Shown here: in pieces, positions 1 to 64,000 of the stretch | Layout: each line of letters opens with the position of its first letter | Numbering within the stretch: the first letter of the stretch is position 1 | Notes under the pieces: generated by a model | What the model was told of the DNA's origin: nothing | Seen by the model: only the letters and a program-made list of their open reading frames with translations | Databases searched by the model: none | Assembly: GCA_963810095.1 (NCBI GenBank) | Contig: CAWEMM010000011.1 | Span: 160,001-224,000 of the forward strand | Length of the DNA stretch: 64,000 nucleotides | Direction: 5' to 3' | DNA from: an uncultured Chloroflexia bacterium | GTDB lineage: Bacteria; Chloroflexota; Anaerolineae; CG2-30-64-16 | Made by a program: the position numbers and the translations under genes

Positions 1-252
1 CCGCCCCAGGGCGACGCAACCCTCGCCGATGCCCGGCAGGCCGCCGGACCCGATCTGACGCTGTGGGGCGGCATTCCGCAAGATCTGCTGCTGCCCGAGC
101 ACAGCGAAGAGGAGTTCGAGGCTGCGGTGCGCGAAGCGCTCGCGCAAGCCTCAGGCGACGCCAGCAGCCGAACGATCCTGGGCGTGGCGGACAGGGTGCC
201 GGTGAACGCGGACCTGGGGCGCCTGAGGCGGTTGGTGGAACTTATTGGCTGA
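1..252 (+). CDS. Partial (3' end) uroporphyrinogen decarboxylase / MtaA-CmuA methyltransferase family TIM-barrel protein
   Basis: Frame 1 is open from the window edge and reads PPQGDATLADARQAAGPDLTLWGGIPQDLLL...ILGVADRVPVNADLGRL to TGA at 250-252. The LWGGI and ILG...P pattern is typical of URO-D family C-termini. Not in the ORF track because the start lies outside the window. Confidence 0.6.
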   Translation, partial: PPQGDATLADARQAAGPDLTLWGGIPQDLLLPEHSEEEFEAAVREALAQASGDASSRTILGVADRVPVNADLGRLRRLVELIG

Positions 253-428
253 GGGCAGCCACGGTGCTCCGACGTGACGCGGCTCGAACGAGTGACCTTC
301 CACCACCGTCCCGGCCCTGAAACAGCGTTCAGGCCCGGGACCCGGGACACAGCGGGCCATGGCGCTGCCCAGCAGGCATCTGCCCGCGTGGGCGCTCGCG
401 TCTCGAGTGGAGTAGTCCGCGGCGCTGC

Positions 429-3272
429 TCAGGCTGCGCGTGTCTCCATCCGAACCGCTCGATGCCGCACGTACAGCTTGGTCAGCTCGGCCGCAACCGA
501 CGCCAGCAGCATGAACGGCAGCATCAGCAACCAGTCTGTCAGCGAGAGCGGTACGGTGCCGAAGACGTCCTGCAGAAACGGTACGTAGATTACGAGCAAC
601 AGCAGGAAGAGCGACGCCCCCACCGCGTATTGCATCCACTTGTTTCCGAATACCCCGATCTTGAGCAGAGGATACCGTTCAGATCGCGCGGTATACGCTC
701 GCAGCAGCTCGGATACAATCAGAGTCGCAAACGCGACCGTCCTGGCCCCGTCCTCCGTCCCAAAACGCCGAATCCCGATGAAGTAGTAGGATAGAAGCAC
801 GGCGGCCGTCATCACAATCGCCTGGACGATAACGCCGAGCAGCATCTCTTGGTTGATGACAGGCTCTCGAGTGGGACGCGGTGGCCGGCCCATGATGTCC
901 GGGTCGCCTTTCTCCAGGCCCAGCGCCAGCGCCGGCGCGCCATCCGTCACGAGGTTGAGCCAAAGCAGCTGGATCGGGCTCGAGCGGGATGGGCAATCCT
1001 GCCAGCATCGCCAGGAAGATGATCAGGATCTCGCCGATGTTGCACGAGATCAGGTAGAACACGAACTTGCGGATGTTCGAGTAGATCACCCGGCCTTCTT
1101 CGATGGCAGACACAATGCTTGCGTAATTGTCGTCCGTCAGCACCATGTCTGCCGTTTCCTTGGTCACGTCGGTGCCCGTGATGCCCATCGCCACGCCGAT
1201 GTTGGCACGCTTGAGCGCCGGCGCGTCGTTGACGCCGTCCCCCGTCATCGCCACAACATGGCCGCGCATCTTCAGCGCGTCGACGATCTTCATTTTGTGG
1301 GCCGGGGACACGCGGCGCGAACGCGTCGACGTGATCCACGACGTTCGCCAATTCCTCCTCGCTCATCTTGTCGAGTTCGGCGCCCGCGATGACACGGCCG
1401 CCCGGGCGAAAGCATTCCGATTTCCTCCGCGATGGCCGCGGCAGTGTCGGGGTAATCGCCGGTGACCATCACGCTCTTCAGGCCAGCGCGCTTGGCCGTC
1501 GCAACCGCCACCTTGACTTCTGGCCGGGCCGGGTCGATCATACCTAACAGGCCAAGAAACGTCAGGTTGCACTCGACAGTGTCAGGGCTGGGTTCGTCCG
1601 GCACCTCTGCGAGTGGCCGGCACGCGACGCCCAGGACGCGCAGTGCATCATGCCCCATGCCGCTGTTCGCCGCGAGGATGCGGTTCCGCAACTCGCCGTC
1701 GAGAGGCTGCGTCCCGCCGTCGACGATGATGTCGTTGCAGTATTGGAGCACGATGTCGGGCGCTCCTTTGACGAACGCGATGATTCCCGATTGCATGCCC
1801 CGATCCCGTTCGTCCTCCGGGTCATCAAGGTCGGAGAGGCCCATGCCCAGGTCGCCGGCAGCATGAATAGTGGTCATCCGCTTCCGGTCCGAGTCGAAGG
1901 GGATTTCCGCCACACGGGGCAACTCGCGTTCGAGGTCGCTCCGCCACAGGCCGGCTTTGCCTGCTGCGACGACGAGCGCGCCTTCCGTGGGGTCACCCAC
2001 GACGCGCCAGGTGCGCTTGCCCGCCTCCTCGCCGCTCACTTCCAGCTGGGCGTCATTACAGAGCAGAGCGCCGCGCAGCAGGAGCGCGGTCGCCGCATCG
2101 TTCGCAGGTGCAAAGGGCACGTCGCCCCGGTAGAACTGCCCTTCGGGTGTGTATCCCTCTCCCGATACCGCAAAGCTCCGCCCGCCTGCCCATCCCCGAA
2201 CTACGGTCATCTGGTTCTGCGTCAACGTACCGGTCTTGTCCGAGCAGATCACCGTCGCGCTGCCAAGCGTCTCGACTGCAGGCAGCTTGCGTATGAGCGC
2301 GTGGCGCGAGACCATACGCTGCATGCCCAGCGCAAGGCAGATCGTTACAACCGCGGGGAGTCCCTCGGGAACGGCAGCAATGGCGAGGCTGACGGCCGTC
2401 ATGAAGAGGCTGACGAGTTCGTCCTCGTGTGCGGTCAGATAGGAGCCGAACCCCTGCGACAGCGCCGTGCCGATCTCAGTATCGCGGATGACTCCATAGA
2501 TGAAGATGAAGCCACAGATGGCCAGCGAGATGATGCCGAGGGTCTTGCCCAACTGATCCAGCTTCTGCTGGAGCGGCGTGTCCTCCTCATCATAGGACTG
2601 GAGCATCTCGGCGATCATGCCGATCTGCGTCGTCATACCCGTGGACGTGACCACGCCCTTCCCCCGGCCATAGGTGATGAGCGTGCCCATAAAGGCGGAA
2701 TTCTTGCGATCGCCAAGGGGGATATCTGAGTCGAGCACAACGCGGGCATCTTTGTTGACCGGGACCGATTCACCCGTCAGCGAAGCCTCTTCGACCTTGA
2801 GATTGATGCTTTCGACCAACCGCAGATCGGCCGGCACGTAGTTGCCCGCTTCCAGCAGCACGATGTCGCCGGGGACCAGCTCCCGCGCTGGGATGCTTAT
2901 CTGCTGACCATCGCGGATGACCTGCGCGTTGGGTGCCGCCATCTTCTTCAACGCGGCGAGCGCCTGCTCGGCCTTCGACTCCTGCACGACGCCCAACACG
3001 GCGTTGAGCGTGATGATGGCGATGATTGCTAGCGCGTCGACTACTTCGCCGAGCAGCAGCGAGAGGATGGCCGCAACTATCAGGATAATGACCAGGAAGT
3101 TGTTGAACTGATCGAGCAGGAGCTTGAGGAAGCCCGGCCGCGGCTTCTCCTGTAGCTCGTTCGGCCCGTAGCGTTCGAGGCGCGCCTTTGCCTCCTGGGT
3201 CGTCAGGCCCTCGTGAAAGTGCGACCCGAGGTCCGCGATCGCCTGCGCGACCGGCAATGAATGAGGTGACAT
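429..3272 (-). CDS. Cation-transporting P-type ATPase (type IIA, Ca2+-ATPase/PacL-like), split by three apparent +1 frameshifts (about 1402, 1315 and 977)
   Basis: Motifs [33 protein letters not shown] and [12 protein letters not shown] are spread over consecutive overlapping ORFs 1290-3401, 947-1366, 679-1311 and 429-950. ATG at 3272 has GGAGG upstream. Confidence 0.93.
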
Positions 3273-3358
3273 GAGTCCTCCGCCCGTTGCCACAGCGAGC
3301 ACAGGGACAACCGTGGACCAGGGTCCAACGCCTCTGCGCCCTCCGTGGGAAGAAAACG

Positions 3359-5911
3359 CTATCTGAATGCGCCGGGATTGAATCGGCCCGCCGGGTCCCA
3401 CTTCGCCTTAAGGCCGCGCATGAGGTCGACTCCCTCGGGTGCGCAGCCCCACCGGTCCTGGCGGCTTTGTCCGGCCACCACGATGCTGTATCCACCCAGC
3501 TTCTCGGCGGGCGGTCGCAGCGCCGACCCGTCGCCCCAGGTGTAGACCAGGCCGCTGGCCATGTCGGCCAGGAAGGGCTCGTTCGCCATCTGCGGCGCGA
3601 CCTCGACCAGCCACCGACCCAGGTCCTTCGGCGCGACCCCGGTGCGCACGATTATGTCCGAGCCCGCGCAGTACAACCAGTTGGCCCACAGGTCGCTGCC
3701 CGACACCGACTCCAGTTCGAGGGGCTCGGCGCGCGGGCGGCCCCAAGGACAGAGCGGACCTGCTTCAGCTCCGCATCGACGTCCTCGTCGACCCCTTCGG
3801 CCGTGTAGATGAGCGTGTAAGGCGCGTCCAGATCCTCTGTCTCGCACCCTTTGCAGAGCAGCAGCGCGGAGGCAACCAGGCACACGGGCAGCAGCTGGCT
3901 CCCGAGCATGAGCCCTTCGCTCAGCGTCTGGAGGGGGACAACCAGGCTGACCCGGCTGCGGGGCGCGGGCAGCAGCTTCAGCGAGATGTCGGTCATCAGG
4001 CCCAGCGTGCCGTGCGCGCCCACCTCCAGCTTCGGCAGATCGTAGCCCGCGACGTTCTTGACCACGGGCCTCCCCGCCCTGACGACCCGGCCATCAGGCA
4101 TGACGACGGTCATCGCCAACAGCAGGTCTCGGATTGCGCCGTAACGCATCCGCAGCGGCGCGTTGAAGTTTGCCGCAACAATACCGCCAACGGTCGCCTC
4201 GGGCCAGGGAGAAACAAGGGGGGTCCACACCTTGTCGCGGGCCAGCTGCGCCTGTAACTGCGCCAGCGGCGTGCCCGCGCCCACCGTCACGAACAAATCC
4301 TTCAGCTCGTAAGCCTGGATGCCGCAGAGCTCGTGCGTGGAGAGGACCACATCCGCGGGAGGGAGCGCGGCCGACTTGGTGCCGCCGCCACGAATGCGTA
4401 CGCTGCGACCCTGGGCATGCCAAGAACGCAGCACGCCGGCCGCAGCCTCCACGCCGGCCGGCGCGTACTCGAGACCGTCGCGCGCCGGCGGGGGTCCCCT
4501 CGACTGCAGCGGGAGGCGGCGCGGCAAGCTCGGGGAGGATTTTGCCGGGGTTCATGAGATTCCGCGGGTCAAACACGTCCTTGACGTCCTGCATGACCTG
4601 CAGCTCGTCGTCATTGAACATCAGGCGCATGTACTGGCGCTTCTCGCTGCCCACGCCGTGCTCGCCCGTAATTGTGCCGCCGATCTCGACGCACAGCTTC
4701 ATCACTTCCTGCCCCGCCTCATGGACGCGCTGCACCATCCCGGCGTCCTGGGGGTTGAACAGAAGCAGCGGATGGAGGTTGCCGTCGCCGGCGTGAAAAA
4801 CGTACCCGACGCGCAGGTCGTACGAGGCGCAGATTCGGTTGATTGCAGACAGGGTGTGGGCGAGCTTGGAGCGGGGCACGGTTCCGTCCACGATCAGGTA
4901 CGCGGGACTGATCTGCGCGATCGCGCCAAATGCGCTCTTGCGTGCGAACCAAATCTTGTCGCGCTCGGCCTGGTTCTGCGCGAGGCGCAGCTCGCGTGCG
5001 CCCTGCGCCTGCATGACCTCCACGATCTCCGCCATCTGCGGCTCGAGGCTGGCCGGGTGGCCGTCCGCCTCGACGATCAGGAGCGCCTCGGCGTCGACGG
5101 GCAGGCCGGCATGAACGTAGTTCTCGACGATGCCGATCATCGTCTTGTCCATCATCTCCAGGGTCGCCGGTACGAGACCCCGGCTGATGACTGCCGAGAC
5201 CGCTTCCCCCGCAGTCTCGACCGAGTCAAAAATCGCCATCAGCGTCTTGATGCCCGGCACATTCCGCATCAGCCGGAGCCGGGCCTCGGTGATGATCCCC
5301 AGCGTGCCTTCCGACCCGACGAGCAGGCCCGTCAGGTCGTACTCGGGGTAGTCGTACGCCTGGCCGCCTGTGTGCAGCACCCGGCCATCGGCCAGCACGG
5401 TTTCCAGGCCCAGGACGTAGTTGGTCGTGACGCCATACTTGAAGCAGTGGGGACCGCCCGCGTTCTCGGCCAGGTTTCCGCCGATGGTGCATGCCCGCCC
5501 ACTGGCGGGGTCGGGCGGATAGTACAGTCCCTTCGTCTTGACGTACTCGTCCAGGTTCAGGTGGACAAGACCGGGCTGGACCACGACGGAACGGCCGGCT
5601 TCGTCGGTTTCTACCACAGCCTTCATCCGCGCGAGCGAAACCATCACCCCGCCTTCGGGCGCGACGGCGCCGCCGCTGAGCCCGGTGCCCGCGCCCCGCG
5701 CAATCAACGGGATGCCCCGCGCCGCGGCCCACTGAACGATTCGCCTGACATCCTCCGTGCTCCGAGGCAGGAGGACGCCCTGCACTTCGCCCGACCCCAG
5801 GCTGCCGTCGACCTCGTACGGGATCAGCTCGATCGGATTTGTCAGGATAGACTCTTTGGGCAGCGCGGCCTGCAGGGCCTTCCAATCTTCGGAAGTAACC
5901 GTTCTGTGCAT
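3359..5911 (-). CDS. glcD: Glycolate/D-lactate oxidase FAD subunit, probable GlcD-GlcE fusion (frameshifts about 4495 and 3730)
   Basis: GlcD part has RGAGTGLSGG, PDPASGRACTIGGN, HAGDGNLHP, GEHGVG and NPGKI. It continues without a nearby stop into a GlcE-like part with RGGGTKS, ATVGG, VKNVAGYDLPKL and a C-terminal DPAGRFNPG. Confidence 0.85.
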
Positions 5912-5926
5912 CTGCGGTCTCCTGTT

Positions 5927-7249
5927 TCAGTCGCCCGACGATCCGTTGGCGCTGCGATATGACATGTCCAGCAGCTCGACCACGTGCAGCACGCGCACAG
6001 CCCGGCCGTTTGCGGTCAGACCCGCCCGCCGCACACCCGCCAGGAGCTGCATGTGACAGCCCGTGTTGCTTGCGACGACGATCTCTGCGCCCGTTGCCTT
6101 GATATCGGCCATCTTTGCGTCCAACACCTGGTCGGCCGTCTCCGAATGGACAATGTTGTAGACTCCGGCGCTGCCGCAGCAGCGGTCCGGCTGCCGTAGC
6201 TCGACCAATTCGAGCCCCGGAATCAGCCGTAGGAGCGCGCGCGGCTGCCGCACCACCTTCTGGGCATGGCGCAGATGGCAGGAGTCAGAATAGGTGACGC
6301 GCGCCTTGATGACGCCGGTTGGCGGCTGGGCCAGGTTGTCGAGGAGGAACTCGCTGATGTCCCTGACCTTCCGGCCGAAGGCCCGCGCCTTGGCAGCATA
6401 TACGGGATCATCTTGTAACAGGTCCTCATACTCATCCTTGAGCGTCGCGCCGCAGCCCCCCGCATTGTTGACGATCACGTCGTAGCGTTCGAATGCGTCG
6501 ATATTCCGGCGGGCAAGGTCGCGCGCCAGTGCCTCGTCGCCGACGTGCAGCTGGGCCGCGCCGCAACAGGTCTGCCCGGGGGGAAAGTGCACCTCGAAGC
6601 CGTTGCGCTGCAGCACGCGAATCGTCGCCTCGTTCACGGAGTTGAGGAACGCCTCCTGGATGCAGCCGATGAAGAAGGCCACCTCGCCACGCTTCTGTCC
6701 CGTTGCCGCCGCCGGTTTGCCGTAGTCGCGATAGCGGGTGGGGATGACAGGCAAGATCGCTTCCGCGGCTTGGAGCGGCCTTGGCAGCATCCCCGTCCGG
6801 CGGACCACTTTCTGCACGCCGGTTGCCTCATAAACCTTGAGCACCCGGGCCGCCGCCTTGAGCCGGCCTACGTGGGGCATCGACTGCTTGAGCGTCAGCC
6901 AGCGCAGCGCGCGCTCCCCGGCGCCCTGCTTTCGATGGTGCTCCAGCGCGAACTTGGTCGTCTCGATCAATTTGCCGTACTTGACCCCGGATGGGCAAGC
7001 AGTCTGGCAGGAGAGGCAGGAAAGGCACAGGTTGATGTGCCGCGAAAAGGTATCTTCGAGTTCACCGGGGCTAATTCGGCCCTCGGAGGCAGCGCGCATC
7101 AACGAAATACGCCCGCGCGGCGCGTCCATCTCCGTTCCCAAGACGTCATAGGTCGGACAAGCCTGCAGGCACAAACCACAGTGGATGCACTGGCCGACAA
7201 GGGTCTTGAAGCGGGGATCGCCGAGCTCCGGTAGAACGGCTTCGTTCAT
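5927..7249 (-). CDS. glcF: Glycolate oxidase iron-sulfur subunit GlcF
   Basis: CIHCGLCLQACP and CLSCLSCQTACP ferredoxin motifs plus two CCG domains (TCCGA, RCCGSAG). ATG at 7249 has an AAGGAG RBS. Confidence 0.92.
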   Translation of the reverse strand: MNEAVLPELGDPRFKTLVGQCIHCGLCLQACPTYDVLGTEMDAPRGRISLMRAASEGRISPGELEDTFSRHINLCLSCLSCQTACPSGVKYGKLIETTKFALEHHRKQGAGERALRWLTLKQSMPHVGRLKAAARVLKVYEATGVQKVVRRTGMLPRPLQAAEAILPVIPTRYRDYGKPAAATGQKRGEVAFFIGCIQEAFLNSVNEATIRVLQRNGFEVHFPPGQTCCGAAQLHVGDEALARDLARRNIDAFERYDVIVNNAGGCGATLKDEYEDLLQDDPVYAAKARAFGRKVRDISEFLLDNLAQPPTGVIKARVTYSDSCHLRHAQKVVRQPRALLRLIPGLELVELRQPDRCCGSAGVYNIVHSETADQVLDAKMADIKATGAEIVVASNTGCHMQLLAGVRRAGLTANGRAVRVLHVVELLDMSYRSANGSSGD

Positions 7250-7575
7250 GCTGCGCTCCTTTTGTTTCGCATCGCCCCTTGCGGCGGGGCCCGAGGACAT
7301 CATTTCTGCGCTGCACGCACACGAGTCGCTTCCCTGAGGTTGGGTCCGGCAGGGAACTGAGTCGACTCGAAACCGGCGTACCGCTGTCGTGGCCGCAATG
7401 CCCATTATACACGGGTCAGCCGCTCGGAAAAGTAGCGGGCAGGCGAGCCGGGAAATCCCTGAAGTCCGCCAGTGCTCCAGGCCGCACCCCAGGCGCGGGG
7501 GCCGCGGGAACGCGAGCGACCGCCAAAGCCTCGACTCCTGCTTGATCCGAGGCTGCCGTCCCGCCCGCAACTTGC

Positions 7576-7604
7576 TTGACACGTCTCTTGTGCACGGGTA
7601 CACT
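7576..7604 (+). promoter_or_regulatory. Sigma70-type promoter for the hypothetical gene and dgt
   Basis: TTGACA (7576-7581), 17-bp spacer, TACACT (7599-7604), about 40 bp upstream of ATG 7645. Confidence 0.65.
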
Positions 7605-7644
7605 CAGCGCAGCGACAAACGAAAGGACAAGAGCAAGCAGAGAT

Positions 7645-8073
7645 ATGTCTGACGGCGCAAACAACGAGTGCCGCTGCGGAGGCCCGAGGGAAATCCTCAC
7701 CCATCTCGTCGACGAAGACCTGCTGGAGCTGAAGCCAGGCGAGCGGCTTTGGAAGCTGTACTGCTTCCGGGAAGCGGAACACCCTTCGGCGCTGCGGCAC
7801 CGGATCTACACGAAGGAAAAGGTCGACGGCAGGCTGGCATTACTGACCTTCGCAGTGCATAACCCACCGCGGGAGGACCGCGCTGTGGCCGAGCCGCCGG
7901 CGGTCCGCTCGGCGCTGGCGCGGGTGCCCGACCTCTCGACCGAAGATTTGGAGCGGTTGATCTCGGCCGTGCGCATGCAGAGCGGCGCGCACGGGTGTGA
8001 AGAGCTGGACCTTTCGAGCCGTGGGCGGCTCGACGATCAGATTGCGGCGCTCCAGGCCCGCAGCGAGGGTTGA
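7645..8073 (+). CDS. Hypothetical protein (about 142 aa)
   Basis: ORF with host-like codon usage, downstream of a good promoter and 31 bp upstream of dgt. No recognisable motif. Confidence 0.65.
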   Translation: MSDGANNECRCGGPREILTHLVDEDLLELKPGERLWKLYCFREAEHPSALRHRIYTKEKVDGRLALLTFAVHNPPREDRAVAEPPAVRSALARVPDLSTEDLERLISAVRMQSGAHGCEELDLSSRGRLDDQIAALQARSEG

Positions 8074-8104
8074 GCCTGGCCTGAGCAACTGAAGGAGGCC
8101 GGCG

Positions 8105-9256
8105 ATGTTCCTAAGCCGTGAAGAGATCGAGATTCGCGAGCGTACATTTCTGGCCCCGTACGCGGTCAGCAGCGGCTCGAGCCGGGGCCGGGCCTACCCC
8201 GAAGAAGAGCACCCCTATCGCTCCGCCTTCCAGCGCGACCGCGACCGCATCATCCACACGACCGCCTTCCGCCGCCTCGATTACAAGACCCAGGTTTTCG
8301 TCTACCACGAAGGGGATCACTACCGCAACCGGTTGACTCACACGATCGAGGTGGCGCAGATCGGCCGCAGCATGGCACGCGCGCTCGGCGCCAATGAAGA
8401 TTTGACCGAAGCGATCTGCCTGGCGCATGACCTGGGGCACCCGGCGTTTGGTCACACGGGCGAAGCGACGCTCAACCAACTGATGGCCGGCCACGGTGGG
8501 TTCGACCACCAGCGCCAGACGATGCGGATCGTCAGCGTGCTGGAGGACCGCTACGAGGGCTTCCCCGGCCTCAACCTGACTTACGAGGTACGCGAGGGCA
8601 TCGTCAAGCACGACACCGACTATGACGTGACCGATGCGACGGGCTACGAGCCCGAGGCAGCAGGCAGCCTGGAATGCCAGATCAGCAACCTGGCGGACGA
8701 GATCGCCTACAACGCGGCCGACCTCGAAGACGGCCTGCGCAGCGGTGTGCTCGACTATCTACAGGTGCGCGATCTGGGGGTGTGGCAGAGTGTAATGAGG
8801 TCGCTGGGCGAGACCGCCGGCTGCAGCCTCGAGGACAAGCTGCGCACCCGGGTGATCCGTCGGCTGATCGGCCTGGAGATCACCGATGCCATCAGCGCAA
8901 CGGCCACCGCGATCGGCGTGCGCGACCTGGGCTCGGTCCACGCTGTCCGCAGCGTGGGGTGCAACGTGGCGGGCTTCTCCGAGGAATTGCAGGAATTGAA
9001 CGTCGAACTCAAAGCGTTCTTGATGAAAAACTTCTACCGCCACCCGCGGGTGGTGCGGATGGCCTACAAAGCAAACCACATGCTGACGGCCCTCTTCAAC
9101 GCCTACGTAGAGGAACCCCGCCAGCTGCCCCGCGAAATCCAGGCCCGCATGGTCGAGCAGCCCCACCGGGTCATTTGCGACTATATCGCCGGCATGACCG
9201 ACCGCTTCGCCATCCTCGAGCACCAGCGTCTCTTCGACCCCGAAGCGCGGGTCTAG
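8105..9256 (+). CDS. dgt: Deoxyguanosinetriphosphate triphosphohydrolase (HD family)
   Basis: RSAFQRDRDRI, FRRL.YKTQVF, RNRLTHTIEV, LAHDLGHPAFGH, ADEIAY and DYIAGMTD motifs. AAGGAGG RBS. Confidence 0.95.
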   Translation: MFLSREEIEIRERTFLAPYAVSSGSSRGRAYPEEEHPYRSAFQRDRDRIIHTTAFRRLDYKTQVFVYHEGDHYRNRLTHTIEVAQIGRSMARALGANEDLTEAICLAHDLGHPAFGHTGEATLNQLMAGHGGFDHQRQTMRIVSVLEDRYEGFPGLNLTYEVREGIVKHDTDYDVTDATGYEPEAAGSLECQISNLADEIAYNAADLEDGLRSGVLDYLQVRDLGVWQSVMRSLGETAGCSLEDKLRTRVIRRLIGLEITDAISATATAIGVRDLGSVHAVRSVGCNVAGFSEELQELNVELKAFLMKNFYRHPRVVRMAYKANHMLTALFNAYVEEPRQLPREIQARMVEQPHRVICDYIAGMTDRFAILEHQRLFDPEARV

Positions 9257-9261
9257 ATGTC

Positions 9262-9333
9262 ACCACTAAGACACAAAGACACGCAAGCTTCACGAAGGCT
9301 TTGTGCCGTTTCGTGTCTTGGTGTCTTTGTGGT
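9262..9333. repeat. Intergenic imperfect palindrome built from 9-mers (ACACAAAGA/CACGAAG family)
   Basis: ACCACTAAGACACAAAGACACG ... CGTGTCTTGGTGTCTTTGTGGT between convergent genes. A related copy lies at 18965-19038. Confidence 0.75.
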
Positions 9334-9344
9334 AAGCGAGCGGT

Positions 9345-10621
9345 TTACGAGCGGCGGTACACGGTCATCTTGACTTGCAGGTCCGCGTAGACGCCACGGA
9401 CCGGCTCGGCCTCGGCGTAGGAAACCTTCTCGACGCGGCCCCGCAGCAAGAGGTCATGACTGGCCAGCTCGAACTCCGTACCCGGCCGCACCGCGACGGC
9501 CTGGTGCTCGCCCGAGTACTGCGAGCGCAGCGCGGTGTCGCGGTAGGCGCCTTCGCTCATCAAGACCAGTGTCTGCGTGTCCGGATCGCTCGAGTCCCAC
9601 AGCCACACCTGCAACGCCACTGCCTGGTCACGATCTCGCCCAAACGGCTCGATCAACTGCAGGCCGCATTGGCCCATGTAGCCGTCGACGGGGTCGTTGA
9701 TATCGAACGCCTCATCATAATCCGGCTCGCCCATCTGATACATGGCCGTATTCTGTACGAGCACCTGGAGACCTGCCGTCGGCCGGGCCGGCGGAACGGC
9801 AGCCGGAGGCGGAGTCCGCATGTCTGGCGGCTCGACAGGGGTCGTGTTAACCGGGCCGACCGGGCGAGGCGCGGCCGTGGGCGGGGTCACGGGCGTCGCA
9901 GGCTCCTGGCCATTGTTCTCGTAGGAGGAACTGGTGCGCGGCGCAGGCCGAACGGAGTCCCCGGGCGTCGTCTCCTCCCACTGATAGGCCGCGGGGCTGA
10001 GCGGCCGCGCCTTCTCCTGCTCGGCAGCCACGGCCGCAGTCGAGGCGGTAGTCAAGGGGCTGTAGTCGGGCGCTAGCGCCTCTTCCTCGCGCTGCCGCGT
10101 CGCGCGCCACCGCAGGAAGAGATAGGCAATCAGCGCCGCGGCCCCCAGCGCCAGCAGCAGGAAGATGCCCGCTGTGCAGATCTGGCGCAGCCTGGACGGC
10201 TGTGCAGCCGTCGTGTTCGCGGGGGCAGGTTCCGCGGGAACCGGCTGGCCTGCCTGCCCTGCAACCGCACCGGGCCCGGCCTGGGTGGCCTTGAGCGCCA
10301 CCGCAAGCGCCTGGACGTTGGTTGCCCCCGCGGATCGCGCGCAACGAGGACCTGTTGCGTGTCGGCCAGTAGCGCCGCCAGGTCTTGCTCCGACCATCCG
10401 CTCAGCCGCTGCCGGGCCACGTCAAGATTGCGCGTCTGAGCGTATGACTCGGCAACCATTGTTACGTACTGCTGGCGAAGATCAGGGCGCAGATCCTGGA
10501 CCGTCGCGTTGGTCCACGTCACCGGCCAGACGCCCCAGCCGAGGACGACCAACCCGATCAGCAGCCCGACGACAAAGGCGATCGCAGCCCAGAAATACCA
10601 GGGACGCCCATTTGCACCCAT
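9345..10621 (-). CDS. Membrane-anchored hypothetical protein (two TM segments, Pro-rich linker, conserved-looking C-terminal domain); frameshift about 10325
   Basis: N-terminal TM segment and WPVTWTNATVQDL in ORF 10130-10621 join the second TM segment and the GEPDYDEAFDI...QVWLWD domain in ORF 9345-10397 at a G homopolymer. Confidence 0.7.
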
Positions 10622-10708
10622 GCCACCCTCCTCGCGTAAGGCAGGCCGCCCGCACCCATCTCCGCGCCCACCAGGTGACGCGCGAGCAGCTGACGGATCA
10701 AACGCTCA

Positions 10709-11809
10709 TTAGATAATAGGGTTTTTTGGCGCGCAAGTCAAGACCTCTGCGCCGTTCTCCGTAATCAGCACGATATCTTCGATGCGCACCCCGCCCCAAC
10801 CGGGAACGTAGATGCCCGGCTCAATCGTGATGAGCATCCCGGCCTCGATGCTGGCGCTCGACGTGCGCGACATCAGCGGCGTCTCGTGGATTTCGAGCCC
10901 CACGCCGTGGCCCAGGCCGTGGCCGAACAGATCGGCATAACCTGCCTCGGCGATCACATCGCGCGCCAGCGCATCCGCAGCGACTGCGCTCAGGCCCGGC
11001 CGGATCCCTGCCTCGGCTGCGACCTGCGCCCGCAGCACCGTGTTGTAGACCGCCCAGAATCGCTCGGGGTCGTTGGGCTGGCCGAAGCAAACCGTCCGGG
11101 TCAGGTCGCCGTGGTATCCGTCGACCTCCGCGCCGATGTCGATCACGATGGGCTCGCCAGCCCGCAGCGGCGCATCGCCGGGCCGGGCATGAGGCAGCGC
11201 ACCGTTCGGCCCACCGGCCACGATCAGCTCGAACGCGACTGCATGCGCGCCGTGCGTGCGCATATAGCTCTCGATGCTCCACGACAGGTCGAGCTCGGTC
11301 ATGCCCGGCCTGGCGTCTGCCAACGCGGCCGCCAGGGCCTCGTCCGTCAGCGCGATCGCCCGGCGCAGCGCTGCGACCTCGGCTTCGTCCTTGATCGCCC
11401 GCAGCCCTTGCACCACCTGGCCGGTGGGCACCCACTCGACACCCGGAGCGGCCGCCTTCCAGCCTTCGAGCGCGGCGACGGTGGCGTGATCCGCTTCGAA
11501 CCCCAAGCGCGACACCCCGGCCGTCTCCAGCATCTGGGGCAGGACTTCCTCTAGCTTGCTCTTGATACGGACCAGCTCGAAATGCGGCGATTGCTGGCTC
11601 ACCTGCTCGTAGTAGCGGAAATCGGTGGCGATTAGTGCGTGGGAGGCAGAAATGAGAAGCGTGCCCGCCGAGCCCGTAAAGCCGCTCAGATAACGGCGAT
11701 TCTCGGGCTGCGACACCAGCAGTCCATCGATACCGAGTTCGCCCAGCAGGGCGCGCACCTTGCCCAGGCGCCCGTTCATGGCCAATGCGCCGGAAGTTGG
11801 AGACGACAT
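10709..11809 (-). CDS. Xaa-Pro aminopeptidase/dipeptidase (M24B)
   Basis: Creatinase-like N-terminus (NRRYLSGFTGSAG, TDFRY) and catalytic motifs ALPHA, DIGA..DGYHGDLTRT, HGLGHGVGLEIHE, TIEPGIY and GVRIED. Confidence 0.93.
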   Translation of the reverse strand: MSSPTSGALAMNGRLGKVRALLGELGIDGLLVSQPENRRYLSGFTGSAGTLLISASHALIATDFRYYEQVSQQSPHFELVRIKSKLEEVLPQMLETAGVSRLGFEADHATVAALEGWKAAAPGVEWVPTGQVVQGLRAIKDEAEVAALRRAIALTDEALAAALADARPGMTELDLSWSIESYMRTHGAHAVAFELIVAGGPNGALPHARPGDAPLRAGEPIVIDIGAEVDGYHGDLTRTVCFGQPNDPERFWAVYNTVLRAQVAAEAGIRPGLSAVAADALARDVIAEAGYADLFGHGLGHGVGLEIHETPLMSRTSSASIEAGMLITIEPGIYVPGWGGVRIEDIVLITENGAEVLTCAPKNPII

Positions 11810-11842
11810 TGTTGATCCCTTCGCGCTTCAGGTCAGGTGGCG

Positions 11843-12790
11843 TTACTCGCTCTTGCGCGCCCGCGGGTGGGCCTTGAGGACCGTGTCCCGCAGCTGCTTC
11901 TGGCTGACCTGCGTGTAAATCTGCGTCGTGCTGGCCGACTCATGCCCCAGCAATTCCTGCACGGAGCGCAGGTCGGCGCCGCCATCGAGCAGGTGCGTCG
12001 CGAAGCTGTGTCGCAGCATGTGGGGTGTGACTGGGTGCTCGATCCCGGCCATCTGCGCGTAGCCCCCGAGCGACCGGGTAAACATGCTGATCGACAGCCG
12101 CTGTCCGAAGCGGTTCAAAAAGAGCGCGGCCGGCCGCTTTGGCAGCCACTTCCCGTCGGCCCGAGCTTTCCCGCCTGACTGTTGCGCGGCCTCAAGCAGC
12201 TTGGGCCGGCCCTCGGTTAGGTAGCGCTGCAGCGCATCGACCGCCGGCCGTCCGACCAGCGCAATGCGCTCCTTCGCGCCTTTGCCCGTCACGTGCACCT
12301 GCCCCTCGCTAAGGCTCACGTCGGCCGTGTCCAGCGCCAACAGCTCGCTCACCCGCAGCCCGCCGCCGTAAAGCATCTCGAGCATCGCACGATCCCGCTG
12401 GCCCTGCGGCGTGCCCAGATCGGGCGCGGCGAACAACTTGTCGATTTCCTCACGCGTCAGCGGCCGCGGCAGCCGTTGGGGCAGCTTGGGCGAGAGGATC
12501 CCCTGCACCGGATTCACTTCGACGATACCCCGTACCCGCATGTAGCTGTAAAACGCCCGCAGCTCAGAAACGCGCCGCGCGACGCTGGCTTTCACATAGC
12601 CCCGAGCGTGCAGGTCGGCCAGCCACTGGCGCAGCAGCGCCGGCGTAACCGCGGACCATGCCGTGATGCCGTGCGCCTCGGCAAAGGCGGCGAACTGGAG
12701 GATCTCGCGGCGGTAGTTGCTCACCGTGTGCGGCGAGGCGTTGGCCTCGGCCACCAGGTGCTTCACATACGCGTCGATCTGCTCCTGCAT
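11843..12790 (-). CDS. xerC: Tyrosine recombinase XerC/XerD
   Basis: SAM-like N-terminal domain, RDRAMLEMLYGGGLRVSEL, GKGAKER, TPHMLRHSFATHLL and LLGHES..TTQIYT. It follows topA, as in the conserved dprA-topA-xerC synteny. Confidence 0.88.
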   Translation of the reverse strand: MQEQIDAYVKHLVAEANASPHTVSNYRREILQFAAFAEAHGITAWSAVTPALLRQWLADLHARGYVKASVARRVSELRAFYSYMRVRGIVEVNPVQGILSPKLPQRLPRPLTREEIDKLFAAPDLGTPQGQRDRAMLEMLYGGGLRVSELLALDTADVSLSEGQVHVTGKGAKERIALVGRPAVDALQRYLTEGRPKLLEAAQQSGGKARADGKWLPKRPAALFLNRFGQRLSISMFTRSLGGYAQMAGIEHPVTPHMLRHSFATHLLDGGADLRSVQELLGHESASTTQIYTQVSQKQLRDTVLKAHPRARKSE

Positions 12791-12806
12791 ATCTGCTCCG
12801 AAGGTT

Positions 12807-12898
12807 GCCACGAATTACACGAATTTCACGAATTGGCCGAATCGCCTGTGTAGCTGCTTATTCCATCCATAATTCGCCAAATCCGTGCAATTCGTGGC
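12807..12898. repeat. Intergenic CACGAATT 9-mer palindromic element
   Basis: GCCACGAATTACACGAATTTCACGAATTGG ... AATTCGCCAAATCCGTGCAATTCGTGGC. A half copy lies at 55685-55712. Confidence 0.75.
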
Positions 12899-12908
12899 GA
12901 GCGGCTCA

Positions 12909-15797
12909 TCACACCTTCATCCGAGCGCCGCAGACGGTGCACTCCGCCGTGTCTTTCGACGCCAGCACCATCAACCCATCGCAGTTCGGGCAGGGTTGAC
13001 CCACGGGCTTCTTCCACGAGGTCCAGTCACAGGCCGGGTAATTCGCGCAGCCGTAGAAGGTGCGTCCCTGGCGGGTGCGTCGCTCCACGATTTCCCCGCG
13101 ATCCTTCGGACACAGCACGCCGAGCTTCGCCACCAGCGGCTTCGTGAAACGACAGGCGGGGTAGTTGCTGCAGCCCACAAAGCGCCCGTAGCGGCCCTGC
13201 TTTATGACAAGTTCTCCGCCGTCGTCGGGGCACAACTCGCCGGTTTTCTCGGGTTCGACCGAGACCTTTTCCATCGTGCGCTCGGCGTTCTGCAGCTGCG
13301 GCTCGAAGAAGTCGTAAAACTGGCGCAGCACCGGCGTCATCTCAGACTCGCCGCGCGAGATGCTGTCCAGCGACTCCTCCATCTGCGCGGTGAAGCCGAC
13401 GTTGAAGACGGAATCAAAATACTTCACGAGCAAGTCGTTGACGGTGAAGCCCAGTTCCGTCGGCACCAGCTTTTTCTCGGACCGTTCCACGTAGGTGCGT
13501 TCGAGGATGGTGGAGATAATCGCCGCATAGGTGCTCGGGCGGCCGATGCCGTATTCCTCCAGCGCCTTGACCAGCGAGGCTTCCGTGTAACGCGGGGGCG
13601 GCTGGGTGAAGTGCTGTTCTGGAAGCAGGCGCAGCAGGTCGAGAAGCTCGCCCGCCGTCAGGTTCGGGATATTCATCTGTTGCTGGGCCGCGTCCCCATC
13701 CGTCGCGCCCTCACTCCCGTCGCCGTCGCCGTTCGACCGTACCTTCTCCGTGCCGTTGCGGCCGTTCTTCCCGTTCGAGTCCGCCGCGAGGTCCCTATCG
13801 GTCCCGCCGGTCTCCTGCGGCCCTGATGCGCCCCCACTGTAGACGGCCAGAAAGCCGGGGAAGCGCACGGTCGAGCCGCTGGCCCGGAACAGGTACGGGC
13901 GCGGGGTGTTGCCGGGCGCGCCCGCCTCCACGTCTACCGTGAGCGTGTCATAGATCGCGGCCGCCATCTGGCTTGCGACGAAGCGCCGCCAGATCAGCTC
14001 GTAGACGCGGAACTGCTCGGCCGAGAGCTTGTCGCGCAGTGCCGCCGGTGAGCGATTGACCGACGTCGGCCGGATCGCCTCGTGCGCCTCCTGTGCGTTC
14101 TTGGCCCGCGCCTTGTAGACGTTGGGCTCCGCGGGCGCGTACTCCGGCCCGAACTGCTGCTGGATCAGCGCGCGGGCCTCGTCTTGCGCCTCTTTTGCCA
14201 CGTTGACGCTGTCGGTCCGCATATAAGTGATGAGGCCGACCGGGCCGCCGCCCTCGCCGATGTCGATGCCCTCGTACAGGTCCTGCGCCACCCGCATCGT
14301 GCGGCTGGCCGCCATCCCCAAGCGATTCGACGCGTCCTGCTGGAGCGTGCTGGTGGTAAACGGCGGATTCGGCCGCCGGCGGCGCTCGCCCCGCTTCACG
14401 TTGGCAACCGAATACGCAGCACCTTCCAGCTCGCGCACGACTGCCGCGGAGTCCTGCTCATTCTTCAGGTCGGCTTCCTGCCCCCGAATCCGAACGAGCC
14501 GGGCCAGGAAGCTGGGCCGGGGCTGCTGGCCGCGCGTCGTTTGCTGGGCCAGGTCCGCATCCACCGACCAATACTCCACCGCGACGAACGCCTGGATCTC
14601 GCGCTCGCGCTCCACGATCAGGCGCAGCGCCACCGACTGGACGCGTCCGGCCGACAGGCGGCTCTTGACGCGATCCCACAGCAGCGGGCTGATCTGGTAA
14701 CCGACCAACCGGTCGAGGATGCGCCGCGCCTGCTGCGCATCGACCAACTCCATGTCGATATCACGGCTGTGGCGGAACGCCTCGTCCACCGCGTTGCGCG
14801 TGATCTCGTGGAACACCACCCGGTGCGCCCGTTCCTGGGGGATTTCGGCCGCCTCCATCAGGTGCCATGCGATGGCCTCGCCCTCCCGGTCGGGGTCCGT
14901 GGCCAGGTAAACCTCGCGCGCCTCTGCGGCCGCGGCCTTCAGGTCCTTGACGACTGACTTCTTGTCGTCGGGCACCCGGTACTTAGGCACAAAGCCGCCC
15001 TCGATATCGACGGACAGCTGCGAGCGCAGCAGGTCACGCACGTGCCCGATCGATGCCCGCACGTCGTAGTCGCGCCCCAGGAACCGCCCCACCGTGCGCG
15101 CCTTCGCCGGCGACTCGACAATCACCAGCTTGGTGCCGTGCAAGGGCCCGCCGTGTGACCGGCGGCCGGTCCCGCCGTCCTTGGCCGCCGGCGCCTTGGC
15201 GCCTTCGCGCTTCGCACCCTTCGCCGCCGCCTTCGCACCTTCGCGCTTCGCGCCCTTTGCCGCCGCCGGCCTCGCCGGCGCCTTCGCGCCTTCGCGTTCC
15301 AAACCCTTTGCCGCCGCCGGCTTTGCCGGCGCCTTCGTGGCTTCCCGCGCCACGGCCACCGGCTGGGGCAAGCCGGCATGGTCGGGGGTCGCGCCGATCT
15401 TGAACAGACGCGTGCCGCACTCCGGGCAGCGCCCCTCGGCGGCGGGCCGCGCGTTGTTCATGAAGATGGCGCGTCCGTCGGCCAGGGGCCGCAGCGCCTT
15501 GCACTTCATGCAGTAGGCTTGCACGGGCTGGGTCAGCGGCGCGGAGACCTCGCTGGGCGCGGGTCCAGACGCGGCTTGCTTCGTTTTGCCGGCGGGTTTG
15601 GGAGTAGCAGACGGGACGGGCGCGGGAAGCAACTCGTGCGCCGGCGTCGCGCCGATGCGCGTCAACTTCGTCCCGCACTCGGGACAGCGGCCGCGGGTGG
15701 CGGCCCGGCCATTTGCCAGGAAAACTGGCTCGGCATCGGCCAGCGGCCGCATCGTCTTGCACTTAACGCAATAAGCAGTCAGGTTCGTTTCAGTCAT
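12909..15797 (-). CDS. topA: DNA topoisomerase I (type IA) with an unusual N-terminal extension (two Cys4 zinc-ribbon modules and an Ala/Lys-rich repeat)
   Basis: LVIVESPAKA, ATDPDREGEAI, SAGRVQS, ITYMRTDS, QEAHEAIRPT and GIGRPSTYA motifs, plus C-terminal zinc ribbons. An N-terminal region of about 220 aa carries AYCxKC...CPECGT twice. Confidence 0.96.
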   Translation of the reverse strand: MTETNLTAYCVKCKTMRPLADAEPVFLANGRAATRGRCPECGTKLTRIGATPAHELLPAPVPSATPKPAGKTKQAASGPAPSEVSAPLTQPVQAYCMKCKALRPLADGRAIFMNNARPAAEGRCPECGTRLFKIGATPDHAGLPQPVAVAREATKAPAKPAAAKGLEREGAKAPARPAAAKGAKREGAKAAAKGAKREGAKAPAAKDGGTGRRSHGGPLHGTKLVIVESPAKARTVGRFLGRDYDVRASIGHVRDLLRSQLSVDIEGGFVPKYRVPDDKKSVVKDLKAAAAEAREVYLATDPDREGEAIAWHLMEAAEIPQERAHRVVFHEITRNAVDEAFRHSRDIDMELVDAQQARRILDRLVGYQISPLLWDRVKSRLSAGRVQSVALRLIVEREREIQAFVAVEYWSVDADLAQQTTRGQQPRPSFLARLVRIRGQEADLKNEQDSAAVVRELEGAAYSVANVKRGERRRRPNPPFTTSTLQQDASNRLGMAASRTMRVAQDLYEGIDIGEGGGPVGLITYMRTDSVNVAKEAQDEARALIQQQFGPEYAPAEPNVYKARAKNAQEAHEAIRPTSVNRSPAALRDKLSAEQFRVYELIWRRFVASQMAAAIYDTLTVDVEAGAPGNTPRPYLFRASGSTVRFPGFLAVYSGGASGPQETGGTDRDLAADSNGKNGRNGTEKVRSNGDGDGSEGATDGDAAQQQMNIPNLTAGELLDLLRLLPEQHFTQPPPRYTEASLVKALEEYGIGRPSTYAAIISTILERTYVERSEKKLVPTELGFTVNDLLVKYFDSVFNVGFTAQMEESLDSISRGESEMTPVLRQFYDFFEPQLQNAERTMEKVSVEPEKTGELCPDDGGELVIKQGRYGRFVGCSNYPACRFTKPLVAKLGVLCPKDRGEIVERRTRQGRTFYGCANYPACDWTSWKKPVGQPCPNCDGLMVLASKDTAECTVCGARMKV

Positions 15798-15807
15798 GCG
15801 CGTCTCT

Positions 15808-15840
15808 AGAAACCTGGTTTCTCGAAGACACCAGGTTTCT
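15808..15840. repeat. REP-like AGAAACCnGGTTTCT dimer
   Basis: AGAAACCTGGTTTCT-CGA-AGACACCAGGTTTCT. Related copies lie at 21577, 35489 and 58435. Confidence 0.75.
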
Positions 15841-15848
15841 TACAGTCC

Positions 15849-16916
15849 TCATAGGTAGGTGAGCTGCCCGGCAGTCTCGAGTTGCTTAACCAGATCGCGA
15901 ACCTCGTCGGCGCGCGACCGGGGGCAGACCAGCAGCACGTCGGGCGTGTCCACGATGACCACGTCTTCCATGCCAATCACGGCGACCGTGCGCTCGCTGC
16001 GCACGTAGCACCCTCTCGCATCCTTCGCCAGCAGCAGGCCGCCGGCGACATTGTCGTTTGCGTCGTGTGGCAGCACGTCGAGCAGCGCGCCCCAGCTCCC
16101 GATGTCGCTCCAGCCGATGTCGACCGGGATCACTGACACCCGTTCGGCCCGTTCCATCACCCCGTAGTCGACCGATACCTTGCTCAGCTTGGGCCACTCG
16201 GCCTCGAGCACGGCCTGCGCTTCGGGCGTCCCGAGCGCATCCCCGATGTGCCTCAGCGCCGCGTACGACTCGGGCATCTGCCGCTGGAATTCGCCAAGCA
16301 GCCTGTCGGCCCGCCAGATGAACATGCCCGCGTTCCACACATGCCGTCCGCCATCGAGAAAGGCCTGCGCGGTCTTCGGGTCAGGCTTTTCGCGAAAGCC
16401 CGCCGACTCGTAGACCCGGAACCCCTCTACGATCTCCTGCGACTCGCCCAGCTCGATGTAACCGAAACGTGTGTCGGGCCCTGCCGGCTTGACGCCAAGT
16501 GTGACAATCGTACCGTCGCCCGCGACCTCCGCGGCTGCGGCGAGCACCGACCGGAACTGTTCCACGTCCACGATAAAGTGATCGGCCGTCAGCATGACCA
16601 TGATTGCATCCGGGTCGCGGTGGAGCAGATTGATCGCGGCGAGCCCGGCGGCGGGCCCCGAGTCGCGCCCCGACGGCTCGACGATGAAGTTTGCCGCGGG
16701 TATCTCAGGCGCTTGTGGTTGGAGCAGCGTCGTCAGCTCGGCGTTTGTGCCGACGAAGATGCGCTCGGGCGGAAACAGCGGCGCGAGCCGGTCGACCGCG
16801 TGCTGGAACATCGTCCGGTCGCCGATCAGCTTCAGCGCTTGCTTCGGCTGGCTCTTCCGGCTGAGCGGCCACAGGCGCGTGCCCGATCCCCCCGCAATAA
16901 TGACCGCGTACAACAT
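15849..16916 (-). CDS. manC: Mannose-1-phosphate guanylyltransferase
   Basis: AVIIAGGSGTRLWPLSR..PKQ, EPSGRDSGPA, ADHFI, FREKPD, WNAGMF, SVDYGVME and WSDIGSW motifs. GGAGGAG RBS. Confidence 0.92.
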   Translation of the reverse strand: MLYAVIIAGGSGTRLWPLSRKSQPKQALKLIGDRTMFQHAVDRLAPLFPPERIFVGTNAELTTLLQPQAPEIPAANFIVEPSGRDSGPAAGLAAINLLHRDPDAIMVMLTADHFIVDVEQFRSVLAAAAEVAGDGTIVTLGVKPAGPDTRFGYIELGESQEIVEGFRVYESAGFREKPDPKTAQAFLDGGRHVWNAGMFIWRADRLLGEFQRQMPESYAALRHIGDALGTPEAQAVLEAEWPKLSKVSVDYGVMERAERVSVIPVDIGWSDIGSWGALLDVLPHDANDNVAGGLLLAKDARGCYVRSERTVAVIGMEDVVIVDTPDVLLVCPRSRADEVRDLVKQLETAGQLTYL

Positions 16917-16940
16917 CGTCCGAACTCCTCCATGAACATC

Positions 16941-16973
16941 AGACGTTCGAGGTCTCGAGGACCCCGAACGTCT
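16941..16973. repeat. Intergenic palindrome (REP-like)
   Basis: AGACGTTCGAGGTCTCGAGGACCCCGAACGTCT between dprA and manC. Confidence 0.55.
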
Positions 16974-16982
16974 CACTTGCAT

Positions 16983-18066
16983 TTACCTCGCCCGCACGTA
17001 AGTCATGCCGCCCGCGCTGTTGACGAGCCCCTTGAGCTCCATCAGCGCCAACGTGCCTGTAACGGTCGCGATCGGCAGTCCCGTTGCCCGGCAGATCTCG
17101 TCCGCATGCACCGGCTCATCCGACAACTGCTCAAACAGAGCCGCCTCGACCGGATCGGTTGGGAACAGCATGCGGGCTTCTACGTGCGCCTCGACCTGGG
17201 TCAGGTCGAGCGCTTCCAGAATGTCGTTCACCGACGTTACAGGGACGGCCCCGTCGCGAATCAGGCGATTCACCCCTGCGCTATTACGGGCAAAGATACT
17301 CCCGGGCACGGCAAAGACGTCACGGCCCTGGTCGGCGGCAAAGCGGGCCGTAATCAACGCACCGCTGACTTCGCCCGCCTCAATCACCACGACGCCGCGG
17401 CTCAAGCCGCTGACAATCCGGTTGCGGGGCGGGAAGTTGCTCGCCTCGGGCTGCGTGCCCAACGGGTACTCGCTGATCACCGCACCATTCGCCGCCAGAT
17501 CCGCGGCCAACTTCTTGTTTTCCCAGGGATAGATCACGTCGACGCCTGAGCCCAGCACCGCGATGCTGCGCCCGCCGGCGTCAAGTGCCGCCCGGTGCGC
17601 CACCGCGTCGACGCCTCGCGCGAGACCGCTGATCACCGTGATCCCTGCCTTGGCCAGGTCGCCCCCCAGGCTGCGCGCCGCTTCCCGGCCGTAATTGGAG
17701 ATCGAGCGCGTCCCGACGACGGCAACGCCGTAGTCGTCTTCCGGGCACAGTTCGCCCATGCATGTAAAGCAGCGGCGGCGGATCGTTAATGGCTTTGAGG
17801 CGAGCCGGATAGCGAGGGTCCTCCCAGGTGAGCAGAGAGATGCCGGCCCTTTGCACGCGGCCCAGTTCGGCCTCAAGGTCGAGCTTTCCGCGCATTTCCA
17901 CCAGGCTCTGGATGGACCGCCGATCCAATCCGACGTCGCGCAGCGCATCCGGCGCCGCCGTCCAGGCAGCCCCGACGCTGCCGAAGGCATCCAGCAAAGC
18001 ACGTAGGCGGGCCGGGCCAATCCCACGCACCTTATTGAAGCCGATCCAATAGGCGAGAGAGTCCAA
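16983..18066 (-). CDS. dprA: DNA-processing protein DprA (Smf); frameshift about 17756
   Basis: N-terminus LAYWIGFNKVRGIGP...YPARL..I.DPPPLLY (TTG start) joins VAVVGTR, ISGLARGVD, FPPRNRIVSGLS, SGALITA and a C-terminal winged helix. Confidence 0.92.
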
Positions 18067-18273
18067 GGAGCACCTTCCAGCGACGATGCTGCGGCTTGCT
18101 TGCCGGGTGCGGCAAACATGCCGGCGAAGGGCGCCAGTCTGCCGGGCCAGGTGCACGGTATAACCGCGCCGGCCCTCAGGCAACCACCGACCCGTCTGCC
18201 CTTGACGGTCGAGAGCATAAACGAGACAGGATTCTTTGTCAACAGAACGCGACCTGTGCCGGCTGCAAAAAAG

Positions 18274-18881
18274 TCAGCCGTTCCCGTCGTTCCCGTCGTT
18301 CTCGTCCTGCCGGTCGTCTTCTTCGTTCTCGTCGTTTTCTCGCTCGGCCGGCGCCAGCAGCCCATCGGGCAGGGCCACCGTCATACGATGGCCGGGCAGG
18401 TCGACACTGAGAATCACCTCACGGGTGGCGGGGATCAGCGTCTCGCCGGCGAGCCGCGGACGATGTACACGTCGTTGGCGGGGGTGAAGAGGATCTCCAC
18501 CAGCTTGCCAAGCGCGACGCCGTCGTTCGTGACGACGTCCAGCCCGATCAGGTCGTGCGCGTAGTTCTCGTGCTCGCCCAGCGGCATGGCGTCCGCCTCG
18601 GGAATCAGCACGTAGCGATCGCGCAGCGCTTCGGCCGCATTCCTGTCCTTGGTGTTGCCGAACAGGACCAGCCAACGGCCCTGGTGCGGCCGGGCGGCGG
18701 CGATCTCCGTCGCCACGACCTCGCCCGCATCGACTTTCTGGCCGAGGAACACCCGGGCGCCCTTCTTGAAGCGCTCAGGGAAGTCGGTTAGCGGCTCGAC
18801 CTTGACCTCGCCCCGAATCCCGTGCGGCGCGACGATCTGGCCGATGGCAATGTAGCTCTGCTGTGCTTGCGGCTCCGTCAT
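18274..18881 (-). CDS. rimM: Ribosome maturation factor RimM; frameshift about 18450; acidic C-terminal tail
   Basis: IGQIVAPHGIRGEVKV, DRNAAEALR, YAHDLIGL, TPANDVY, then ETLIPA...PDGLL. Lies in the rpsP-khpA-rimM operon. Confidence 0.93.
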
Positions 18882-18964
18882 ACTACGTACATCCCTCTCC
18901 ATGAAAAACGGGCGGAGGCGTCCCGGCGTTCCCGCCTGCGCTCCACCCGCTGCAGTGGCTTCTT

Positions 18965-19038
18965 ACCACAAAGCCACAAAGTCACGAAGTCAGACCATGA
19001 GATTTTCGTGAAACCTCGTGTCTTCGTGTCTTCGTGGT
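18965..19038. repeat. Intergenic CACAAAG/CACGAAG palindromic element
   Basis: ACCACAAAGCCACAAAGTCACGAAG ... CTCGTGTCTTCGTGTCTTCGTGGT, homologous to 9262-9333. Confidence 0.75.
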
Positions 19039-19045
19039 TCCGGCC

Positions 19046-19273
19046 TTACACGATCTCCAGCACCACCCGGCGTTCCTGCGACATGACCCGCAGGATCGTG
19101 CGCAGCGCATTGGCCACGCGGCCGTCCTTACCGATCACGCGGCCCATGTCCTCCCGGTCGACATGCAACTCGAGGACGGTGACGCTGGCCCCGCGCGTCT
19201 CCTTAACAAACACCTTCTCCGGCTTCTCGACGAGCTGCCGGGCGATATACTCGATCAGTTCTTTCTCTTTCAC
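19046..19273 (-). CDS. khpA: KH-domain RNA-binding protein KhpA
   Basis: 75 aa with DMGRVIGKDGRVANALRT, in the canonical position between rpsP and rimM. GTG start with GGAGG. Confidence 0.93.
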   Translation of the reverse strand: MKEKELIEYIARQLVEKPEKVFVKETRGASVTVLELHVDREDMGRVIGKDGRVANALRTILRVMSQERRVVLEIV

Positions 19274-19383
19274 CAGTCAGCCTCCACATGCATCCGGGGC
19301 CGGCCACTCAACTGGCGCTGGCGGCCCGGCCCATGCCCCCACCCTGTGCCTTGCGGCGGTGCGGGGTCTGGTCGGCTGACGGG

Positions 19384-19659
19384 TTAGGCCGCCGGCTGCG
19401 CTTGCACCGGGCCGGCATCTTTCAGCAAGCCTTGCTTCTTCAGCAGTCGGGCAACGCCTTCGCTGGGCTGCGCACCCTGGCTGAGCCAAAAGGTCGCACG
19501 TTCGCCGTCGATCGAGTAGGTCTCGGGATCGGTGGTCGGGTTGTAGAAGCCGATGTTTTCGAGGATCCGGCCATCACGCGGCGAGCGCTGATCGGCTACG
19601 ACGATGCGATAGCTTGCCTGCTTCTTGGCGCCCTGGCGGCGCAGACGAATACGTACCAT
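19384..19659 (-). CDS. rpsP: 30S ribosomal protein S16
   Basis: MVRIRLRRQGAKKQASYRIVVADQRSPRDGR..E.IGFYNP...WLSQGAQPS. Confidence 0.97.
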   Translation of the reverse strand: MVRIRLRRQGAKKQASYRIVVADQRSPRDGRILENIGFYNPTTDPETYSIDGERATFWLSQGAQPSEGVARLLKKQGLLKDAGPVQAQPAA

Positions 19660-19708
19660 GGATGTGCTTCTCCTTGAGTATGGGACGCAGAGGGTCCCGA
19701 ATGCTGAA

Positions 19709-19764
19709 CTTTACCGCTCGTGCCTTCTTCCGACTAGCGTCGGAAGAAGGCACGAGCGGTAAAG
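19709..19764. repeat. Perfect 26-bp inverted repeat with a 4-nt loop between ffh and rpsP
   Basis: CTTTACCGCTCGTGCCTTCTTCCGAC-TAGC-GTCGGAAGAAGGCACGAGCGGTAAAG. Confidence 0.9.
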
Positions 19765-19767
19765 CAA

Positions 19768-21096
19768 TCACCTAAACATGTCCATCAACCCGCGCATGCC
19801 GCCCTTGCCCGAGCCCATCTGCTTCATCATGCGCTGCATCTGGCGGAACTGGTTGAGCAAGTCGTTGATCTCGGGCACAGTCGTACCCGAGCCGCGGGCG
19901 ATGCGGCGCTTGCGGCTGCCGTTGATGATCTTCGGATCATGGCGCTCGTCCGCCGTCATCGAGTTGATGATCGCCTCGATCCGTTTGAACTGCTTGTCCG
20001 TGTCCTCGGGCTGAATCTGGGCGGAAAGCTTGTTCATGCCCGGAATCATGTCGAGGATCTGGGTGAGCGGACCCATCTTCTTGAGCTGCTGCATCTGCTT
20101 CAGGAAGTCGTCCAGGTTCAGCTCGCCCTTGACCAAGCGCTTGGTCATCTTCTCGGCCTGCTCGCGGTCGACGGTCTCGCCGGCCTTCTCGATGAGCGTC
20201 ATCATGTCGCCCATGCCGAGGATACGGGTCGCCAGGCGGTCCGGGTAGAAGATTTCCAGCGCGTCGAGCTTCTCGCCGATGCCCAGGAATTTGATCGGGA
20301 CGCCCGTGACCTCGCGCATCGAGATCGCCGCGCCGCCTCGGGCATCGCCGTCCACCTTCGTCAGGATCAAGCCTGTGAGCTGGACGCGATCGTGGAACCC
20401 TTTCGCCACGTTGACGGCTTCCTGGCCCGTCATCGCATCGGCCACCAGCAGGATTTCCTTGGGCTTCGCGATGCTCTTGATCTGGTCGAGCTCGGCCATC
20501 ATGTCGTCCGAGATCTGCAGGCGGCCGGCCGTGTCGAGGATGATCACGTCCATCGCCATCTCGCGCCCGCGCTGCAGGCCGTGGCGCACGATCTCGGGCG
20601 GCGGCACCTTCGTGCCCTCGCTGAACACGGGGATGTCGATCTGCTTGCCCACAACCTCGAGCTGGGTGACGGCCGCGGGGCGATAGGTGTCTGCCGCCAC
20701 CAGCATGCTGCGCTTGCCCTGCTTCCGCAGCGTCAGCGCCAGCTTGCCAGCCGTGGTCGTCTTGCCCGAACCCTGCAGGCCCACCAGCATGATCACGTGC
20801 GGAGGCGTGCCCGACAGGTCGATCTTGGCGCCTTCACCCAACGTCTTAAGCAGTTCCTCGTGCACGATCTTGACGACCTGCTGCGCGGGGGTCAGGCTCT
20901 TCATCACCTCCGAGCCGATCGCGCGCTCGCGCACTCGGGCCACGAGTTGCTTGACAACCTTGAAGTTGACGTCGGCTTCGAGCAGCGCCAGGCGGACCTC
21001 GCGCAGCGCGGTGTCCACGTCGGCTTCGGTCAGGCGGCCGTGCGCGGCCAGCCGCTCGAAGACATTATTCAGCTTGGTCTGCAGACTCTCAAACAT
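19768..21096 (-). CDS. ffh: Signal recognition particle protein Ffh
   Basis: ALLEADV, GLQGSGKTTT, DTAGR, TKVDGDARGG and RILGMGD motifs, followed by a Met-rich M domain. Confidence 0.97.
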   Translation of the reverse strand: MFESLQTKLNNVFERLAAHGRLTEADVDTALREVRLALLEADVNFKVVKQLVARVRERAIGSEVMKSLTPAQQVVKIVHEELLKTLGEGAKIDLSGTPPHVIMLVGLQGSGKTTTAGKLALTLRKQGKRSMLVAADTYRPAAVTQLEVVGKQIDIPVFSEGTKVPPPEIVRHGLQRGREMAMDVIILDTAGRLQISDDMMAELDQIKSIAKPKEILLVADAMTGQEAVNVAKGFHDRVQLTGLILTKVDGDARGGAAISMREVTGVPIKFLGIGEKLDALEIFYPDRLATRILGMGDMMTLIEKAGETVDREQAEKMTKRLVKGELNLDDFLKQMQQLKKMGPLTQILDMIPGMNKLSAQIQPEDTDKQFKRIEAIINSMTADERHDPKIINGSRKRRIARGSGTTVPEINDLLNQFRQMQRMMKQMGSGKGGMRGLMDMFR

Positions 21097-21278
21097 GGGC
21101 GCTCTCGAACATCACGGTCGTCCCGAGCCGGAAATACGCGCATGGGCCGGCGCGCTGGCCGGCCCATGGGATCACACTCTGATCCTGATTTTACGGGACA
21201 TTGCGCTTTTCGTCAAGTAGATGCTATAATCGCAGCGTCCGCCGAAATTGCGTTCCACTTTCGCAGGAGTGCTTCCCG

Positions 21279-21578
21279 ATGATCTACAAGGATCCCACGC
21301 CAGACGGCGAGCACGTGCGCGTCACGTTCGAGTTGCCCTCGAGTTTGTGGGCCGAGCGTGTCAATCTCGTGGGCGATTTCAACGATTGGGACACGAGCAA
21401 GGACGCGATGACGCAGTCGCGAGCCAACGGGAACTGGCGGATTACCCTCGTGCTGCCGAAGGGCAAACAGTACCAGTTCCGCTACCTCGTCAACGGCCGA
21501 GACTGGCACAACGAGTGGCATGCGGACGAGTACGTGTCGAACAAGTATGGGTCGGACAACTCGGTCGTTACCACCTAG
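21279..21578 (+). CDS. Small glycogen-binding (CBM48/isoamylase early-set) domain protein
   Basis: VTFELP...VNLVGDFNDW...YQFRYLVNG..W...N.YGSDNSV. AGGAG RBS and an extended -10 TGCTATAAT at 21222-21230. Confidence 0.85.
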   Translation: MIYKDPTPDGEHVRVTFELPSSLWAERVNLVGDFNDWDTSKDAMTQSRANGNWRITLVLPKGKQYQFRYLVNGRDWHNEWHADEYVSNKYGSDNSVVTT

Positions 21579-21609
21579 AAACCCGGCTTCTTGAAGAAAC
21601 CGGGTTTCT
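21577..21609. repeat. REP-like AGAAACCCGGnTTCT dimer between convergent genes
   Basis: AGAAACCCGGCTTCT-TGA-AGAAACCGGGTTTCT. Confidence 0.75.
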
Positions 21610-21611
21610 AA

Positions 21612-22721
21612 CTACTGCACGATCGTCAGTGGCACCGGCACGAAGACGAGCACGAACAGCACCAGCATGGCCGCCGCGAACACCTTCTGACGCTCGGTCA
21701 GCTCGGTGATCTCGTCCAAGGGCATGTCCTGGATACGCGTTGCCAGCAGCAGCAGCACCAGCCAGAGCACCCACCCCGTCCACACAAACGACAGCGCCAC
21801 CATCACCCCAAGCATCACCCACCCCAGCAGCCTGGCGCGCTGGGGCCCCAACAAGGCATAGGCGATGTGCCCGCCGTCGAGCTGCCCCGCCGGAATCAGG
21901 TTCAGGCCGGTGACGAGCAGTCCGGCCCACCCGGCAAACGCCAACTGGTGGACCCATACATCCATCCCCGCCGAGGGCAGGAGCCGGCCGAACACCAGGA
22001 ACTTCAGCGCCGCATAGAGCAGCGAGTTCCCTTCCATCTGGTAGCCGCCGGGCGGCAGAGGCTGCAAGTGGCTCAGCTTGAGCCCAATTAGCAGGACCGG
22101 GATCGCAACCACCAGGCCGGCGACGGGACCCGACGCGCCGATGGCCAGCAGGTGCCGCCGGTTTCGGATCGGCGCGCCGGCCGTGATCACCGCGCCGAGT
22201 GTGCCGAAGGGTCCGATGGGCAACGGGATGAAGTACGGCAGGCTGGTCGGGCTGCCCAAGCGGCGGGCCGTCAGGTAGTGCCCGAACTCATGCGCCAGCA
22301 GGATGGCGAGCAAGCCGGCGGCGAACGGCAGTCCGTCGAGCAGGTGAAAGTTCCAGGTGGTCAGCCCGTCCACCATCTGCGCCCCGGCGAAGAGGCACGA
22401 GAATACCGTTAATATGAAGAGCACCGCCGGGAGCAGCACACGCGGTTTGCCGCCCCCGAAGGTGACGGGGAGCGCCAGCAATTCTTCGCCCGGCCCGTCA
22501 GGCCGCCGGCGCAGCGTGGGCGTCCACCCGGAAGGGCTGAGCCGGTCGGAAAGCAGCTGCCAAGCCCGCTCGGCCGGCATGAACAGCCGGCCATGGACGC
22601 GCACCGCGTTGGCAGGCGGCACCCCGGCCATAACGTTATCGATGCTCATGACCTCGGCGGCTGCGGCCCGAACTTCATCCACTCCGCCCGGGGGCTGCTC
22701 CAGTGGGGTTACTCCACGCAT
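21612..22721 (-). CDS. Site-2 protease (peptidase M50) family membrane metalloprotease
   Basis: HEFGH zinc motif, PYFIPLP...GTLGA, NLIPAGQLDGGH and multiple TM segments. Start uncertain (22721 or 22649). Confidence 0.88.
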   Translation of the reverse strand: MRGVTPLEQPPGGVDEVRAAAAEVMSIDNVMAGVPPANAVRVHGRLFMPAERAWQLLSDRLSPSGWTPTLRRRPDGPGEELLALPVTFGGGKPRVLLPAVLFILTVFSCLFAGAQMVDGLTTWNFHLLDGLPFAAGLLAILLAHEFGHYLTARRLGSPTSLPYFIPLPIGPFGTLGAVITAGAPIRNRRHLLAIGASGPVAGLVVAIPVLLIGLKLSHLQPLPPGGYQMEGNSLLYAALKFLVFGRLLPSAGMDVWVHQLAFAGWAGLLVTGLNLIPAGQLDGGHIAYALLGPQRARLLGWVMLGVMVALSFVWTGWVLWLVLLLLATRIQDMPLDEITELTERQKVFAAAMLVLFVLVFVPVPLTIVQ

Positions 22722-24752
22722 TCGCGCTTCTCGCCCCTGAGTGCCGCGGCCACCGCGCTGCCGTCCACCGACTCACAGCGGATCAGCTCTTCCGTGAGCA
22801 TCTCGAGCGCGTCCCGGTGCTCGGTGAGCAGGCGCTGGGCCCGCTCGACCTGCTCCGATACGATCCGCTTGACCTCGGCATCGATGGTCTCGCGCGTCTC
22901 GGGGCTCAGGCTCGCGTTGTCCTCCATGGCCCCGCCCAGGTACTGCAGCTGCTGCCCGGCATAGCGTACCCAGCCCAGCTTCTCGCTCATCCCCCACTCG
23001 GTGACCATGCGCCGGGCGAGCTCGGTCGCGCGGTTGATGTCGTCAGACGCACCCGTGCTGATCTCGTTGTAGATGATCGTCTCGGCCGAGCGCCCACCCA
23101 TCATGATCGCGATGCGGTCCAGCAGCTCGTCCTCGCGAATCAGGTAGCGATCCTCTTCCGGCATCTGCATCGTGTAGCCCAGCGAGCCCCGGCTGCGCGG
23201 CACGATGCTGATCTTCGAGACGGGGTCGCCGTGCGGCACAAGATGCGCGATCAGCGCGTGGCCGGCCTCGTGATACGCCACCGCACGCTTCACGTCCTCG
23301 TTCAGCATCTTGGTCCGCTGCTCGAGCCCTGCGACGACGCGTTCGATGGCCGCCTCGAAGTCCCGGATCGTGACCGCGTCCGCGTCCCGGCGGGCTGCCA
23401 GCAGCGCGGCCTCATTCATGATGTTCGCCAGGTCCGCACCGCTGAAGCCGGGCGTCATCCGGGCGGCCCGCTCGATGTCGAAATCGGGCGTCAGCTTCAC
23501 GTTCTTGCTGTGAATGCGCAGGATTTGCTGGCGGCCGATCAGGTCAGGGTTGCCGACCGTCACCTGGCGGTCGAAGCGCCCGGCGCGCAGCAGCGCCTGG
23601 TCGAGCACCTCGGGCCGGTTGGTGGCGGCCATGATGATCACGGGCGCGGTTGTGTTTGTCTTGAAGCCGTCGATCTCGGCGAGCAGCTGATTGAGCGTCT
23701 GCTCGCGCTCGTCGTTGCCGCCAATTCGCATATTCATGCCGCGGCTCGCGCCGATCGCGTCGATCTCGTCGATGAAGATGACGGCCGGAGCGGCCTTGCG
23801 GGCTTGTTCGAAGAGGTCGCGCACACGGGCCGCGCCCACGCCGACGAACATCTCCACGAATTCGGACCCGCTCGTTTCGAAGAAGGAAACGCCGGCTTCG
23901 CCCGCCGTCGCCTTGGCGAGCAGCGTCTTGCCTGTGCCGGGCGGCCCGACGAGCAGCACGCCCTTGGGGATGCGCCCGCCGAGCTTCGCAAACTGCTCGG
24001 GGCTCTTCAGGAACTGGATGGTTTCCTGAAGCTCGGCGATGGCCTCGTCGGCGCCGCCCACGTCCTTATACGTAACGCCCACATCTTCGGGCTTGACCTC
24101 TTGCGCCTTGCTCTTGCCCACCCCGAAGATATTGCCCAAACCGCCGCCGCCCATTCCTGCGCCGCCACCCGAGCGGGCGCGGAAAAGCATGTACCAGAAG
24201 CCCCCGAGCAGCGCAAGGGGCAAAATCCATGAGATGAGGAACGCGCCGATTGGGCTGTCGGGCCGGGCAAAGCGGTACTGCACGCCCGACGCCTGCAGGT
24301 CTTTCACCAGGTTCGGGTCGCCGCCGCTCTCGAAGAAGGTATTGAAAGTGAGTGTGTTCGTGTTCGGCTGGCTTGCGCCGATCGCCGCGGCGAGGTCCGG
24401 ACGCAATCACCGTGGGACTGCCGGGAGCCCCTGCCGTTGGCAGAGCGGTCGGAGCAGCCGTTGCGCCGGGCGCCGGAGTTGCCGCAGGGTTCGGGTTCTT
24501 CATCTCGCCGCTCAAGGCCGTCTGGCCGATCTCGACGGACAGGATTTGACCGGCGGCGAGTTTCTGGCGGAACTCGCTGTAGGGTATCTCGGCCGTGCGC
24601 ACGCTGAGCGGGCCGAGGACAAACTGTTGAAATAGCCAGAGTACGACGAGCCCGACGAGAATGTAGGTCACCCCATAACGCATCTGGCGCCCCATCTGCT
24701 CTTGGCGCTCTTTCTCGTCGTCTTGATCTGGCTTGCGATCCTTCTTATCCAT
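22709..24752 (-). CDS. ftsH: ATP-dependent zinc metalloprotease FtsH; frameshift about 24403
   Basis: N-terminal TM segment and IPYSEF periplasmic domain (ORF 24066-24752) join a second TM segment, [31 protein letters not shown] and HEAGH. Confidence 0.95.
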
Positions 24753-24916
24753 CCTGAGACATCCTCGCTAAACATCGTCCAACCAATGCCCAAAGTATTG
24801 CATATCCACGCCTGCGCGTATGTGTCTTGGCGCACCAATACCGTCCGGAAGTAGCCCTTCCGTGCGCCTCGCCGTGCCCGGCCCCCCCACCTGCCCCAGC
24901 GGCTGAGCGGCGCGGC

Positions 24917-24953
24917 AAAAAAACCCCCCGCGGTCTGGGGAAACCGCGGAGGG
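24917..24953 (-). terminator. Rho-independent terminator after the corrinoid protein gene
   Basis: Minus strand reads CCCTCCGCGGT-TTCCCCAG-ACCGCGGGGGG followed by T7. Confidence 0.75.
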
Positions 24954-24986
24954 CTGCGGGGTTGAAGGCGAAGACCTTGAGGGAAC

Positions 24987-25619
24987 CTACGCCATCAGGG
25001 ACTTGGCGAGCCGTACGGCAGACGAGGCATCCGGGCTGTAGCCGTCGGCGCCGATCTGCTTGGCGAAGCCATCTGTTACGGGCGCGCCGCCGATCATAAC
25101 CTTGACCTGATCGCGCAGGCCGGCTTCCTGGAGCGCCTTGATCGTGCCCGTCATCGAAGGCATGGTCGTAGTAAGCAGCGCAGACATGCCGATCACCTGG
25201 GGCTTGTGATCCATCACCGCCTTGACGAACTTATCGGGGGTCACGTCGGTGCCCAAGTCGACAACGTCGAACCCGGCGCCTTCGAGCATCATGGCGACAA
25301 GGTTCTTGCCGATATCGTGGAGATCGCCCTTGACTGTGCCAACGACGACTTTGCCTGCCGGCGCCGCGCCTGAGTCGGCCAGCAGCGGCTTCAAAATGGC
25401 CAAGCCGGACTGCATGGCACGCGCCGAGACCAGCATCTCGGGCACAAAGTACTCGTTTTCCTCGAACAGCCGGCCGACCTCGCCCATGGCGGAGATCAGG
25501 CCTTCCTTCAGGATAACGTCTGGCGCGGTGCCCTCAGCAATGGCTGCCTTTACACCCGCCTGCGCTGCGGCGGCGTTGCCGTCCAAAACGGCTTGATAAA
25601 TGGCTTCGAGTTGGCTCAC
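24987..25619 (-). CDS. Cobalamin-binding (corrinoid) protein, MtbC/MttC/MetH-cap family
   Basis: Cap domain (EYFVPEMLVSARAM) plus the B12 motif GDLHDIGKNLV, MSALLTTT and GGAP. GTG start with GGAGG. Confidence 0.92.
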   Translation of the reverse strand: MSQLEAIYQAVLDGNAAAAQAGVKAAIAEGTAPDVILKEGLISAMGEVGRLFEENEYFVPEMLVSARAMQSGLAILKPLLADSGAAPAGKVVVGTVKGDLHDIGKNLVAMMLEGAGFDVVDLGTDVTPDKFVKAVMDHKPQVIGMSALLTTTMPSMTGTIKALQEAGLRDQVKVMIGGAPVTDGFAKQIGADGYSPDASSAVRLAKSLMA

Positions 25620-25852
25620 AGTGTCCTCCAGCGTAACGCGGCTTGGGGATGAATCGGCAGCTCGCCGGCGCTGCTGGCCGGTCTGCCTACAAACTGCTGC
25701 CAGTATACGCGTAACACATGGGTCCAACAATGACGTTAATCAGGAACCCCGACTTGTTTCTTTGCTCGCAGCCACGTATAATCGAACGGGTCGGATAGCT
25801 TAGGCGAGACTGGCTCCTTTTTATTCCCTCCCCATCGAGGCAAAGCCACCAC

Positions 25853-27479
25853 ATGCGAAAACGACGGTCAGGTGTCCTGTTCCAGCCCGCGGTCGGGCGC
25901 GCGCTACAACGCGGTGCAGCAACCCTGGTTGCGGCTGTTGAGCCCACACTCGGACCGCTGCCCCGCTACACGGCCATACAGCGCGCAACCACGGGCGGCC
26001 CCGAGATCCTGGACCAGGCGGGCGTCATCGCCAGAAGGGTCATTGCGCTGCCTGACCCCGACGAAGACGTCGGCGCGATGCTGGTGCGACACCTGATGTG
26101 GCAGATGACCGAGCGGGTCGGCGACGGCGGAGCGACGGCGGGCGTGCTGTTCCTCGCCATTTACAGGGCGGGGCGCACTTACGTCACGGCGGGCGGCAAC
26201 CCGATGGTGTTGCGTGGGCACCTGGAAGCCGCAACCCGGGTGGTTCTTGCGGAGTTGGACGGCATGGTCCGCCCGGTCGAGGGGCGCGAGGCCCTGGCCA
26301 ACCTGGCACGCTCGGTCTGCTTCGACGATCAACTCGCAGCCGTGCTGGGCGAGATCTTTGACATTATTGGCGAATACGGTGGGCTGGACATTCGCACCGG
26401 GCGGGGCCGGGATCTCGAACGCGAGTACGTCGAGGGGATGTACTGGGACGGCGGTTTGCTCTCACGTGAGCTGACCACGGATTCGGCCCGCCTGCGCGGT
26501 GAGCTCGAAGATGCGGCGGTGCTGGTGAGCAACCTAGAAATCACGGATGTGCGCGATCTTGCAGACTTTCTCTCGCAGTGCGCGGCCGGCGGTGTCAAGA
26601 CGCTGTTCATCGTGGCGCGCAGTATCTCGAACGAGGCCATGAGTGTACTCGTCGTCAACAACAACGCTGGGAGCATGAAGACCCTGGCCGCCCGGTGTCC
26701 GATCTCAGGAACGACCGTACACGACGACCTGGAGGACATGGCCGTGCTCACCGGCGCGCGCGCCTTCCACATGGACGCCGGCGATTCGATCCGGTCGGTC
26801 CGGGTGGCCGACCTGGGCCGGGCTCGGCGGGCCTGGGTAGACAAAGACTACCTGGGCGTGTCGGGTGGCGGCGGCGATCCCCGGGCTGTACGCACCCACC
26901 TTGCGAACCTCCGCCACGCCTACGGGGCCTCGCAGCGCGACGGCGAGGCACGGCAGAAGCTGCGGAGGCGCATTGGCAAACTGCTGGGCGGCGCGGCCAC
27001 GCTGTGGATCGGCGCGGCGACCGAGGCCGAGATGGAGCCTCGGAAAGCGCTGGCCGAAAGGACTGCAGAGTCGTTGCGTGCGGCCCTCGTCGACGGTGCG
27101 CTGCCGGGCGGCGGGGCCGCCTTCCTGGCCTGCCGGAAGGCGCTGCGCGACTGCGGAAACGCGGCGACCACGCCCGACGAGCGCGCCGCCTATCGCATTC
27201 TGGCCCAGGCGCTCGAGGCGCCCGCACGCACCATCCTCCGCAATGCCGGCGCCGAGGTTGCAGCCGCAATGGCCGGGATCGACGCGGCGCCGCCTCGGCT
27301 ACGGTTACGACGTCGTCGGCGGCCGGGTCGTTGACATGGCCGAAAGCGGCCTGCTTGACGTTGCAGCCGTCGTACGCTTGGCCCTAACCTCTGCCGTATC
27401 TGTCGCCGCGATGGCCTTGACCACCGACGCCCTCGTTCACACCGACTTCGGAACGCAGGGCGCCAACTTCACCCCGTGA
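25853..27479 (+). CDS. Highly divergent GroEL/Cpn60-family chaperonin paralogue; frameshift about 27293
   Basis: V.PTLGP, VGDGGATA (canonical GDGTTTA), EYVEGMYWDGG, LEDMAVLTGA, GAATEAEM, ALPGGGAA, ALEAPARTILRNAG, GYDV...DMAESGLLD and LTTDALV. No GGM tail and no groES nearby. Confidence 0.85.
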
Positions 27480-27484
27480 GAGAC

Positions 27485-28435
27485 ATGAACGACCAACCGA
27501 CCGAAAACCAGATTGAAGACGCTGCCGTGTACGCCATCGTCGCTTCGCCCGCTTACGCGACCGACGGTACCTGCTTTGCGGCCACGGCGGCGGGGCTGCG
27601 CGTCTCGCACGATTGTGCGGTAACCCTGTCGGATGCCTACCGCGCCCTGCAGCTGCCGGAACCGCTGCCCACCCCTGCGGTCACGCTCTCGCCGGGCTTC
27701 GAATCGGACGGCACGGTGTTCGCCGGCGTGTTCGGCGCGATCTTGCGTTCCCACGATCGGGGCGCGAACTGGCTTTATGCCGAGCTGCGCACGCCACCCC
27801 CCGTCGTCACCTGTCTCGCCGTCTCGCCCGCGTACGAACAGGATGGAATTGTGTTCGCCGGCACGCTGCAGGATGGGATTTTCCGCTCGGCAGACCGCGG
27901 TGACCGGTGGGCCGCGTGGAACTTCGGGCTCATCGACCTGGGCGTGCTCTGCCTGGCCCTCTCGCCTGCGTATGCCACGGACGAAACACTGGTGGTAGGC
28001 ACGGAAACCGGCCTGTTCCGCAGCACAAACGGAGGGCGGGCCTGGCGTGAACTGGGCCTGCCGACCGATCTCGCGCCGGTTCTCAGCGTGGCCTTCGCTC
28101 CTGACTATACGAAGAGCGGCGTTCTGTTTGCGGGGACCGAGTCCAGCGGGCTCTGGGTCTCGTCGGACCGCGGCCGCAGTTGGGCATCGGTCGAGGCCCT
28201 TGAAGAGGGCGCAGTGAACGCGCTGCTCGTGGAGCAAGGCGGTGAGGGCCTGACGCTCGTGGCGCTTGTCGAAGACCAGGTCCGCGTCTCACACGACGGC
28301 GCGGCGACATGGGACATCCTGCCAAGCGCCGAGGACCTGGCGCCTATTTGCCTGGCCGCTCCACTGGGCGCGGCCAGGGGCGCCCCCCTGCTCGTCGGCT
28401 GCTCAGACGGGGCGCTACGCCAGCTGACCCTTTAG
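27485..28435 (+). CDS. BNR/Asp-box beta-propeller repeat protein
   Basis: Repeated 'SP.Y..DG.vFAGT...G.FRS.D.G..W' units (SHDRGANW, SADRGDRW, STNGGRAW, SSDRGRSW, SHDGAATW). No signal peptide. Tightly coupled to the GroEL-like gene. Confidence 0.8.
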   Translation: MNDQPTENQIEDAAVYAIVASPAYATDGTCFAATAAGLRVSHDCAVTLSDAYRALQLPEPLPTPAVTLSPGFESDGTVFAGVFGAILRSHDRGANWLYAELRTPPPVVTCLAVSPAYEQDGIVFAGTLQDGIFRSADRGDRWAAWNFGLIDLGVLCLALSPAYATDETLVVGTETGLFRSTNGGRAWRELGLPTDLAPVLSVAFAPDYTKSGVLFAGTESSGLWVSSDRGRSWASVEALEEGAVNALLVEQGGEGLTLVALVEDQVRVSHDGAATWDILPSAEDLAPICLAAPLGAARGAPLLVGCSDGALRQLTL

Positions 28436-28499
28436 CAGCACGCCTACGCGATAGCCATCGCTGGCACGATGTGGTTGATTCCTGGATTTACTATACGAA

Positions 28500-29391
28500 A
28501 TGTCCGATTTACCCGGCATATTCGAATCTTTGCCCCTGTTCGGCCTGCGCGTCCTCGACACACGTGCGGCCGGAGACGGCGAAGAGCTGACCCGCAGGCT
28601 CCGCGAGCTGGGCGCCGAGCCGGTCTCGCTCCCCGCGACGCACATCGTGCCCCCGGACGACCTTACCCCGCTCGACGCCGTTGTTATGTCCATCCGCAGC
28701 GCCCCACCCCACACGCCGGCGTACGACTGGGTCGGCTTCACCAGCGCCCACGGAGTTACGGCGTTCCTGGACCGCCTGCTGGGGAGCGGTGAGAACCTTG
28801 CCGGCGTACCTCGCGCTGCCCATTCCGGGAGCGAGCCGGGAAGGGGCGCCGCGGAGCTCCTGGCCGGGATCAAGCTTGCCGCCGTGGGAGAAGCCACCTC
28901 TGCCGCACTCACAAGCTACGATCTCACGCCCGACCTGGTGCCCGACCGGGCCGCGGGTCGCTACCTTGCCGACGCACTGGGCGACGTGTCAGGGCTGCGC
29001 ATCCTGCTGCCTCGCTCCGACGTCGCGCTGCGCGACCTGCCCGAAGCACTTCGCAAGCGGGGCGCCCTCGTCCAGGAAGTCGTCGCGTCACGCGACGCGT
29101 CCCGCCCCCGCAGACGCCGGGGTGCTGCAGAGGATGACGACTCAGCCCGTCGACGCGGTCACCTTCTTCAGCCCGTCCGCCGTCCGCGGCTTCGCCGCGC
29201 AGGTCGCGCCGCGGTCCCCCGCCGACTTCCTGGCTGGGGCCGTCGTGCTGTGTGTCGGCGAGACGACGGCCAACGCCGCCCGCGAACACGGCTTGGTCGA
29301 TCCGCTCATTGCGAGCGAGGCAACGGTGCGCGGCGTGGTCGCGGCGCTGGTGCAATGGCGCAGGGAGCGCGGAGCAGGGCAAAGGGGTTGA
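28500..29391 (+). CDS. hemD: Uroporphyrinogen-III synthase (HemD); frameshift about 29089
   Basis: PLFGLRVLDTRA, YDWVGFTSAHGV, AAVGEATSAAL, RILLPRSD, then V(AY)AT...VTFFSPSAV...CVGETTA. Confidence 0.82.
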
Positions 29392-29623
29392 CGGGCAAGC
29401 GCGTCGGCTGACGAGCGCGTTGGCGGGCGAGAAGGTGACGGGGGTGAACGCCGGCGGAGCACCGACTAGGAACGCGAACTATCCCCTGCCTCGACGCCTC
29501 GGCTAGCTTCGTATAGTCCGACGGAGTTGGGGGCGTTGCAGTCCGGGCGGGCCGGCCAGCCCGCTCTGCGAAGTATTGGCGTCCGGACCCTCAGATGCGC
29601 AGCAAGCGACGCGGTCGCTTGCT

Positions 29624-30784
29624 TCATTCCCGATCCAGCCCGGCCGCCTCGTTCAATTCATCCAACAACCGCCGGACTTCCTCTGGTCCGTATCCACGCA
29701 CCGCCGCGGCTTGGCGCACTGGCTCCCAGAACGGAACCGGATCGTCGCGCCACGGGATACCGTGGGCATCAAAGACCGCCTGCGTCTGGGGGAATGCCTG
29801 GGCAGTCTGCGCGACGCTCGCGTCTACATCGAGCGGTCCACTCCCGGCTCGACCGGCAGCCGCCCCCGTCGTGTTCCGCCCGTAGGTGCCCGCCTGAGAC
29901 CCCTCCAGGCCCAGCAGCGCAGCCGCATTCCCGCCCATAATGGCAGACCTGGCGTCTGCGTCCAGCCCCAGCGCGCCAACCTCGCGCAGGAACGGCAGCA
30001 TATCAGGCTCCGCTTGGCGCGCAGGGTACAACCGCAGCGGATAGTCGGATGCGAACAGCAGCTTCTGCGGCGCAACGCACGCCAGCGCCGCGTTGAAGAT
30101 GCGGCTCGTCGGGAAAATGAGCGGGGATGCGGCCGTGTCGTACCAGACGTTGGCCAGCGCCCGGCGCACGGCGGGCATCAACTCGTAGAAGAGCAGCCCA
30201 CCGCCCCAATGGGCAAGGATTAGCCTCAGCTCGGGGTAGCGCACGGCCAGCTCGTAGTAATGAGCGAGCGGCGTCGTTGCCTTTCCGGGGTAGTAGTGGC
30301 CGACTTCCTCGTTGGTGTGCAGGTTAAGCGGTATGTTATGGCGGATGCACGCCTCGGCTAAGCGCAGGAAGTCAGGGTCGTCCAGCCGGTAACCCTGGCC
30401 GTAGGGGCCCAACTCGCCCACGCCGCGCATCCCCGCATCGACGCACCGCGCGACCTCGTCCAGTGCGGCCGCGCCCGCCTTCGGCTGCACCATTGCAAAG
30501 GGAATCACACGGTCGGGCCAGCGCCGGGCAATGGCGATGGCCTGGTCGTTGCGCGCCACGCAGGCTTCGTGCGAACGCCGGTACTCCCCCATCAGGACGA
30601 CCCGGTCCACCCCGGCCGCATCCATGTCGGCGATCATACGCTCGGGTGTGGCCCACCCTTGCAGGCTCCGGCCGTCCGGGCCGGGCGCGAGCAGCAAGCC
30701 CCAGAACGGCTCTTCCTTTAGGAAGTCGTCTAGGTGATCCCGCAGTGCGGGCGGCGTGTAGTGCACGTGCGCGTCGATAATCAT
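29624..30784 (-). CDS. Amidohydrolase_2-family metallohydrolase with a C-terminal DUF1858/ScdA_N-like helical domain
   Basis: IIDAHVH, GVGEL, LNLH, LILAHWGGG, WYDTAA and LLFASDYP, followed by an extra domain of about 70 aa (DASVAQ...FPQTQAVF..HGI...AAAVRG...LLDELNEA). Confidence 0.82.
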   Translation of the reverse strand: MIIDAHVHYTPPALRDHLDDFLKEEPFWGLLLAPGPDGRSLQGWATPERMIADMDAAGVDRVVLMGEYRRSHEACVARNDQAIAIARRWPDRVIPFAMVQPKAGAAALDEVARCVDAGMRGVGELGPYGQGYRLDDPDFLRLAEACIRHNIPLNLHTNEEVGHYYPGKATTPLAHYYELAVRYPELRLILAHWGGGLLFYELMPAVRRALANVWYDTAASPLIFPTSRIFNAALACVAPQKLLFASDYPLRLYPARQAEPDMLPFLREVGALGLDADARSAIMGGNAAALLGLEGSQAGTYGRNTTGAAAGRAGSGPLDVDASVAQTAQAFPQTQAVFDAHGIPWRDDPVPFWEPVRQAAAVRGYGPEEVRRLLDELNEAAGLDRE

Positions 30785-30869
30785 GTCGTTCCCTTCGGGC
30801 CACTTGGAGGGCTGGGAAATGGCAGGCGTCCTCGGCCTGAGCAACGGTGCAGCTACTGCCGCTCTGCAC

Positions 30870-31889
30870 CTACGCAACCGGTCCCGTGGTGTCACCGGCC
30901 ACCCAGCGTGGCTCCAAGAGGACCTGCGTGTCGCCGGCTGGCGCGTCGCCCAAAAGGCCCAGCAGAAGTTGAACCGCGTGCCGCGCTTGCTCCTCGCCCC
31001 GCAGATCCACTCCGGTCGCTCCGAACCCCAGCGCCTCGCTTACCCAAGTCTTGCCCAGGCAAACAAGTGACAGGTCGTCCGGCAGAATCCGGCCAAGCGT
31101 CCGTGCGGCTGCCTGAGCCCCCCACGCTGCGAGATCGCCCGCGACGATGAGCGCGCTGATCTCTGGCTGGTGTCGCAGGAGCTCTTCGGCCGTCGAGCGT
31201 GCGGCCGACGGAGGGCACGTGGCAGCCTGAATCCGCAGGCGGCGCCGGGCGCATGCCCGCTCGTAGGCCTGCAGCGAGCGGGCGGCGCTCGCGGCTCCAC
31301 GAGGGTCTTCGTGGAGAAACGCGATGCGGCGGTGCCCCAGGCCCGCGAGGTGTTCGACGCATTCCTCCACGGCCGCGTCCACGTCCACATCGACGAAATT
31401 GAGGTCTGAATTATCCTCAGTCCGGCCGAGCATGACAAACGGCACCCCTGCGGAACGCAAGCCGCGCACACGCTCGTCGTGCATCTGCACCTGCCCCACG
31501 ACCGCCCCGTCGAGCATCCCGGCCTCGAGAAACGGCGTTAGCCCGGACGCATCCGCGCCAGGCTGAGTAAAGAGCATGAGCGCAAAGCCCGCAGCGGCCA
31601 CATCCGCACCGGCCGCGGCGAATACGGCCGTCACGTCCGGTTGCCAGGTCGCCGCATGTCCCGGCCGCGACTCGAAAACCAGGGGATAGATGAAGCCGAC
31701 CGCGCCGCTACGCCCCGCGGCGAGCCGCTGGGCCACCGGATTAGGCCGGTAGCCGAGGGCTAGGATCGCAGCATCGATGCGCCGGCGCGTCTCGACCGAG
31801 ACAGGGCGCTTTCCACTTAGCGCGTGAGACACCGTGCTTTTTGTGACGCCTGCGCGGCGTGCCACATCCTCGATCGTGGCCCTGGTCAT
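30870..31889 (-). CDS. LacI-family transcriptional regulator
   Basis: ATIEDVARRAGVTKSTVSHALSG...LGYRPN..AQRL helix-turn-helix plus a sugar-binding domain. Confidence 0.93.
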   Translation of the reverse strand: MTRATIEDVARRAGVTKSTVSHALSGKRPVSVETRRRIDAAILALGYRPNPVAQRLAAGRSGAVGFIYPLVFESRPGHAATWQPDVTAVFAAAGADVAAAGFALMLFTQPGADASGLTPFLEAGMLDGAVVGQVQMHDERVRGLRSAGVPFVMLGRTEDNSDLNFVDVDVDAAVEECVEHLAGLGHRRIAFLHEDPRGAASAARSLQAYERACARRRLRIQAATCPPSAARSTAEELLRHQPEISALIVAGDLAAWGAQAAARTLGRILPDDLSLVCLGKTWVSEALGFGATGVDLRGEEQARHAVQLLLGLLGDAPAGDTQVLLEPRWVAGDTTGPVA

Positions 31890-31932
31890 GCATACCCCTT
31901 CCTCTAGCGAGGCGCTTCCGAGGTCGATCATA

Positions 31933-31981
31933 CAAACCGGTTTGATTCTTCCATGATAGTGCAAACCGGTTTGAGTGTCAA
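31933..31981 (-). promoter_or_regulatory. lacI-gene promoter overlapped by two perfect LacI-type operators (CAAACCGGTTTG)
   Basis: Minus strand has TTGACA (31981-31976), a 17-bp spacer and TATCAT (31958-31953). The palindrome CAAACCGGTTTG lies at 31962-31973 (in the spacer) and at 31933-31944 (downstream of +1). Confidence 0.85.
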
Positions 31982-32077
31982 GGCGCGACAGAAAAATGAC
32001 CGTGGTCATGTTTCGGCAGCCCAGGGGCTCATACCGCTCTGGGAGCGCTCTCATACCGGAAGCCGTTTGCGCGAAAC

Positions 32078-32110
32078 AAAAAAGGGGGCGCCCTGCGGCG
32101 TCCCCTTTTC
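32078..32110. terminator. Bidirectional intrinsic terminator downstream of aor
   Basis: AAAAAAGGGGGCGCC-CTGC-GGCGTCCCCTTTT. Confidence 0.8.
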
Positions 32111-32276
32111 TGATTTACCCATGCGGCTTGTCTGCCGGCTCATCTCCGGCGTGGTGCCTTACGTGGCTTGGATTGCGGCCCCCAGACGGATAGTTCGTTT
32201 AACCCACGGCAGGCAGAGCTGCGCCAGGACCTCCGCGGTCTCGTGAACCGCGGAGGTCGATGGGCCGCCCGTCTGC

Positions 32277-34184
32277 CTATCCGAGCAGTTCCGCCAAGCC
32301 GAGCTCGGCCAGCCGCTCGGCAGTGGGCACGCCGTCCGGCGTCCACCCCATCAGGCCGTACCACTGCTGCCGCGCCCTGAGCAGGCTTTCCTCGGATATC
32401 TCTACTCCGGCCGCGGGCCCTTCCGTGAACGGCTGCATGATGCGCTTGGGCAGGCGGTCGTCTGCTGCGGTCAAGCCCTCGCGGAAGTTGAACAACCGGC
32501 ACAGGTGCTGGGCCCGCTCGCCAACCCGCAGGATTTCCTCGGCCGAGTAGTCGTGCCCGGTTGCGCCGCTGATCGCCTCGGCCAGCTGCACATAATTGTA
32601 CGGGTAGAAGGCGCACACGACGGCGCAGTCCATAAAGTGAGTCCAGTTCACCTCGTGGTAGAAGAGCTCCACCTTCTTCTCGTCCAATGCGGTCACTGGC
32701 ATCGGCTCGGCGGGATAGACGGCACGCACTCGGTCGAGCGCGCCCCCGGGGCTGGAGTAGTCGCCGTCGTGAATGTTCATCATGTGGTCCGCGCCGACCG
32801 GCCCTACAGCATAGCCGAGGGCCAGGCCCACCTTGGTGCGGGGTTCGTGCATGGGGAACTCTTGACCCTTAACCTCGACCAGGTAGTCCTCCGACCCGTG
32901 CCCCACCCACTTGCTGATGCGCCGGCTGCCCTCGGCCATCTTCTCGCCGAAGCCGCGGCAGTGGGCGATCATGTCGACGGCCTCCACCACGGCCGCCCCG
33001 TCGCCCCATTTCGGCAGGAAGCCGCCGGTCTGCTCCGCGGTCAGCAGGCCCCGGTCGACCAACTCCATGACATACGCGATCGTCATCCCGGTGCTGATCG
33101 TGTCCAGCCCCCAGCGGGCGCACAGCTCATTCGCTTTCGCCACCGCGATCAGGTCGGCGACGCCGCAGGCGCTGCCGAACGCGCCCAGCGTCTCGTATTC
33201 CGGGCCGCCGTAGACCGGCTCGATCGTCGTCTGCCCCGTCATTTCGGTCTGGAGCAGAGGCTCATCAGGGAAGGCTTCGCCTTCGTACGCGACCACTTGC
33301 TTGCAGTAGACCGGGCACGCCTGGCAGGTGTCGCGCTCCTTGCGGATCGTGGCCGCCATCAACTTGCCGTCGATGCTCTTCGCATCGGGGAATTCGGGAT
33401 CTTGGAAGTTGCGGACGGGCAGGTTGCTCGTCCTGGCGTGAAAAGCGACGCTGCCGGGCGTACCCATTGTCACCGCCCAGGCCATCCGCTCTTTGTACTC
33501 CTGGCCGATCCACTTGGTGACGGGCAGTGTGCGCTGGCGGTTGCCTTGTGGAACGTTCTGCGTGCCCCGCACCGCCACCGCCTTGAGGTTCTTGCTGCCC
33601 ATGACTGCGCCCAGGCCGTTGCGGCCCGCGGCCCGGTTCACGTCGTGCATGATGGCCGAGTACAGCACTCCGTTTTCGCCCGCCACGCCAATCTGCGCCA
33701 CCCGCACCTTGTCGTCGCCGAGTTCTGCGCGAATCGCCGCTTGCACCGGCGCGGTGTCCTGGCCCCACAAATGACCCGCGGGACGCAGGCTCATGTTGCC
33801 GTCGCTGACGTAGAGGTAGACCGGCTCGACCGCTCTGCCGTGAACGACCAGCGCATCCCAGCCGCACCGCTTGAACTCATGGCCCCACCAGCCGCCGGCT
33901 TCAGAGCTGGCAATCGCGCCGGTGAGCGGGCTCTTCGCCCCCACCCCGTGCCGCCCGCTTGAAGGGAGGTTCGTGCCCTGTAGAAGGCCAGGCGCAAAAA
34001 TGAGGATGTTATCCGGACCGAGGGCATCCACGCCGGCCGGCGTGTGCTTCAGCAGCAGATACGCTACCAGGCCGCGGCCTCCCGCCAGCCGCAGGTACGC
34101 CTCATCCGGGGGCGTCTCGACCCACGACGAACCATCCGTTACGTCAACATGGAGGATCTTCCCCCAAGAACCGCCGACAGTCAT
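32277..34184 (-). CDS. aor: Aldehyde:ferredoxin oxidoreductase (tungstoenzyme, AOR family)
   Basis: KSPLTG, S.AGG.WG, AGRNGLGAVMGSKNLKAV, C..CPV.C, GPEYET, GLDTISTG, VKGQEFPMHEPR and DRLPKR motifs. Confidence 0.93.
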   Translation of the reverse strand: MTVGGSWGKILHVDVTDGSSWVETPPDEAYLRLAGGRGLVAYLLLKHTPAGVDALGPDNILIFAPGLLQGTNLPSSGRHGVGAKSPLTGAIASSEAGGWWGHEFKRCGWDALVVHGRAVEPVYLYVSDGNMSLRPAGHLWGQDTAPVQAAIRAELGDDKVRVAQIGVAGENGVLYSAIMHDVNRAAGRNGLGAVMGSKNLKAVAVRGTQNVPQGNRQRTLPVTKWIGQEYKERMAWAVTMGTPGSVAFHARTSNLPVRNFQDPEFPDAKSIDGKLMAATIRKERDTCQACPVYCKQVVAYEGEAFPDEPLLQTEMTGQTTIEPVYGGPEYETLGAFGSACGVADLIAVAKANELCARWGLDTISTGMTIAYVMELVDRGLLTAEQTGGFLPKWGDGAAVVEAVDMIAHCRGFGEKMAEGSRRISKWVGHGSEDYLVEVKGQEFPMHEPRTKVGLALGYAVGPVGADHMMNIHDGDYSSPGGALDRVRAVYPAEPMPVTALDEKKVELFYHEVNWTHFMDCAVVCAFYPYNYVQLAEAISGATGHDYSAEEILRVGERAQHLCRLFNFREGLTAADDRLPKRIMQPFTEGPAAGVEISEESLLRARQQWYGLMGWTPDGVPTAERLAELGLAELLG

Positions 34185-34222
34185 TGTCCCTCCTCGTGTT
34201 CCGCTTGCGCCGGCCGCGGGTG

Positions 34223-34441
34223 TCAGCCGCCGCCGAGTGCGGGTATCAGCTCCACCTTGTCGCCATCCTGAAGCAGAGTGTCCCACTGGGCGAGTTTCCC
34301 ATTCACCAGGATCATGAGTCCTGTGGAACGCGGCAATGGCAGCGATCCCGCGGCCTCGCCCACGGTGCAGGAGCCCTCGAGCTCCAGCACTGCGGGCGCC
34401 GCGCCCGCCAACAGATCTTCGGCATGAAGGGTTACGCGCAC
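34223..34441 (-). CDS. moaD: MoaD/ThiS-family sulfur carrier
   Basis: Ubiquitin-like fold ILVNG...LQDGDKVELIPALGGG with C-terminal GG, immediately upstream of aor. GTG start with GAGG. Confidence 0.82.
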   Translation of the reverse strand: MRVTLHAEDLLAGAAPAVLELEGSCTVGEAAGSLPLPRSTGLMILVNGKLAQWDTLLQDGDKVELIPALGGG

Positions 34442-34654
34442 GGCCACACCTCGCTCGCTACTCTCATCACGAGTGGCATTGTAACACATGGGCAGACAGC
34501 GCCAGAGAAGCGGCACTACAATGCGGAGAAGAACCCGCGCCCGCTGGAGCTGCCGGCCGGCGAAGGATGAAGTGGGAACGCTGACCGGCGCGGGCCTGCC
34601 ACGGCCTGTTAGGGTCATGATTCGTCTTCGTTGACGGGGGTCCTGACGCAAACA

Positions 34655-34719
34655 GGACCCTGGAGCAACTGATCCAACTGATCTACACGGTGCTGGGGGA
34701 AAAAACGTGATAATCAGTC
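34655..34719. repeat. CAACTGAT 9-mer repeat element (degenerate copy)
   Basis: GGACCCTGGAGCAACTGATCCAACTGATC...CGTGATAATCAGTC shares blocks with 42652-42747 and 44855-44885. Confidence 0.6.
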
Positions 34720-34780
34720 GTGCGGGGCCAGGCACCCAAGGGATGCCTCGCCCCGCACGACCGGGCTTTGTTAGCCGCTT

Positions 34781-35410
34781 TTAGTTGCTCACGACCGGCG
34801 CCTGCTTGATATAGGTGGGCGAGGCAGCTTGCTGGAGCATGAAGGCCGCCAAATCCGCGCGCGAGAGCGACATGCCCGCGCCCTTCCCGAGGTAGCCAAC
34901 TTTCGGCGTCCCCTTCGGCGGATCGTCGGTCAGCCGCGGGATGCGGACGAGCGTCCAGTCGAGGTGCGACGCCCGCACGCCACGGGCCATGGCCGACATG
35001 TCCTCGTACGCGCCCTTCGCCGCAGTCTTGAGGAGCACGCCAATCAGTTTGTCCACCGGGCCCGGCTTGTCGGCCGGATCGCCGACGCCGGCCCCGGCCG
35101 CGACCACCAACCGCCTGACACCGCATCGCTCGGCCGCCTGCATGATGTTGTCCATGCTGTGGCTGATCGAAAATGGGGGTGCATCCTTCGCCGGGCCGAG
35201 CAGGCTCAGGACGGCCTGTGCGCCGCTCACGGCCTCCTCCACTCGAGCCGGGTCCAGCGCATCGCCCCCTATCACCCGCAGGCCCGCTCGTGCGGGACCC
35301 AGCTTGGCCGGTGTTCGCGCCAACACGGTCACCTCATGCCCGGCAGCCAGTGCCTGCTCGACGAGCAGCCGGCCCGTCTTCCCCGTTCCACCGAAAATGG
35401 CGAGCTTCAC
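34781..35410 (-). CDS. NAD(P)H-binding atypical SDR (flavin reductase/BLVRB-like)
   Basis: MKLAIFGGTGKTG Rossmann motif, GHEVT.LAR, LDWTLVR and SRADLA. Confidence 0.88.
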   Translation of the reverse strand: MKLAIFGGTGKTGRLLVEQALAAGHEVTVLARTPAKLGPARAGLRVIGGDALDPARVEEAVSGAQAVLSLLGPAKDAPPFSISHSMDNIMQAAERCGVRRLVVAAGAGVGDPADKPGPVDKLIGVLLKTAAKGAYEDMSAMARGVRASHLDWTLVRIPRLTDDPPKGTPKVGYLGKGAGMSLSRADLAAFMLQQAASPTYIKQAPVVSN

Positions 35411-35488
35411 GCTGACTCCTCCTCGACAAAGATAGGCGAATTATAACGACTGGTCTATAGAATCATCGTAGCCATGCTTCCCTTAAGC

Positions 35489-35578
35489 AGAAACCTCTCC
35501 CCTCGGTCCCAGAAACCGGGCCTCTCCAACGCCACGGGCGCGAGACCTGGTATCTGGGTCACGAGGCGAGAGGTTTCT
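35489..35578. repeat. Long imperfect hairpin of the AGAAACC family
   Basis: AGAAACCTCTC..CCCAGAAACCGGG ... CCTGGTATCTGGG..GAGAGGTTTCT. Confidence 0.65.
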
Positions 35579-35674
35579 TCCCTCAACCCCTGGTTACCCC
35601 TGGCACATTACGTCGCCCCTTCGATCGGTGGGGCGACGACCGGGTACGTATGGTCGGCCGTGCGCCGCTTCGAC

Positions 35675-36229
35675 TCAAAACACGGCGAGCGACAGCGTGC
35701 TCATTGCCGGCGCGGGCACGCGCTCGCCCTTCAACTGCCACACCTGGACGTGCGCTTCCATGAACTCCTCGCCCAACATGCGCGCCACCGACACCCGGTG
35801 GTGCCCGTCCCGCACGTAGTAGGTGTCGCCTACCTGCACCAGCGAAATCGCCGGTAGCGACTGGCCGCACACCCGGGCCGCGTACACGCCCGCCCAGCGC
35901 TGCTGAGCCGATGACTTGAGCGGGAGGAACGCATCGTCGAAGTCCGTCACCCGGCATTCACTGCCGCGGATCTTCCTGACCTCGACCGTCTGGCACCCGG
36001 CCTCGTACATGGACTCGACGGTCGCTGTCTTGCGGACCTCGTCCAGGTCAAGCAGCGCGTGGGGCCTGCGCACCAACTTGGCCCACGCCCGCTTTAGTTG
36101 CGCCCGCCAGTGGACGCTGTGAAAGAGCGACACTGCCCTACCAACCGCCTCGATGCCAGGGTCGTAGCGCTGGCGTCCCCCCGAGGGAGCAATCGAGCTG
36201 GCTTGGAACTGGCCGTAAGAGTCAAACAT
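35675..36229 (-). CDS. ParB/Sulfiredoxin-like N-terminal domain protein
   Basis: V.KIRGSE.R..DFD..FLP...RW...LPAISLVQVGDTYYVRDGHHRVSVAR. ATG at 36229 with GGAG upstream. Confidence 0.75.
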   Translation of the reverse strand: MFDSYGQFQASSIAPSGGRQRYDPGIEAVGRAVSLFHSVHWRAQLKRAWAKLVRRPHALLDLDEVRKTATVESMYEAGCQTVEVRKIRGSECRVTDFDDAFLPLKSSAQQRWAGVYAARVCGQSLPAISLVQVGDTYYVRDGHHRVSVARMLGEEFMEAHVQVWQLKGERVPAPAMSTLSLAVF

Positions 36230-36241
36230 CGTGTTCTCCCG

Positions 36242-36371
36242 TAGCTTGCGTTCTCGCCTAGCTTGCGTTCTGGCGTAGCTTGCGTTCTGGCGTAGCTTGC
36301 GTTCTGGCGTAGCTTGCGTTCTGGCGTAGCTTGCGTTCTGGCCTAGCTTGCGTTCTGGCGTAGCTTGCGTT
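36242..36371. repeat. Tandem repeat: 17-bp unit TAGCTTGCGTTCTGGCG, seven full copies plus a partial copy
   Basis: Units start at 36242, 36259, 36276, 36293, 36310, 36327 and 36344, with a partial unit at 36361. There are no spacers. Confidence 0.95.
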
Positions 36372-36422
36372 GCGAACCATGGGCTCCGTACAGGCCAGGG
36401 CTCGCCACGGTCGCTCGGTCGC

Positions 36423-37049
36423 TCAGGCCCAGGCCGCCGCAAGGATACCAGAGCCGGCGAGTGGGGCCGTGCGGGGCGCCTGGCTCGGCGCCTGCCGGCG
36501 GGCGTCCTTCGTTTCAAGCATTTCGGCCATCGTGGCCCGTGCCCGGTGAAGCCGGCTCTTGACTGCACTCACCGTCGTGCCCGTCGCCTCCGCGATCTCC
36601 TGGTACGAGAGGTCATACCAGTAGAGCATGACGACTGCCGCCCGATCCTTGGCCGGCAGGACTTCCAGCAGCGCCTGCACATCCGACGCACGCTCGCCCT
36701 GCAGCGCCGAGTCTTCGGGGCCCACCCGCTTTTCGCGCAGCGCCGGGTGTCCGGCCAGGGGCTCGTCGTCGATGTCCAACCACGTAACGCGGCGGCGGCG
36801 GAGCCGGTCGATGCAGTAGTGGCTCGCGATCGAGAAGAGCCAGGTCTTGAAGGGCCGCTCGGGATCATACCGGTGAAACTGCGTGTAGGCCCGCAAGAAG
36901 GTTTCTTGAGTCGCATCCTGAGCCTGGTCGGCTTCGCCCAGCATCCGGTAGCACAGGTTGTAAATGGCGGTCTGATAGGTCTGAACCAGGGTCGTGAAAG
37001 CTGCCTGGTCGCCCTTGCGTGCCAAAGTGACGATGTCCTGCTCGCTCAT
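36423..37049 (-). CDS. ECF RNA polymerase sigma factor (SigW/RpoE-like)
   Basis: GDQAAFTTLV..YQ, AQDATQETFLRA, FKTWLFSIA, and region 4 LSYQEIAE..GTTVSAVKSRLHRAR. Confidence 0.92.
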   Translation of the reverse strand: MSEQDIVTLARKGDQAAFTTLVQTYQTAIYNLCYRMLGEADQAQDATQETFLRAYTQFHRYDPERPFKTWLFSIASHYCIDRLRRRRVTWLDIDDEPLAGHPALREKRVGPEDSALQGERASDVQALLEVLPAKDRAAVVMLYWYDLSYQEIAEATGTTVSAVKSRLHRARATMAEMLETKDARRQAPSQAPRTAPLAGSGILAAAWA

Positions 37050-37065
37050 GGTATGACTCCCCTTC

Positions 37066-37434
37066 TTACGCACCAGCCACCACGTCCAGCGCCTGCAGCA
37101 GGCGTGCTGGTGGCTCCCCTTTGTTGACGAAGGCGTCGGCCCCAGCTTCGAGGGCCTGCACTTCGTAATCGCCGTTCATCGAAAGCACGATGATCTTGAT
37201 GTTCGGCCAGCGGCTCTTGATCGTCCTGGTGGCCTCAATCCCATCCAGCTCGCCCATGCAGACATCCATCAAGACTGCATCGGGCTCCCAGCTTTCTACC
37301 AGCGCTATGGCTTCCCGTCCGTTGATCGCTTCCTGTAGCGCCGTTACTGCCGGGTGGGTTCCTACCAGGGCCCGCAAGCTCTGGCGGGCTCGGGCCATGT
37401 CGTCGACGATCAGTATCCGCATGTGCTCGTTCAT
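37066..37434 (-). CDS. Stand-alone response regulator receiver domain protein
   Basis: RILIVDD, VLMDVCM..LDGIEAT, VLSM and AGADAFVNK, with no output domain. Start could be 37434 or 37422. Confidence 0.88.
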   Translation of the reverse strand: MNEHMRILIVDDMARARQSLRALVGTHPAVTALQEAINGREAIALVESWEPDAVLMDVCMGELDGIEATRTIKSRWPNIKIIVLSMNGDYEVQALEAGADAFVNKGEPPARLLQALDVVAGA

Positions 37435-37602
37435 CACTTTGTGCCTTCCGCTGCGTGTCTGCTTCAGTACGGTCTCGTGTCGCAGCGTCATCGACAAGAT
37501 AAGCCCTTGCGCCAAATCTCACATCGGGAAAACCACGGGGGTTTGCGTACACAAAGAGACCACCCTGGCGGGTGGTCTGGTGCGGGATTTGAGTAGGAGG
37601 AG

Positions 37603-37618
37603 TACCAGATTTCTGGTA
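37603..37618. promoter_or_regulatory. Putative NarL-family 7-2-7 inverted-repeat binding site
   Basis: TACCAGA-TT-TCTGGTA, upstream of the receiver/ECF operon and directly after the NarL-family regulator gene. Confidence 0.5.
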
Positions 37619-37653
37619 TGTGCGCTGGGGACGCCGGCGGGGTGCGTGCGGGC

Positions 37654-38331
37654 TTACGCGTCGTCGCCGAAGGAAGGAATATCGTCCAGCGAGGCCAGGC
37701 CCTCGCGCAGCGCAAACAAGGCCGCCTGGGTCCGGCTGGCGAGGTGGAGCTTGCCGAGGATGTTGCTGACGTGCGTACTAACGGTCAGCTCGGTAATCAC
37801 GAGTTTCTCCGCGATCTCCCGATTGCTGCGGCCCTGTGCGACGAGCCGCAGCACTTCCATTTCGCGCCCGGTCAAAGGATCGGTCGTCAGTTGCTCCCTC
37901 GACGGGTGAGCAAGCTCGAACAGCACTTTGCTGGCAATCGACGGCTCGAGCGAAGGCTGGCCCCGGTGCACCTGCCGGATCGCCTGCACCAACTCGAAGG
38001 GGCCCGAGTCTTTCAACAGGTAGCCAAGCGCGCCGGCCTTGATGGCAGGAAAAACCTTATCGTCCGCCGCAAAGCTGGTCAGGACGAGCACGCGCACGCC
38101 CTTCAGCTGCGCGGTGATCTGGCGCGTCGCCTCGATCCCGTCGATTTTGGGCATGACCAGGTCCATCATCACCACGTCTGGCCGCAAGGCTTGGGCCTTT
38201 GCGATGGCTTCGGCGCCGTCCGACGCCTCACCCACTACCTCGAAGTCGGGCTCCGTCGCCAGCAGCGCGGCGATCCCTTTACGCACGATTGCGTGGTCGT
38301 CGACGAGCATGACGCGAATCTTCTGTGACAT
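37654..38331 (-). CDS. NarL/LuxR-family DNA-binding response regulator
   Basis: VMLVDDH, MMDLVMP, VLTSF and GYLLK, plus LTGREMEVL...SNREIA...TVSTHVSNILGKL. Confidence 0.95.
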   Translation of the reverse strand: MSQKIRVMLVDDHAIVRKGIAALLATEPDFEVVGEASDGAEAIAKAQALRPDVVMMDLVMPKIDGIEATRQITAQLKGVRVLVLTSFAADDKVFPAIKAGALGYLLKDSGPFELVQAIRQVHRGQPSLEPSIASKVLFELAHPSREQLTTDPLTGREMEVLRLVAQGRSNREIAEKLVITELTVSTHVSNILGKLHLASRTQAALFALREGLASLDDIPSFGDDA

Positions 38332-38411
38332 GGTGCTCCTTGTACCGAGATCCTATCGCTTCCGGGTTGACGGCCCGTGGGCATGCAATTGCGCCCTTCC
38401 CGGGGTGCGCG

Positions 38412-41400
38412 CTAAAGCCTGGGACCAGCGCCGTCGACCGGCGCCTCCACGGTAATGGTCGCGCCCTCGTCCGGCGCACTGGTGATCGTCAGGCAGCCGT
38501 TGATGTGCTGCACACGCTCGCGCATCCCCCGCAGGCCCAACCCACCCGCCTCGACCGCCTCCTGGAGTGCAAACCCCACGCCGTCGTCGCGCACCTGAAG
38601 CCGAGTCGTATGCTTGCCGTAATGCAATGACACGACGACATGCCTGGCACGGGAGTGCTTGAGGGTATTGTTCAGGGCTTCTTGCGCGATATGGTAGAGC
38701 TCTTCCTGCACGGCATTCGTAAGCAGCGGCGCGAACTCGACGCCGTCCTGCACCAGCTCGGCCTGCATCCCGCCGCGGGTCTCCACTGCCTGCAGACGTG
38801 CCTGGATTGCGCCAGCAAGGCCCATCTTCTGCAGATCCATCGGCCGCAGCTCAAAGATCAGCAGACGCATCTCGCGCAGCGCCTCCTGCGAGGTATCGCG
38901 CAGGTCACGCAGGTGCGCGGCCGCCTGCTCCGACTGGCCGACCGCAAGCTGGCGGGCCGCAGCCTCGGCATACAGGGTCACGCTGTACAGATTCTGCGTC
39001 ACCGAGTCGTGCAGTTCGCGCGCCAGCCTGTTGCGTTCTTCCGTAGCCGCCGAAGTCTTCGCCTGCTCGCGCAGCCGGGCGGCTTCGATTGCCAGTGCGG
39101 CCTGGTCTGCCATCGTCTGCACCAACTCGATCTCCTCCTGGCTGAAGGGGCGCGAGTCGTGGTAGTACAGGCTGAGCGTGCCATACGGGCGATCGCCGAT
39201 GAATACGGGCACGGTCAAGAGCGCTCGGAAGACCTGGACGATGTCCTCCACCACCGATAGCGGCATGGTCGCCGGCAGCTCGTCGTTCGCCCGCAGGACT
39301 TCCAGGAAAGCAGCCGTGTCAGAGATCAGGATCGGCGCGCCCTGCGCCAGCGCCCTGCCCGACGCGACCTGTCCCGACCGGATGCGCAGGTTCGCGACGA
39401 ACTCCTTCACCAGGCCATGGTGAGCTTGGGGAGACATGATGCCGTCATCCGGATTAAGCCGCATGAGCGCCGCACCATCCGCGCCCAGCACGTGGCACGC
39501 CTGCCACGCAATGAGGTCAAGCGTCTCCTGCAATGACTGCCCCGAATTCAGCACGGAGAGGATCTCCCGCAGCCCCTCGGCAACACGCCGGCGGCGCTCC
39601 GCCTCGTCGCGGCGCTCCTGTTCAGTCTCATACAGCCGGGCATTCTCAATCCCCACCCCAATTTGGCGGCCCAGGGCGATCAAGAGACCTGCTTCTTCCG
39701 GCGCAAGGGTACGCGGGCGCTTGCAGCTGAGCGACATGCTGCCGGCCAACCGGTCCTTGGCAACGAGCGGGACGGTAATGACCGATACAAGCCCCTCCGC
39801 CAGCGCAGCCGTCTTGGCCGGGCCGTCATCAAGGTTGGGGGGCGACCACTGCCGGGGCTGCTCCCAGCTTTCGGGTGTGTTCGGCAGGATCATGTTAGTC
39901 GGCAGAGTCCGCACCGCTTCGACGAACTCTGGCGAGAGGTTCTGCGCAGCGACCAACTCGAGGTGCTTGCCGTGCTCTTCCGTGATATAGACGGCGCCGC
40001 TTTCACAGCCAATGACCTCGGTGCTGACCGCGAGCGCGTCTCGGGCAATCTCGCGGACCTCGAGCGACCGGCTCACGACTGCAGCCATCGTATTCAGCGC
40101 GATCAGAGCGCGCGTCCGTTCCTGTACCCGGTGCTCGAGGTCGCGGTAAGCGGCGTTCAGCTGATCCTGCGCAGTGCGCTCGTCGGTGATATCCTCGAGC
40201 ATCGCGATGCGATACATCGGCTTACCGTCCGGGCGTCGCGCCAGGGTGACTGTCAGCCGGCCCCACATGACGGTCTCATCCTTCCGCAGGTAGCGGCGCT
40301 CGATCTGGTACCGGTCACGGACGCCCGTGTGCAACTCCTGGATCAAGTCGTCGCGGATCGCCATATCGTCGGGGTGGATGTATGCGGAGGGCGGAAGGCT
40401 GTCGAGTTCGGCGGCCGAGAGGCCGAGGAGCCGCGTCAGCGCAGGATTTGCCTCGAGAAGCTCCCCGTTCATGTCGGAGATCACGATCGCCACGTCGGCG
40501 CTTTCGAAAAGCGAGCGGAAGCGCACCTCGCTCGCGCGCAGCGCCTCTTCCCGCGGCGTGTTTCGACGGCCACGCCGACGAGGTGCGCGACCGACTGGAT
40601 TAGCTCGACCTCATCCTCCATCGCCTTATGGGGTTCATTGTAGTAGACAGAGAACGAACCCAATGCCGTGCCCTCGGTGTTGACGATCGGCTCAGCCCAA
40701 GCCGCATGCAGGTCTTGGCTCAGTGCGTAGGCGCGTGTTTCAGGAAACGCGTCCCACCGCGGATCGGTGGCCACGTCTTCGATCACCAGGCGCTGCCTCT
40801 GGCGCACGGCCATGCTCGAAGGCGCGTCCGGGTTCATCTTCTTCTGGAGGTCCTCCAGGGTGCTGACGAGTTCGCTCGACAGGCTGCCGCTGGCCGAAGC
40901 CACCAGCCCGCCGGTCTTCTCATCCACCAACCAGACCACGCAATGTGCGCCCGACCAGTGCTCCTCGATGGCGAGCAGGAACTCGCGAAGGCGGCCCGTC
41001 AGCTCTGCGCCCGTCGCAACCCCCTCGAGCAGGCGGCTTTGCGCGTGCTGGATGCCCTGTGTGCGCTTGAGCTCGGTAATGTCAGTATTCGAGCCTGCGA
41101 CCCGATACGGCTTGCCCAGTGCGTCACGGAGCGCAATGCCGCGGATAAGGTGCCAGCGATACGAGCCATCCTTGTGCCGTACGCGGTGGTCGGCCTGCAG
41201 CGCCTGCGTGTCGCCGGCCATGTAGGCATTAAAGGTCGCAGCCATGCGATCCCGGTCGTCCGGGTGTGCCAGGGCTCGCCACGTGTCCGTCGTGCTGGGC
41301 AGCTCGTCGTCCGCATAACCCAACATGGCCTTCCACCGGGGCGACAGGTAGAGCGTATCTGCGCGGAGATCCCAATCCCAGATCCCGTCGTTCGAGCCGG

Positions 41401-42553
41401 CCATCACCAGCTCGAGTTGCTCATTCTTGCTGTGCAGATCATCGTACGTCTGCGAGAGCTGGCGCGACATGCTGTTGAACTGCGTGACCAGGCGCTGCAC
41501 TTCGACAGAGTTGGCTGAGGTGATCGTTTGGCCGAACTTGCCGCCGGCCACTTCCTGGGCCGCGAAAGTGAGGCGATCGATGGGCTGCGTAATTCGACGG
41601 ACGCCGAGGGCCACCACTGCGGCGGGGAAAATCACGCCCAGTACGAGTAGCAGTATCAGGAACTGGCGGTAGGGCCGGCTCGGCTCCATCAGCGCGTCCC
41701 AGTCGGTCTCACGCACCAGGCCCCAGCGCGTGCCAGGCACCGCCGCACGGCTCACGACCACGTCAAGGCCATCCCTTGCGCGGCGTATCGCCCGGCCGCT
41801 CTCGGCTACCGCAGCATCGAGAGTCCAGGTTGCAGGCCCGGCGCCCTCCATATCCTCGATGTCAGAGTTGTATATGGTGGCGCCTGTGCTATCGACCAGG
41901 ATCGTCTGGACGCCGGCCGCTGCACGCTGGCGGATGATGCTCGCATAGAGCGCGCTGGTGGTGGTCGCGCCCACCCGGAACCCGCCGGCCAGCGCGCCAA
42001 GCATATCTCCTCGATCGTTCGTGACGGGCACGGCCACCATGACCACGTTTGTCCCATCCGCTCCGTCAGGCGTCACGTCGCTGAAGGCGGGCCCCTGGTT
42101 GCGCAGCACGTCGCGGAACAGCTCGCGGTCCGACCAATCCTGGCCTGCCAGATCGGGGCGATCGGGCTGCGCGGCGATGACACGGCCGTAGTTGTCCAGC
42201 GCCAACACGCCTGCATCGAAGGTCACGAGCCGGTTCGCCGACACGGCCAGGCCCATCCGCACTGCCACCGGGTCGCGCCAGGCTTCGCTAAGGGTTCGGG
42301 CTGCCCCGTCGAGCACGTCGCCGTACTCGCCGAGGTTGGTGGAAAGCTGGCTGGCCGAGAGGCGCGTCAATTCCTCGCTCTGCTGTAGCACCAGGTCACT
42401 GGTCGTGCGCTGGTAGGCAACAAAAGCAACGAGAGCGACGGCAAGTAGAATAATGGCGGTCGGGACGAAGGACCAGGCGACGATCTGGGTTCGCAAACTG
42501 CGGGTTCGCAGGCTGCGGACCGCCAGACCCCGCCAACGGAGGCTGGGCGGCAT
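38412..42553 (-). CDS. Multi-sensor histidine kinase (TM-Cache-TM-HAMP-PAS-GAF-PAS-GAF-GAF-HisKA_3-HATPase); frameshift about 40555
   Basis: ERNRLARELHDSVTQ H-box, QEALNNTLKH, DDGVGF and GLGLRGMRER; PAS motifs DGIWDWD/HPDD; HAMP ITQPI..LT. Two overlapping ORFs join. Confidence 0.92.
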
Positions 42554-42651
42554 GCTCACCAATCCCCGGACAGGACTCGTACCCTATTGTACGACGTAAC
42601 GGCCTAGAAGCAAAGAACCGGAGGCTCACGATACTATACTGATCCGAAACG

Positions 42652-42747
42652 GGACACTGATGCAACCGATTGAACTGATTGAACTCAGCTGCACTGTCCT
42701 GCCGAAAAAGATCGTGATAATCAGTCAAATCAGTTCAATCAGTGTCC
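42652..42747. repeat. Intergenic (C/G)AACTGAT 9-mer palindromic element
   Basis: GGACACTGATGCAACCGATTGAACTGATTGAAC ... ATCAGTCAAATCAGTTCAATCAGTGTCC. Confidence 0.75.
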
Positions 42748-42826
42748 AATTCAATTCCGGCTCGCAAGGGCAGCGCGTCGCTTCCACTCTGCGGTTAGTT
42801 AGGCGGCCCCTGGGGTCTCCGGTCCC

Positions 42827-44817
42827 TCAGGCTCGCTGGGAGATCGCGCTCTCGATCGCGTCCACCTCGGCCAGCCACGCGGCAGGCACGGCGTCCGACG
42901 GCATCCGCCAATCGCCGCGGGGTGACAGGGCGACCGAGCCTACCTTCGGACCGTCGGGCATGGCCGACCGCTTGAACTGCTGGCTGAAGAAGCGCTTGTA
43001 GAACACCCGGAGCCACTTAACGATCACCTCGGGTGCATACTCCCCGTCAAACGCCTGGCGGGCCAGCACGAATACCTTGCGCGGTGGGAAGCCGTAGCGA
43101 ATCGCGTGGTAGAGGAAGAAATCATGGAGCGCGTAGGGGCCCACGGTTTCCTCGGTTTTTTGCTCGAGGGCGCCTTCCTTGCCCAGCGGCAGTAGTTCTG
43201 GGCTGATGGGGGTCGCGCTGATGTCGTGGAGCACGGCCGCAGCGTCGCCCTGGAACTCCTCGTCGGCGGCCCAGTCCACCAGGTAGCGCACCAGGGTTTT
43301 GGGCACCCCCGCGCACACGTGGTACATCGACATGTGGTCCCCGTTGTAAGTCGCCCAGCCCAACGCGAGCTCTGAGAGGTCGCCCGTACCCACGACAAAG
43401 CCGCCGATCTCGTTCGCCAGGTCCATCAAGATCTGCGTGCGCTCGCGCGCCTGGGCATTCTCGTAAGTGATGTCGTGTACGTCTTCGTCGTGCCCGATAT
43501 CGTGAAAGTGCTGGCGGACCGCGGCAGAGATCGGGATCGTACGGAAGCCGACGCCCAACTGCTCGGCCAGCGTTTCCGCATTGCTGCGCGTGCGCGGCGT
43601 GGTGCCGAAACCGGGCATCGTGACCGACTGGATGCCCTGACGCGGCAGGCCGGCTATGTCAAACGCGCGCACCGTGACCAGCAACGCCAGCGTGGAATCC
43701 AGGCCGCCCGACAGGCCGATCGTGACCTGCTTGGTCCCGGTGTGTCGCACCCGCTTGGCCAGGCCAATCGACTGGATATTGAAGATCTCGCGGCAGTGCT
43801 CGGCCCGGCGTGCGGGGTCGGCGGGTACGAACGGCAACCGTGTAAGCTGCGGGCGGATCAGGGGCATGCCCGCGCCGCCGCGCTGCCCGGCAGGCTAAAG
43901 AAGACTTTGCGATACTCGCGCACGGGCTGCGCCGCCGAGTACGTATTGCTGCGCAGCCGCTCGCCGAGCAGACGGTGGACATCCACGTCGGCAATCGCCA
44001 TCTGGGTTTCGAACTTGAACCGCTCCGTCTCGGCAAGAATCGCGCCGTTTTCCGCGATCATCGAGTGCCCCGCCCACACCAGGTCGGTCGTGGACTCGCC
44101 CGGTCCCGCTCCCGCATACAGATAGGCGGCCAGCGAGCGGGCCGACTGTTGGCGCACCAGGTCGCGACGGTACTCGACCTTCCCGAGCAGTTCGTTGCTG
44201 GCCGAGCCGTTCAGCAGCACGGTCGCACCAGCCTGCGCCAGGTCGCCGCTCGGCGGGCTCACGGCCCACAGGTCCTCGCAGATCTCGATGCCGAGGACAA
44301 GGCCCGGCAAATTGTCCGCTGCAAACAGCAGATCGGGGCCAAAAGGGACTTCGATCCCGCCCACCCGGACCGGCTGCGCGACGCAGCGGGCGGCCGGCGT
44401 GAACCACCGTTCCTCGTAGAACTCGCCCGTGCTCGGCAGGAAGCTCTTGGGCACGAAGCCGTGCACCTGACCTTCGGCCAGCAGGCTTGCCACGTTGTAC
44501 AGTTTCCCCTCGACTGCCAGCGGCAAGCCGACGACGGCCGCGATGCCGGCCGACGCCGTGGCCTCGGCGATGGCCGCGAGGGCCTCGAACGCCCGCTCGA
44601 GCAGGAGCGGCTGGAAAAACAAGTCGGCGCACGAGTACGCGGTGATGCAAAGCTCGGGGAAGAGCGCGAGCCGCGCACCCCGGCCGGCGGCCACGCCCAT
44701 CGCATCGATGATCCTGCCGGTATTGAATGCCACGTCTGCCACTCGCAGCTCGGGACTTACCACCGCCACCCGGACGAAACCCAGGCTAGCGGGCGCAAAG
44801 GTGCTATCGTCGGTCAT
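42827..44817 (-). CDS. nadE: Glutamine-dependent NAD+ synthetase; frameshift about 43870
   Basis: Nitrilase-like glutaminase domain ([15 protein letters not shown]...[21 protein letters not shown]) plus synthetase domain ([45 protein letters not shown]). Confidence 0.95.
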
Positions 44818-44854
44818 CTTGGCTCCATCTCAGCGCGCAACACCGCGGCCTCTG

Positions 44855-44885
44855 CAGTTCAGTTCGATCAGTTGCATCAGGGTCC
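44855..44885. repeat. Half copy of the CAACTGAT element
   Basis: The reverse complement GGACCCTGATGCAACTGATCGAACTGA matches the left arm at 42652. Confidence 0.65.
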
Positions 44886-45010
44886 TATTTCAGTGTAATG
44901 CAACTGGAGTGCGTCCACAAACCCGTTTTGCGTGCAGCACGGTCACTGCAGCACTGCAACGCTGCTTGGCGTTTTGCGTATGACGAATTAGTCTATCTTC
45001 GGAGCCGCCC

Positions 45011-45811
45011 ATGACCACCCCAGACACAACCGAGTTTCCCGCGCTGGCCTTCTACACCCGCTATTACGACGCGCTGCCGCGCAGCCCGGTTTATTCCGAC
45101 TTCTGCCGGCAGTTGTACGGGCTCGACCTGGGGCAGCACGGCTTCTCAGACATGGCCCAGGTTCAGGCGCTGCTGGATGCCGTGTCCCTCGGGCCGGGCG
45201 AAAGCGCGCTCGACCTCGGCTGCGGCGACGGGCGCATTGCGGAAACCATCTCAGACCGGACCGGCGCGCATGTCACCGGTCTCGACCTGATCCCGACGGG
45301 GATCGCGCAGGCGCTGGCCCGTACCCACGACAAACACGACCGCCTGCACTTCGTATCCGGCGACATTGCCCATCTGGACCGGCTCTTCCTGCCCCTCAGT
45401 TTCGACGTCGTCATTGCCATCGATTCGCTGTATTTTGCAGACCTGACCGAGACGGTGCGGCAGATGAAGGACTTGCTCCGGCCGCGAGGCCGCATGGGCA
45501 TCTTCTACGCTCACGGCGCCGACCCTTGGCATCCGGCAGAGACGTTTCCGCGGGAAACACTTGATCCCGATGCCGGCCCGCTGGCCGGCGCGCTGCGCGC
45601 CAACCAGTTGCAATATCGTTGGTGGGACTTCACCGCCGCCGACTACGAACACGCCAGGCGCAAGAAAGCGATCATCGAGGCACTCCGGCCCACCTACTCG
45701 ACCGAAGCGGATCGCTTTCTGTGCGAGTCGCGCATGGGTGAAGCCGAGGGAGTCATGGCGGCATGCGAAGCGGGCGCCCACGTCCGTCACCTATTCCTGG
45801 CCTGGGCTTGA
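45011..45811 (+). CDS. Class I SAM-dependent methyltransferase
   Basis: ALDLGCGDG motif I, VTGLDL and FDVVIAIDSLYF. GGAG RBS. Confidence 0.85.
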   Translation: MTTPDTTEFPALAFYTRYYDALPRSPVYSDFCRQLYGLDLGQHGFSDMAQVQALLDAVSLGPGESALDLGCGDGRIAETISDRTGAHVTGLDLIPTGIAQALARTHDKHDRLHFVSGDIAHLDRLFLPLSFDVVIAIDSLYFADLTETVRQMKDLLRPRGRMGIFYAHGADPWHPAETFPRETLDPDAGPLAGALRANQLQYRWWDFTAADYEHARRKKAIIEALRPTYSTEADRFLCESRMGEAEGVMAACEAGAHVRHLFLAWA

Positions 45812-45883
45812 GAGCGTGGCCTGCTGACCGCGCAACCGGCGGGGACGCGGTCCGTATTGTAGGGGTAGATGGGAGTTCGCCGA

Positions 45884-47122
45884 ATGCAGCACTATGACAT
45901 CATCATCGCGGGCGGCGGGTGCGCGGGACTCAGCCTGGCGTACCACTTGCTTCACAGTCCGCTGCGCGACCGCTCGATCCTGATCATCGACCGCGACGAC
46001 AAGGACCAGAACGATCGCACCTGGGCCTTCTGGACCGACCGCCCCACGCCCTTTCAGCCGGTTGTCGAGCGCGAATGGCGCCGCCTGAGCATCCGCACTG
46101 AGGCCGGCGAGTGCAGCATTTCCACGGGTGACTGGCGTTATGTCATGATCCGCGGCGATAAGTGGTATGCGCACGTACGCGGTGTGCTGGCCGGCCGGGC
46201 GAACGTCACGTGGCTCAAGGCACCCGTCAAGCGTATCGAGGATGCAGAGGATGGCGCGGTGGTCGTCGTCGACCCCGACGGTCACGGGCCGGCTCCGGTC
46301 GTGGCATACCACGGCACGTGGGTCTTCGACAGCCTCTTTAACATCAGTGCGTTCAAGCCTGATAACGGGTCGGCGCTCTACCTCCAGCAGCACTTTAAGG
46401 GGTGGTACATCGAGACGCCGGTCGATCGCTTTGACGTCGGCGCGGCCACGATCTTCGATTTTCGCACCGACCAGGCCGGCGAAATGCGCTTCTTCTACCT
46501 GCTGCCGATCTCGCCCCGGTCCGCGCTGGTCGAATATGTCGGGCTGCACCTGGTCGACTTCGACGCCTTGCTCGATGCATACATCCGGGACCGGCTGGGC
46601 GTCGACGACTATCGAGTTGTGAGCGACGAAATCGGCATCACGCCCATGACGGACTACGCGTTCCCGCGCCGGCTTGGGCAGCACATCATGGCGGTGGGGA
46701 TTCAAGGCGGGCTGGCCAAGGCCACGACCGGGTACGCGTTCACGCGCATCCAGGACGACAGCGCGGCGATCGTCGGCTCGCTGATGGAATCCGGCCACCC
46801 GTTCGCCGTTCCGCCGGTCACCCGACCCGGCTACCGCTTCCTGGACTCGGTCATGCTCCAGGTCATGCGCGATAACCCCGGCTGCCTTAAGCCAACGTTT
46901 GAGTCGATGTTCTCCCGGAACCCCGGGCCGCGCATCTTCCGTTTCCTGGATGAGCGGGCAACCTCGGGCGAGATCGTGCGCCTCGTGGCGACGCTCCCGA
47001 AGCTGCCGTTCGTCCTGGGTGCAGCGCAGTTCGCGTTCGGGCGCGGGCGCGCGCGTCTGAGTGGCCGCACTTCAGCGCCACCCGCTCGCCTCGCATCGCC
47101 CTCTGCGGAGTCCGGCCGTTAG
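45884..47122 (+). CDS. Lycopene cyclase family protein (CrtY/CrtL-type)
   Basis: YDIIIAGGGCAGLSLA, NDRTWAFW, QHFKGWYIET, FDFR, FFYLLP...ALVEY, E.GITPMT and GG..KATTGYAF. Confidence 0.85.
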   Translation: MQHYDIIIAGGGCAGLSLAYHLLHSPLRDRSILIIDRDDKDQNDRTWAFWTDRPTPFQPVVEREWRRLSIRTEAGECSISTGDWRYVMIRGDKWYAHVRGVLAGRANVTWLKAPVKRIEDAEDGAVVVVDPDGHGPAPVVAYHGTWVFDSLFNISAFKPDNGSALYLQQHFKGWYIETPVDRFDVGAATIFDFRTDQAGEMRFFYLLPISPRSALVEYVGLHLVDFDALLDAYIRDRLGVDDYRVVSDEIGITPMTDYAFPRRLGQHIMAVGIQGGLAKATTGYAFTRIQDDSAAIVGSLMESGHPFAVPPVTRPGYRFLDSVMLQVMRDNPGCLKPTFESMFSRNPGPRIFRFLDERATSGEIVRLVATLPKLPFVLGAAQFAFGRGRARLSGRTSAPPARLASPSAESGR

Positions 47123-47251
47123 CAGGCTTACGGACGGCCGGTCCCTGTGCTATAATCATCCCGACGACGCCGTGCCTCTATCGAGCGCGCCTGTAACCTC
47201 TGGCGCACGGTGTCCGCACTACCCGGCGCGCTTCAAACCCGGAACAGCCAC

Positions 47252-48265
47252 TTGAGACGAATCAAACCCATACTGACCCTGCTCGTGCTGACCTCGGCTG
47301 CCCTGGTGGCGAGCCTGCTGCTTGCCGGCTGCGGCCAGGTCATCACACGGGTGACGCCGACCCCTTCGTCCACGCCCACGGCCCGGCCTGCGATCACCGT
47401 CGCGGCAACCGCGCGCCCCACCTCTACGCCCGCGCCTTATACGCCGGCCCCGACGGCAACGCCGACGATTACGCCGACTCCGATCATCTACAGCATTAAG
47501 TCAGGCGACAGCCTCCTCAAGGTTGCGACGAAGTTCGGGGTCAGCGTAGCGGGGATTCAGGACGCCAACGGCATCACCGACCCGCGTTCGCTCCGCATCG
47601 GCCAGGAACTGATCATACCGATCGAAGAGGCGGAAGAAGCGGCCTCGGGCACGCCGACGCCACAGGCTACCGCGCTGCCGTTTACTGTCACGAACCTGAG
47701 CTTCACAAATTCGCCCTTGGGCGGGCTGTGGAGTTTTGGGGAGATCGTCAACTCGACCGGCACGGAACTGGAACAGGCCGGGGTGACCGTTTCGCTGCTC
47801 GACGAGCAGGGCAATGTGCTGACGCAGGAACAGGGGTTCGTCGGGATTGACCTGCTCCGCCCGGGCGGCAAAGCGCCCTTTGCCCTACGCTTTGCCTCGC
47901 CGCCGCAGACGTTCAACAGCTACCAGGCGCTGCCATGGAAGGGCGTGCAAGGGTACGTGGGCAGTTATTACCTCGACCTTGCCGTGCAGGACGCCACCGG
48001 TTCCGGCGAGCGTTATTCGACCTACACGGTCGCGGGCACGGTGGCGAATACGGGACCGGAAGATGCGGTCGAGGTGACAGTGACGGTGACACTGTATGAC
48101 GCGCTGGGGCGGGTCATCGGCATGCGGCGCGCCGTCCCCGAGCACAACGTGATCCCCCGAGGCGGACAGACGAGCTTCAGCATCGAGCTAACCCCGGCCG
48201 GCGGCCCGGTAGCCAATTTCCATGCCGAAGCACTGGGACGGCGCCAGCCGACTCCCACGCCCTGA
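47252..48265 (+). CDS. LysM-domain lipoprotein with two FxLYD-like Ig-type domains
   Basis: Signal peptide with lipobox LLAGC, Pro/Thr linker, LysM (YSIKSGDSL..VA..FGV...ANGI.DP..LRIGQEL.IP), and VSLLDEQGN and VTLYDALGR domains. Extended -10 TGCTATAAT at 47148-47156. TTG start is inferred. Confidence 0.82.
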   Translation: MRRIKPILTLLVLTSAALVASLLLAGCGQVITRVTPTPSSTPTARPAITVAATARPTSTPAPYTPAPTATPTITPTPIIYSIKSGDSLLKVATKFGVSVAGIQDANGITDPRSLRIGQELIIPIEEAEEAASGTPTPQATALPFTVTNLSFTNSPLGGLWSFGEIVNSTGTELEQAGVTVSLLDEQGNVLTQEQGFVGIDLLRPGGKAPFALRFASPPQTFNSYQALPWKGVQGYVGSYYLDLAVQDATGSGERYSTYTVAGTVANTGPEDAVEVTVTVTLYDALGRVIGMRRAVPEHNVIPRGGQTSFSIELTPAGGPVANFHAEALGRRQPTPTP

Positions 48266-48410
48266 CCAACCGCAAAGCCACGGCCCCTCAGATGCGCTAG
48301 CCATAGAGGCGCAATAACGGCCGGTGGAGGACGGTAGCAGTTTCAGAAGACGTGCGTGTGGCGAAGGCAGGCGACGCACGCCTTCACGTAATTTCACATA
48401 CCCACGGGCT

Positions 48411-51400
48411 TCACGCGGCTGCTCCGACCATGCCGACGGGAGCATTCACCTGCTCACCCGACAGCAAGCCGGCGATTTCCTGCAGCATCTCGAGCGTCCC
48501 CACCTTGGAGCCAAACTCGCGCAGGGCGTCGTCCCATGTCGTATCGGTCTCCCCTACTTTGACGAGCAGCTCGCCGAAGAAGCCCACGAATTGGGGGCTC
48601 TTCTGCATCAGCCACGGCACGGCCGCGATGCCGCTGCCGGCCCACAGGCGGCTGAGCGGATACAGGTGAAAACCCTCGCGCACCGAGCGCACCAGGGAAC
48701 GCACCCGGCTGCCCTGCTCCGGATCGTTGGCCGACGTGTCGTCCAGCAGACCGTCGAGGAATTGGTCCACCTGTCCGGGATAGAAGCTCCGCGCGAGACG
48801 CAAGAAATCAACCAGCCGGACGCGCACCTGTTCGTCCTCGTAGCTCGCCCACCCGGCTATCGTGCCGAGCATCGGCGCGATGTTCGTGTACTGCGTAGCC
48901 GAGGCGATACATAGCCCGTCGACCAGGCAATCGATGATCCGCAAGATGCGGTGCGTCTGGCCCGCCTCGCCGCCTTCCCATGGCAACGCCAGGATCTTCT
49001 GAATGAAGTCAGAGGAACCACCCGTCTTGGTGCGGCACTCGTGGATCACGGGGAACTGCAGGTAGCCGACCGGAAACTCGGTCATCTTCGGTTTCTCGCC
49101 GGCGTTCCCTCGCACGGGGTACACGTACGTTGCTTCGCGGCCCGTCCACAGCTCGGTCAACATCTCTTCGACGAACGCGATATACTCCCCGCCGAGTTCC
49201 TCCATGTACGCGATCAGCGCCGCGATGCGCAGCGCCAGGTTCTTCGAGTACACGTTGCCCTCGTAGAACAGCCGCTTGCAGAAGCGCCAGGTATCGGCAC
49301 GCTCCGGTTCCTTCGCACGGGCATAGAAGATCATCGCGATGAAAAACATGGGGGTGCCAATCGGCTCCTGAGCGACATTGAACATGCGGTCCATAAGCTC
49401 GGGAGGGATCGGCTTCTTGGGATTGAGATAGCGGGCCATCGCTGCGATGGATGCCCGGTACTCGTGACCTACTCCATAGTCGAACACGCAGCTCAGCAAG
49501 TTGGCATTGTAGATCGCCGCGTTGTTCACGCCCTCGGCGATGAACGAATGCCCCCACCGGCTCAGCGCGAAGCGAATGCCCACAGACAGCAGGCCCTGGG
49601 AGATCAGCTGCGCAAACTGGGCCCACAGCCGGCCAACTCTGTATACGCGGTCGCCGCCCATGTACGCATAGCCCACCATCAGCACGGCGAGGTTAAGGAA
49701 CTGCTGAAGGCCCTTGATGATCTCGGATGCCCGATGGCTCCCGACGAAGTTCTTGAATGCCGAGGGCACCAGCGAACGGAACTGCCGGTCGATGTCGGCG
49801 TACAGACGCTCCAGAACCTGGCTGCCCTGCTCGGGTGCTCGCTGCCACAAATAGAACACGTACTGCGTCGAGAGTTGCCGAACCGCCTCGGATTTGTGCA
49901 TCAGGCCCGCGTGCAGCCCCTCGACCAAACCCACCTCATAGCACGTCTGCACCGCCACCCGGCCCGCGCCATCGCTGCTCATGTCGAGGAGAATATCGAC
50001 CACGAAGTCCCGCACCTTCTGCGGGTCGGTCATCGAATACTCGACCAGCATGTCGATCAGCATGGCCTGGACGCGTGAGTCGGTGCTCCGCGCCAACCTC
50101 TCCAACAGGGGCGTATCCCGCACCTCATGCTCGTCGAGATACATCTGCAGTGCGATTCGGACGGCGCCCCACAGCGACACGAACTCGGCCGATGCCCAAA
50201 TCTGTGCTGTGACGATTTCGGCGCTTTTGGAAGTCAATGGCTCGTGGCCAAGAATTTCGCGCTGGAGTAGATACTCGAAGACCCGATCATAGGTGAACTT
50301 GACCTTACACGGCTGCCGGTCCGCAGCGTCCTGCCGGCCAAACGCCGTCAACACGCCCTTGTCTCGCAGCTGCCAGTAGGGCGACGACAGGGTGGGATTC
50401 AACATTGCCTGCCGCAGCTCGGCATCCTCGCGCAAGTCGGTCTTGATGTCGAGCTCCTCGCGCTTGAGCTCGGTCATCTTCAGGAGGATGCGATCGAGAA
50501 ATGCCAGTTCCTCGCGGTCCTCATGCGACAGCGAATCGACGACATACCCGATCTTGGACTTGACGTAGTTCTCAAATACCTGGCGCGTCTTCGGCACACG
50601 CTTCAGCTCGCGCCCGCGAAAGCTGGTACAGACCAGGCGCATCATGAGCGGGTCGCGGATGAAGTTCTTCACGTTGTCGGGGAGTTCCTCGAAAGGTGTG
50701 ACGACCTCGTAGCGAACCTGGTACTTCTGGTAGACCTCGCGCAGCTCCCACAGCTCAAAACGTTGCAGCCTGATCGCTACCTCGCCAAGCGGCTGGAAGA
50801 AATACTGATCGCCGCGGAAGTTTGGCTTGAGGCGCCCCCAGGTTTCGCTCCGGCAGGTCGCTACAAGCTTGACCTTCAAGCCGGGGGAACCCGACAAGGC
50901 AAGCTCGCGAGCCAGCTCTACCAGCGAGTCCATCAGGCGGCCGGGCGCCTTCGCCTCGTTGACGGCGTCGAAAAGAAGGTACAACCACCTGGGCTGGTCG
51001 CTCTGATTCTCGGCCGCGAGCTGCTTGAAGCGCGTGAATACGCTGGTTTGGAGAAGCATCGACCGCTCGAGGATGCCGGTGACGTCTGGCGCTTCTTCGC
51101 GGATGTCGGCACAGTTGTACAGTAGGACGGCCTCACCCGCATCCTTAAGCGCGTCGGCTAGTGAACAGAGGAAGTTCGTCTTGCCCGTGCCCGAATCGCC
51201 CACGACGAAGAACCCGACCTGGCCAGACTGTAAATAGGGCTCCCAATGACGCATCACCGAGTCGCGCGGCACGTACACGCCCGGGTCGTACTTGTCCACG
51301 TAGAACACCTGCAGCTGATCCTGTGTGATCGAGCGACAGCGCGTCACCAAGGCCCGCCAGTCTTCGGGTTCCCGGCCCGTGCCCTTGGCGGTGTCGATCA

Positions 51401-52337
51401 GCCCCTTCAACTCGCCAACGTAGTCCTCGAGAGCGATGCGCAGCGAGCGGTGCGGCAGGTTCTTCGCGCGCTCGTCGTTGCGCAAGCCGACGTAGGTCAT
51501 CTCGTCGTGCGCAAACTGCTCATAGTAGAAGAAGTCGTCGCGAAAGTCCTTCTGGTCGGCGGGCCGTTTCTCGTGCACCGTGAACACCGCGAACGGAAGG
51601 AGCACGAGCTTCCCATCGGTCTTGAGGTTCCGCACGACCATCGTGCGACCCGGCTGGCACAGGAACGGTTGGGCCAGCAACTTCGTGGGCTCGGGCTTGA
51701 TTTCGGCCCCGCGCAGCACGTGGACGTCCCAATCGAACGCATCGCCATTCGGAGAGCAGTTGAAGACCTGGATCAACTCGTAATTCTTCAGCCACGACAA
51801 GGCGCTCAGCATTTCCAGCAAATGCTTGAGATTGTCGTCAAACTGCTGCACGAGGCGCGTCTCGTATTGCTCGAGACGCCCACCTTCCATCATGCCGCTG
51901 AAGATGCGGAGTTGGTCGACTGCCGACCACGCCCGGCTCGCCGAGCCGTCCTGGTCGAAAACGAAGCGAAACAGATCGGGGACGACCAGGCGGTCTTCGC
52001 GATGACGGCAGTGCCGCATAATATCGCGGATAAACGAAGTGCAGACCTTGATAGTGGGATGGTCGATGCTGTCCGCAATGAGCGCGTCCAGCTCGGCAGA
52101 CCGGAATCCGTAGGTCTCCACCAGCCGGCGGTACTCGCTGAGCGCAATGACCGCACAGTACCGAACGGCGAATTCGAAGGTCGAGACAAGCTGCTGGCAG
52201 CGCTCGAGTGGGTGCCCGGTCGGCATGTCCTGCAGTTGGCCGACCTCATAGCCGATGGGCAAGGGAAAATCGGTTACCTTGATCTCGCGTAGGCTCGCGT
52301 AAGCGGGTCTGAGCGACTCCTCAGAATGCACAGCCAC
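48411..52337 (-). CDS. Large STAND-class (NACHT/Avs-like) P-loop NTPase, about 1310 aa, with an unknown N-terminal domain and a helical-repeat C-terminus
   Basis: Walker A GDSGTGKTN, Walker B LYLLFDAVNE, sensor VATCRSETW, RDPLMMRL (GxP-equivalent) and winged helix (LRDKGVL...FTYDRVFEYL), then about 550 aa of HEAT/ARM-like helices. GTG at 52337 has GGAGG; the ORF track starts at 52349. Confidence 0.8.
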   Translation of the reverse strand: MAVHSEESLRPAYASLREIKVTDFPLPIGYEVGQLQDMPTGHPLERCQQLVSTFEFAVRYCAVIALSEYRRLVETYGFRSAELDALIADSIDHPTIKVCTSFIRDIMRHCRHREDRLVVPDLFRFVFDQDGSASRAWSAVDQLRIFSGMMEGGRLEQYETRLVQQFDDNLKHLLEMLSALSWLKNYELIQVFNCSPNGDAFDWDVHVLRGAEIKPEPTKLLAQPFLCQPGRTMVVRNLKTDGKLVLLPFAVFTVHEKRPADQKDFRDDFFYYEQFAHDEMTYVGLRNDERAKNLPHRSLRIALEDYVGELKGLIDTAKGTGREPEDWRALVTRCRSITQDQLQVFYVDKYDPGVYVPRDSVMRHWEPYLQSGQVGFFVVGDSGTGKTNFLCSLADALKDAGEAVLLYNCADIREEAPDVTGILERSMLLQTSVFTRFKQLAAENQSDQPRWLYLLFDAVNEAKAPGRLMDSLVELARELALSGSPGLKVKLVATCRSETWGRLKPNFRGDQYFFQPLGEVAIRLQRFELWELREVYQKYQVRYEVVTPFEELPDNVKNFIRDPLMMRLVCTSFRGRELKRVPKTRQVFENYVKSKIGYVVDSLSHEDREELAFLDRILLKMTELKREELDIKTDLREDAELRQAMLNPTLSSPYWQLRDKGVLTAFGRQDAADRQPCKVKFTYDRVFEYLLQREILGHEPLTSKSAEIVTAQIWASAEFVSLWGAVRIALQMYLDEHEVRDTPLLERLARSTDSRVQAMLIDMLVEYSMTDPQKVRDFVVDILLDMSSDGAGRVAVQTCYEVGLVEGLHAGLMHKSEAVRQLSTQYVFYLWQRAPEQGSQVLERLYADIDRQFRSLVPSAFKNFVGSHRASEIIKGLQQFLNLAVLMVGYAYMGGDRVYRVGRLWAQFAQLISQGLLSVGIRFALSRWGHSFIAEGVNNAAIYNANLLSCVFDYGVGHEYRASIAAMARYLNPKKPIPPELMDRMFNVAQEPIGTPMFFIAMIFYARAKEPERADTWRFCKRLFYEGNVYSKNLALRIAALIAYMEELGGEYIAFVEEMLTELWTGREATYVYPVRGNAGEKPKMTEFPVGYLQFPVIHECRTKTGGSSDFIQKILALPWEGGEAGQTHRILRIIDCLVDGLCIASATQYTNIAPMLGTIAGWASYEDEQVRVRLVDFLRLARSFYPGQVDQFLDGLLDDTSANDPEQGSRVRSLVRSVREGFHLYPLSRLWAGSGIAAVPWLMQKSPQFVGFFGELLVKVGETDTTWDDALREFGSKVGTLEMLQEIAGLLSGEQVNAPVGMVGAAA

Positions 52338-52365
52338 GTGTTCCTCCAACAGTTGCCGCCGGCGT

Positions 52366-53569
52366 CTAGCGACCCCCTATCCGGCGACCGAGCGTATTGA
52401 CAAACACGGCAAACGTCACCAGCCCCAGAAGCGATTCCGCAACGGACAGCGTCTTCGCCCAGGTGCTGAGCGCCGCCAGGTCGGCAAAGCCGATGGTGAC
52501 AAAGGATGCCACGCTGTACAGCAGGGCATCGGTGAATGAAAGAGCGGTCCGGCCAAAGGCGGCGCCGCCGGCAGCGTAATAGAGCCAGGCGAACAGCGAA
52601 GACCACCGCGACGGCAATCACCAGCGAGTTAATCACCCGTTCGCCGTAGCCCCAGGGTGCGCCAATCAGTGCGCTGGACAAAAAGCGTGAGAAATAGCGC
52701 ACTCTGAACCAGCCTGTGGCCGCGGCATCGAGCGCCCGATCCAGCCATTCTGGCACGTCCCGGGCGTACGCCCGCCTTCTCCTGCGGGTGATCCGGTTCC
52801 AAACCCGGTGGACACGCTCGCGAAGACGGAGTTGGGAGGACCGCAGCTCGGGCTCGTAGATCGCGACGCAGTAGCGCGGTGCATAGCAGTAACGCTCCAT
52901 CGTGCGCTCTTGTACGTAGGCCCAGGAAGCATCGTCATAGGCGCCCAACGAGAGGAAGTTGTTCTTCAGGTTGAGGTAGACCGCACACGCCTCGAGAAAG
53001 TCGCGATCCTTTTCCTGCCGAATCCCGGTTCCAAGCGAACGGCGGTCGATCCGCGTGCGATACAGGTTGGCCTTGCTAAAGTCGACCCCGTCGAGCTGCG
53101 CGCCTGACAGATTGGCGCCCTCGAGATTGGCGTTCTGGAAGTCGGCTCTGGTAAGATCGGAGCCTTGGAACTGCGCCTTTGTAAGCTCACAATCAATAAA
53201 CACGCTGTCTGGAAGGACTGCGTAGTTAAGCTGCGCGCCTGTCAGGTCGCAGTGCAAAAAGGAGGTGCTGTCCGCTCGCGCCCGGTCGAGCACAATGCCC
53301 GGCGCGTCCACGTCGACCAGGTCGATCACGGGAAAGCGGCAATTGACGAGCGACCATTTGGCAGGCAGCGGGTTCGCCCGAAGGGCTTCAATCGTCCAGT
53401 CCTCCAGGCTCAGCCGCACGCCACTGGCCGCCAGATCCTCCACCGCGCTGCCGCTCAGCACTTGCTGGTCCTCGCGCAAGAGATCGACCAGGTCGCCGTC
53501 CTTCAGCACCGGTCCCGACTTGCGAACCTGTTCCTGCAACAGCCGGCCGTCGATATGCTCACGCGCCAC
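52366..53569 (-). CDS. Pentapeptide-repeat protein fused to a 2TM/pore-loop (K+ channel-like) domain; frameshift about 52597
   Basis: A(D/N)Lxx repeats (CDLTGAQLN, SDLTRADFQNANLEGANLSGAQLDGVDFSKANL), helical Y..LKNNF...G.YDDAS, WGYGER, a TM segment, pore helix LLYSVASFVTIGFAD and TM ESLLG. GTG start with an AAGGAGG RBS. Confidence 0.8.
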
Positions 53570-53608
53570 CTGCAACCTCCTTCACTCGCCGACAACCTTC
53601 ATCTCGCG

Positions 53609-54685
53609 TTACAGCCCGATCGTGGCCAGGAGCCGCACCGCCGGTGGCTCAACCTGCCGCAGTTCCACGCGGTCGTCGAACACGACGGCGAAGGAGTTCA
53701 ACCCTTGCACCCCCGTGCCCATCTCGTCAACCCAGCTGCCGATACTCAGCAGCGACATATCGCTCTCGTCGCCGGCAAGCCACAGCTCGCTGTGGTGGAT
53801 ATGGCCGAAGACAAACAGGATGCGATCTATGGGCTCGTCTGGGCTCACAGTAAACTTCACGCCGCCTGCCCGCGCGATCTTTCGGGCGTCCTTGGCGTAG
53901 CACTCGATTGAACGAGCAGGCATATCGGGGAGCCAGGACACCGGCTTGGGCAGCGGTGCGCCGGCCCGGATCAGTGCCCGCGGCAAAGGCGTTCCCGCAA
54001 TCTCGCGACGCCACCGCTCGGAACGAAGGTGGATGCGGTCACGTTCGGCGCGATCCATCTCCCGCCGCCGGAAAGAGTCGAATACGTACGTCCAGGGTCG
54101 CTCCATTTCGGGAATGCCCCAGCGGTTGCATGGCGAACGGTGGCGCGTCAGGTGTGCCAGTTGCGGCGAAAAAGGCAGGTAACCGAGGTAGTGGCCGTGA
54201 TGCAAGATGAGGCGTTGGGGACCGATGGTGCGGGTTGTCAGGGGGTAAAACCAACTCGACCGTGTGCGTGCTTCAGGGGGGATGAGCGGCGCGATGAACT
54301 CCTCGAACAGAAATGCGGGATCACACGTCTCGTTGGCCGCATCGTCCGGCCGGTGGCTGTCCAGGTACTCATAGTAGAAGAGCAAGGGGTGGTCGTGATT
54401 GCCGAAACTGAAGCTGATGCGCTCGATGGGCAGCCGCGCAATCGCCTCCAGGAACGGCGCGGCCGCATCTGCGACGCGCCCCCACGGGAAGCGCCAGATC
54501 TCGAACACATCGCCAAGCAGAACCAATTCCTGGATATGGCCCAGATCTGCGAGGAAGTCCAGGAGTGCCGGCAGACTCGACGTGAAGCCTGTGTGTCCAT
54601 TCGAACCACGCTTGCCCGGCGCGGTCAGCGTGCAGTAACGCTCGCCGAAATGAAGGTCCGACAAGACAACGACGCAGTTGGCCAT
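53609..54685 (-). CDS. Calcineurin-like metallophosphoesterase
   Basis: All five motifs are present: SDLHFG, LGDVFEIW, GNHDH, HHGH and FGHIH, with a C-terminal SIGSW. Confidence 0.85.
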   Translation of the reverse strand: MANCVVVLSDLHFGERYCTLTAPGKRGSNGHTGFTSSLPALLDFLADLGHIQELVLLGDVFEIWRFPWGRVADAAAPFLEAIARLPIERISFSFGNHDHPLLFYYEYLDSHRPDDAANETCDPAFLFEEFIAPLIPPEARTRSSWFYPLTTRTIGPQRLILHHGHYLGYLPFSPQLAHLTRHRSPCNRWGIPEMERPWTYVFDSFRRREMDRAERDRIHLRSERWRREIAGTPLPRALIRAGAPLPKPVSWLPDMPARSIECYAKDARKIARAGGVKFTVSPDEPIDRILFVFGHIHHSELWLAGDESDMSLLSIGSWVDEMGTGVQGLNSFAVVFDDRVELRQVEPPAVRLLATIGL

Positions 54686-54800
54686 CGATCGTCCATCCCG
54701 TGGCTTTCGAGTCGCCCGACAGAATCTGAAAAGCAGGAGAAAAAGAGGCGTCAGCCGGAGTGATATCAGCGGCTACGACCTAGGACGGCACGATGTTACC

Positions 54801-55667
54801 CTAGCCGGCTGGTTTCTGCAAATGACCCGCACGGCGAGCCAGGCTGATCCACTCGTCCAGCCCGACCGTTTCCGCCCGGCGGGTTGGCGCAATGCCCGCC
54901 CCTTCCAACAACCGCTCGACGTCCGCCGGCGCCGTGCGCAGCCCCGCGGCCAGCGAATTCCGCAGTTGCTTGCGCGGCTGGCCGAACCCTGCACGGGCCA
55001 GCGCGAAAAATGCCGCGGCCGGCACGTCCTCGGCCAGCGGCGCAGGGCGGCGCTCCAGGCGGACGACGGCCGACTCGACCTTCGGCACGGGGTAGAACGC
55101 ACCGGCAGGAATCCGCCCGACGATCTTGCCCGTGCAGTAGAACTGCACGCCGAGCGCCAGCAGGCTCATGTCGGGCGGGCGCGCCACCATCCGCTCGGCA
55201 ACCTCGCGCTGCACCGTCAGGACGAGCAGGTCGGGAGGCAGCGCGGACTCGAGCAGATGGCGGATTACCGCGGAAGTGATGTAGTACGGCAGGTTGGCGA
55301 CGACCTTATAAGGACCGCCGGCCAGTTCGCCCGGGTCGGTTTCCAGAATGTCGGCATGGACGATGGACACGTGTGGCTGCCCGGCGAAACGCGACGCAAG
55401 AAACGGGACCAGGCGGTCGTCAAGCTCCACGGCCACCACACGGCCCGCCTGCTCCGCGATCAATTGGGTCAGTACGCCCGGTCCTGGCCCCACTTCCAGC
55501 ACGGTGTCTGTCGGGACAAGCTCGGCCGCGTCGACGATGCGCGCGCGGTGCGCCGGGTCGACGAGGAAGTTTTGGCCCAGGCCCTTCTTTGGGCGAATGC
55601 CGAGGGCGGCTAGTTCGTTAAGCAGTGGAGTTCCTTCGCTTTCGCCATGTGGCCGAATCCGACGCAC
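54801..55667 (-). CDS. rsmA: 16S rRNA (adenine-N6)-dimethyltransferase RsmA/KsgA
   Basis: PKKGLGQNFL, VLEVGPGPG, VANLPYYITS, VQREVAER, FYPVPKVESAV, RKQLRNSL and RRAET. Start position uncertain. Confidence 0.95.
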   Translation of the reverse strand: MRRIRPHGESEGTPLLNELAALGIRPKKGLGQNFLVDPAHRARIVDAAELVPTDTVLEVGPGPGVLTQLIAEQAGRVVAVELDDRLVPFLASRFAGQPHVSIVHADILETDPGELAGGPYKVVANLPYYITSAVIRHLLESALPPDLLVLTVQREVAERMVARPPDMSLLALGVQFYCTGKIVGRIPAGAFYPVPKVESAVVRLERRPAPLAEDVPAAAFFALARAGFGQPRKQLRNSLAAGLRTAPADVERLLEGAGIAPTRRAETVGLDEWISLARRAGHLQKPAG

Positions 55668-55718
55668 CCTGGAGCCGGCCGGGCAATTCGCCTAATTCCT
55701 ACAATTCGTGGCTCCCGC

Positions 55719-57521
55719 TCAGTCTTCGTCCAACTTCAGGATCGTCATGAACGCTTCCTGCGGGATTTCGACGTTGCCGATCATCTTCATGCGCTTCTTG
55801 CCGGCCTTCTGCTTCTCCAGCAGCTTGCGCTTACGCGAAATGTCGCCGCCGTAGCACTTCGCGAGCACGTCCTTGCGCACCGCCTTGACGTTCGCACGCG
55901 AAACGATCTTGTTCCCCACCGCGGCCTGGATCGGCACGTCGAACTGCTGCCGGGGGATCACGTCCTTCAGCTTACTGACGAGCTTCATCCCCTTCGTGTA
56001 CACCTGGTCCCGGTGGACGATCATGCTGAGCGCGTCCACCGCGTCCTTGTTGACCAGCACGTCGAGCCGTACCATGTCGGCAGCCCGGTAGCCCTCCATG
56101 TGATAATCGAGGCTGGCATAGCCGCGGGTGCGCGCCTTCAGGTCGTTGTAGAAGTCGGTCAGGATTTCGATCAGCGGGATGTGGTAGCTGAGGAGGACGC
56201 GGCGCTGATCCAGGTACTCCTGCGCCTTGAACTCGCCGCGGCGCGATGTCACCAGGTCCATCACCTGCCCGATGAACTCGGTCGGCGTGAACACGTCGAT
56301 CTGGACCCAGGGCTCGCGGATCTCGGTGATCTCCGTGGGGTCGGGCAGCTCCACCGGGCTGTCGATGACCACTTCCGAGCCATCCGTCTTGGTGACTTCA
56401 TACTCGACGCTGGGCGCGGTGAAAACCAGGTCCAGGTCGTATTCACGCTCCAGCCGCTCCTGGATGATCTCCATGTGGAACAGGCCCAGGAACCCGCAGC
56501 GGAAACCGTAGCCGAGCGCAGTGCTGGTCTCGGGCTGGTAGGTGAGGGACGCGTCGTTAAGCTGCAGTTTCGAGAGGGCGTCGCGCAGGTTGAGATAGTC
56601 GGCCGCGTCCGAGGGGTAAACCGATGCGAAGACCATCGACTTCATCGGCGTGTACCCGTGCAGAGGCGCAGCGGCGGGGTTGACGTTCGAAGTCAGCGTG
56701 TCGCCCACCCGCACTTCCGCGACGTTCTTCAGTCCGGTCGCCAGGTAGCCCACCTCGCCTGCTTCCAGCCGTCCGCTCGAGCGCATGTCGGGCCGGAAAA
56801 TCCCGACCTCCAGCGGCTCAAGCGTCATCCCGGACGACATGAGCCGGAGCGCTTGGCCCGCCTGCATGCTCCCATCGACCACACGCACGTACGCTACCGC
56901 GCCCTTGTAGGCGTCATAGTGGCTGTCGAAGATCAACGCACGCAGCGGCTGGTCGTGCTGGCCGCGGGGTGGCGGCACCTGGTGTACCACGGCTTCGAGA
57001 ACCGCCTTGACGTTTGTGCCGTCCTTGGCCGAGATCTTAAGCACGGAGCCCGCGGGCGTGCCCAGGATTTCCTCGATCTCCTCCGCGACCGCCTGTGGCT
57101 GCGCGGAGACGAGGTCGATCTTGTTTACGACCGGGATGATCTCGAGGTCGTTCTCCATGGCAAGATACAGGTTTGCCAGCGTCTGGGCCTCGACACCCTG
57201 GGACGCATCGACGATGAGCAGCGCCCCTTCACAGGCTTGCAGCGCTCTGCTGACCTCGTATGCGAAGTCTACGTGGCCGGGCGTGTCGATGAGGTTGAGC
57301 TCATAGGTCTGCCCATCGTTGGCCTGGTAGCTCATGCGCACCGCGGAGGCCTTGATGGTCACGCCCTTCTCGCGCTCCAGGTCCATGGTGTCGAGCACCT
57401 GGGCCATCATATCGCGGTCGGAGATCGTCCCCGTGATCTGGAGTAACCGGTCGGCCAGCGTGGATTTGCCGTGATCGATGTGCGCAATGATGCAGAAGTT
57501 GCGAATGAGTTGTTGGTCCAT
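55719..57521 (-). CDS. lepA: Elongation factor 4 (LepA)
   Basis: [41 protein letters not shown] and [23 protein letters not shown]. Confidence 0.98.
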
Positions 57522-57658
57522 CGTCCTCTTCTCTTGGTCCAGTGCGCCCAATTATAACACGCCTAACAAAAAAGCTTCCGGGGTCGCCTGACTGCATCAG
57601 GGCGCCGACCTCGGAAGCTCCGCGCTGGCTTCTAAGCAGCGCGCCGGCCGTTCTGGAT

Positions 57659-58324
57659 TTACAGGCTGCGCTCCAACCCGTCGCGGCTGAGCACGGTGAT
57701 GCGCGCCCGGCCGAGCCGAATAAGCCCGTCGGCCTGCAGACCGGCGAGGCAGCGGGCAACTACTTCGCGCGTCGTTCCGACCTCGGCCGCCAGGTCGGCC
57801 TGGGTGAGGCGCACTAGGTCGCCGTCTTTCTCGGTGTTGTCGAGGAGCGCAAGTACGACCCGTTCCCCAACCTTGTTGAACGACAACTGCGTGACCAGGC
57901 CGCTCAGATGGGCCATGCAGCTGGCCGCGCTGTGCCATGCGGCCCGGCACAAAACCCGGTCCTCATGTATCAGGTCTTCAAAATCGGTCCGCTTCAGCAC
58001 CAGGACTTCCCCGCTGTCGAGACCGTGAACTTCCGCCAGGGCACGCGGACCAAAGGTAAGCATGCAAATGCCGCCGCAAGAGCCGGATGTCGGATCACAA
58101 AAGATCTGACGCCGCCCGCGGACGGTGGCCTTGCCCATCTGCAAGGTGCCATTCAGCGGAAAAAGGACCACGCCCGCCGGCTCCCCATCCGAGAACAGGA
58201 TCGTGTTCTCCTGGAACCGCTCGATGCGCCCTTTGTCGAGGAGCGCCGCCCGGGTGGTGGCTGCGCAGTCTCGAAGGACCGGATTGCCAGTTTCAATGAC
58301 GACCATGTCGCTTTGATGCGGCAT
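57659..58324 (-). CDS. Crp/Fnr-family transcriptional regulator
   Basis: cNMP-binding-like beta barrel (ILFSDGEP...G.LQM) plus HTH LTQADLAAEVGTTREVVARCL. GGAGGAGG RBS. Confidence 0.9.
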   Translation of the reverse strand: MPHQSDMVVIETGNPVLRDCAATTRAALLDKGRIERFQENTILFSDGEPAGVVLFPLNGTLQMGKATVRGRRQIFCDPTSGSCGGICMLTFGPRALAEVHGLDSGEVLVLKRTDFEDLIHEDRVLCRAAWHSAASCMAHLSGLVTQLSFNKVGERVVLALLDNTEKDGDLVRLTQADLAAEVGTTREVVARCLAGLQADGLIRLGRARITVLSRDGLERSL

Positions 58325-58359
58325 AAGACCTCCTCCATAGGGCCGCTCTGCCCCAGCTT

Positions 58360-58393
58360 TGTATATCATATCACATAACTAAGGGCATGTCAA
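58360..58393 (-). promoter_or_regulatory. Sigma70 promoter of the Crp/Fnr gene overlapped by a Crp-like box
   Basis: Minus strand has TTGACA (58393-58388), a 17-bp spacer and TATGAT (58370-58365). TGTAT-N6-TCACA at 58360-58375 straddles the -10 element. Confidence 0.7.
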
Positions 58394-58434
58394 TGTGCAA
58401 AAAGGGACAATTGCAATCGCCTGTGCAGAAATAG

Positions 58435-58467
58435 AGAAGCCGGTTTCCTACGCAGAAACCGGCTTCT
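58435..58467. repeat. AGAAACCGG-family palindrome after sdhB
   Basis: AGAAGCCGGTTTC-CTACGCA-GAAACCGGCTTCT. Confidence 0.7.
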
Positions 58468-58486
58468 GAACTACCAGACCGGAACG

Positions 58487-59188
58487 CTACTTCACTTCGC
58501 CCGTGACAATCGCACGCGTCACCTCGCGGATCGCCCGGGTGATTTCGATGTCGCGCGGGCAGGCTTCCGTGCAGTTGTAGATCGTCCGGCACTTCCAGAC
58601 GCCGTTGGCCTCGGCCAGGATCGCGAGCCGCACTTGCGCGCCCTGGTCCCGGTCATCAAAGATCCAACGATGGGCCTGAACGATGGCGGCCGGGCCGACG
58701 TAGCTGCCGTCCGCCCAGAAGCTGGGGCACGACGTGGTGCAGGCCGCGCACAGGATGCACTTGGTCGTATCGTCGAACCGGGCGCGCGCCTCTGCGCTCT
58801 GCAGCCGCTCGGTGTAGGGCGGATCGTCCTCGTTGATCATAAACGGCTTGATCGACTTGTACTGCCGCCAGAAGGGTTCCATGTCGACGACAAGGTCCCG
58901 AATCACCGGCAGGCCCCGCAGCGGCTCGACCACGACGCTGCGCCCAACATCCTGCACCAGCATCTTGCAGGCCAGGCGGTTCCGGCCGTTGATGACCATC
59001 GCGTCCGAGCCGCACACCCCGTGCGCGCAGGAGCGCCGGAAGGTCACCGTGCCGTCCTGGTTCTCCTTGATGCTCTGCAGCACGTCGAGCACGCGATCCA
59101 TCTTCTGCGCTTCGACTTTGAACTCCGACCAGTAGGGCCGGCGGTCCTTCTCGGGATTGAAGCGTCGAATCTTGACCTTTACGTTCAT
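58487..59188 (-). CDS. sdhB: Succinate dehydrogenase/fumarate reductase iron-sulfur subunit
   Basis: RRSCAHGVCGSD...LAC (2Fe-2S), CILCAACTTSCP (4Fe-4S) and CRTIYNCTEACP (3Fe-4S). Confidence 0.95.
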   Translation of the reverse strand: MNVKVKIRRFNPEKDRRPYWSEFKVEAQKMDRVLDVLQSIKENQDGTVTFRRSCAHGVCGSDAMVINGRNRLACKMLVQDVGRSVVVEPLRGLPVIRDLVVDMEPFWRQYKSIKPFMINEDDPPYTERLQSAEARARFDDTTKCILCAACTTSCPSFWADGSYVGPAAIVQAHRWIFDDRDQGAQVRLAILAEANGVWKCRTIYNCTEACPRDIEITRAIREVTRAIVTGEVK

Positions 59189-59200
59189 CGTCGCCCTCGC

Positions 59201-60994
59201 TTAGTAGACGCGCTTGGCCGGCACGTAGCGGCCCAATCGCACGGGCTTGCTGCTCATCTTCACCCCGTCTTCCGGAAGCCGGAAGGCGAGCGAGTGCTTG
59301 AGCCAGTTTTCGTCGTCCCGCTCCGGATAGTCTTCCCGGTAATGGCCGCCCCGGCTTTCCTTGCGGTCGAGCGCCGCCACCGTGGTCACGGTCGCCAGGT
59401 CGAGCAGGCAGCCAAGCTCCCACGTCTCGAGCAGCTCGGTGTTCCAGCGCAGCCCCTTATCCATGATCGTGATCCGGCGCCAGCGTTCCTTGAGATCACG
59501 CAGCTTCTCCAGCGCGCTCGTCAGGAACTCCTCCGTTCGGAACACGCTGACCTGATCCATCATCACGGAGCGCATCTCCTTACGGATTTGGCCCGCCACC
59601 TCGCCCCCATCAGAATGCCGGATGCGCTCGAGCTCCGCAGCCGCGTCGGCCTCCTGGTTCGCGGGCAACTCAGGGAAGGCCGCCTTCTGGGCGTACAGCG
59701 CAGCGCAGATGCCGGCGCGGCGCCCAAAGACCAGGATGTCGACCAACGAGTTCGTCCCCAGCCGGTTCGCCCCATGCACCGACACACACGCGCACTCGCC
59801 CGCGGCAAAAAAGCCGGGGATGGGGTTGTTGTCGGAGTCTACCACGACTTGCCCGTCGTTGTCGGTCGGGATGCCGCCCATTGCATAGTGCGCCGTCGGC
59901 TGGATGGGCAGCGGCTTCTTGACCGGGTCGAGTTGGAGGTAGGTGAGGCAGAAATCGGAGATGTCGGGCAGCTTCTGGCGGATCATTTCCGCCGTGATGC
60001 GGCGCGGCGTCCCGTCAGGGTTCTTCACCCCATCGGCCTCGAAATACTTGTTCACCGTTTCGGGACGGACGTCGAGTAACACGTAGTCGTGCCCGTCGAC
60101 CCCGCGGCCCGCCTGCACCTCTCGGTAGATCGCCCGCGAGACGACGTCGCGTGATGCGAGGTCCTTGACTGTCGGCGCATAGTTGGGCATGAAGCGCTCG
60201 CCTTGGCCGTTGATGAGCACGCCGCCCTCGCCGCGCACGCCCTCGGTGAGCAGGATGCCCAGGCCAAGGATGCCGGTCGGATGGAACTGGTAGAACTCCA
60301 TGTCCTCGAGGGGGATGCCGCGGCGGTACGCCACCGCGCAGCCATCGCCCGTCAGCGCGTAGGCGTTGGACGTGATCTTCCAGATACGGCCGAACCCGCC
60401 CGTGGCAAAGATCGTCGCCTTGCTGTGGAACGTGTGGAGTGTGCCGCTGTCGATGTGAATGGCCACGACGCCGGCAACCTGGCCTTCGGCGTTCACCAGC
60501 AAGTCCAACACCTGGAACTCGTCATAGAAGGTGACGTTGTTCTTGATGCACTGCTGGTAGACGGTCTGTAGGATCATGTGCCCCGTGCGGTCGGCCGCAT
60601 GGCAGGCCCGGCGGACGGGTTGCTTGGTGGCGTTGTTCGTGTGGCCGCCGAAGGGCCGCTGCGCGATCCGGCCGTCCGGCGTCCGGTCGAACGGCAGGCC
60701 CATGTGCTCGAGATCGTACACCATGGAGACGGCCTCGGTGCACAGGATTTCGGCAGAGTCCTGATCGACCAGGTAATCGCCGCCCTTGATGGTATCGTAG
60801 ATGTGCCACTCGGGATGGTCTTCTTCCATGTTCCCGAGCGCGGCGCCGATCCCGCCCTGGGCAGCGCCCGTGTGCGAGCGCGTCGGATAGAGCTTGCTGA
60901 TCACCGCCGTCTTCGCACCCTGCGACGCGTACAAGGCGGCCATCAGCCCGGCCCCACCCGCACCCACCACGATCACGTCAAATCGATGCAACAT
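59201..60994 (-). CDS. sdhA: Succinate dehydrogenase/fumarate reductase flavoprotein subunit
   Basis: [16 protein letters not shown] (covalent FAD His), [31 protein letters not shown] and ESRGGH. Confidence 0.96.
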
Positions 60995-61090
60995 GTCAGG
61001 GACACGCTCCTTTCAAGAAGCGATTGAAGGTCGATCTTGTTCTGGAGTCACTGCGGGCTCCGCGCCCGAAGTTCACCCCAAAGTGCGCAT

Positions 61091-61531
61091 CTATTGCGCG
61101 GCATAGACAAAGACGAGAAAGACTGCGGCGCCTATCAAAGACAGCCAAATCACGAAGAGCAGGGCCTTCAGCCAGGCCAACAGCAGCGGATGCCGGACGT
61201 AGTCGCCCAGAATGACCCGGATGCCGTTGTAGCCGTGGGTTGCCGCCAGCAGGAAGAGCAGGAAGCTCCAGATCTGCCAGAAGGCGTTGGAAAAGACGGC
61301 GGGCTCCCCGGCCGAGTCGGTGATATGGAACGAGATTGGGAAAAAGGCCCAACGCATCTGTGCGCCCACGCTCAGCGTGCCCGCTCCCCCGCTGAGGTTC
61401 GCGTAGACGAGATTGAAGGCGCCGATGAGCAAGAACAGGATCCCCGTGACCCGCGTGAGGAACCACATCAGCGTTTCGAATTTGCTGCCCGTGCGACCGC
61501 GGGCCATCCGAGCCGTATCTGTAGTCATCAT
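61091..61531 (-). CDS. sdhD: Succinate dehydrogenase hydrophobic anchor subunit
   Basis: Three TM segments, WFLTRVTG and HGYNGIRVILGDY. Upstream of sdhA. Confidence 0.85.
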   Translation of the reverse strand: MMTTDTARMARGRTGSKFETLMWFLTRVTGILFLLIGAFNLVYANLSGGAGTLSVGAQMRWAFFPISFHITDSAGEPAVFSNAFWQIWSFLLFLLAATHGYNGIRVILGDYVRHPLLLAWLKALLFVIWLSLIGAAVFLVFVYAAQ

Positions 61532-61538
61532 TCGCCTC

Positions 61539-61934
61539 TCAAAGCTTGACGCCCATGATCATCAGCGCGGCAGGAAGCAGGAACATGGGCAGGAAGAGCG
61601 CCCATTGGACCCACATCGCCTCGCGGTTGAACTTCCACAGGCCCGGGAACATATCCAGGACGACGATCCGCAAGCCGTTGAACGCGTGATACAGCACGGC
61701 AAAGAGCATGAAGATCTGCATGGGCAGCGCTTCGTAGAAGTCGGTCAGCGCGGCCGCGATCGCATTCGTTGCACCGCCCGGCACGGCATAGAGGAAGAAG
61801 GCCGCAAAGACGTGCATGGATACGAAGATGACGATGCCGATGCCGCTGATGCGGTGCAACAGCCAGGCAAGCATTGGCATGCCACCGCGGTACGAGAGGG
61901 CAGTCGGTAAAGGTACTCGGGCTACTTTGCTCAT
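61539..61934 (-). CDS. sdhC: Succinate dehydrogenase cytochrome b556 subunit
   Basis: AWLLHRISG and YHAFNGLRIV motifs with three TM segments. Confidence 0.88.
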   Translation of the reverse strand: MSKVARVPLPTALSYRGGMPMLAWLLHRISGIGIVIFVSMHVFAAFFLYAVPGGATNAIAAALTDFYEALPMQIFMLFAVLYHAFNGLRIVVLDMFPGLWKFNREAMWVQWALFLPMFLLPAALMIMGVKL

Positions 61935-61960
61935 GGCTACCTCATTCAGCGCGAAAAGAG

Positions 61961-63082
61961 CTAATTGTCTAGCGCTCCCTGGTTGATCCATTTCTCGATC
62001 AACTGGATTTGCTGCTGCGGTAATGGCCGGCTGGGCGGCATCTGGCCGCCGGCCGGCGTCTTGATCCCGTTCAGCATCTGCGCCAGGATGCTGTTCGCCG
62101 CATCGCCGGGTGTAATCACCGGCGCGTTGTCGCCGGTCGTCATCACTGCGTTATAGTCCGTGACCTTGTAGCCGCCCTTCGCGCGCGCGCCGTGGCAGCT
62201 CAAGCAGCGCTTATCGAAAATCGGCTTTACGTGCTGCTTGAAGCTGACCGTCTCGATCGTGTTCGGGTCCACGACAGGGACCGCGCCTCCACCCGTATCC
62301 GTCGCCTCTGTCTCGGGCGGCGTGTACCAAGCCGAGATGAATTCGATGATGGCCTTGATGTCCGGATCGGTCAGCGCGCCGCCGTTAGCCAAGCCGAAAG
62401 GCGGCATGCCCAGCGACTCCCAGCCGTAGTCGATCACGTTGAAGATGGCGTCGGCCGTCGGCTGCGTGTGCGTAATCAGGAATGACTCGTCGTTAAGCGG
62501 GTTCGTGAACTCGCCGGGCTGGTCGGGCAGCTCGGCACCCTCGCCGTTCTCGCCGTGGCACTTGGCGCAGTTGTCTGCGTACAATTTCCCCCCGGCCTCG
62601 ATGCGCGCCTGCTTGTCGCCACCCACGTTGGCGGCCTCAGCCTGCGGGGGCGTTGTCACGACGGCTTGAACGGTGAGGAACACCATGCCTGCGACGATTG
62701 CGAGCATGGCGACAGTCGCGATGGGCCGGTTACGGGGATGACGCTTCGGATTCCTGTCGAAGAAAGGCAGGCCAAAGAGACCCACCGCCAGCAGCACACC
62801 CAGGCCGACAATGGCGACGCCTTCCAGTTGGCCCGGGAAATACTTGAGCAGCTGGAACATCCAGAGGAAATACCACTCGGGCCGCGGCACGTATGAGCTG
62901 TCAGCTGGGTTGGCAGGCGGCTCGTTGGGCACGCCCAGGAAGACCGCCAGCAGAATCAGGACGACGAAGATGAGCAGCGAGACAATCGCATCCTTGGCAA
63001 TCGAATGCGGAAAGAAGAGCTCGCCCTCGGCCTTCTTCTCCTTATAACGCTTCATGTATTTCTGCTTCTCAGCTTCGTTCAT
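61961..63082 (-). CDS. qcrC: Cytochrome b subunit IV (PetD/QcrC-type) fused to a diheme cytochrome c region
   Basis: FFP...PANP....PRPEWYFL (PEWY) and LPFFDR, then CAKCH with MPPF and a second heme domain VSF...VKPIFDKRCLSCH...MPP...WINQGA. Confidence 0.85.
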   Translation of the reverse strand: MNEAEKQKYMKRYKEKKAEGELFFPHSIAKDAIVSLLIFVVLILLAVFLGVPNEPPANPADSSYVPRPEWYFLWMFQLLKYFPGQLEGVAIVGLGVLLAVGLFGLPFFDRNPKRHPRNRPIATVAMLAIVAGMVFLTVQAVVTTPPQAEAANVGGDKQARIEAGGKLYADNCAKCHGENGEGAELPDQPGEFTNPLNDESFLITHTQPTADAIFNVIDYGWESLGMPPFGLANGGALTDPDIKAIIEFISAWYTPPETEATDTGGGAVPVVDPNTIETVSFKQHVKPIFDKRCLSCHGARAKGGYKVTDYNAVMTTGDNAPVITPGDAANSILAQMLNGIKTPAGGQMPPSRPLPQQQIQLIEKWINQGALDN

Positions 63083-63151
63083 CGAAACGTCCTTCGTGTG
63101 CGGTGCAACCCAAGCACGCTTTCTAGAGCGTGAGATGCAGGCGATTGCGTT

Positions 63152-63868
63152 CTATTCGTCGCGCTCCGGGGGTGCCGTAATGCCGATACGGATGATCAGA
63201 TACATGTGCACGCCGATTAGCCCTAACAGCATGATTGGCATCCACCAGATGTGCAGCCCATAGAAGCGGGCGAGCGTCACCGCGCCAATGGTCGTGCCTC
63301 CCCGTGCGATCTCTTCAAAAGTCTTGCCGACGATGGGCACGGCGCCGATGATGCTCGTGCCGACGGAGGTGGCCCAATATGCCTTCTGGTTCCAGGGCAG
63401 CAAGTAGCCTGAGAAGCCGAGCAGCATCACGACCAGGAGCAGCAGCGCGCCGGTGATCCAGGTCAACTCACGCGGCCACTTGTATGCGCCGACGAAGAAT
63501 GCTTTGAGCATGTGCAGGAAGACGACCAGCACCATGAGCGTTGCGCCCCAGTGGTGCATGCCGCGGATGAGCCACCCGAAAGCCACGTCGTTCATGATGA
63601 ACTGGATGCTTTCGTAGGCATGGTCGGGCGAGGGCACATAGTAGATGGTGAGCAGCATGCCCGTGACGACCTGCAGCAACGCGAGGATCGTGCTGGCGCT
63701 CCCTAAAGTGTAGAACCAGTTGGTCTCGGGCACCGCGCGCGCAAAGACCGTGTTCCAGATCGTCGTGAGGCCCGCACGCTCATCGAGCCAGTCGAAAACC
63801 GCGCGGCCGCGACTGCGAGGCGCCTCATTGGCGCGCCCACCGCCGTCGGGAAGGGGTGCTTGGGCCAC
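63152..63868 (-). CDS. qcrB: Cytochrome b6-type subunit (split cytochrome b, N-terminal four TM segments)
   Basis: QVVTG..L..YYVPS, GWLIRGMHHWGA, FLHML, RELTW.TG, GYLLPWNQ, LARFYGLH and GVHM. Confidence 0.92.
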   Translation of the reverse strand: MAQAPLPDGGGRANEAPRSRGRAVFDWLDERAGLTTIWNTVFARAVPETNWFYTLGSASTILALLQVVTGMLLTIYYVPSPDHAYESIQFIMNDVAFGWLIRGMHHWGATLMVLVVFLHMLKAFFVGAYKWPRELTWITGALLLLVVMLLGFSGYLLPWNQKAYWATSVGTSIIGAVPIVGKTFEEIARGGTTIGAVTLARFYGLHIWWMPIMLLGLIGVHMYLIIRIGITAPPERDE

Positions 63869-63870
63869 GG

Positions 63871-64000
63871 CTACGCCTCCAGTAGAATCTCGATTTGCCC
63901 GTTTGTGATCCTTGATTGGAATTGATCCAGGGACCGGGGGGGCGGCCCGCTGACGACCTTGCCGAGCACATCGAACACCCCATCGTGACAGGGGCAGAAA
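63871..64000 (-). CDS. qcrA: Rieske iron-sulfur protein, 3' end (partial; homopolymer frameshift about 63938)
   Basis: Minus strand reads FCPCHDGVFDVLGKVVSGPPP (Rieske box II), then after a shift LDQFQSRITNGQIEILLEA-stop, ending just upstream of cytochrome b. Confidence 0.85.
   Translation of the reverse strand, partial: FCPCHDGVFDVLGKVVSGPPPRSLDQFQSRITNGQIEILLEA

What the first reader, a model, noticed from the sequence alone, without database searches (positions are those of the whole stretch)
48411..54685. Candidate undescribed defence/cell-death cassette: metallophosphoesterase + pentapeptide-repeat ion channel + NLR-like STAND NTPase
Seen in sequence: three co-oriented genes with short gaps (about 40 and 30 bp) and strong RBSs before genes 2 and 3. 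They sit between ordinary genes (rsmA upstream, a convergent LysM lipoprotein gene downstream) and have no metabolic link to the flanks. Established knowledge: STAND NTPases of the NACHT/Avs class are prokaryotic pattern-recognition receptors that oligomerise on sensing phage proteins and activate effectors, and both membrane pore proteins and calcineurin-like phosphoesterases recur as effectors or partners in anti-phage systems. Inference: this is a tripartite system in which the STAND senses, the channel depolarises the membrane, and the phosphoesterase makes or removes a nucleotide/phosphate signal or cuts nucleic acid. I do not recognise this gene combination as a named system.
Basis: partly seen in the sequence, partly recalled or inferred. 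Interest (0 to 1): 0.82.

Follow-up and report, generated by a model that had tools for sequence, protein, structure and literature searches.

The report
NLR-like sensor plus ion-channel cassette
A three-gene block found in this bacterium but not in its closest relatives encodes a phosphoesterase, a pentapeptide-repeat ion channel and a large NLR-like ATPase, and it looks like an undescribed relative of known anti-phage systems, though nothing has been tested at the bench.

Summary
Three co-oriented minus-strand genes lie between rsmA and a convergent LysM gene, separated by gaps of 39 and 28 nt, with GGAGG before genes 2 and 3.
- Gene 1 (53609-54685) is a calcineurin-fold phosphoesterase with all metal motifs; its closest fold is LpxH.
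- Gene 2 (52366-53569) is a pentapeptide-repeat protein with a 2TM cation-channel pore. The HalA profile aligns weakly to both parts.
- Gene 3 (48411-52337) has a new N-terminal domain, a NACHT NTPase and an alpha-solenoid.

Gene 2 is frameshifted in the window. Both public contigs that cover the site lack one base at 52595, which gives one 400-aa frame.

The block was not found at this locus in 7 of 7 same-genus genomes, which carry a PlsC-like gene there. The channel+STAND pair recurs in an unrelated metagenome lineage, with a CHAT protease in place of the phosphoesterase. There the STAND C-terminal half is hypervariable between near-identical alleles. A same-genus homologue lies inside a BREX locus, and a channel homologue lies beside a type I R-M system.

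No named system matches in the libraries I could search. A defence or conflict cassette is the best reading (about 0.55). The gating mechanism is inferred, not shown.

The parts
53609..54685 (-). Gene 1: a 358-aa calcineurin-fold metallophosphoesterase with a helical insertion, LpxH-like or PolD-DP1-like in fold.
   Evidence: ORF. The motifs D10-x-H12, GD59, GNH97D, H163-G-H165 and GH295-x-H297 are invariant in alignment A2. The model has pLDDT 79.6. Foldseek gives LpxH 5b49 at E 3.4e-8. VIA gives LpxH 6ph9 at Z 17.3, rmsd 3.8, 236 aligned, and PolD DP1 at Z 16.2. The protein has no Pfam hit of its own at E<=0.1, but its homologues carry PF00149.
52366..53569 (-). Gene 2: a pentapeptide-repeat protein with a C-terminal 2TM cation-channel pore. 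It is in two frames in the window and gives 400 aa if base 52595 is left out.
   Evidence: (Pentapeptide 4.2e-22; Ion_trans_2 7.3e-12). The A4 profile matches KirBac3.1 at 2.6e-9. The pore part alone matches KirBac3.1 at 3.6e-6 and KcsA at 2.9e-4.
53030..53347 (-). Pentapeptide-repeat region of gene 2, about residues 75-180.
   Evidence: Pfam PF00805, PF13599 and PF13576 on P0001.
52369..52617 (-). Pore module of gene 2: TM1, pore helix with TIGFAD, and TM2. In the window it is read in the +1 frame relative to the repeat part.
   Evidence: translation; Ion_trans_2, 45.5 bits against cut-off 22.5; HalA profile 1.9e-5, 24 bits. Hydropathy gives segments 307-339 and 371-394 with TIGF at residue 358.
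52595..52595 (.). One base present in the window but left out in public contigs. This is the frameshift site of gene 2.
   Evidence: table 4: 'left out 1' at 52595 in 1 contig of X2 (depth 5.1) and 1 contig of X3 (depth 3.2). No other contig covers the site.
48411..52337 (-). Gene 3: a 1308-aa STAND NTPase made of a family-specific N-terminal domain, a NACHT-type NTPase and a C-terminal alpha-solenoid.
   Evidence: One search gives NACHT at 26.9 bits and a weak HEAT_2 hit. One search gives PADLOC Avs2 at 2.8e-10 over residues 377-698 only. One search gives NCBIfam Avs2 at 22.9 bits against cut-off 1000. The Walker A sequence GDSGTGKT is read.
51588..52337 (-). STAND N-terminal domain (residues 1-250): a helical bundle followed by a five-stranded sheet. 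It is HEPN-like in shape but has no conserved Rx4-6H motif.
   Evidence: Residues 11-248 of the model are confident. Foldseek finds nothing at E<=0.001. VIA wide gives Roquin HEPN 4txa at Z 11.0, 1wwp at Z 9.4 and the HEPN toxin 8xdj at Z 8.9, all below the tool's caution line for helical bundles. Alignments A1 and A3 show no invariant R or H before residue 286.
50238..51209 (-). NTPase and winged-helix module of the STAND (residues 377-700).
   Evidence: Pfam NACHT over 377-510. PADLOC Avs2 over 377-698.
48414..50237 (-). C-terminal repeat region (residues 701-1308), the presumed sensor.
   Evidence: Weak HEAT_2 hit. In alleles L010-L012 the matching region drops to 36-61% identity while residues 1-700 stay 73-100% identical, with most bins at 90% or more.
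53576..53580 (-). GGAGG ribosome-binding site before gene 2.
   Evidence: Read.
52343..52347 (-). GGAGG ribosome-binding site before gene 3.
   Evidence: Read.
48272..54848 (.). Segment with no DNA similarity to the rsmA-LysM interval of same-genus genomes. This marks the insertion or replacement.
   Evidence: In one search, blastn similarity to the congeners ends at 48261-48271 and resumes at 54849. In one search, tblastn finds none of the three genes in 7 of 7 congener loci.

Best explanation
The three genes form a horizontally acquired accessory cassette of the biological-conflict (anti-phage or abortive-infection) type, built around a conserved pair.

The pair is a NACHT-type STAND NTPase and a pentapeptide-repeat 2TM cation channel with the same layout as the Hailong effector HalA. 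The proposed mechanism, all of it inferred, is as follows. The variable C-terminal solenoid of the STAND recognises an invader-derived cue. The NTPase module oligomerises. The non-enzymatic N-terminal domain, directly or through the third protein, releases or opens the tetrameric channel. The 'TIGFA' filter of the channel predicts a poorly selective cation pore. The membrane potential collapses and the infected cell stops.

Gene 1 is an LpxH-like metallophosphoesterase with an intact active site. It is an exchangeable third component, either a second effector or a regulator, because a CHAT protease holds that position in another lineage.

Shown here: the gene content, the insertion, the conserved pair, the defence-locus contexts of relatives, and the sensor-region hypervariability.
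Inferred: sensing, oligomerisation, gating, and the role and substrate of the phosphoesterase.
For: 1. Accessory status.
- rsmA is found in 8 of 8 genus genomes.
- In 7 of 7 congener loci, rsmA and LysM lie 689-1222 bp apart and have no hit to any of the three genes.
- That interval holds a PlsC-like ORF in the congeners.
- Cassette GC is 0.60-0.63 against 0.64-0.67 in the flanks.

2. Rarity.
- Only 9 proteins match the STAND in the word-indexed search. They are the window's own, three at 46-51%, one at 28% and four more at 23-26% identity.
- Its N-terminal domain has 36 matches at E<=1e-3 among 1.84 billion representatives, and 23 of the 36 are 1100 aa or longer.
- The N-domain matches in 4 of 401 phylum genomes, counting G000.

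3. Conserved pair with a swapped partner.
- Metagenome locus L013 has CHAT (PF12770, 2e-26; PADLOC SAVED_CHAT 2e-18), then the PRP+Ion_trans_2 channel (33% identity), then the STAND (33% identity). All three are co-oriented with short gaps.
- Channel similarity extends beyond the repeats into the linker and the pre-TM motif.

4. Receptor-like diversification.
- Three STAND alleles from near-identical populations (L010-L012) are 73-100% identical over residues 1-700, with most bins at 90% or more. They are 36-61% identical over residues 700-1290.

5. Defence contexts of relatives.
- In congener G005 a full-length homologue (E 2.7e-36, query residues 1-843) lies between PglX and PglZ of a BREX locus that also has BrxL and HEC-07. 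An IS21-like transposase lies beside it.
- In G172 a channel homologue lies directly downstream of HsdS and HsdR.
- In G326 an N-domain+NACHT protein of 1875 aa lies next to a CorA-like channel protein, PADLOC 1.3e-32.

6. Family hints.
- The NCBIfam HalA profile aligns to both the repeat part and the pore part. It aligns nearly end to end on family members such as P0091, residues 44-334 against model positions 63-336.
- A review passage describes HalA as a tetrameric depolarising channel effector (PMC13434031).
- Passages of Kaur et al. 2020 (PMC7159879) list pentapeptide repeats, calcineurin-superfamily phosphodiesterases and caspase-superfamily peptidases among the variable effector domains of NTP-dependent conflict systems.

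7. The gene is probably intact in nature. Two of the two contigs that cover 52595 lack the extra base.
Against: - There is no experimental evidence of any kind.
- The channel+STAND pair is seen in only two independent lineages: the window and the L010-L013 population.
- Of the six lineages with an N-domain STAND whose neighbourhood I could read, two have the PRP channel, one has a CorA-like protein, and three have neither (G005; G010, which is cut at the contig end; L014, which is cut).
- I could not see the contexts of the closest STAND homologues (P0046-P0048, 46-51% identity) or of the closest phosphoesterase homologues (P0004, P0005).
- The three-gene combination itself is seen only once.
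- No PADLOC model hits the channel or the phosphoesterase. The Avs2 hits cover the NTPase only.
- In the L012/L013 lineage and in L014, the STAND sits among glycerolipid genes (CdsA, PlsC-like, GlpD, PlsY). The L012 and L014 STANDs are 42% identical, next to GlpD genes that are 52% identical. That looks like long vertical retention, not island turnover.
- No integrase, tRNA or flanking repeat marks the insertion.
- At the deeper distance of P0046-P0049, divergence is spread evenly along the protein.
- The deposited assembly carries a frameshift in gene 2.
Confidence: 0.55

Rival explanations
1. The neighbours are functionally independent. The STAND is a self-contained, single-gene Avs/bNACHT-like receptor whose N-terminal domain is its own effector. 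The channel and the phosphoesterase were only co-transferred or sit there by chance.
For: Many described bacterial STAND defence proteins are single polypeptides (recalled, not from a call). In G005 the homologous STAND has no channel gene next to it. The N-domain has a HEPN-like shape. HEPN domains are RNase effectors in other systems (recalled).
Against: The channel+STAND adjacency recurs at 33% identity in an unrelated lineage with the same order and orientation. The gaps of 39 and 28 nt, each with its own RBS, fit one operon. All three genes arrived as one block. The N-domain has no invariant Arg or His that could form a HEPN Rx4-6H site. The HEPN Z-scores (9-11) are below the tool's caution line for helical bundles.
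Confidence: 0.17
2. This is a housekeeping-type signalling module concerned with the membrane or with glycerolipid metabolism, not with defence. The STAND would act as a regulated switch for a cation channel and a lipid or nucleotide pyrophosphatase.
For: The closest fold to the phosphoesterase is LpxH, a nucleotide-lipid pyrophosphatase. In the window the cassette sits where 7 of 7 congeners have a PlsC-like acyltransferase. In L012/L013 the cassette lies between CdsA plus an alpha/beta-hydrolase and PlsC-like, GlpD and PlsY. A variant has a GDPD gene between two STAND copies. L014 has the STAND next to GlpD. The STAND-GlpD synteny is kept at 42% and 52% identity respectively.
Against: The cassette was not found at this locus in any of the seven same-genus genomes, and the family is very rare. 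That does not fit a housekeeping role. Hypervariable C-terminal halves between near-identical alleles are typical of receptors under diversifying pressure. Other members lie in BREX and type I R-M loci. PolD DP1 exonuclease scores within about 1 Z unit of LpxH, so the lipid reading of the fold is not specific. L010-L013 count as one lineage, so the lipid-gene association rests on about three lineages.
Confidence: 0.13
3. The cassette is a decaying relic. The channel gene is a pseudogene and the block no longer works.
For: Gene 2 is out of frame in the deposited assembly. The database copy of the protein is the read-through 431-aa product.
Against: Two of the two independent short-read contigs over the site lack the extra base and otherwise differ by 0 and 1 letters. 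The corrected frame has no stop. Genes 1 and 3 are full length with their catalytic motifs. Another genome of the genus (G001) shows split hits in lepA, rsmA and LysM, so indel errors may be common in these assemblies.
Confidence: 0.05

Closest known systems
Hailong (HalA channel effector + HalB nucleotidyltransferase)
   Same: Gene 2 has the same overall layout that the HalA profile covers: an N-terminal cytosolic repeat part and a C-terminal two-helix pore. The NCBIfam HalA model aligns to both parts and nearly end to end on family members. A review passage (PMC13434031) describes HalA as a homotetrameric channel that depolarises the cell when released.
   Different: The scores are 24.0 and 14.3 bits against a cut-off of 250, so gene 2 is not a HalA equivalog. 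No nucleotidyltransferase (HalB) is in the cassette. The partners are a STAND NTPase and a phosphoesterase, so the gate would be a protein switch and not oligodeoxyadenylate. I could not read the primary Hailong paper, and PADLOC 2.0.0 has no hit.
Avs/AVAST and bNACHT bacterial NLR-like defence proteins
   Same: Gene 3 has the three-part STAND layout of N-terminal domain, NTPase and C-terminal repeats. The NACHT model passes its cut-off (26.9 against 26.7). The Avs2 models align over the NTPase and winged helix. The C-terminal region is hypervariable.
   Different: The NCBIfam Avs2 score is 22.9 against a cut-off of 1000. The N-terminal domain is not a recognised enzyme, and the PDB fold searches give nothing above the tool's caution line for helical bundles. 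The presumed effector is a separate channel gene, not a fused domain.
NTP-dependent ternary conflict systems of Kaur, Burroughs, Iyer and Aravind 2020 (PMC7159879)
   Same: These systems pair a constant NTPase with rapidly varying effector modules. The passages read list pentapeptide repeats, calcineurin-superfamily phosphodiesterases, caspase-superfamily peptidases and STAND NTPases among the parts.
   Different: I read passages only. None mentions an ion-channel pore fused to pentapeptide repeats ('ion channel' has 0 occurrences). No MoxR-vWA or effector-associated domain (EAD) was found here.
LpxH (UDP-2,3-diacylglucosamine pyrophosphatase)
   Same: The gene 1 model aligns to 236 of 243 LpxH residues, including the helical insertion (Z 17.3, rmsd 3.8). 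All the metal-binding motifs are present.
   Different: Identity is 15-18%. The window protein has no NCBIfam LpxH hit. It is 358 aa against about 240. PolD DP1 exonuclease scores almost as well (Z 16.2). The substrate is unknown.
Channel effectors paired with separate sensors (CRISPR-associated CorA; RexAB)
   Same: The logic of a sensor protein opening a membrane channel is the same. One N-domain STAND (G326) lies beside a CorA-like protein, PADLOC 1.3e-32. RexA/RexB are described in a passage of bioRxiv 10.1101/2024.07.02.601686.
   Different: The channel families are not homologous. In G326 the two genes are divergent, not co-oriented.

Membership tests
Hailong system | The effector reaches the NCBIfam HalA equivalog cut-off (NF051894, 250 bits). 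| tested here: not met
   The pore part scores 24.0 bits (E 1.9e-5) and the repeat part 14.3 bits (E 0.017).
Hailong system | An adjacent HalB nucleotidyltransferase gene. | tested here: not met
   The only adjacent genes are a metallophosphoesterase and a STAND NTPase. Neither has a nucleotidyltransferase family hit.
Hailong system | A cytosolic N-terminal part plus a C-terminal tetrameric pore. | tested here: inconclusive
   The HalA profile aligns to both parts, and the pore is homologous to tetrameric 2TM channels. Tetramer formation was not tested.
Avs2 (AVAST type 2) | Reaches the NCBIfam Avs2 equivalog cut-off (NF041813, 1000 bits). | tested here: not met
   22.9 bits, residues 376-700 only. 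PADLOC Avs2 gives 36.6 bits over 377-698.
NACHT-clade STAND NTPase | Pfam PF05729 at or above the gathering score, with an intact Walker A. | tested here: met
   26.9 bits against 26.7, which is marginal. GDSGTGKT is read and is invariant in A1.
NACHT-clade STAND NTPase | NTP-dependent oligomerisation on ligand binding. | not testable with these tools
   This needs biochemistry or cryo-EM.
Calcineurin-like metallophosphoesterase superfamily | The five metal-binding motifs (DxH, GD, GNHD/E, H, GHxH) and the alpha/beta sandwich fold. | tested here: met
   The motifs are invariant in A2. Fold matches are at Z 13.6-17.3. The protein has no Pfam hit of its own at E<=0.1.
LpxH | The NCBIfam LpxH equivalog (PRK05340) and a lipid A pathway context. 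| tested here: not met
   The window protein has no hit. A distant relative, P0014, scores 23.5 bits against 134. Whether a lipid A pathway is present was not tested.
DS9_1 anti-phage phosphoesterase | The NCBIfam NF053862 cut-off of 420 bits. | tested here: not met
   13.8 bits, E 0.019, N-terminal motifs only. Relatives score 22-29 bits.
Potassium-selective 2TM channel | An Ion_trans_2 pore with the T-V-G-Y-G selectivity filter. | tested here: not met
   Ion_trans_2 scores 45.5 bits. The filter reads T-I-G-F-A, and the family consensus is TTIGF. The canonical TVGYG motif is recalled, not from a call.
HEPN RNase domain (for the STAND N-terminus) | A four-helix HEPN fold with a conserved Rx4-6H motif. 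| tested here: inconclusive
   Shape matches are at Z 8.9-11.0, below the tool's caution line for helical bundles. A1 and A3 have no invariant R or H in residues 1-285. The motif definition is recalled.

The most novel reading that the evidence does not exclude
This is a new kind of bacterial NLR-type immune system. A NACHT STAND receptor with a non-enzymatic N-terminal adaptor gates, in trans, a HalA-like pentapeptide-repeat cation channel. The first gene of the operon is an interchangeable module: an LpxH-like phosphoesterase here, a CHAT protease elsewhere. The same sensor family may also be wired to an unrelated CorA-like channel. That would tie NLR-like sensing directly to ion-channel death effectors in prokaryotes.
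Probability: 0.35. Interest if true: 0.75.

Novelty: new variant of a known kind. Interest (0 to 1): 0.62.

Why it matters
The STAND/NLR receptors described so far in bacteria mostly carry their effector as a fused enzyme domain (recalled). Hailong showed that a pentapeptide-type channel can be an immune effector held shut by a small DNA ligand. A system in which an NLR-like ATPase controls such a channel as a separate protein would link two known defence principles. It would give a new way of gating a tetrameric cation channel. It would also give a compact sensor-to-pore pair that can be tested in a laboratory host. The near-identical alleles that differ only in the C-terminal half offer natural material for mapping what the sensor recognises. 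If the rival lipid-linked reading were right instead, this would be an unusual case of a STAND switch in membrane homeostasis.

Tried and rejected
I could not see the contigs of the closest homologues (P0046-P0048, P0004, P0005, P0174-P0180).
It was not informative.
- Viral contigs: no STAND relative among 590 pattern matches, and 2 remote phosphoesterase matches of 36. I did not follow these up.
- Plasmid collection: no tblastn match for the STAND (E<=1e-8) or the phosphoesterase (E<=1e-6). I did not search the phage record collection.
- The phylum search with the whole channel protein P0055 hit 136 of 401 genomes, but almost only on the pentapeptide repeats. I dropped it as non-specific and repeated it with the linker+pore part, which hit 3 of 401.
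- Complex prediction with the STAND N-domain (1-250) and the cytosolic part of the channel gave no verdict: score 0.00 in two runs, controls not folded. This is no evidence either way.
- ESM Atlas on the N-domain: best score 0.84, unnamed clusters, below the tool's lead threshold.
- Foldseek against the PDB on the N-domain: nothing at E<=0.001.
- BLASTP of the STAND N-domain against the N part of the channel found no shared domain, best E 2.2. I therefore dropped the idea of a homotypic adaptor domain.
- Repeat, promoter/terminator and tRNA scans found no insertion signature. The repeats are short two-copy or three-copy families. There is 1 promoter-like site against 1.3 expected and 6 terminator-like sites against 6.0 expected. 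There are 0 tRNAs in the window.
- No RNA holder was listed, so expression could not be examined.
- HalA is not among the 60 PDB rows shown for the channel profile or the 60 shown for the pore part. The lists are cut at 60, so this says little.
- The CorA-like protein of L043 and the 261-aa ORF of L081 had no PDB sequence match.
- Literature: 0 papers hold 'pentapeptide repeat' + NACHT + 'ion channel' + phage, and 0 hold pentapeptide + Ion_trans_2. The searches listed nothing that describes this gene combination. The STAND clade tables of bioRxiv 10.64898/2026.01.04.697583 (passages read) may already list this clade, and I could not check.
- DefenseFinder was not available. PADLOC-DB 2.0.0 dates from 2023.

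Full report
**What is there**

On the minus strand of the window lie three co-oriented genes.
- Gene 1 runs 53609-54685 (358 aa).
- Gene 2 runs 52366-53569.
- Gene 3 runs 48411-52337 (1308 aa from the GTG at 52337).

The gaps are 39 and 28 nt. GGAGG lies 6 and 5 nt before the GTG starts of genes 2 and 3. Upstream on the same strand are lepA and rsmA. Downstream a LysM-domain gene converges, followed by a lycopene cyclase and a methyltransferase.

**Gene 1**

The protein has no Pfam hit of its own at E<=0.1. Its few homologues carry PF00149. An alignment of 15 sequences keeps every calcineurin-type metal motif: D10-x-H12, GD59, GNH97D, H163-G-H165 and GH295-x-H297.

The AlphaFold model has pLDDT 79.6 and pTM 0.85. 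It is closest to LpxH, at Foldseek E 3.4e-8 and VIA Z 17.3 with rmsd 3.8 and 236 of 243 residues aligned. PolD DP1 exonuclease is almost tied at Z 16.2. So gene 1 is an apparently active phosphoesterase with an LpxH-like helical insertion and an unknown substrate. The hit to the NCBIfam anti-phage phosphoesterase DS9_1 is 13.8 bits against a cut-off of 420. It covers only the shared N-terminal motifs.

**Gene 2**

The N-terminal 327 residues carry pentapeptide repeats (4.2e-22). The last 83 residues, in another frame, are an Ion_trans_2 pore (7.3e-12). By sequence the pore is nearest to KirBac3.1 and KcsA. Its filter reads T-I-G-F-A-D, and the family consensus is TTIGF. From general channel knowledge (recalled), this suggests a poorly selective cation pore.

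The NCBIfam profile of HalA, the Hailong effector, aligns weakly to both parts. On some family members it aligns nearly end to end. All scores are far below the cut-off of 250. A review passage describes HalA as a homotetrameric channel that depolarises the cell when its inhibitory oligo-dA is lost (PMC13434031). I could not read the primary paper.

**The frameshift**

Logan contigs of four runs from one study were laid on 48000-55000. Exactly two contigs cover 52595, one from X2 and one from X3. Both lack one base there, and they differ from the window by 0 and 1 other letters. Leaving that base out gives one 400-aa frame without internal stops. It has hydrophobic segments at about 307-339 and 371-394, with the filter at residue 358. 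These runs may include the sample the genome was assembled from, so this is not fully independent. It does point to an assembly indel or a minor variant and not to a dead gene.

**Gene 3**

The central part is a NACHT-type NTPase: PF05729 at 26.9 bits against 26.7, with Walker A GDSGTGKT. The PADLOC and NCBIfam Avs2 models align only over residues 377-700, and the NCBIfam score is 22.9 against a cut-off of 1000. The C-terminal 600 residues are helical repeats with a weak HEAT_2 hit.

The N-terminal 370 residues are specific to the family. The domain has 36 matches at E<=1e-3 among 1.84 billion representatives, and 23 of the 36 are 1100 aa or longer. In the model, residues 11-248 are confident. 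They form a helical bundle followed by a small sheet. Foldseek finds nothing. VIA's best rows are HEPN-type bundles: Roquin at Z 11.0, 1wwp at 9.4, a HEPN toxin at 8.9, and Csm6. All are below the tool's own caution line for helical bundles. The alignments show no invariant Arg or His that could make a HEPN active site. I treat this domain as a non-enzymatic adaptor or regulatory domain.

**The block is accessory**

rsmA is present in all 8 genomes of the genus. I fetched 12-15.5 kb around rsmA in the seven congeners. In 7 of 7, rsmA and the LysM gene are 689-1222 bp apart, and tblastn finds none of the three cassette genes there at E<=1e-5. That interval holds a PlsC-like acyltransferase ORF of about 215 aa, split between two frames in G002. 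The acyltransferase call rests on two things. One is a 27% BLASTP match (9e-19) to an ORF with PF01553. The other is the NHxxxxD and PEGTR motifs, which I read from the sequence and know from memory.

G000 has no orthologue of that gene in its 88.5%-complete assembly. It has only a 33% paralogue on another contig. DNA similarity to the congeners stops at 48261-48271 and resumes at 54849. Cassette GC is 0.60-0.63 against 0.64-0.67 in the flanks. No repeat, tRNA or integrase marks the junctions. In the wider relatives search, 9 of 61 genomes (G000 included) had any STAND match at E<=1e-5. Within the genus only G005 did, at 25% identity.

**Do the genes travel together?**

The STAND has very few relatives: three at 46-51% identity and one at 28%. 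The phosphoesterase has two close relatives, at 66% and 38%. Their contigs could not be fetched.

The metagenome scan gave 17 loci. Four of them, L010-L013, are overlapping contigs of closely related populations and count as one lineage. In L013 the order is:
- a CHAT protease (PF12770, 2e-26; PADLOC SAVED_CHAT 2e-18);
- a pentapeptide+Ion_trans_2 protein, 33% identical to gene 2, with similarity running into the linker and the pre-TM 'WGYGE' motif;
- a STAND, 33% identical to gene 3.

All three are co-oriented. So the channel+STAND pair is conserved across a large distance, while the first gene differs. The other 13 loci share only the NTPase part or are cut, and none has the channel.

**Receptor-like variation**

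Three STAND alleles of that population (L010, L011 second copy, L012) were compared in bins of 100 residues. They are 73-100% identical over residues 1-700, with most bins at 90% or more. Over residues 700-1290 they are 36-61% identical. One variant carries two copies in tandem with a GDPD gene between them. This pattern is what one expects of a sensor domain under diversifying pressure. At the deeper distance of P0046-P0049 the divergence is even along the protein.

**Contexts of more distant members**

- In congener G005, a homologue aligned over query residues 1-843 (E 2.7e-36) lies between PglX and PglZ of a BREX locus that also has BrxL and HEC-07. An IS21-like transposase lies beside it. 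Passages of a BREX survey report auxiliary effectors embedded in BREX loci as common (PMC12839542).
- In G326, an N-domain+NACHT protein of 1875 aa lies back to back with a protein matching PADLOC's CorA-like model at 1.3e-32.
- The two other N-domain hits in the phylum sample (G302, G444) are about 520-aa cNMP-binding proteins beside signal peptidase genes. They are weak matches and say little.
- For the channel, the linker+pore query found 2 further genomes of 400. In G172 the channel gene follows HsdR (1.8e-64 to a type I R subunit) and HsdS (4.8e-16) directly. In G283 it lies beside a histidine kinase and a weak phosphoesterase-like ORF.

**Evidence that pulls the other way**

In the L012/L013 lineage the cassette is embedded among glycerolipid genes: CdsA and an alpha/beta-hydrolase upstream, and PlsC-like, GlpD and PlsY downstream. 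L014, from another study and with GC 43%, has a STAND 42% identical to L012's, next to a GlpD that is 52% identical. In the window the cassette sits where the congeners have a PlsC-like gene. With the LpxH-like fold and the GDPD gene, this makes a lipid-linked reading possible, and I keep it as a rival.

Other points weigh against the main reading too. The triple combination is seen only once. The pair is seen in two lineages only. No PADLOC model recognises the channel or the phosphoesterase. Nothing has been tested at the bench.

**Reading**

The best-supported explanation is a mobile conflict cassette built on a STAND sensor and a HalA-like channel effector, with an exchangeable first gene. 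I put this at about 0.55. Sensing by the C-terminal repeats, oligomerisation, gating of the channel through the N-terminal domain, and the role of the phosphoesterase are all inferred from what is known of NLR-like proteins and of Hailong.

The cassette is not a member of Hailong, Avs2, DS9 or LpxH by their curated cut-offs. Four literature searches found no description of this combination, and the listing shows none either. Supplementary tables of the recent STAND survey could not be opened.

I rate it as a new variant of a known kind, of moderate to high interest. It is testable with ordinary phage-defence assays.

Noticed in passing
window 48266-48410 and 54686-54800; loci L028-L034: All seven same-genus genomes carry a PlsC-like acyltransferase ORF of about 215 aa between LysM and rsmA. 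G000 has no orthologue anywhere in its 88.5%-complete assembly, only a 33% paralogue on contig C13. The cassette seems to have replaced that gene.
   Followed up: partly
L010-L013 (one metagenome population); L011:3-7360: One variant carries two STAND copies in tandem with a GDPD phosphodiesterase gene between them. The alleles are near-identical in the first 700 residues and 36-61% identical after that.
   Followed up: yes
L012:2890-6678; L013:2451-6952; L014:2838-4499: STAND homologues recur next to glycerolipid genes (CdsA, PlsC-like, GlpD, PlsY) in two diverged organisms. Whether this reflects function, conserved synteny or an insertion hotspot is unexplained.
   Followed up: partly
L035 (G005:C12:66000-85999): This is a type 1-like BREX locus (PglX, PglZ, BrxL) with HEC-07, and a STAND homologue lies between PglX and PglZ. 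The PglX ORF matches PglX models only over its last 200 residues. An IS21-like transposase lies 1.8 kb away, so PglX may be disrupted.
   Followed up: no
L043:12347-14353 (G326): A 668-aa CorA-like protein (PADLOC 1.3e-32), with two C-terminal hydrophobic segments, lies back to back with an 1875-aa N-domain+NACHT protein. This may be a second kind of channel partner for this STAND family.
   Followed up: partly
L082:9452-14801 (G172): A pentapeptide-repeat channel gene lies directly downstream of type I restriction HsdS and HsdR genes, on the same strand.
   Followed up: partly
G000:C11:144293-144730 (about 15 kb before the window start): A second pentapeptide-repeat ORF, 198 aa in open frame, is in the same contig. 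It has no pore part in the match.
   Followed up: no
L031 (G001:C29:228000-243500): lepA, rsmA, LysM and the methyltransferase each appear as two or three adjoining tblastn pieces. This suggests frequent indel errors in that assembly, and it bears on how much weight a single frameshift deserves in genomes of this genus.
   Followed up: no
window 57659-58369: A Crp/Fnr-type regulator (cNMP_binding plus HTH_Crp_2) lies just beyond lepA and is syntenic in congeners. I saw no link to the cassette.
   Followed up: no
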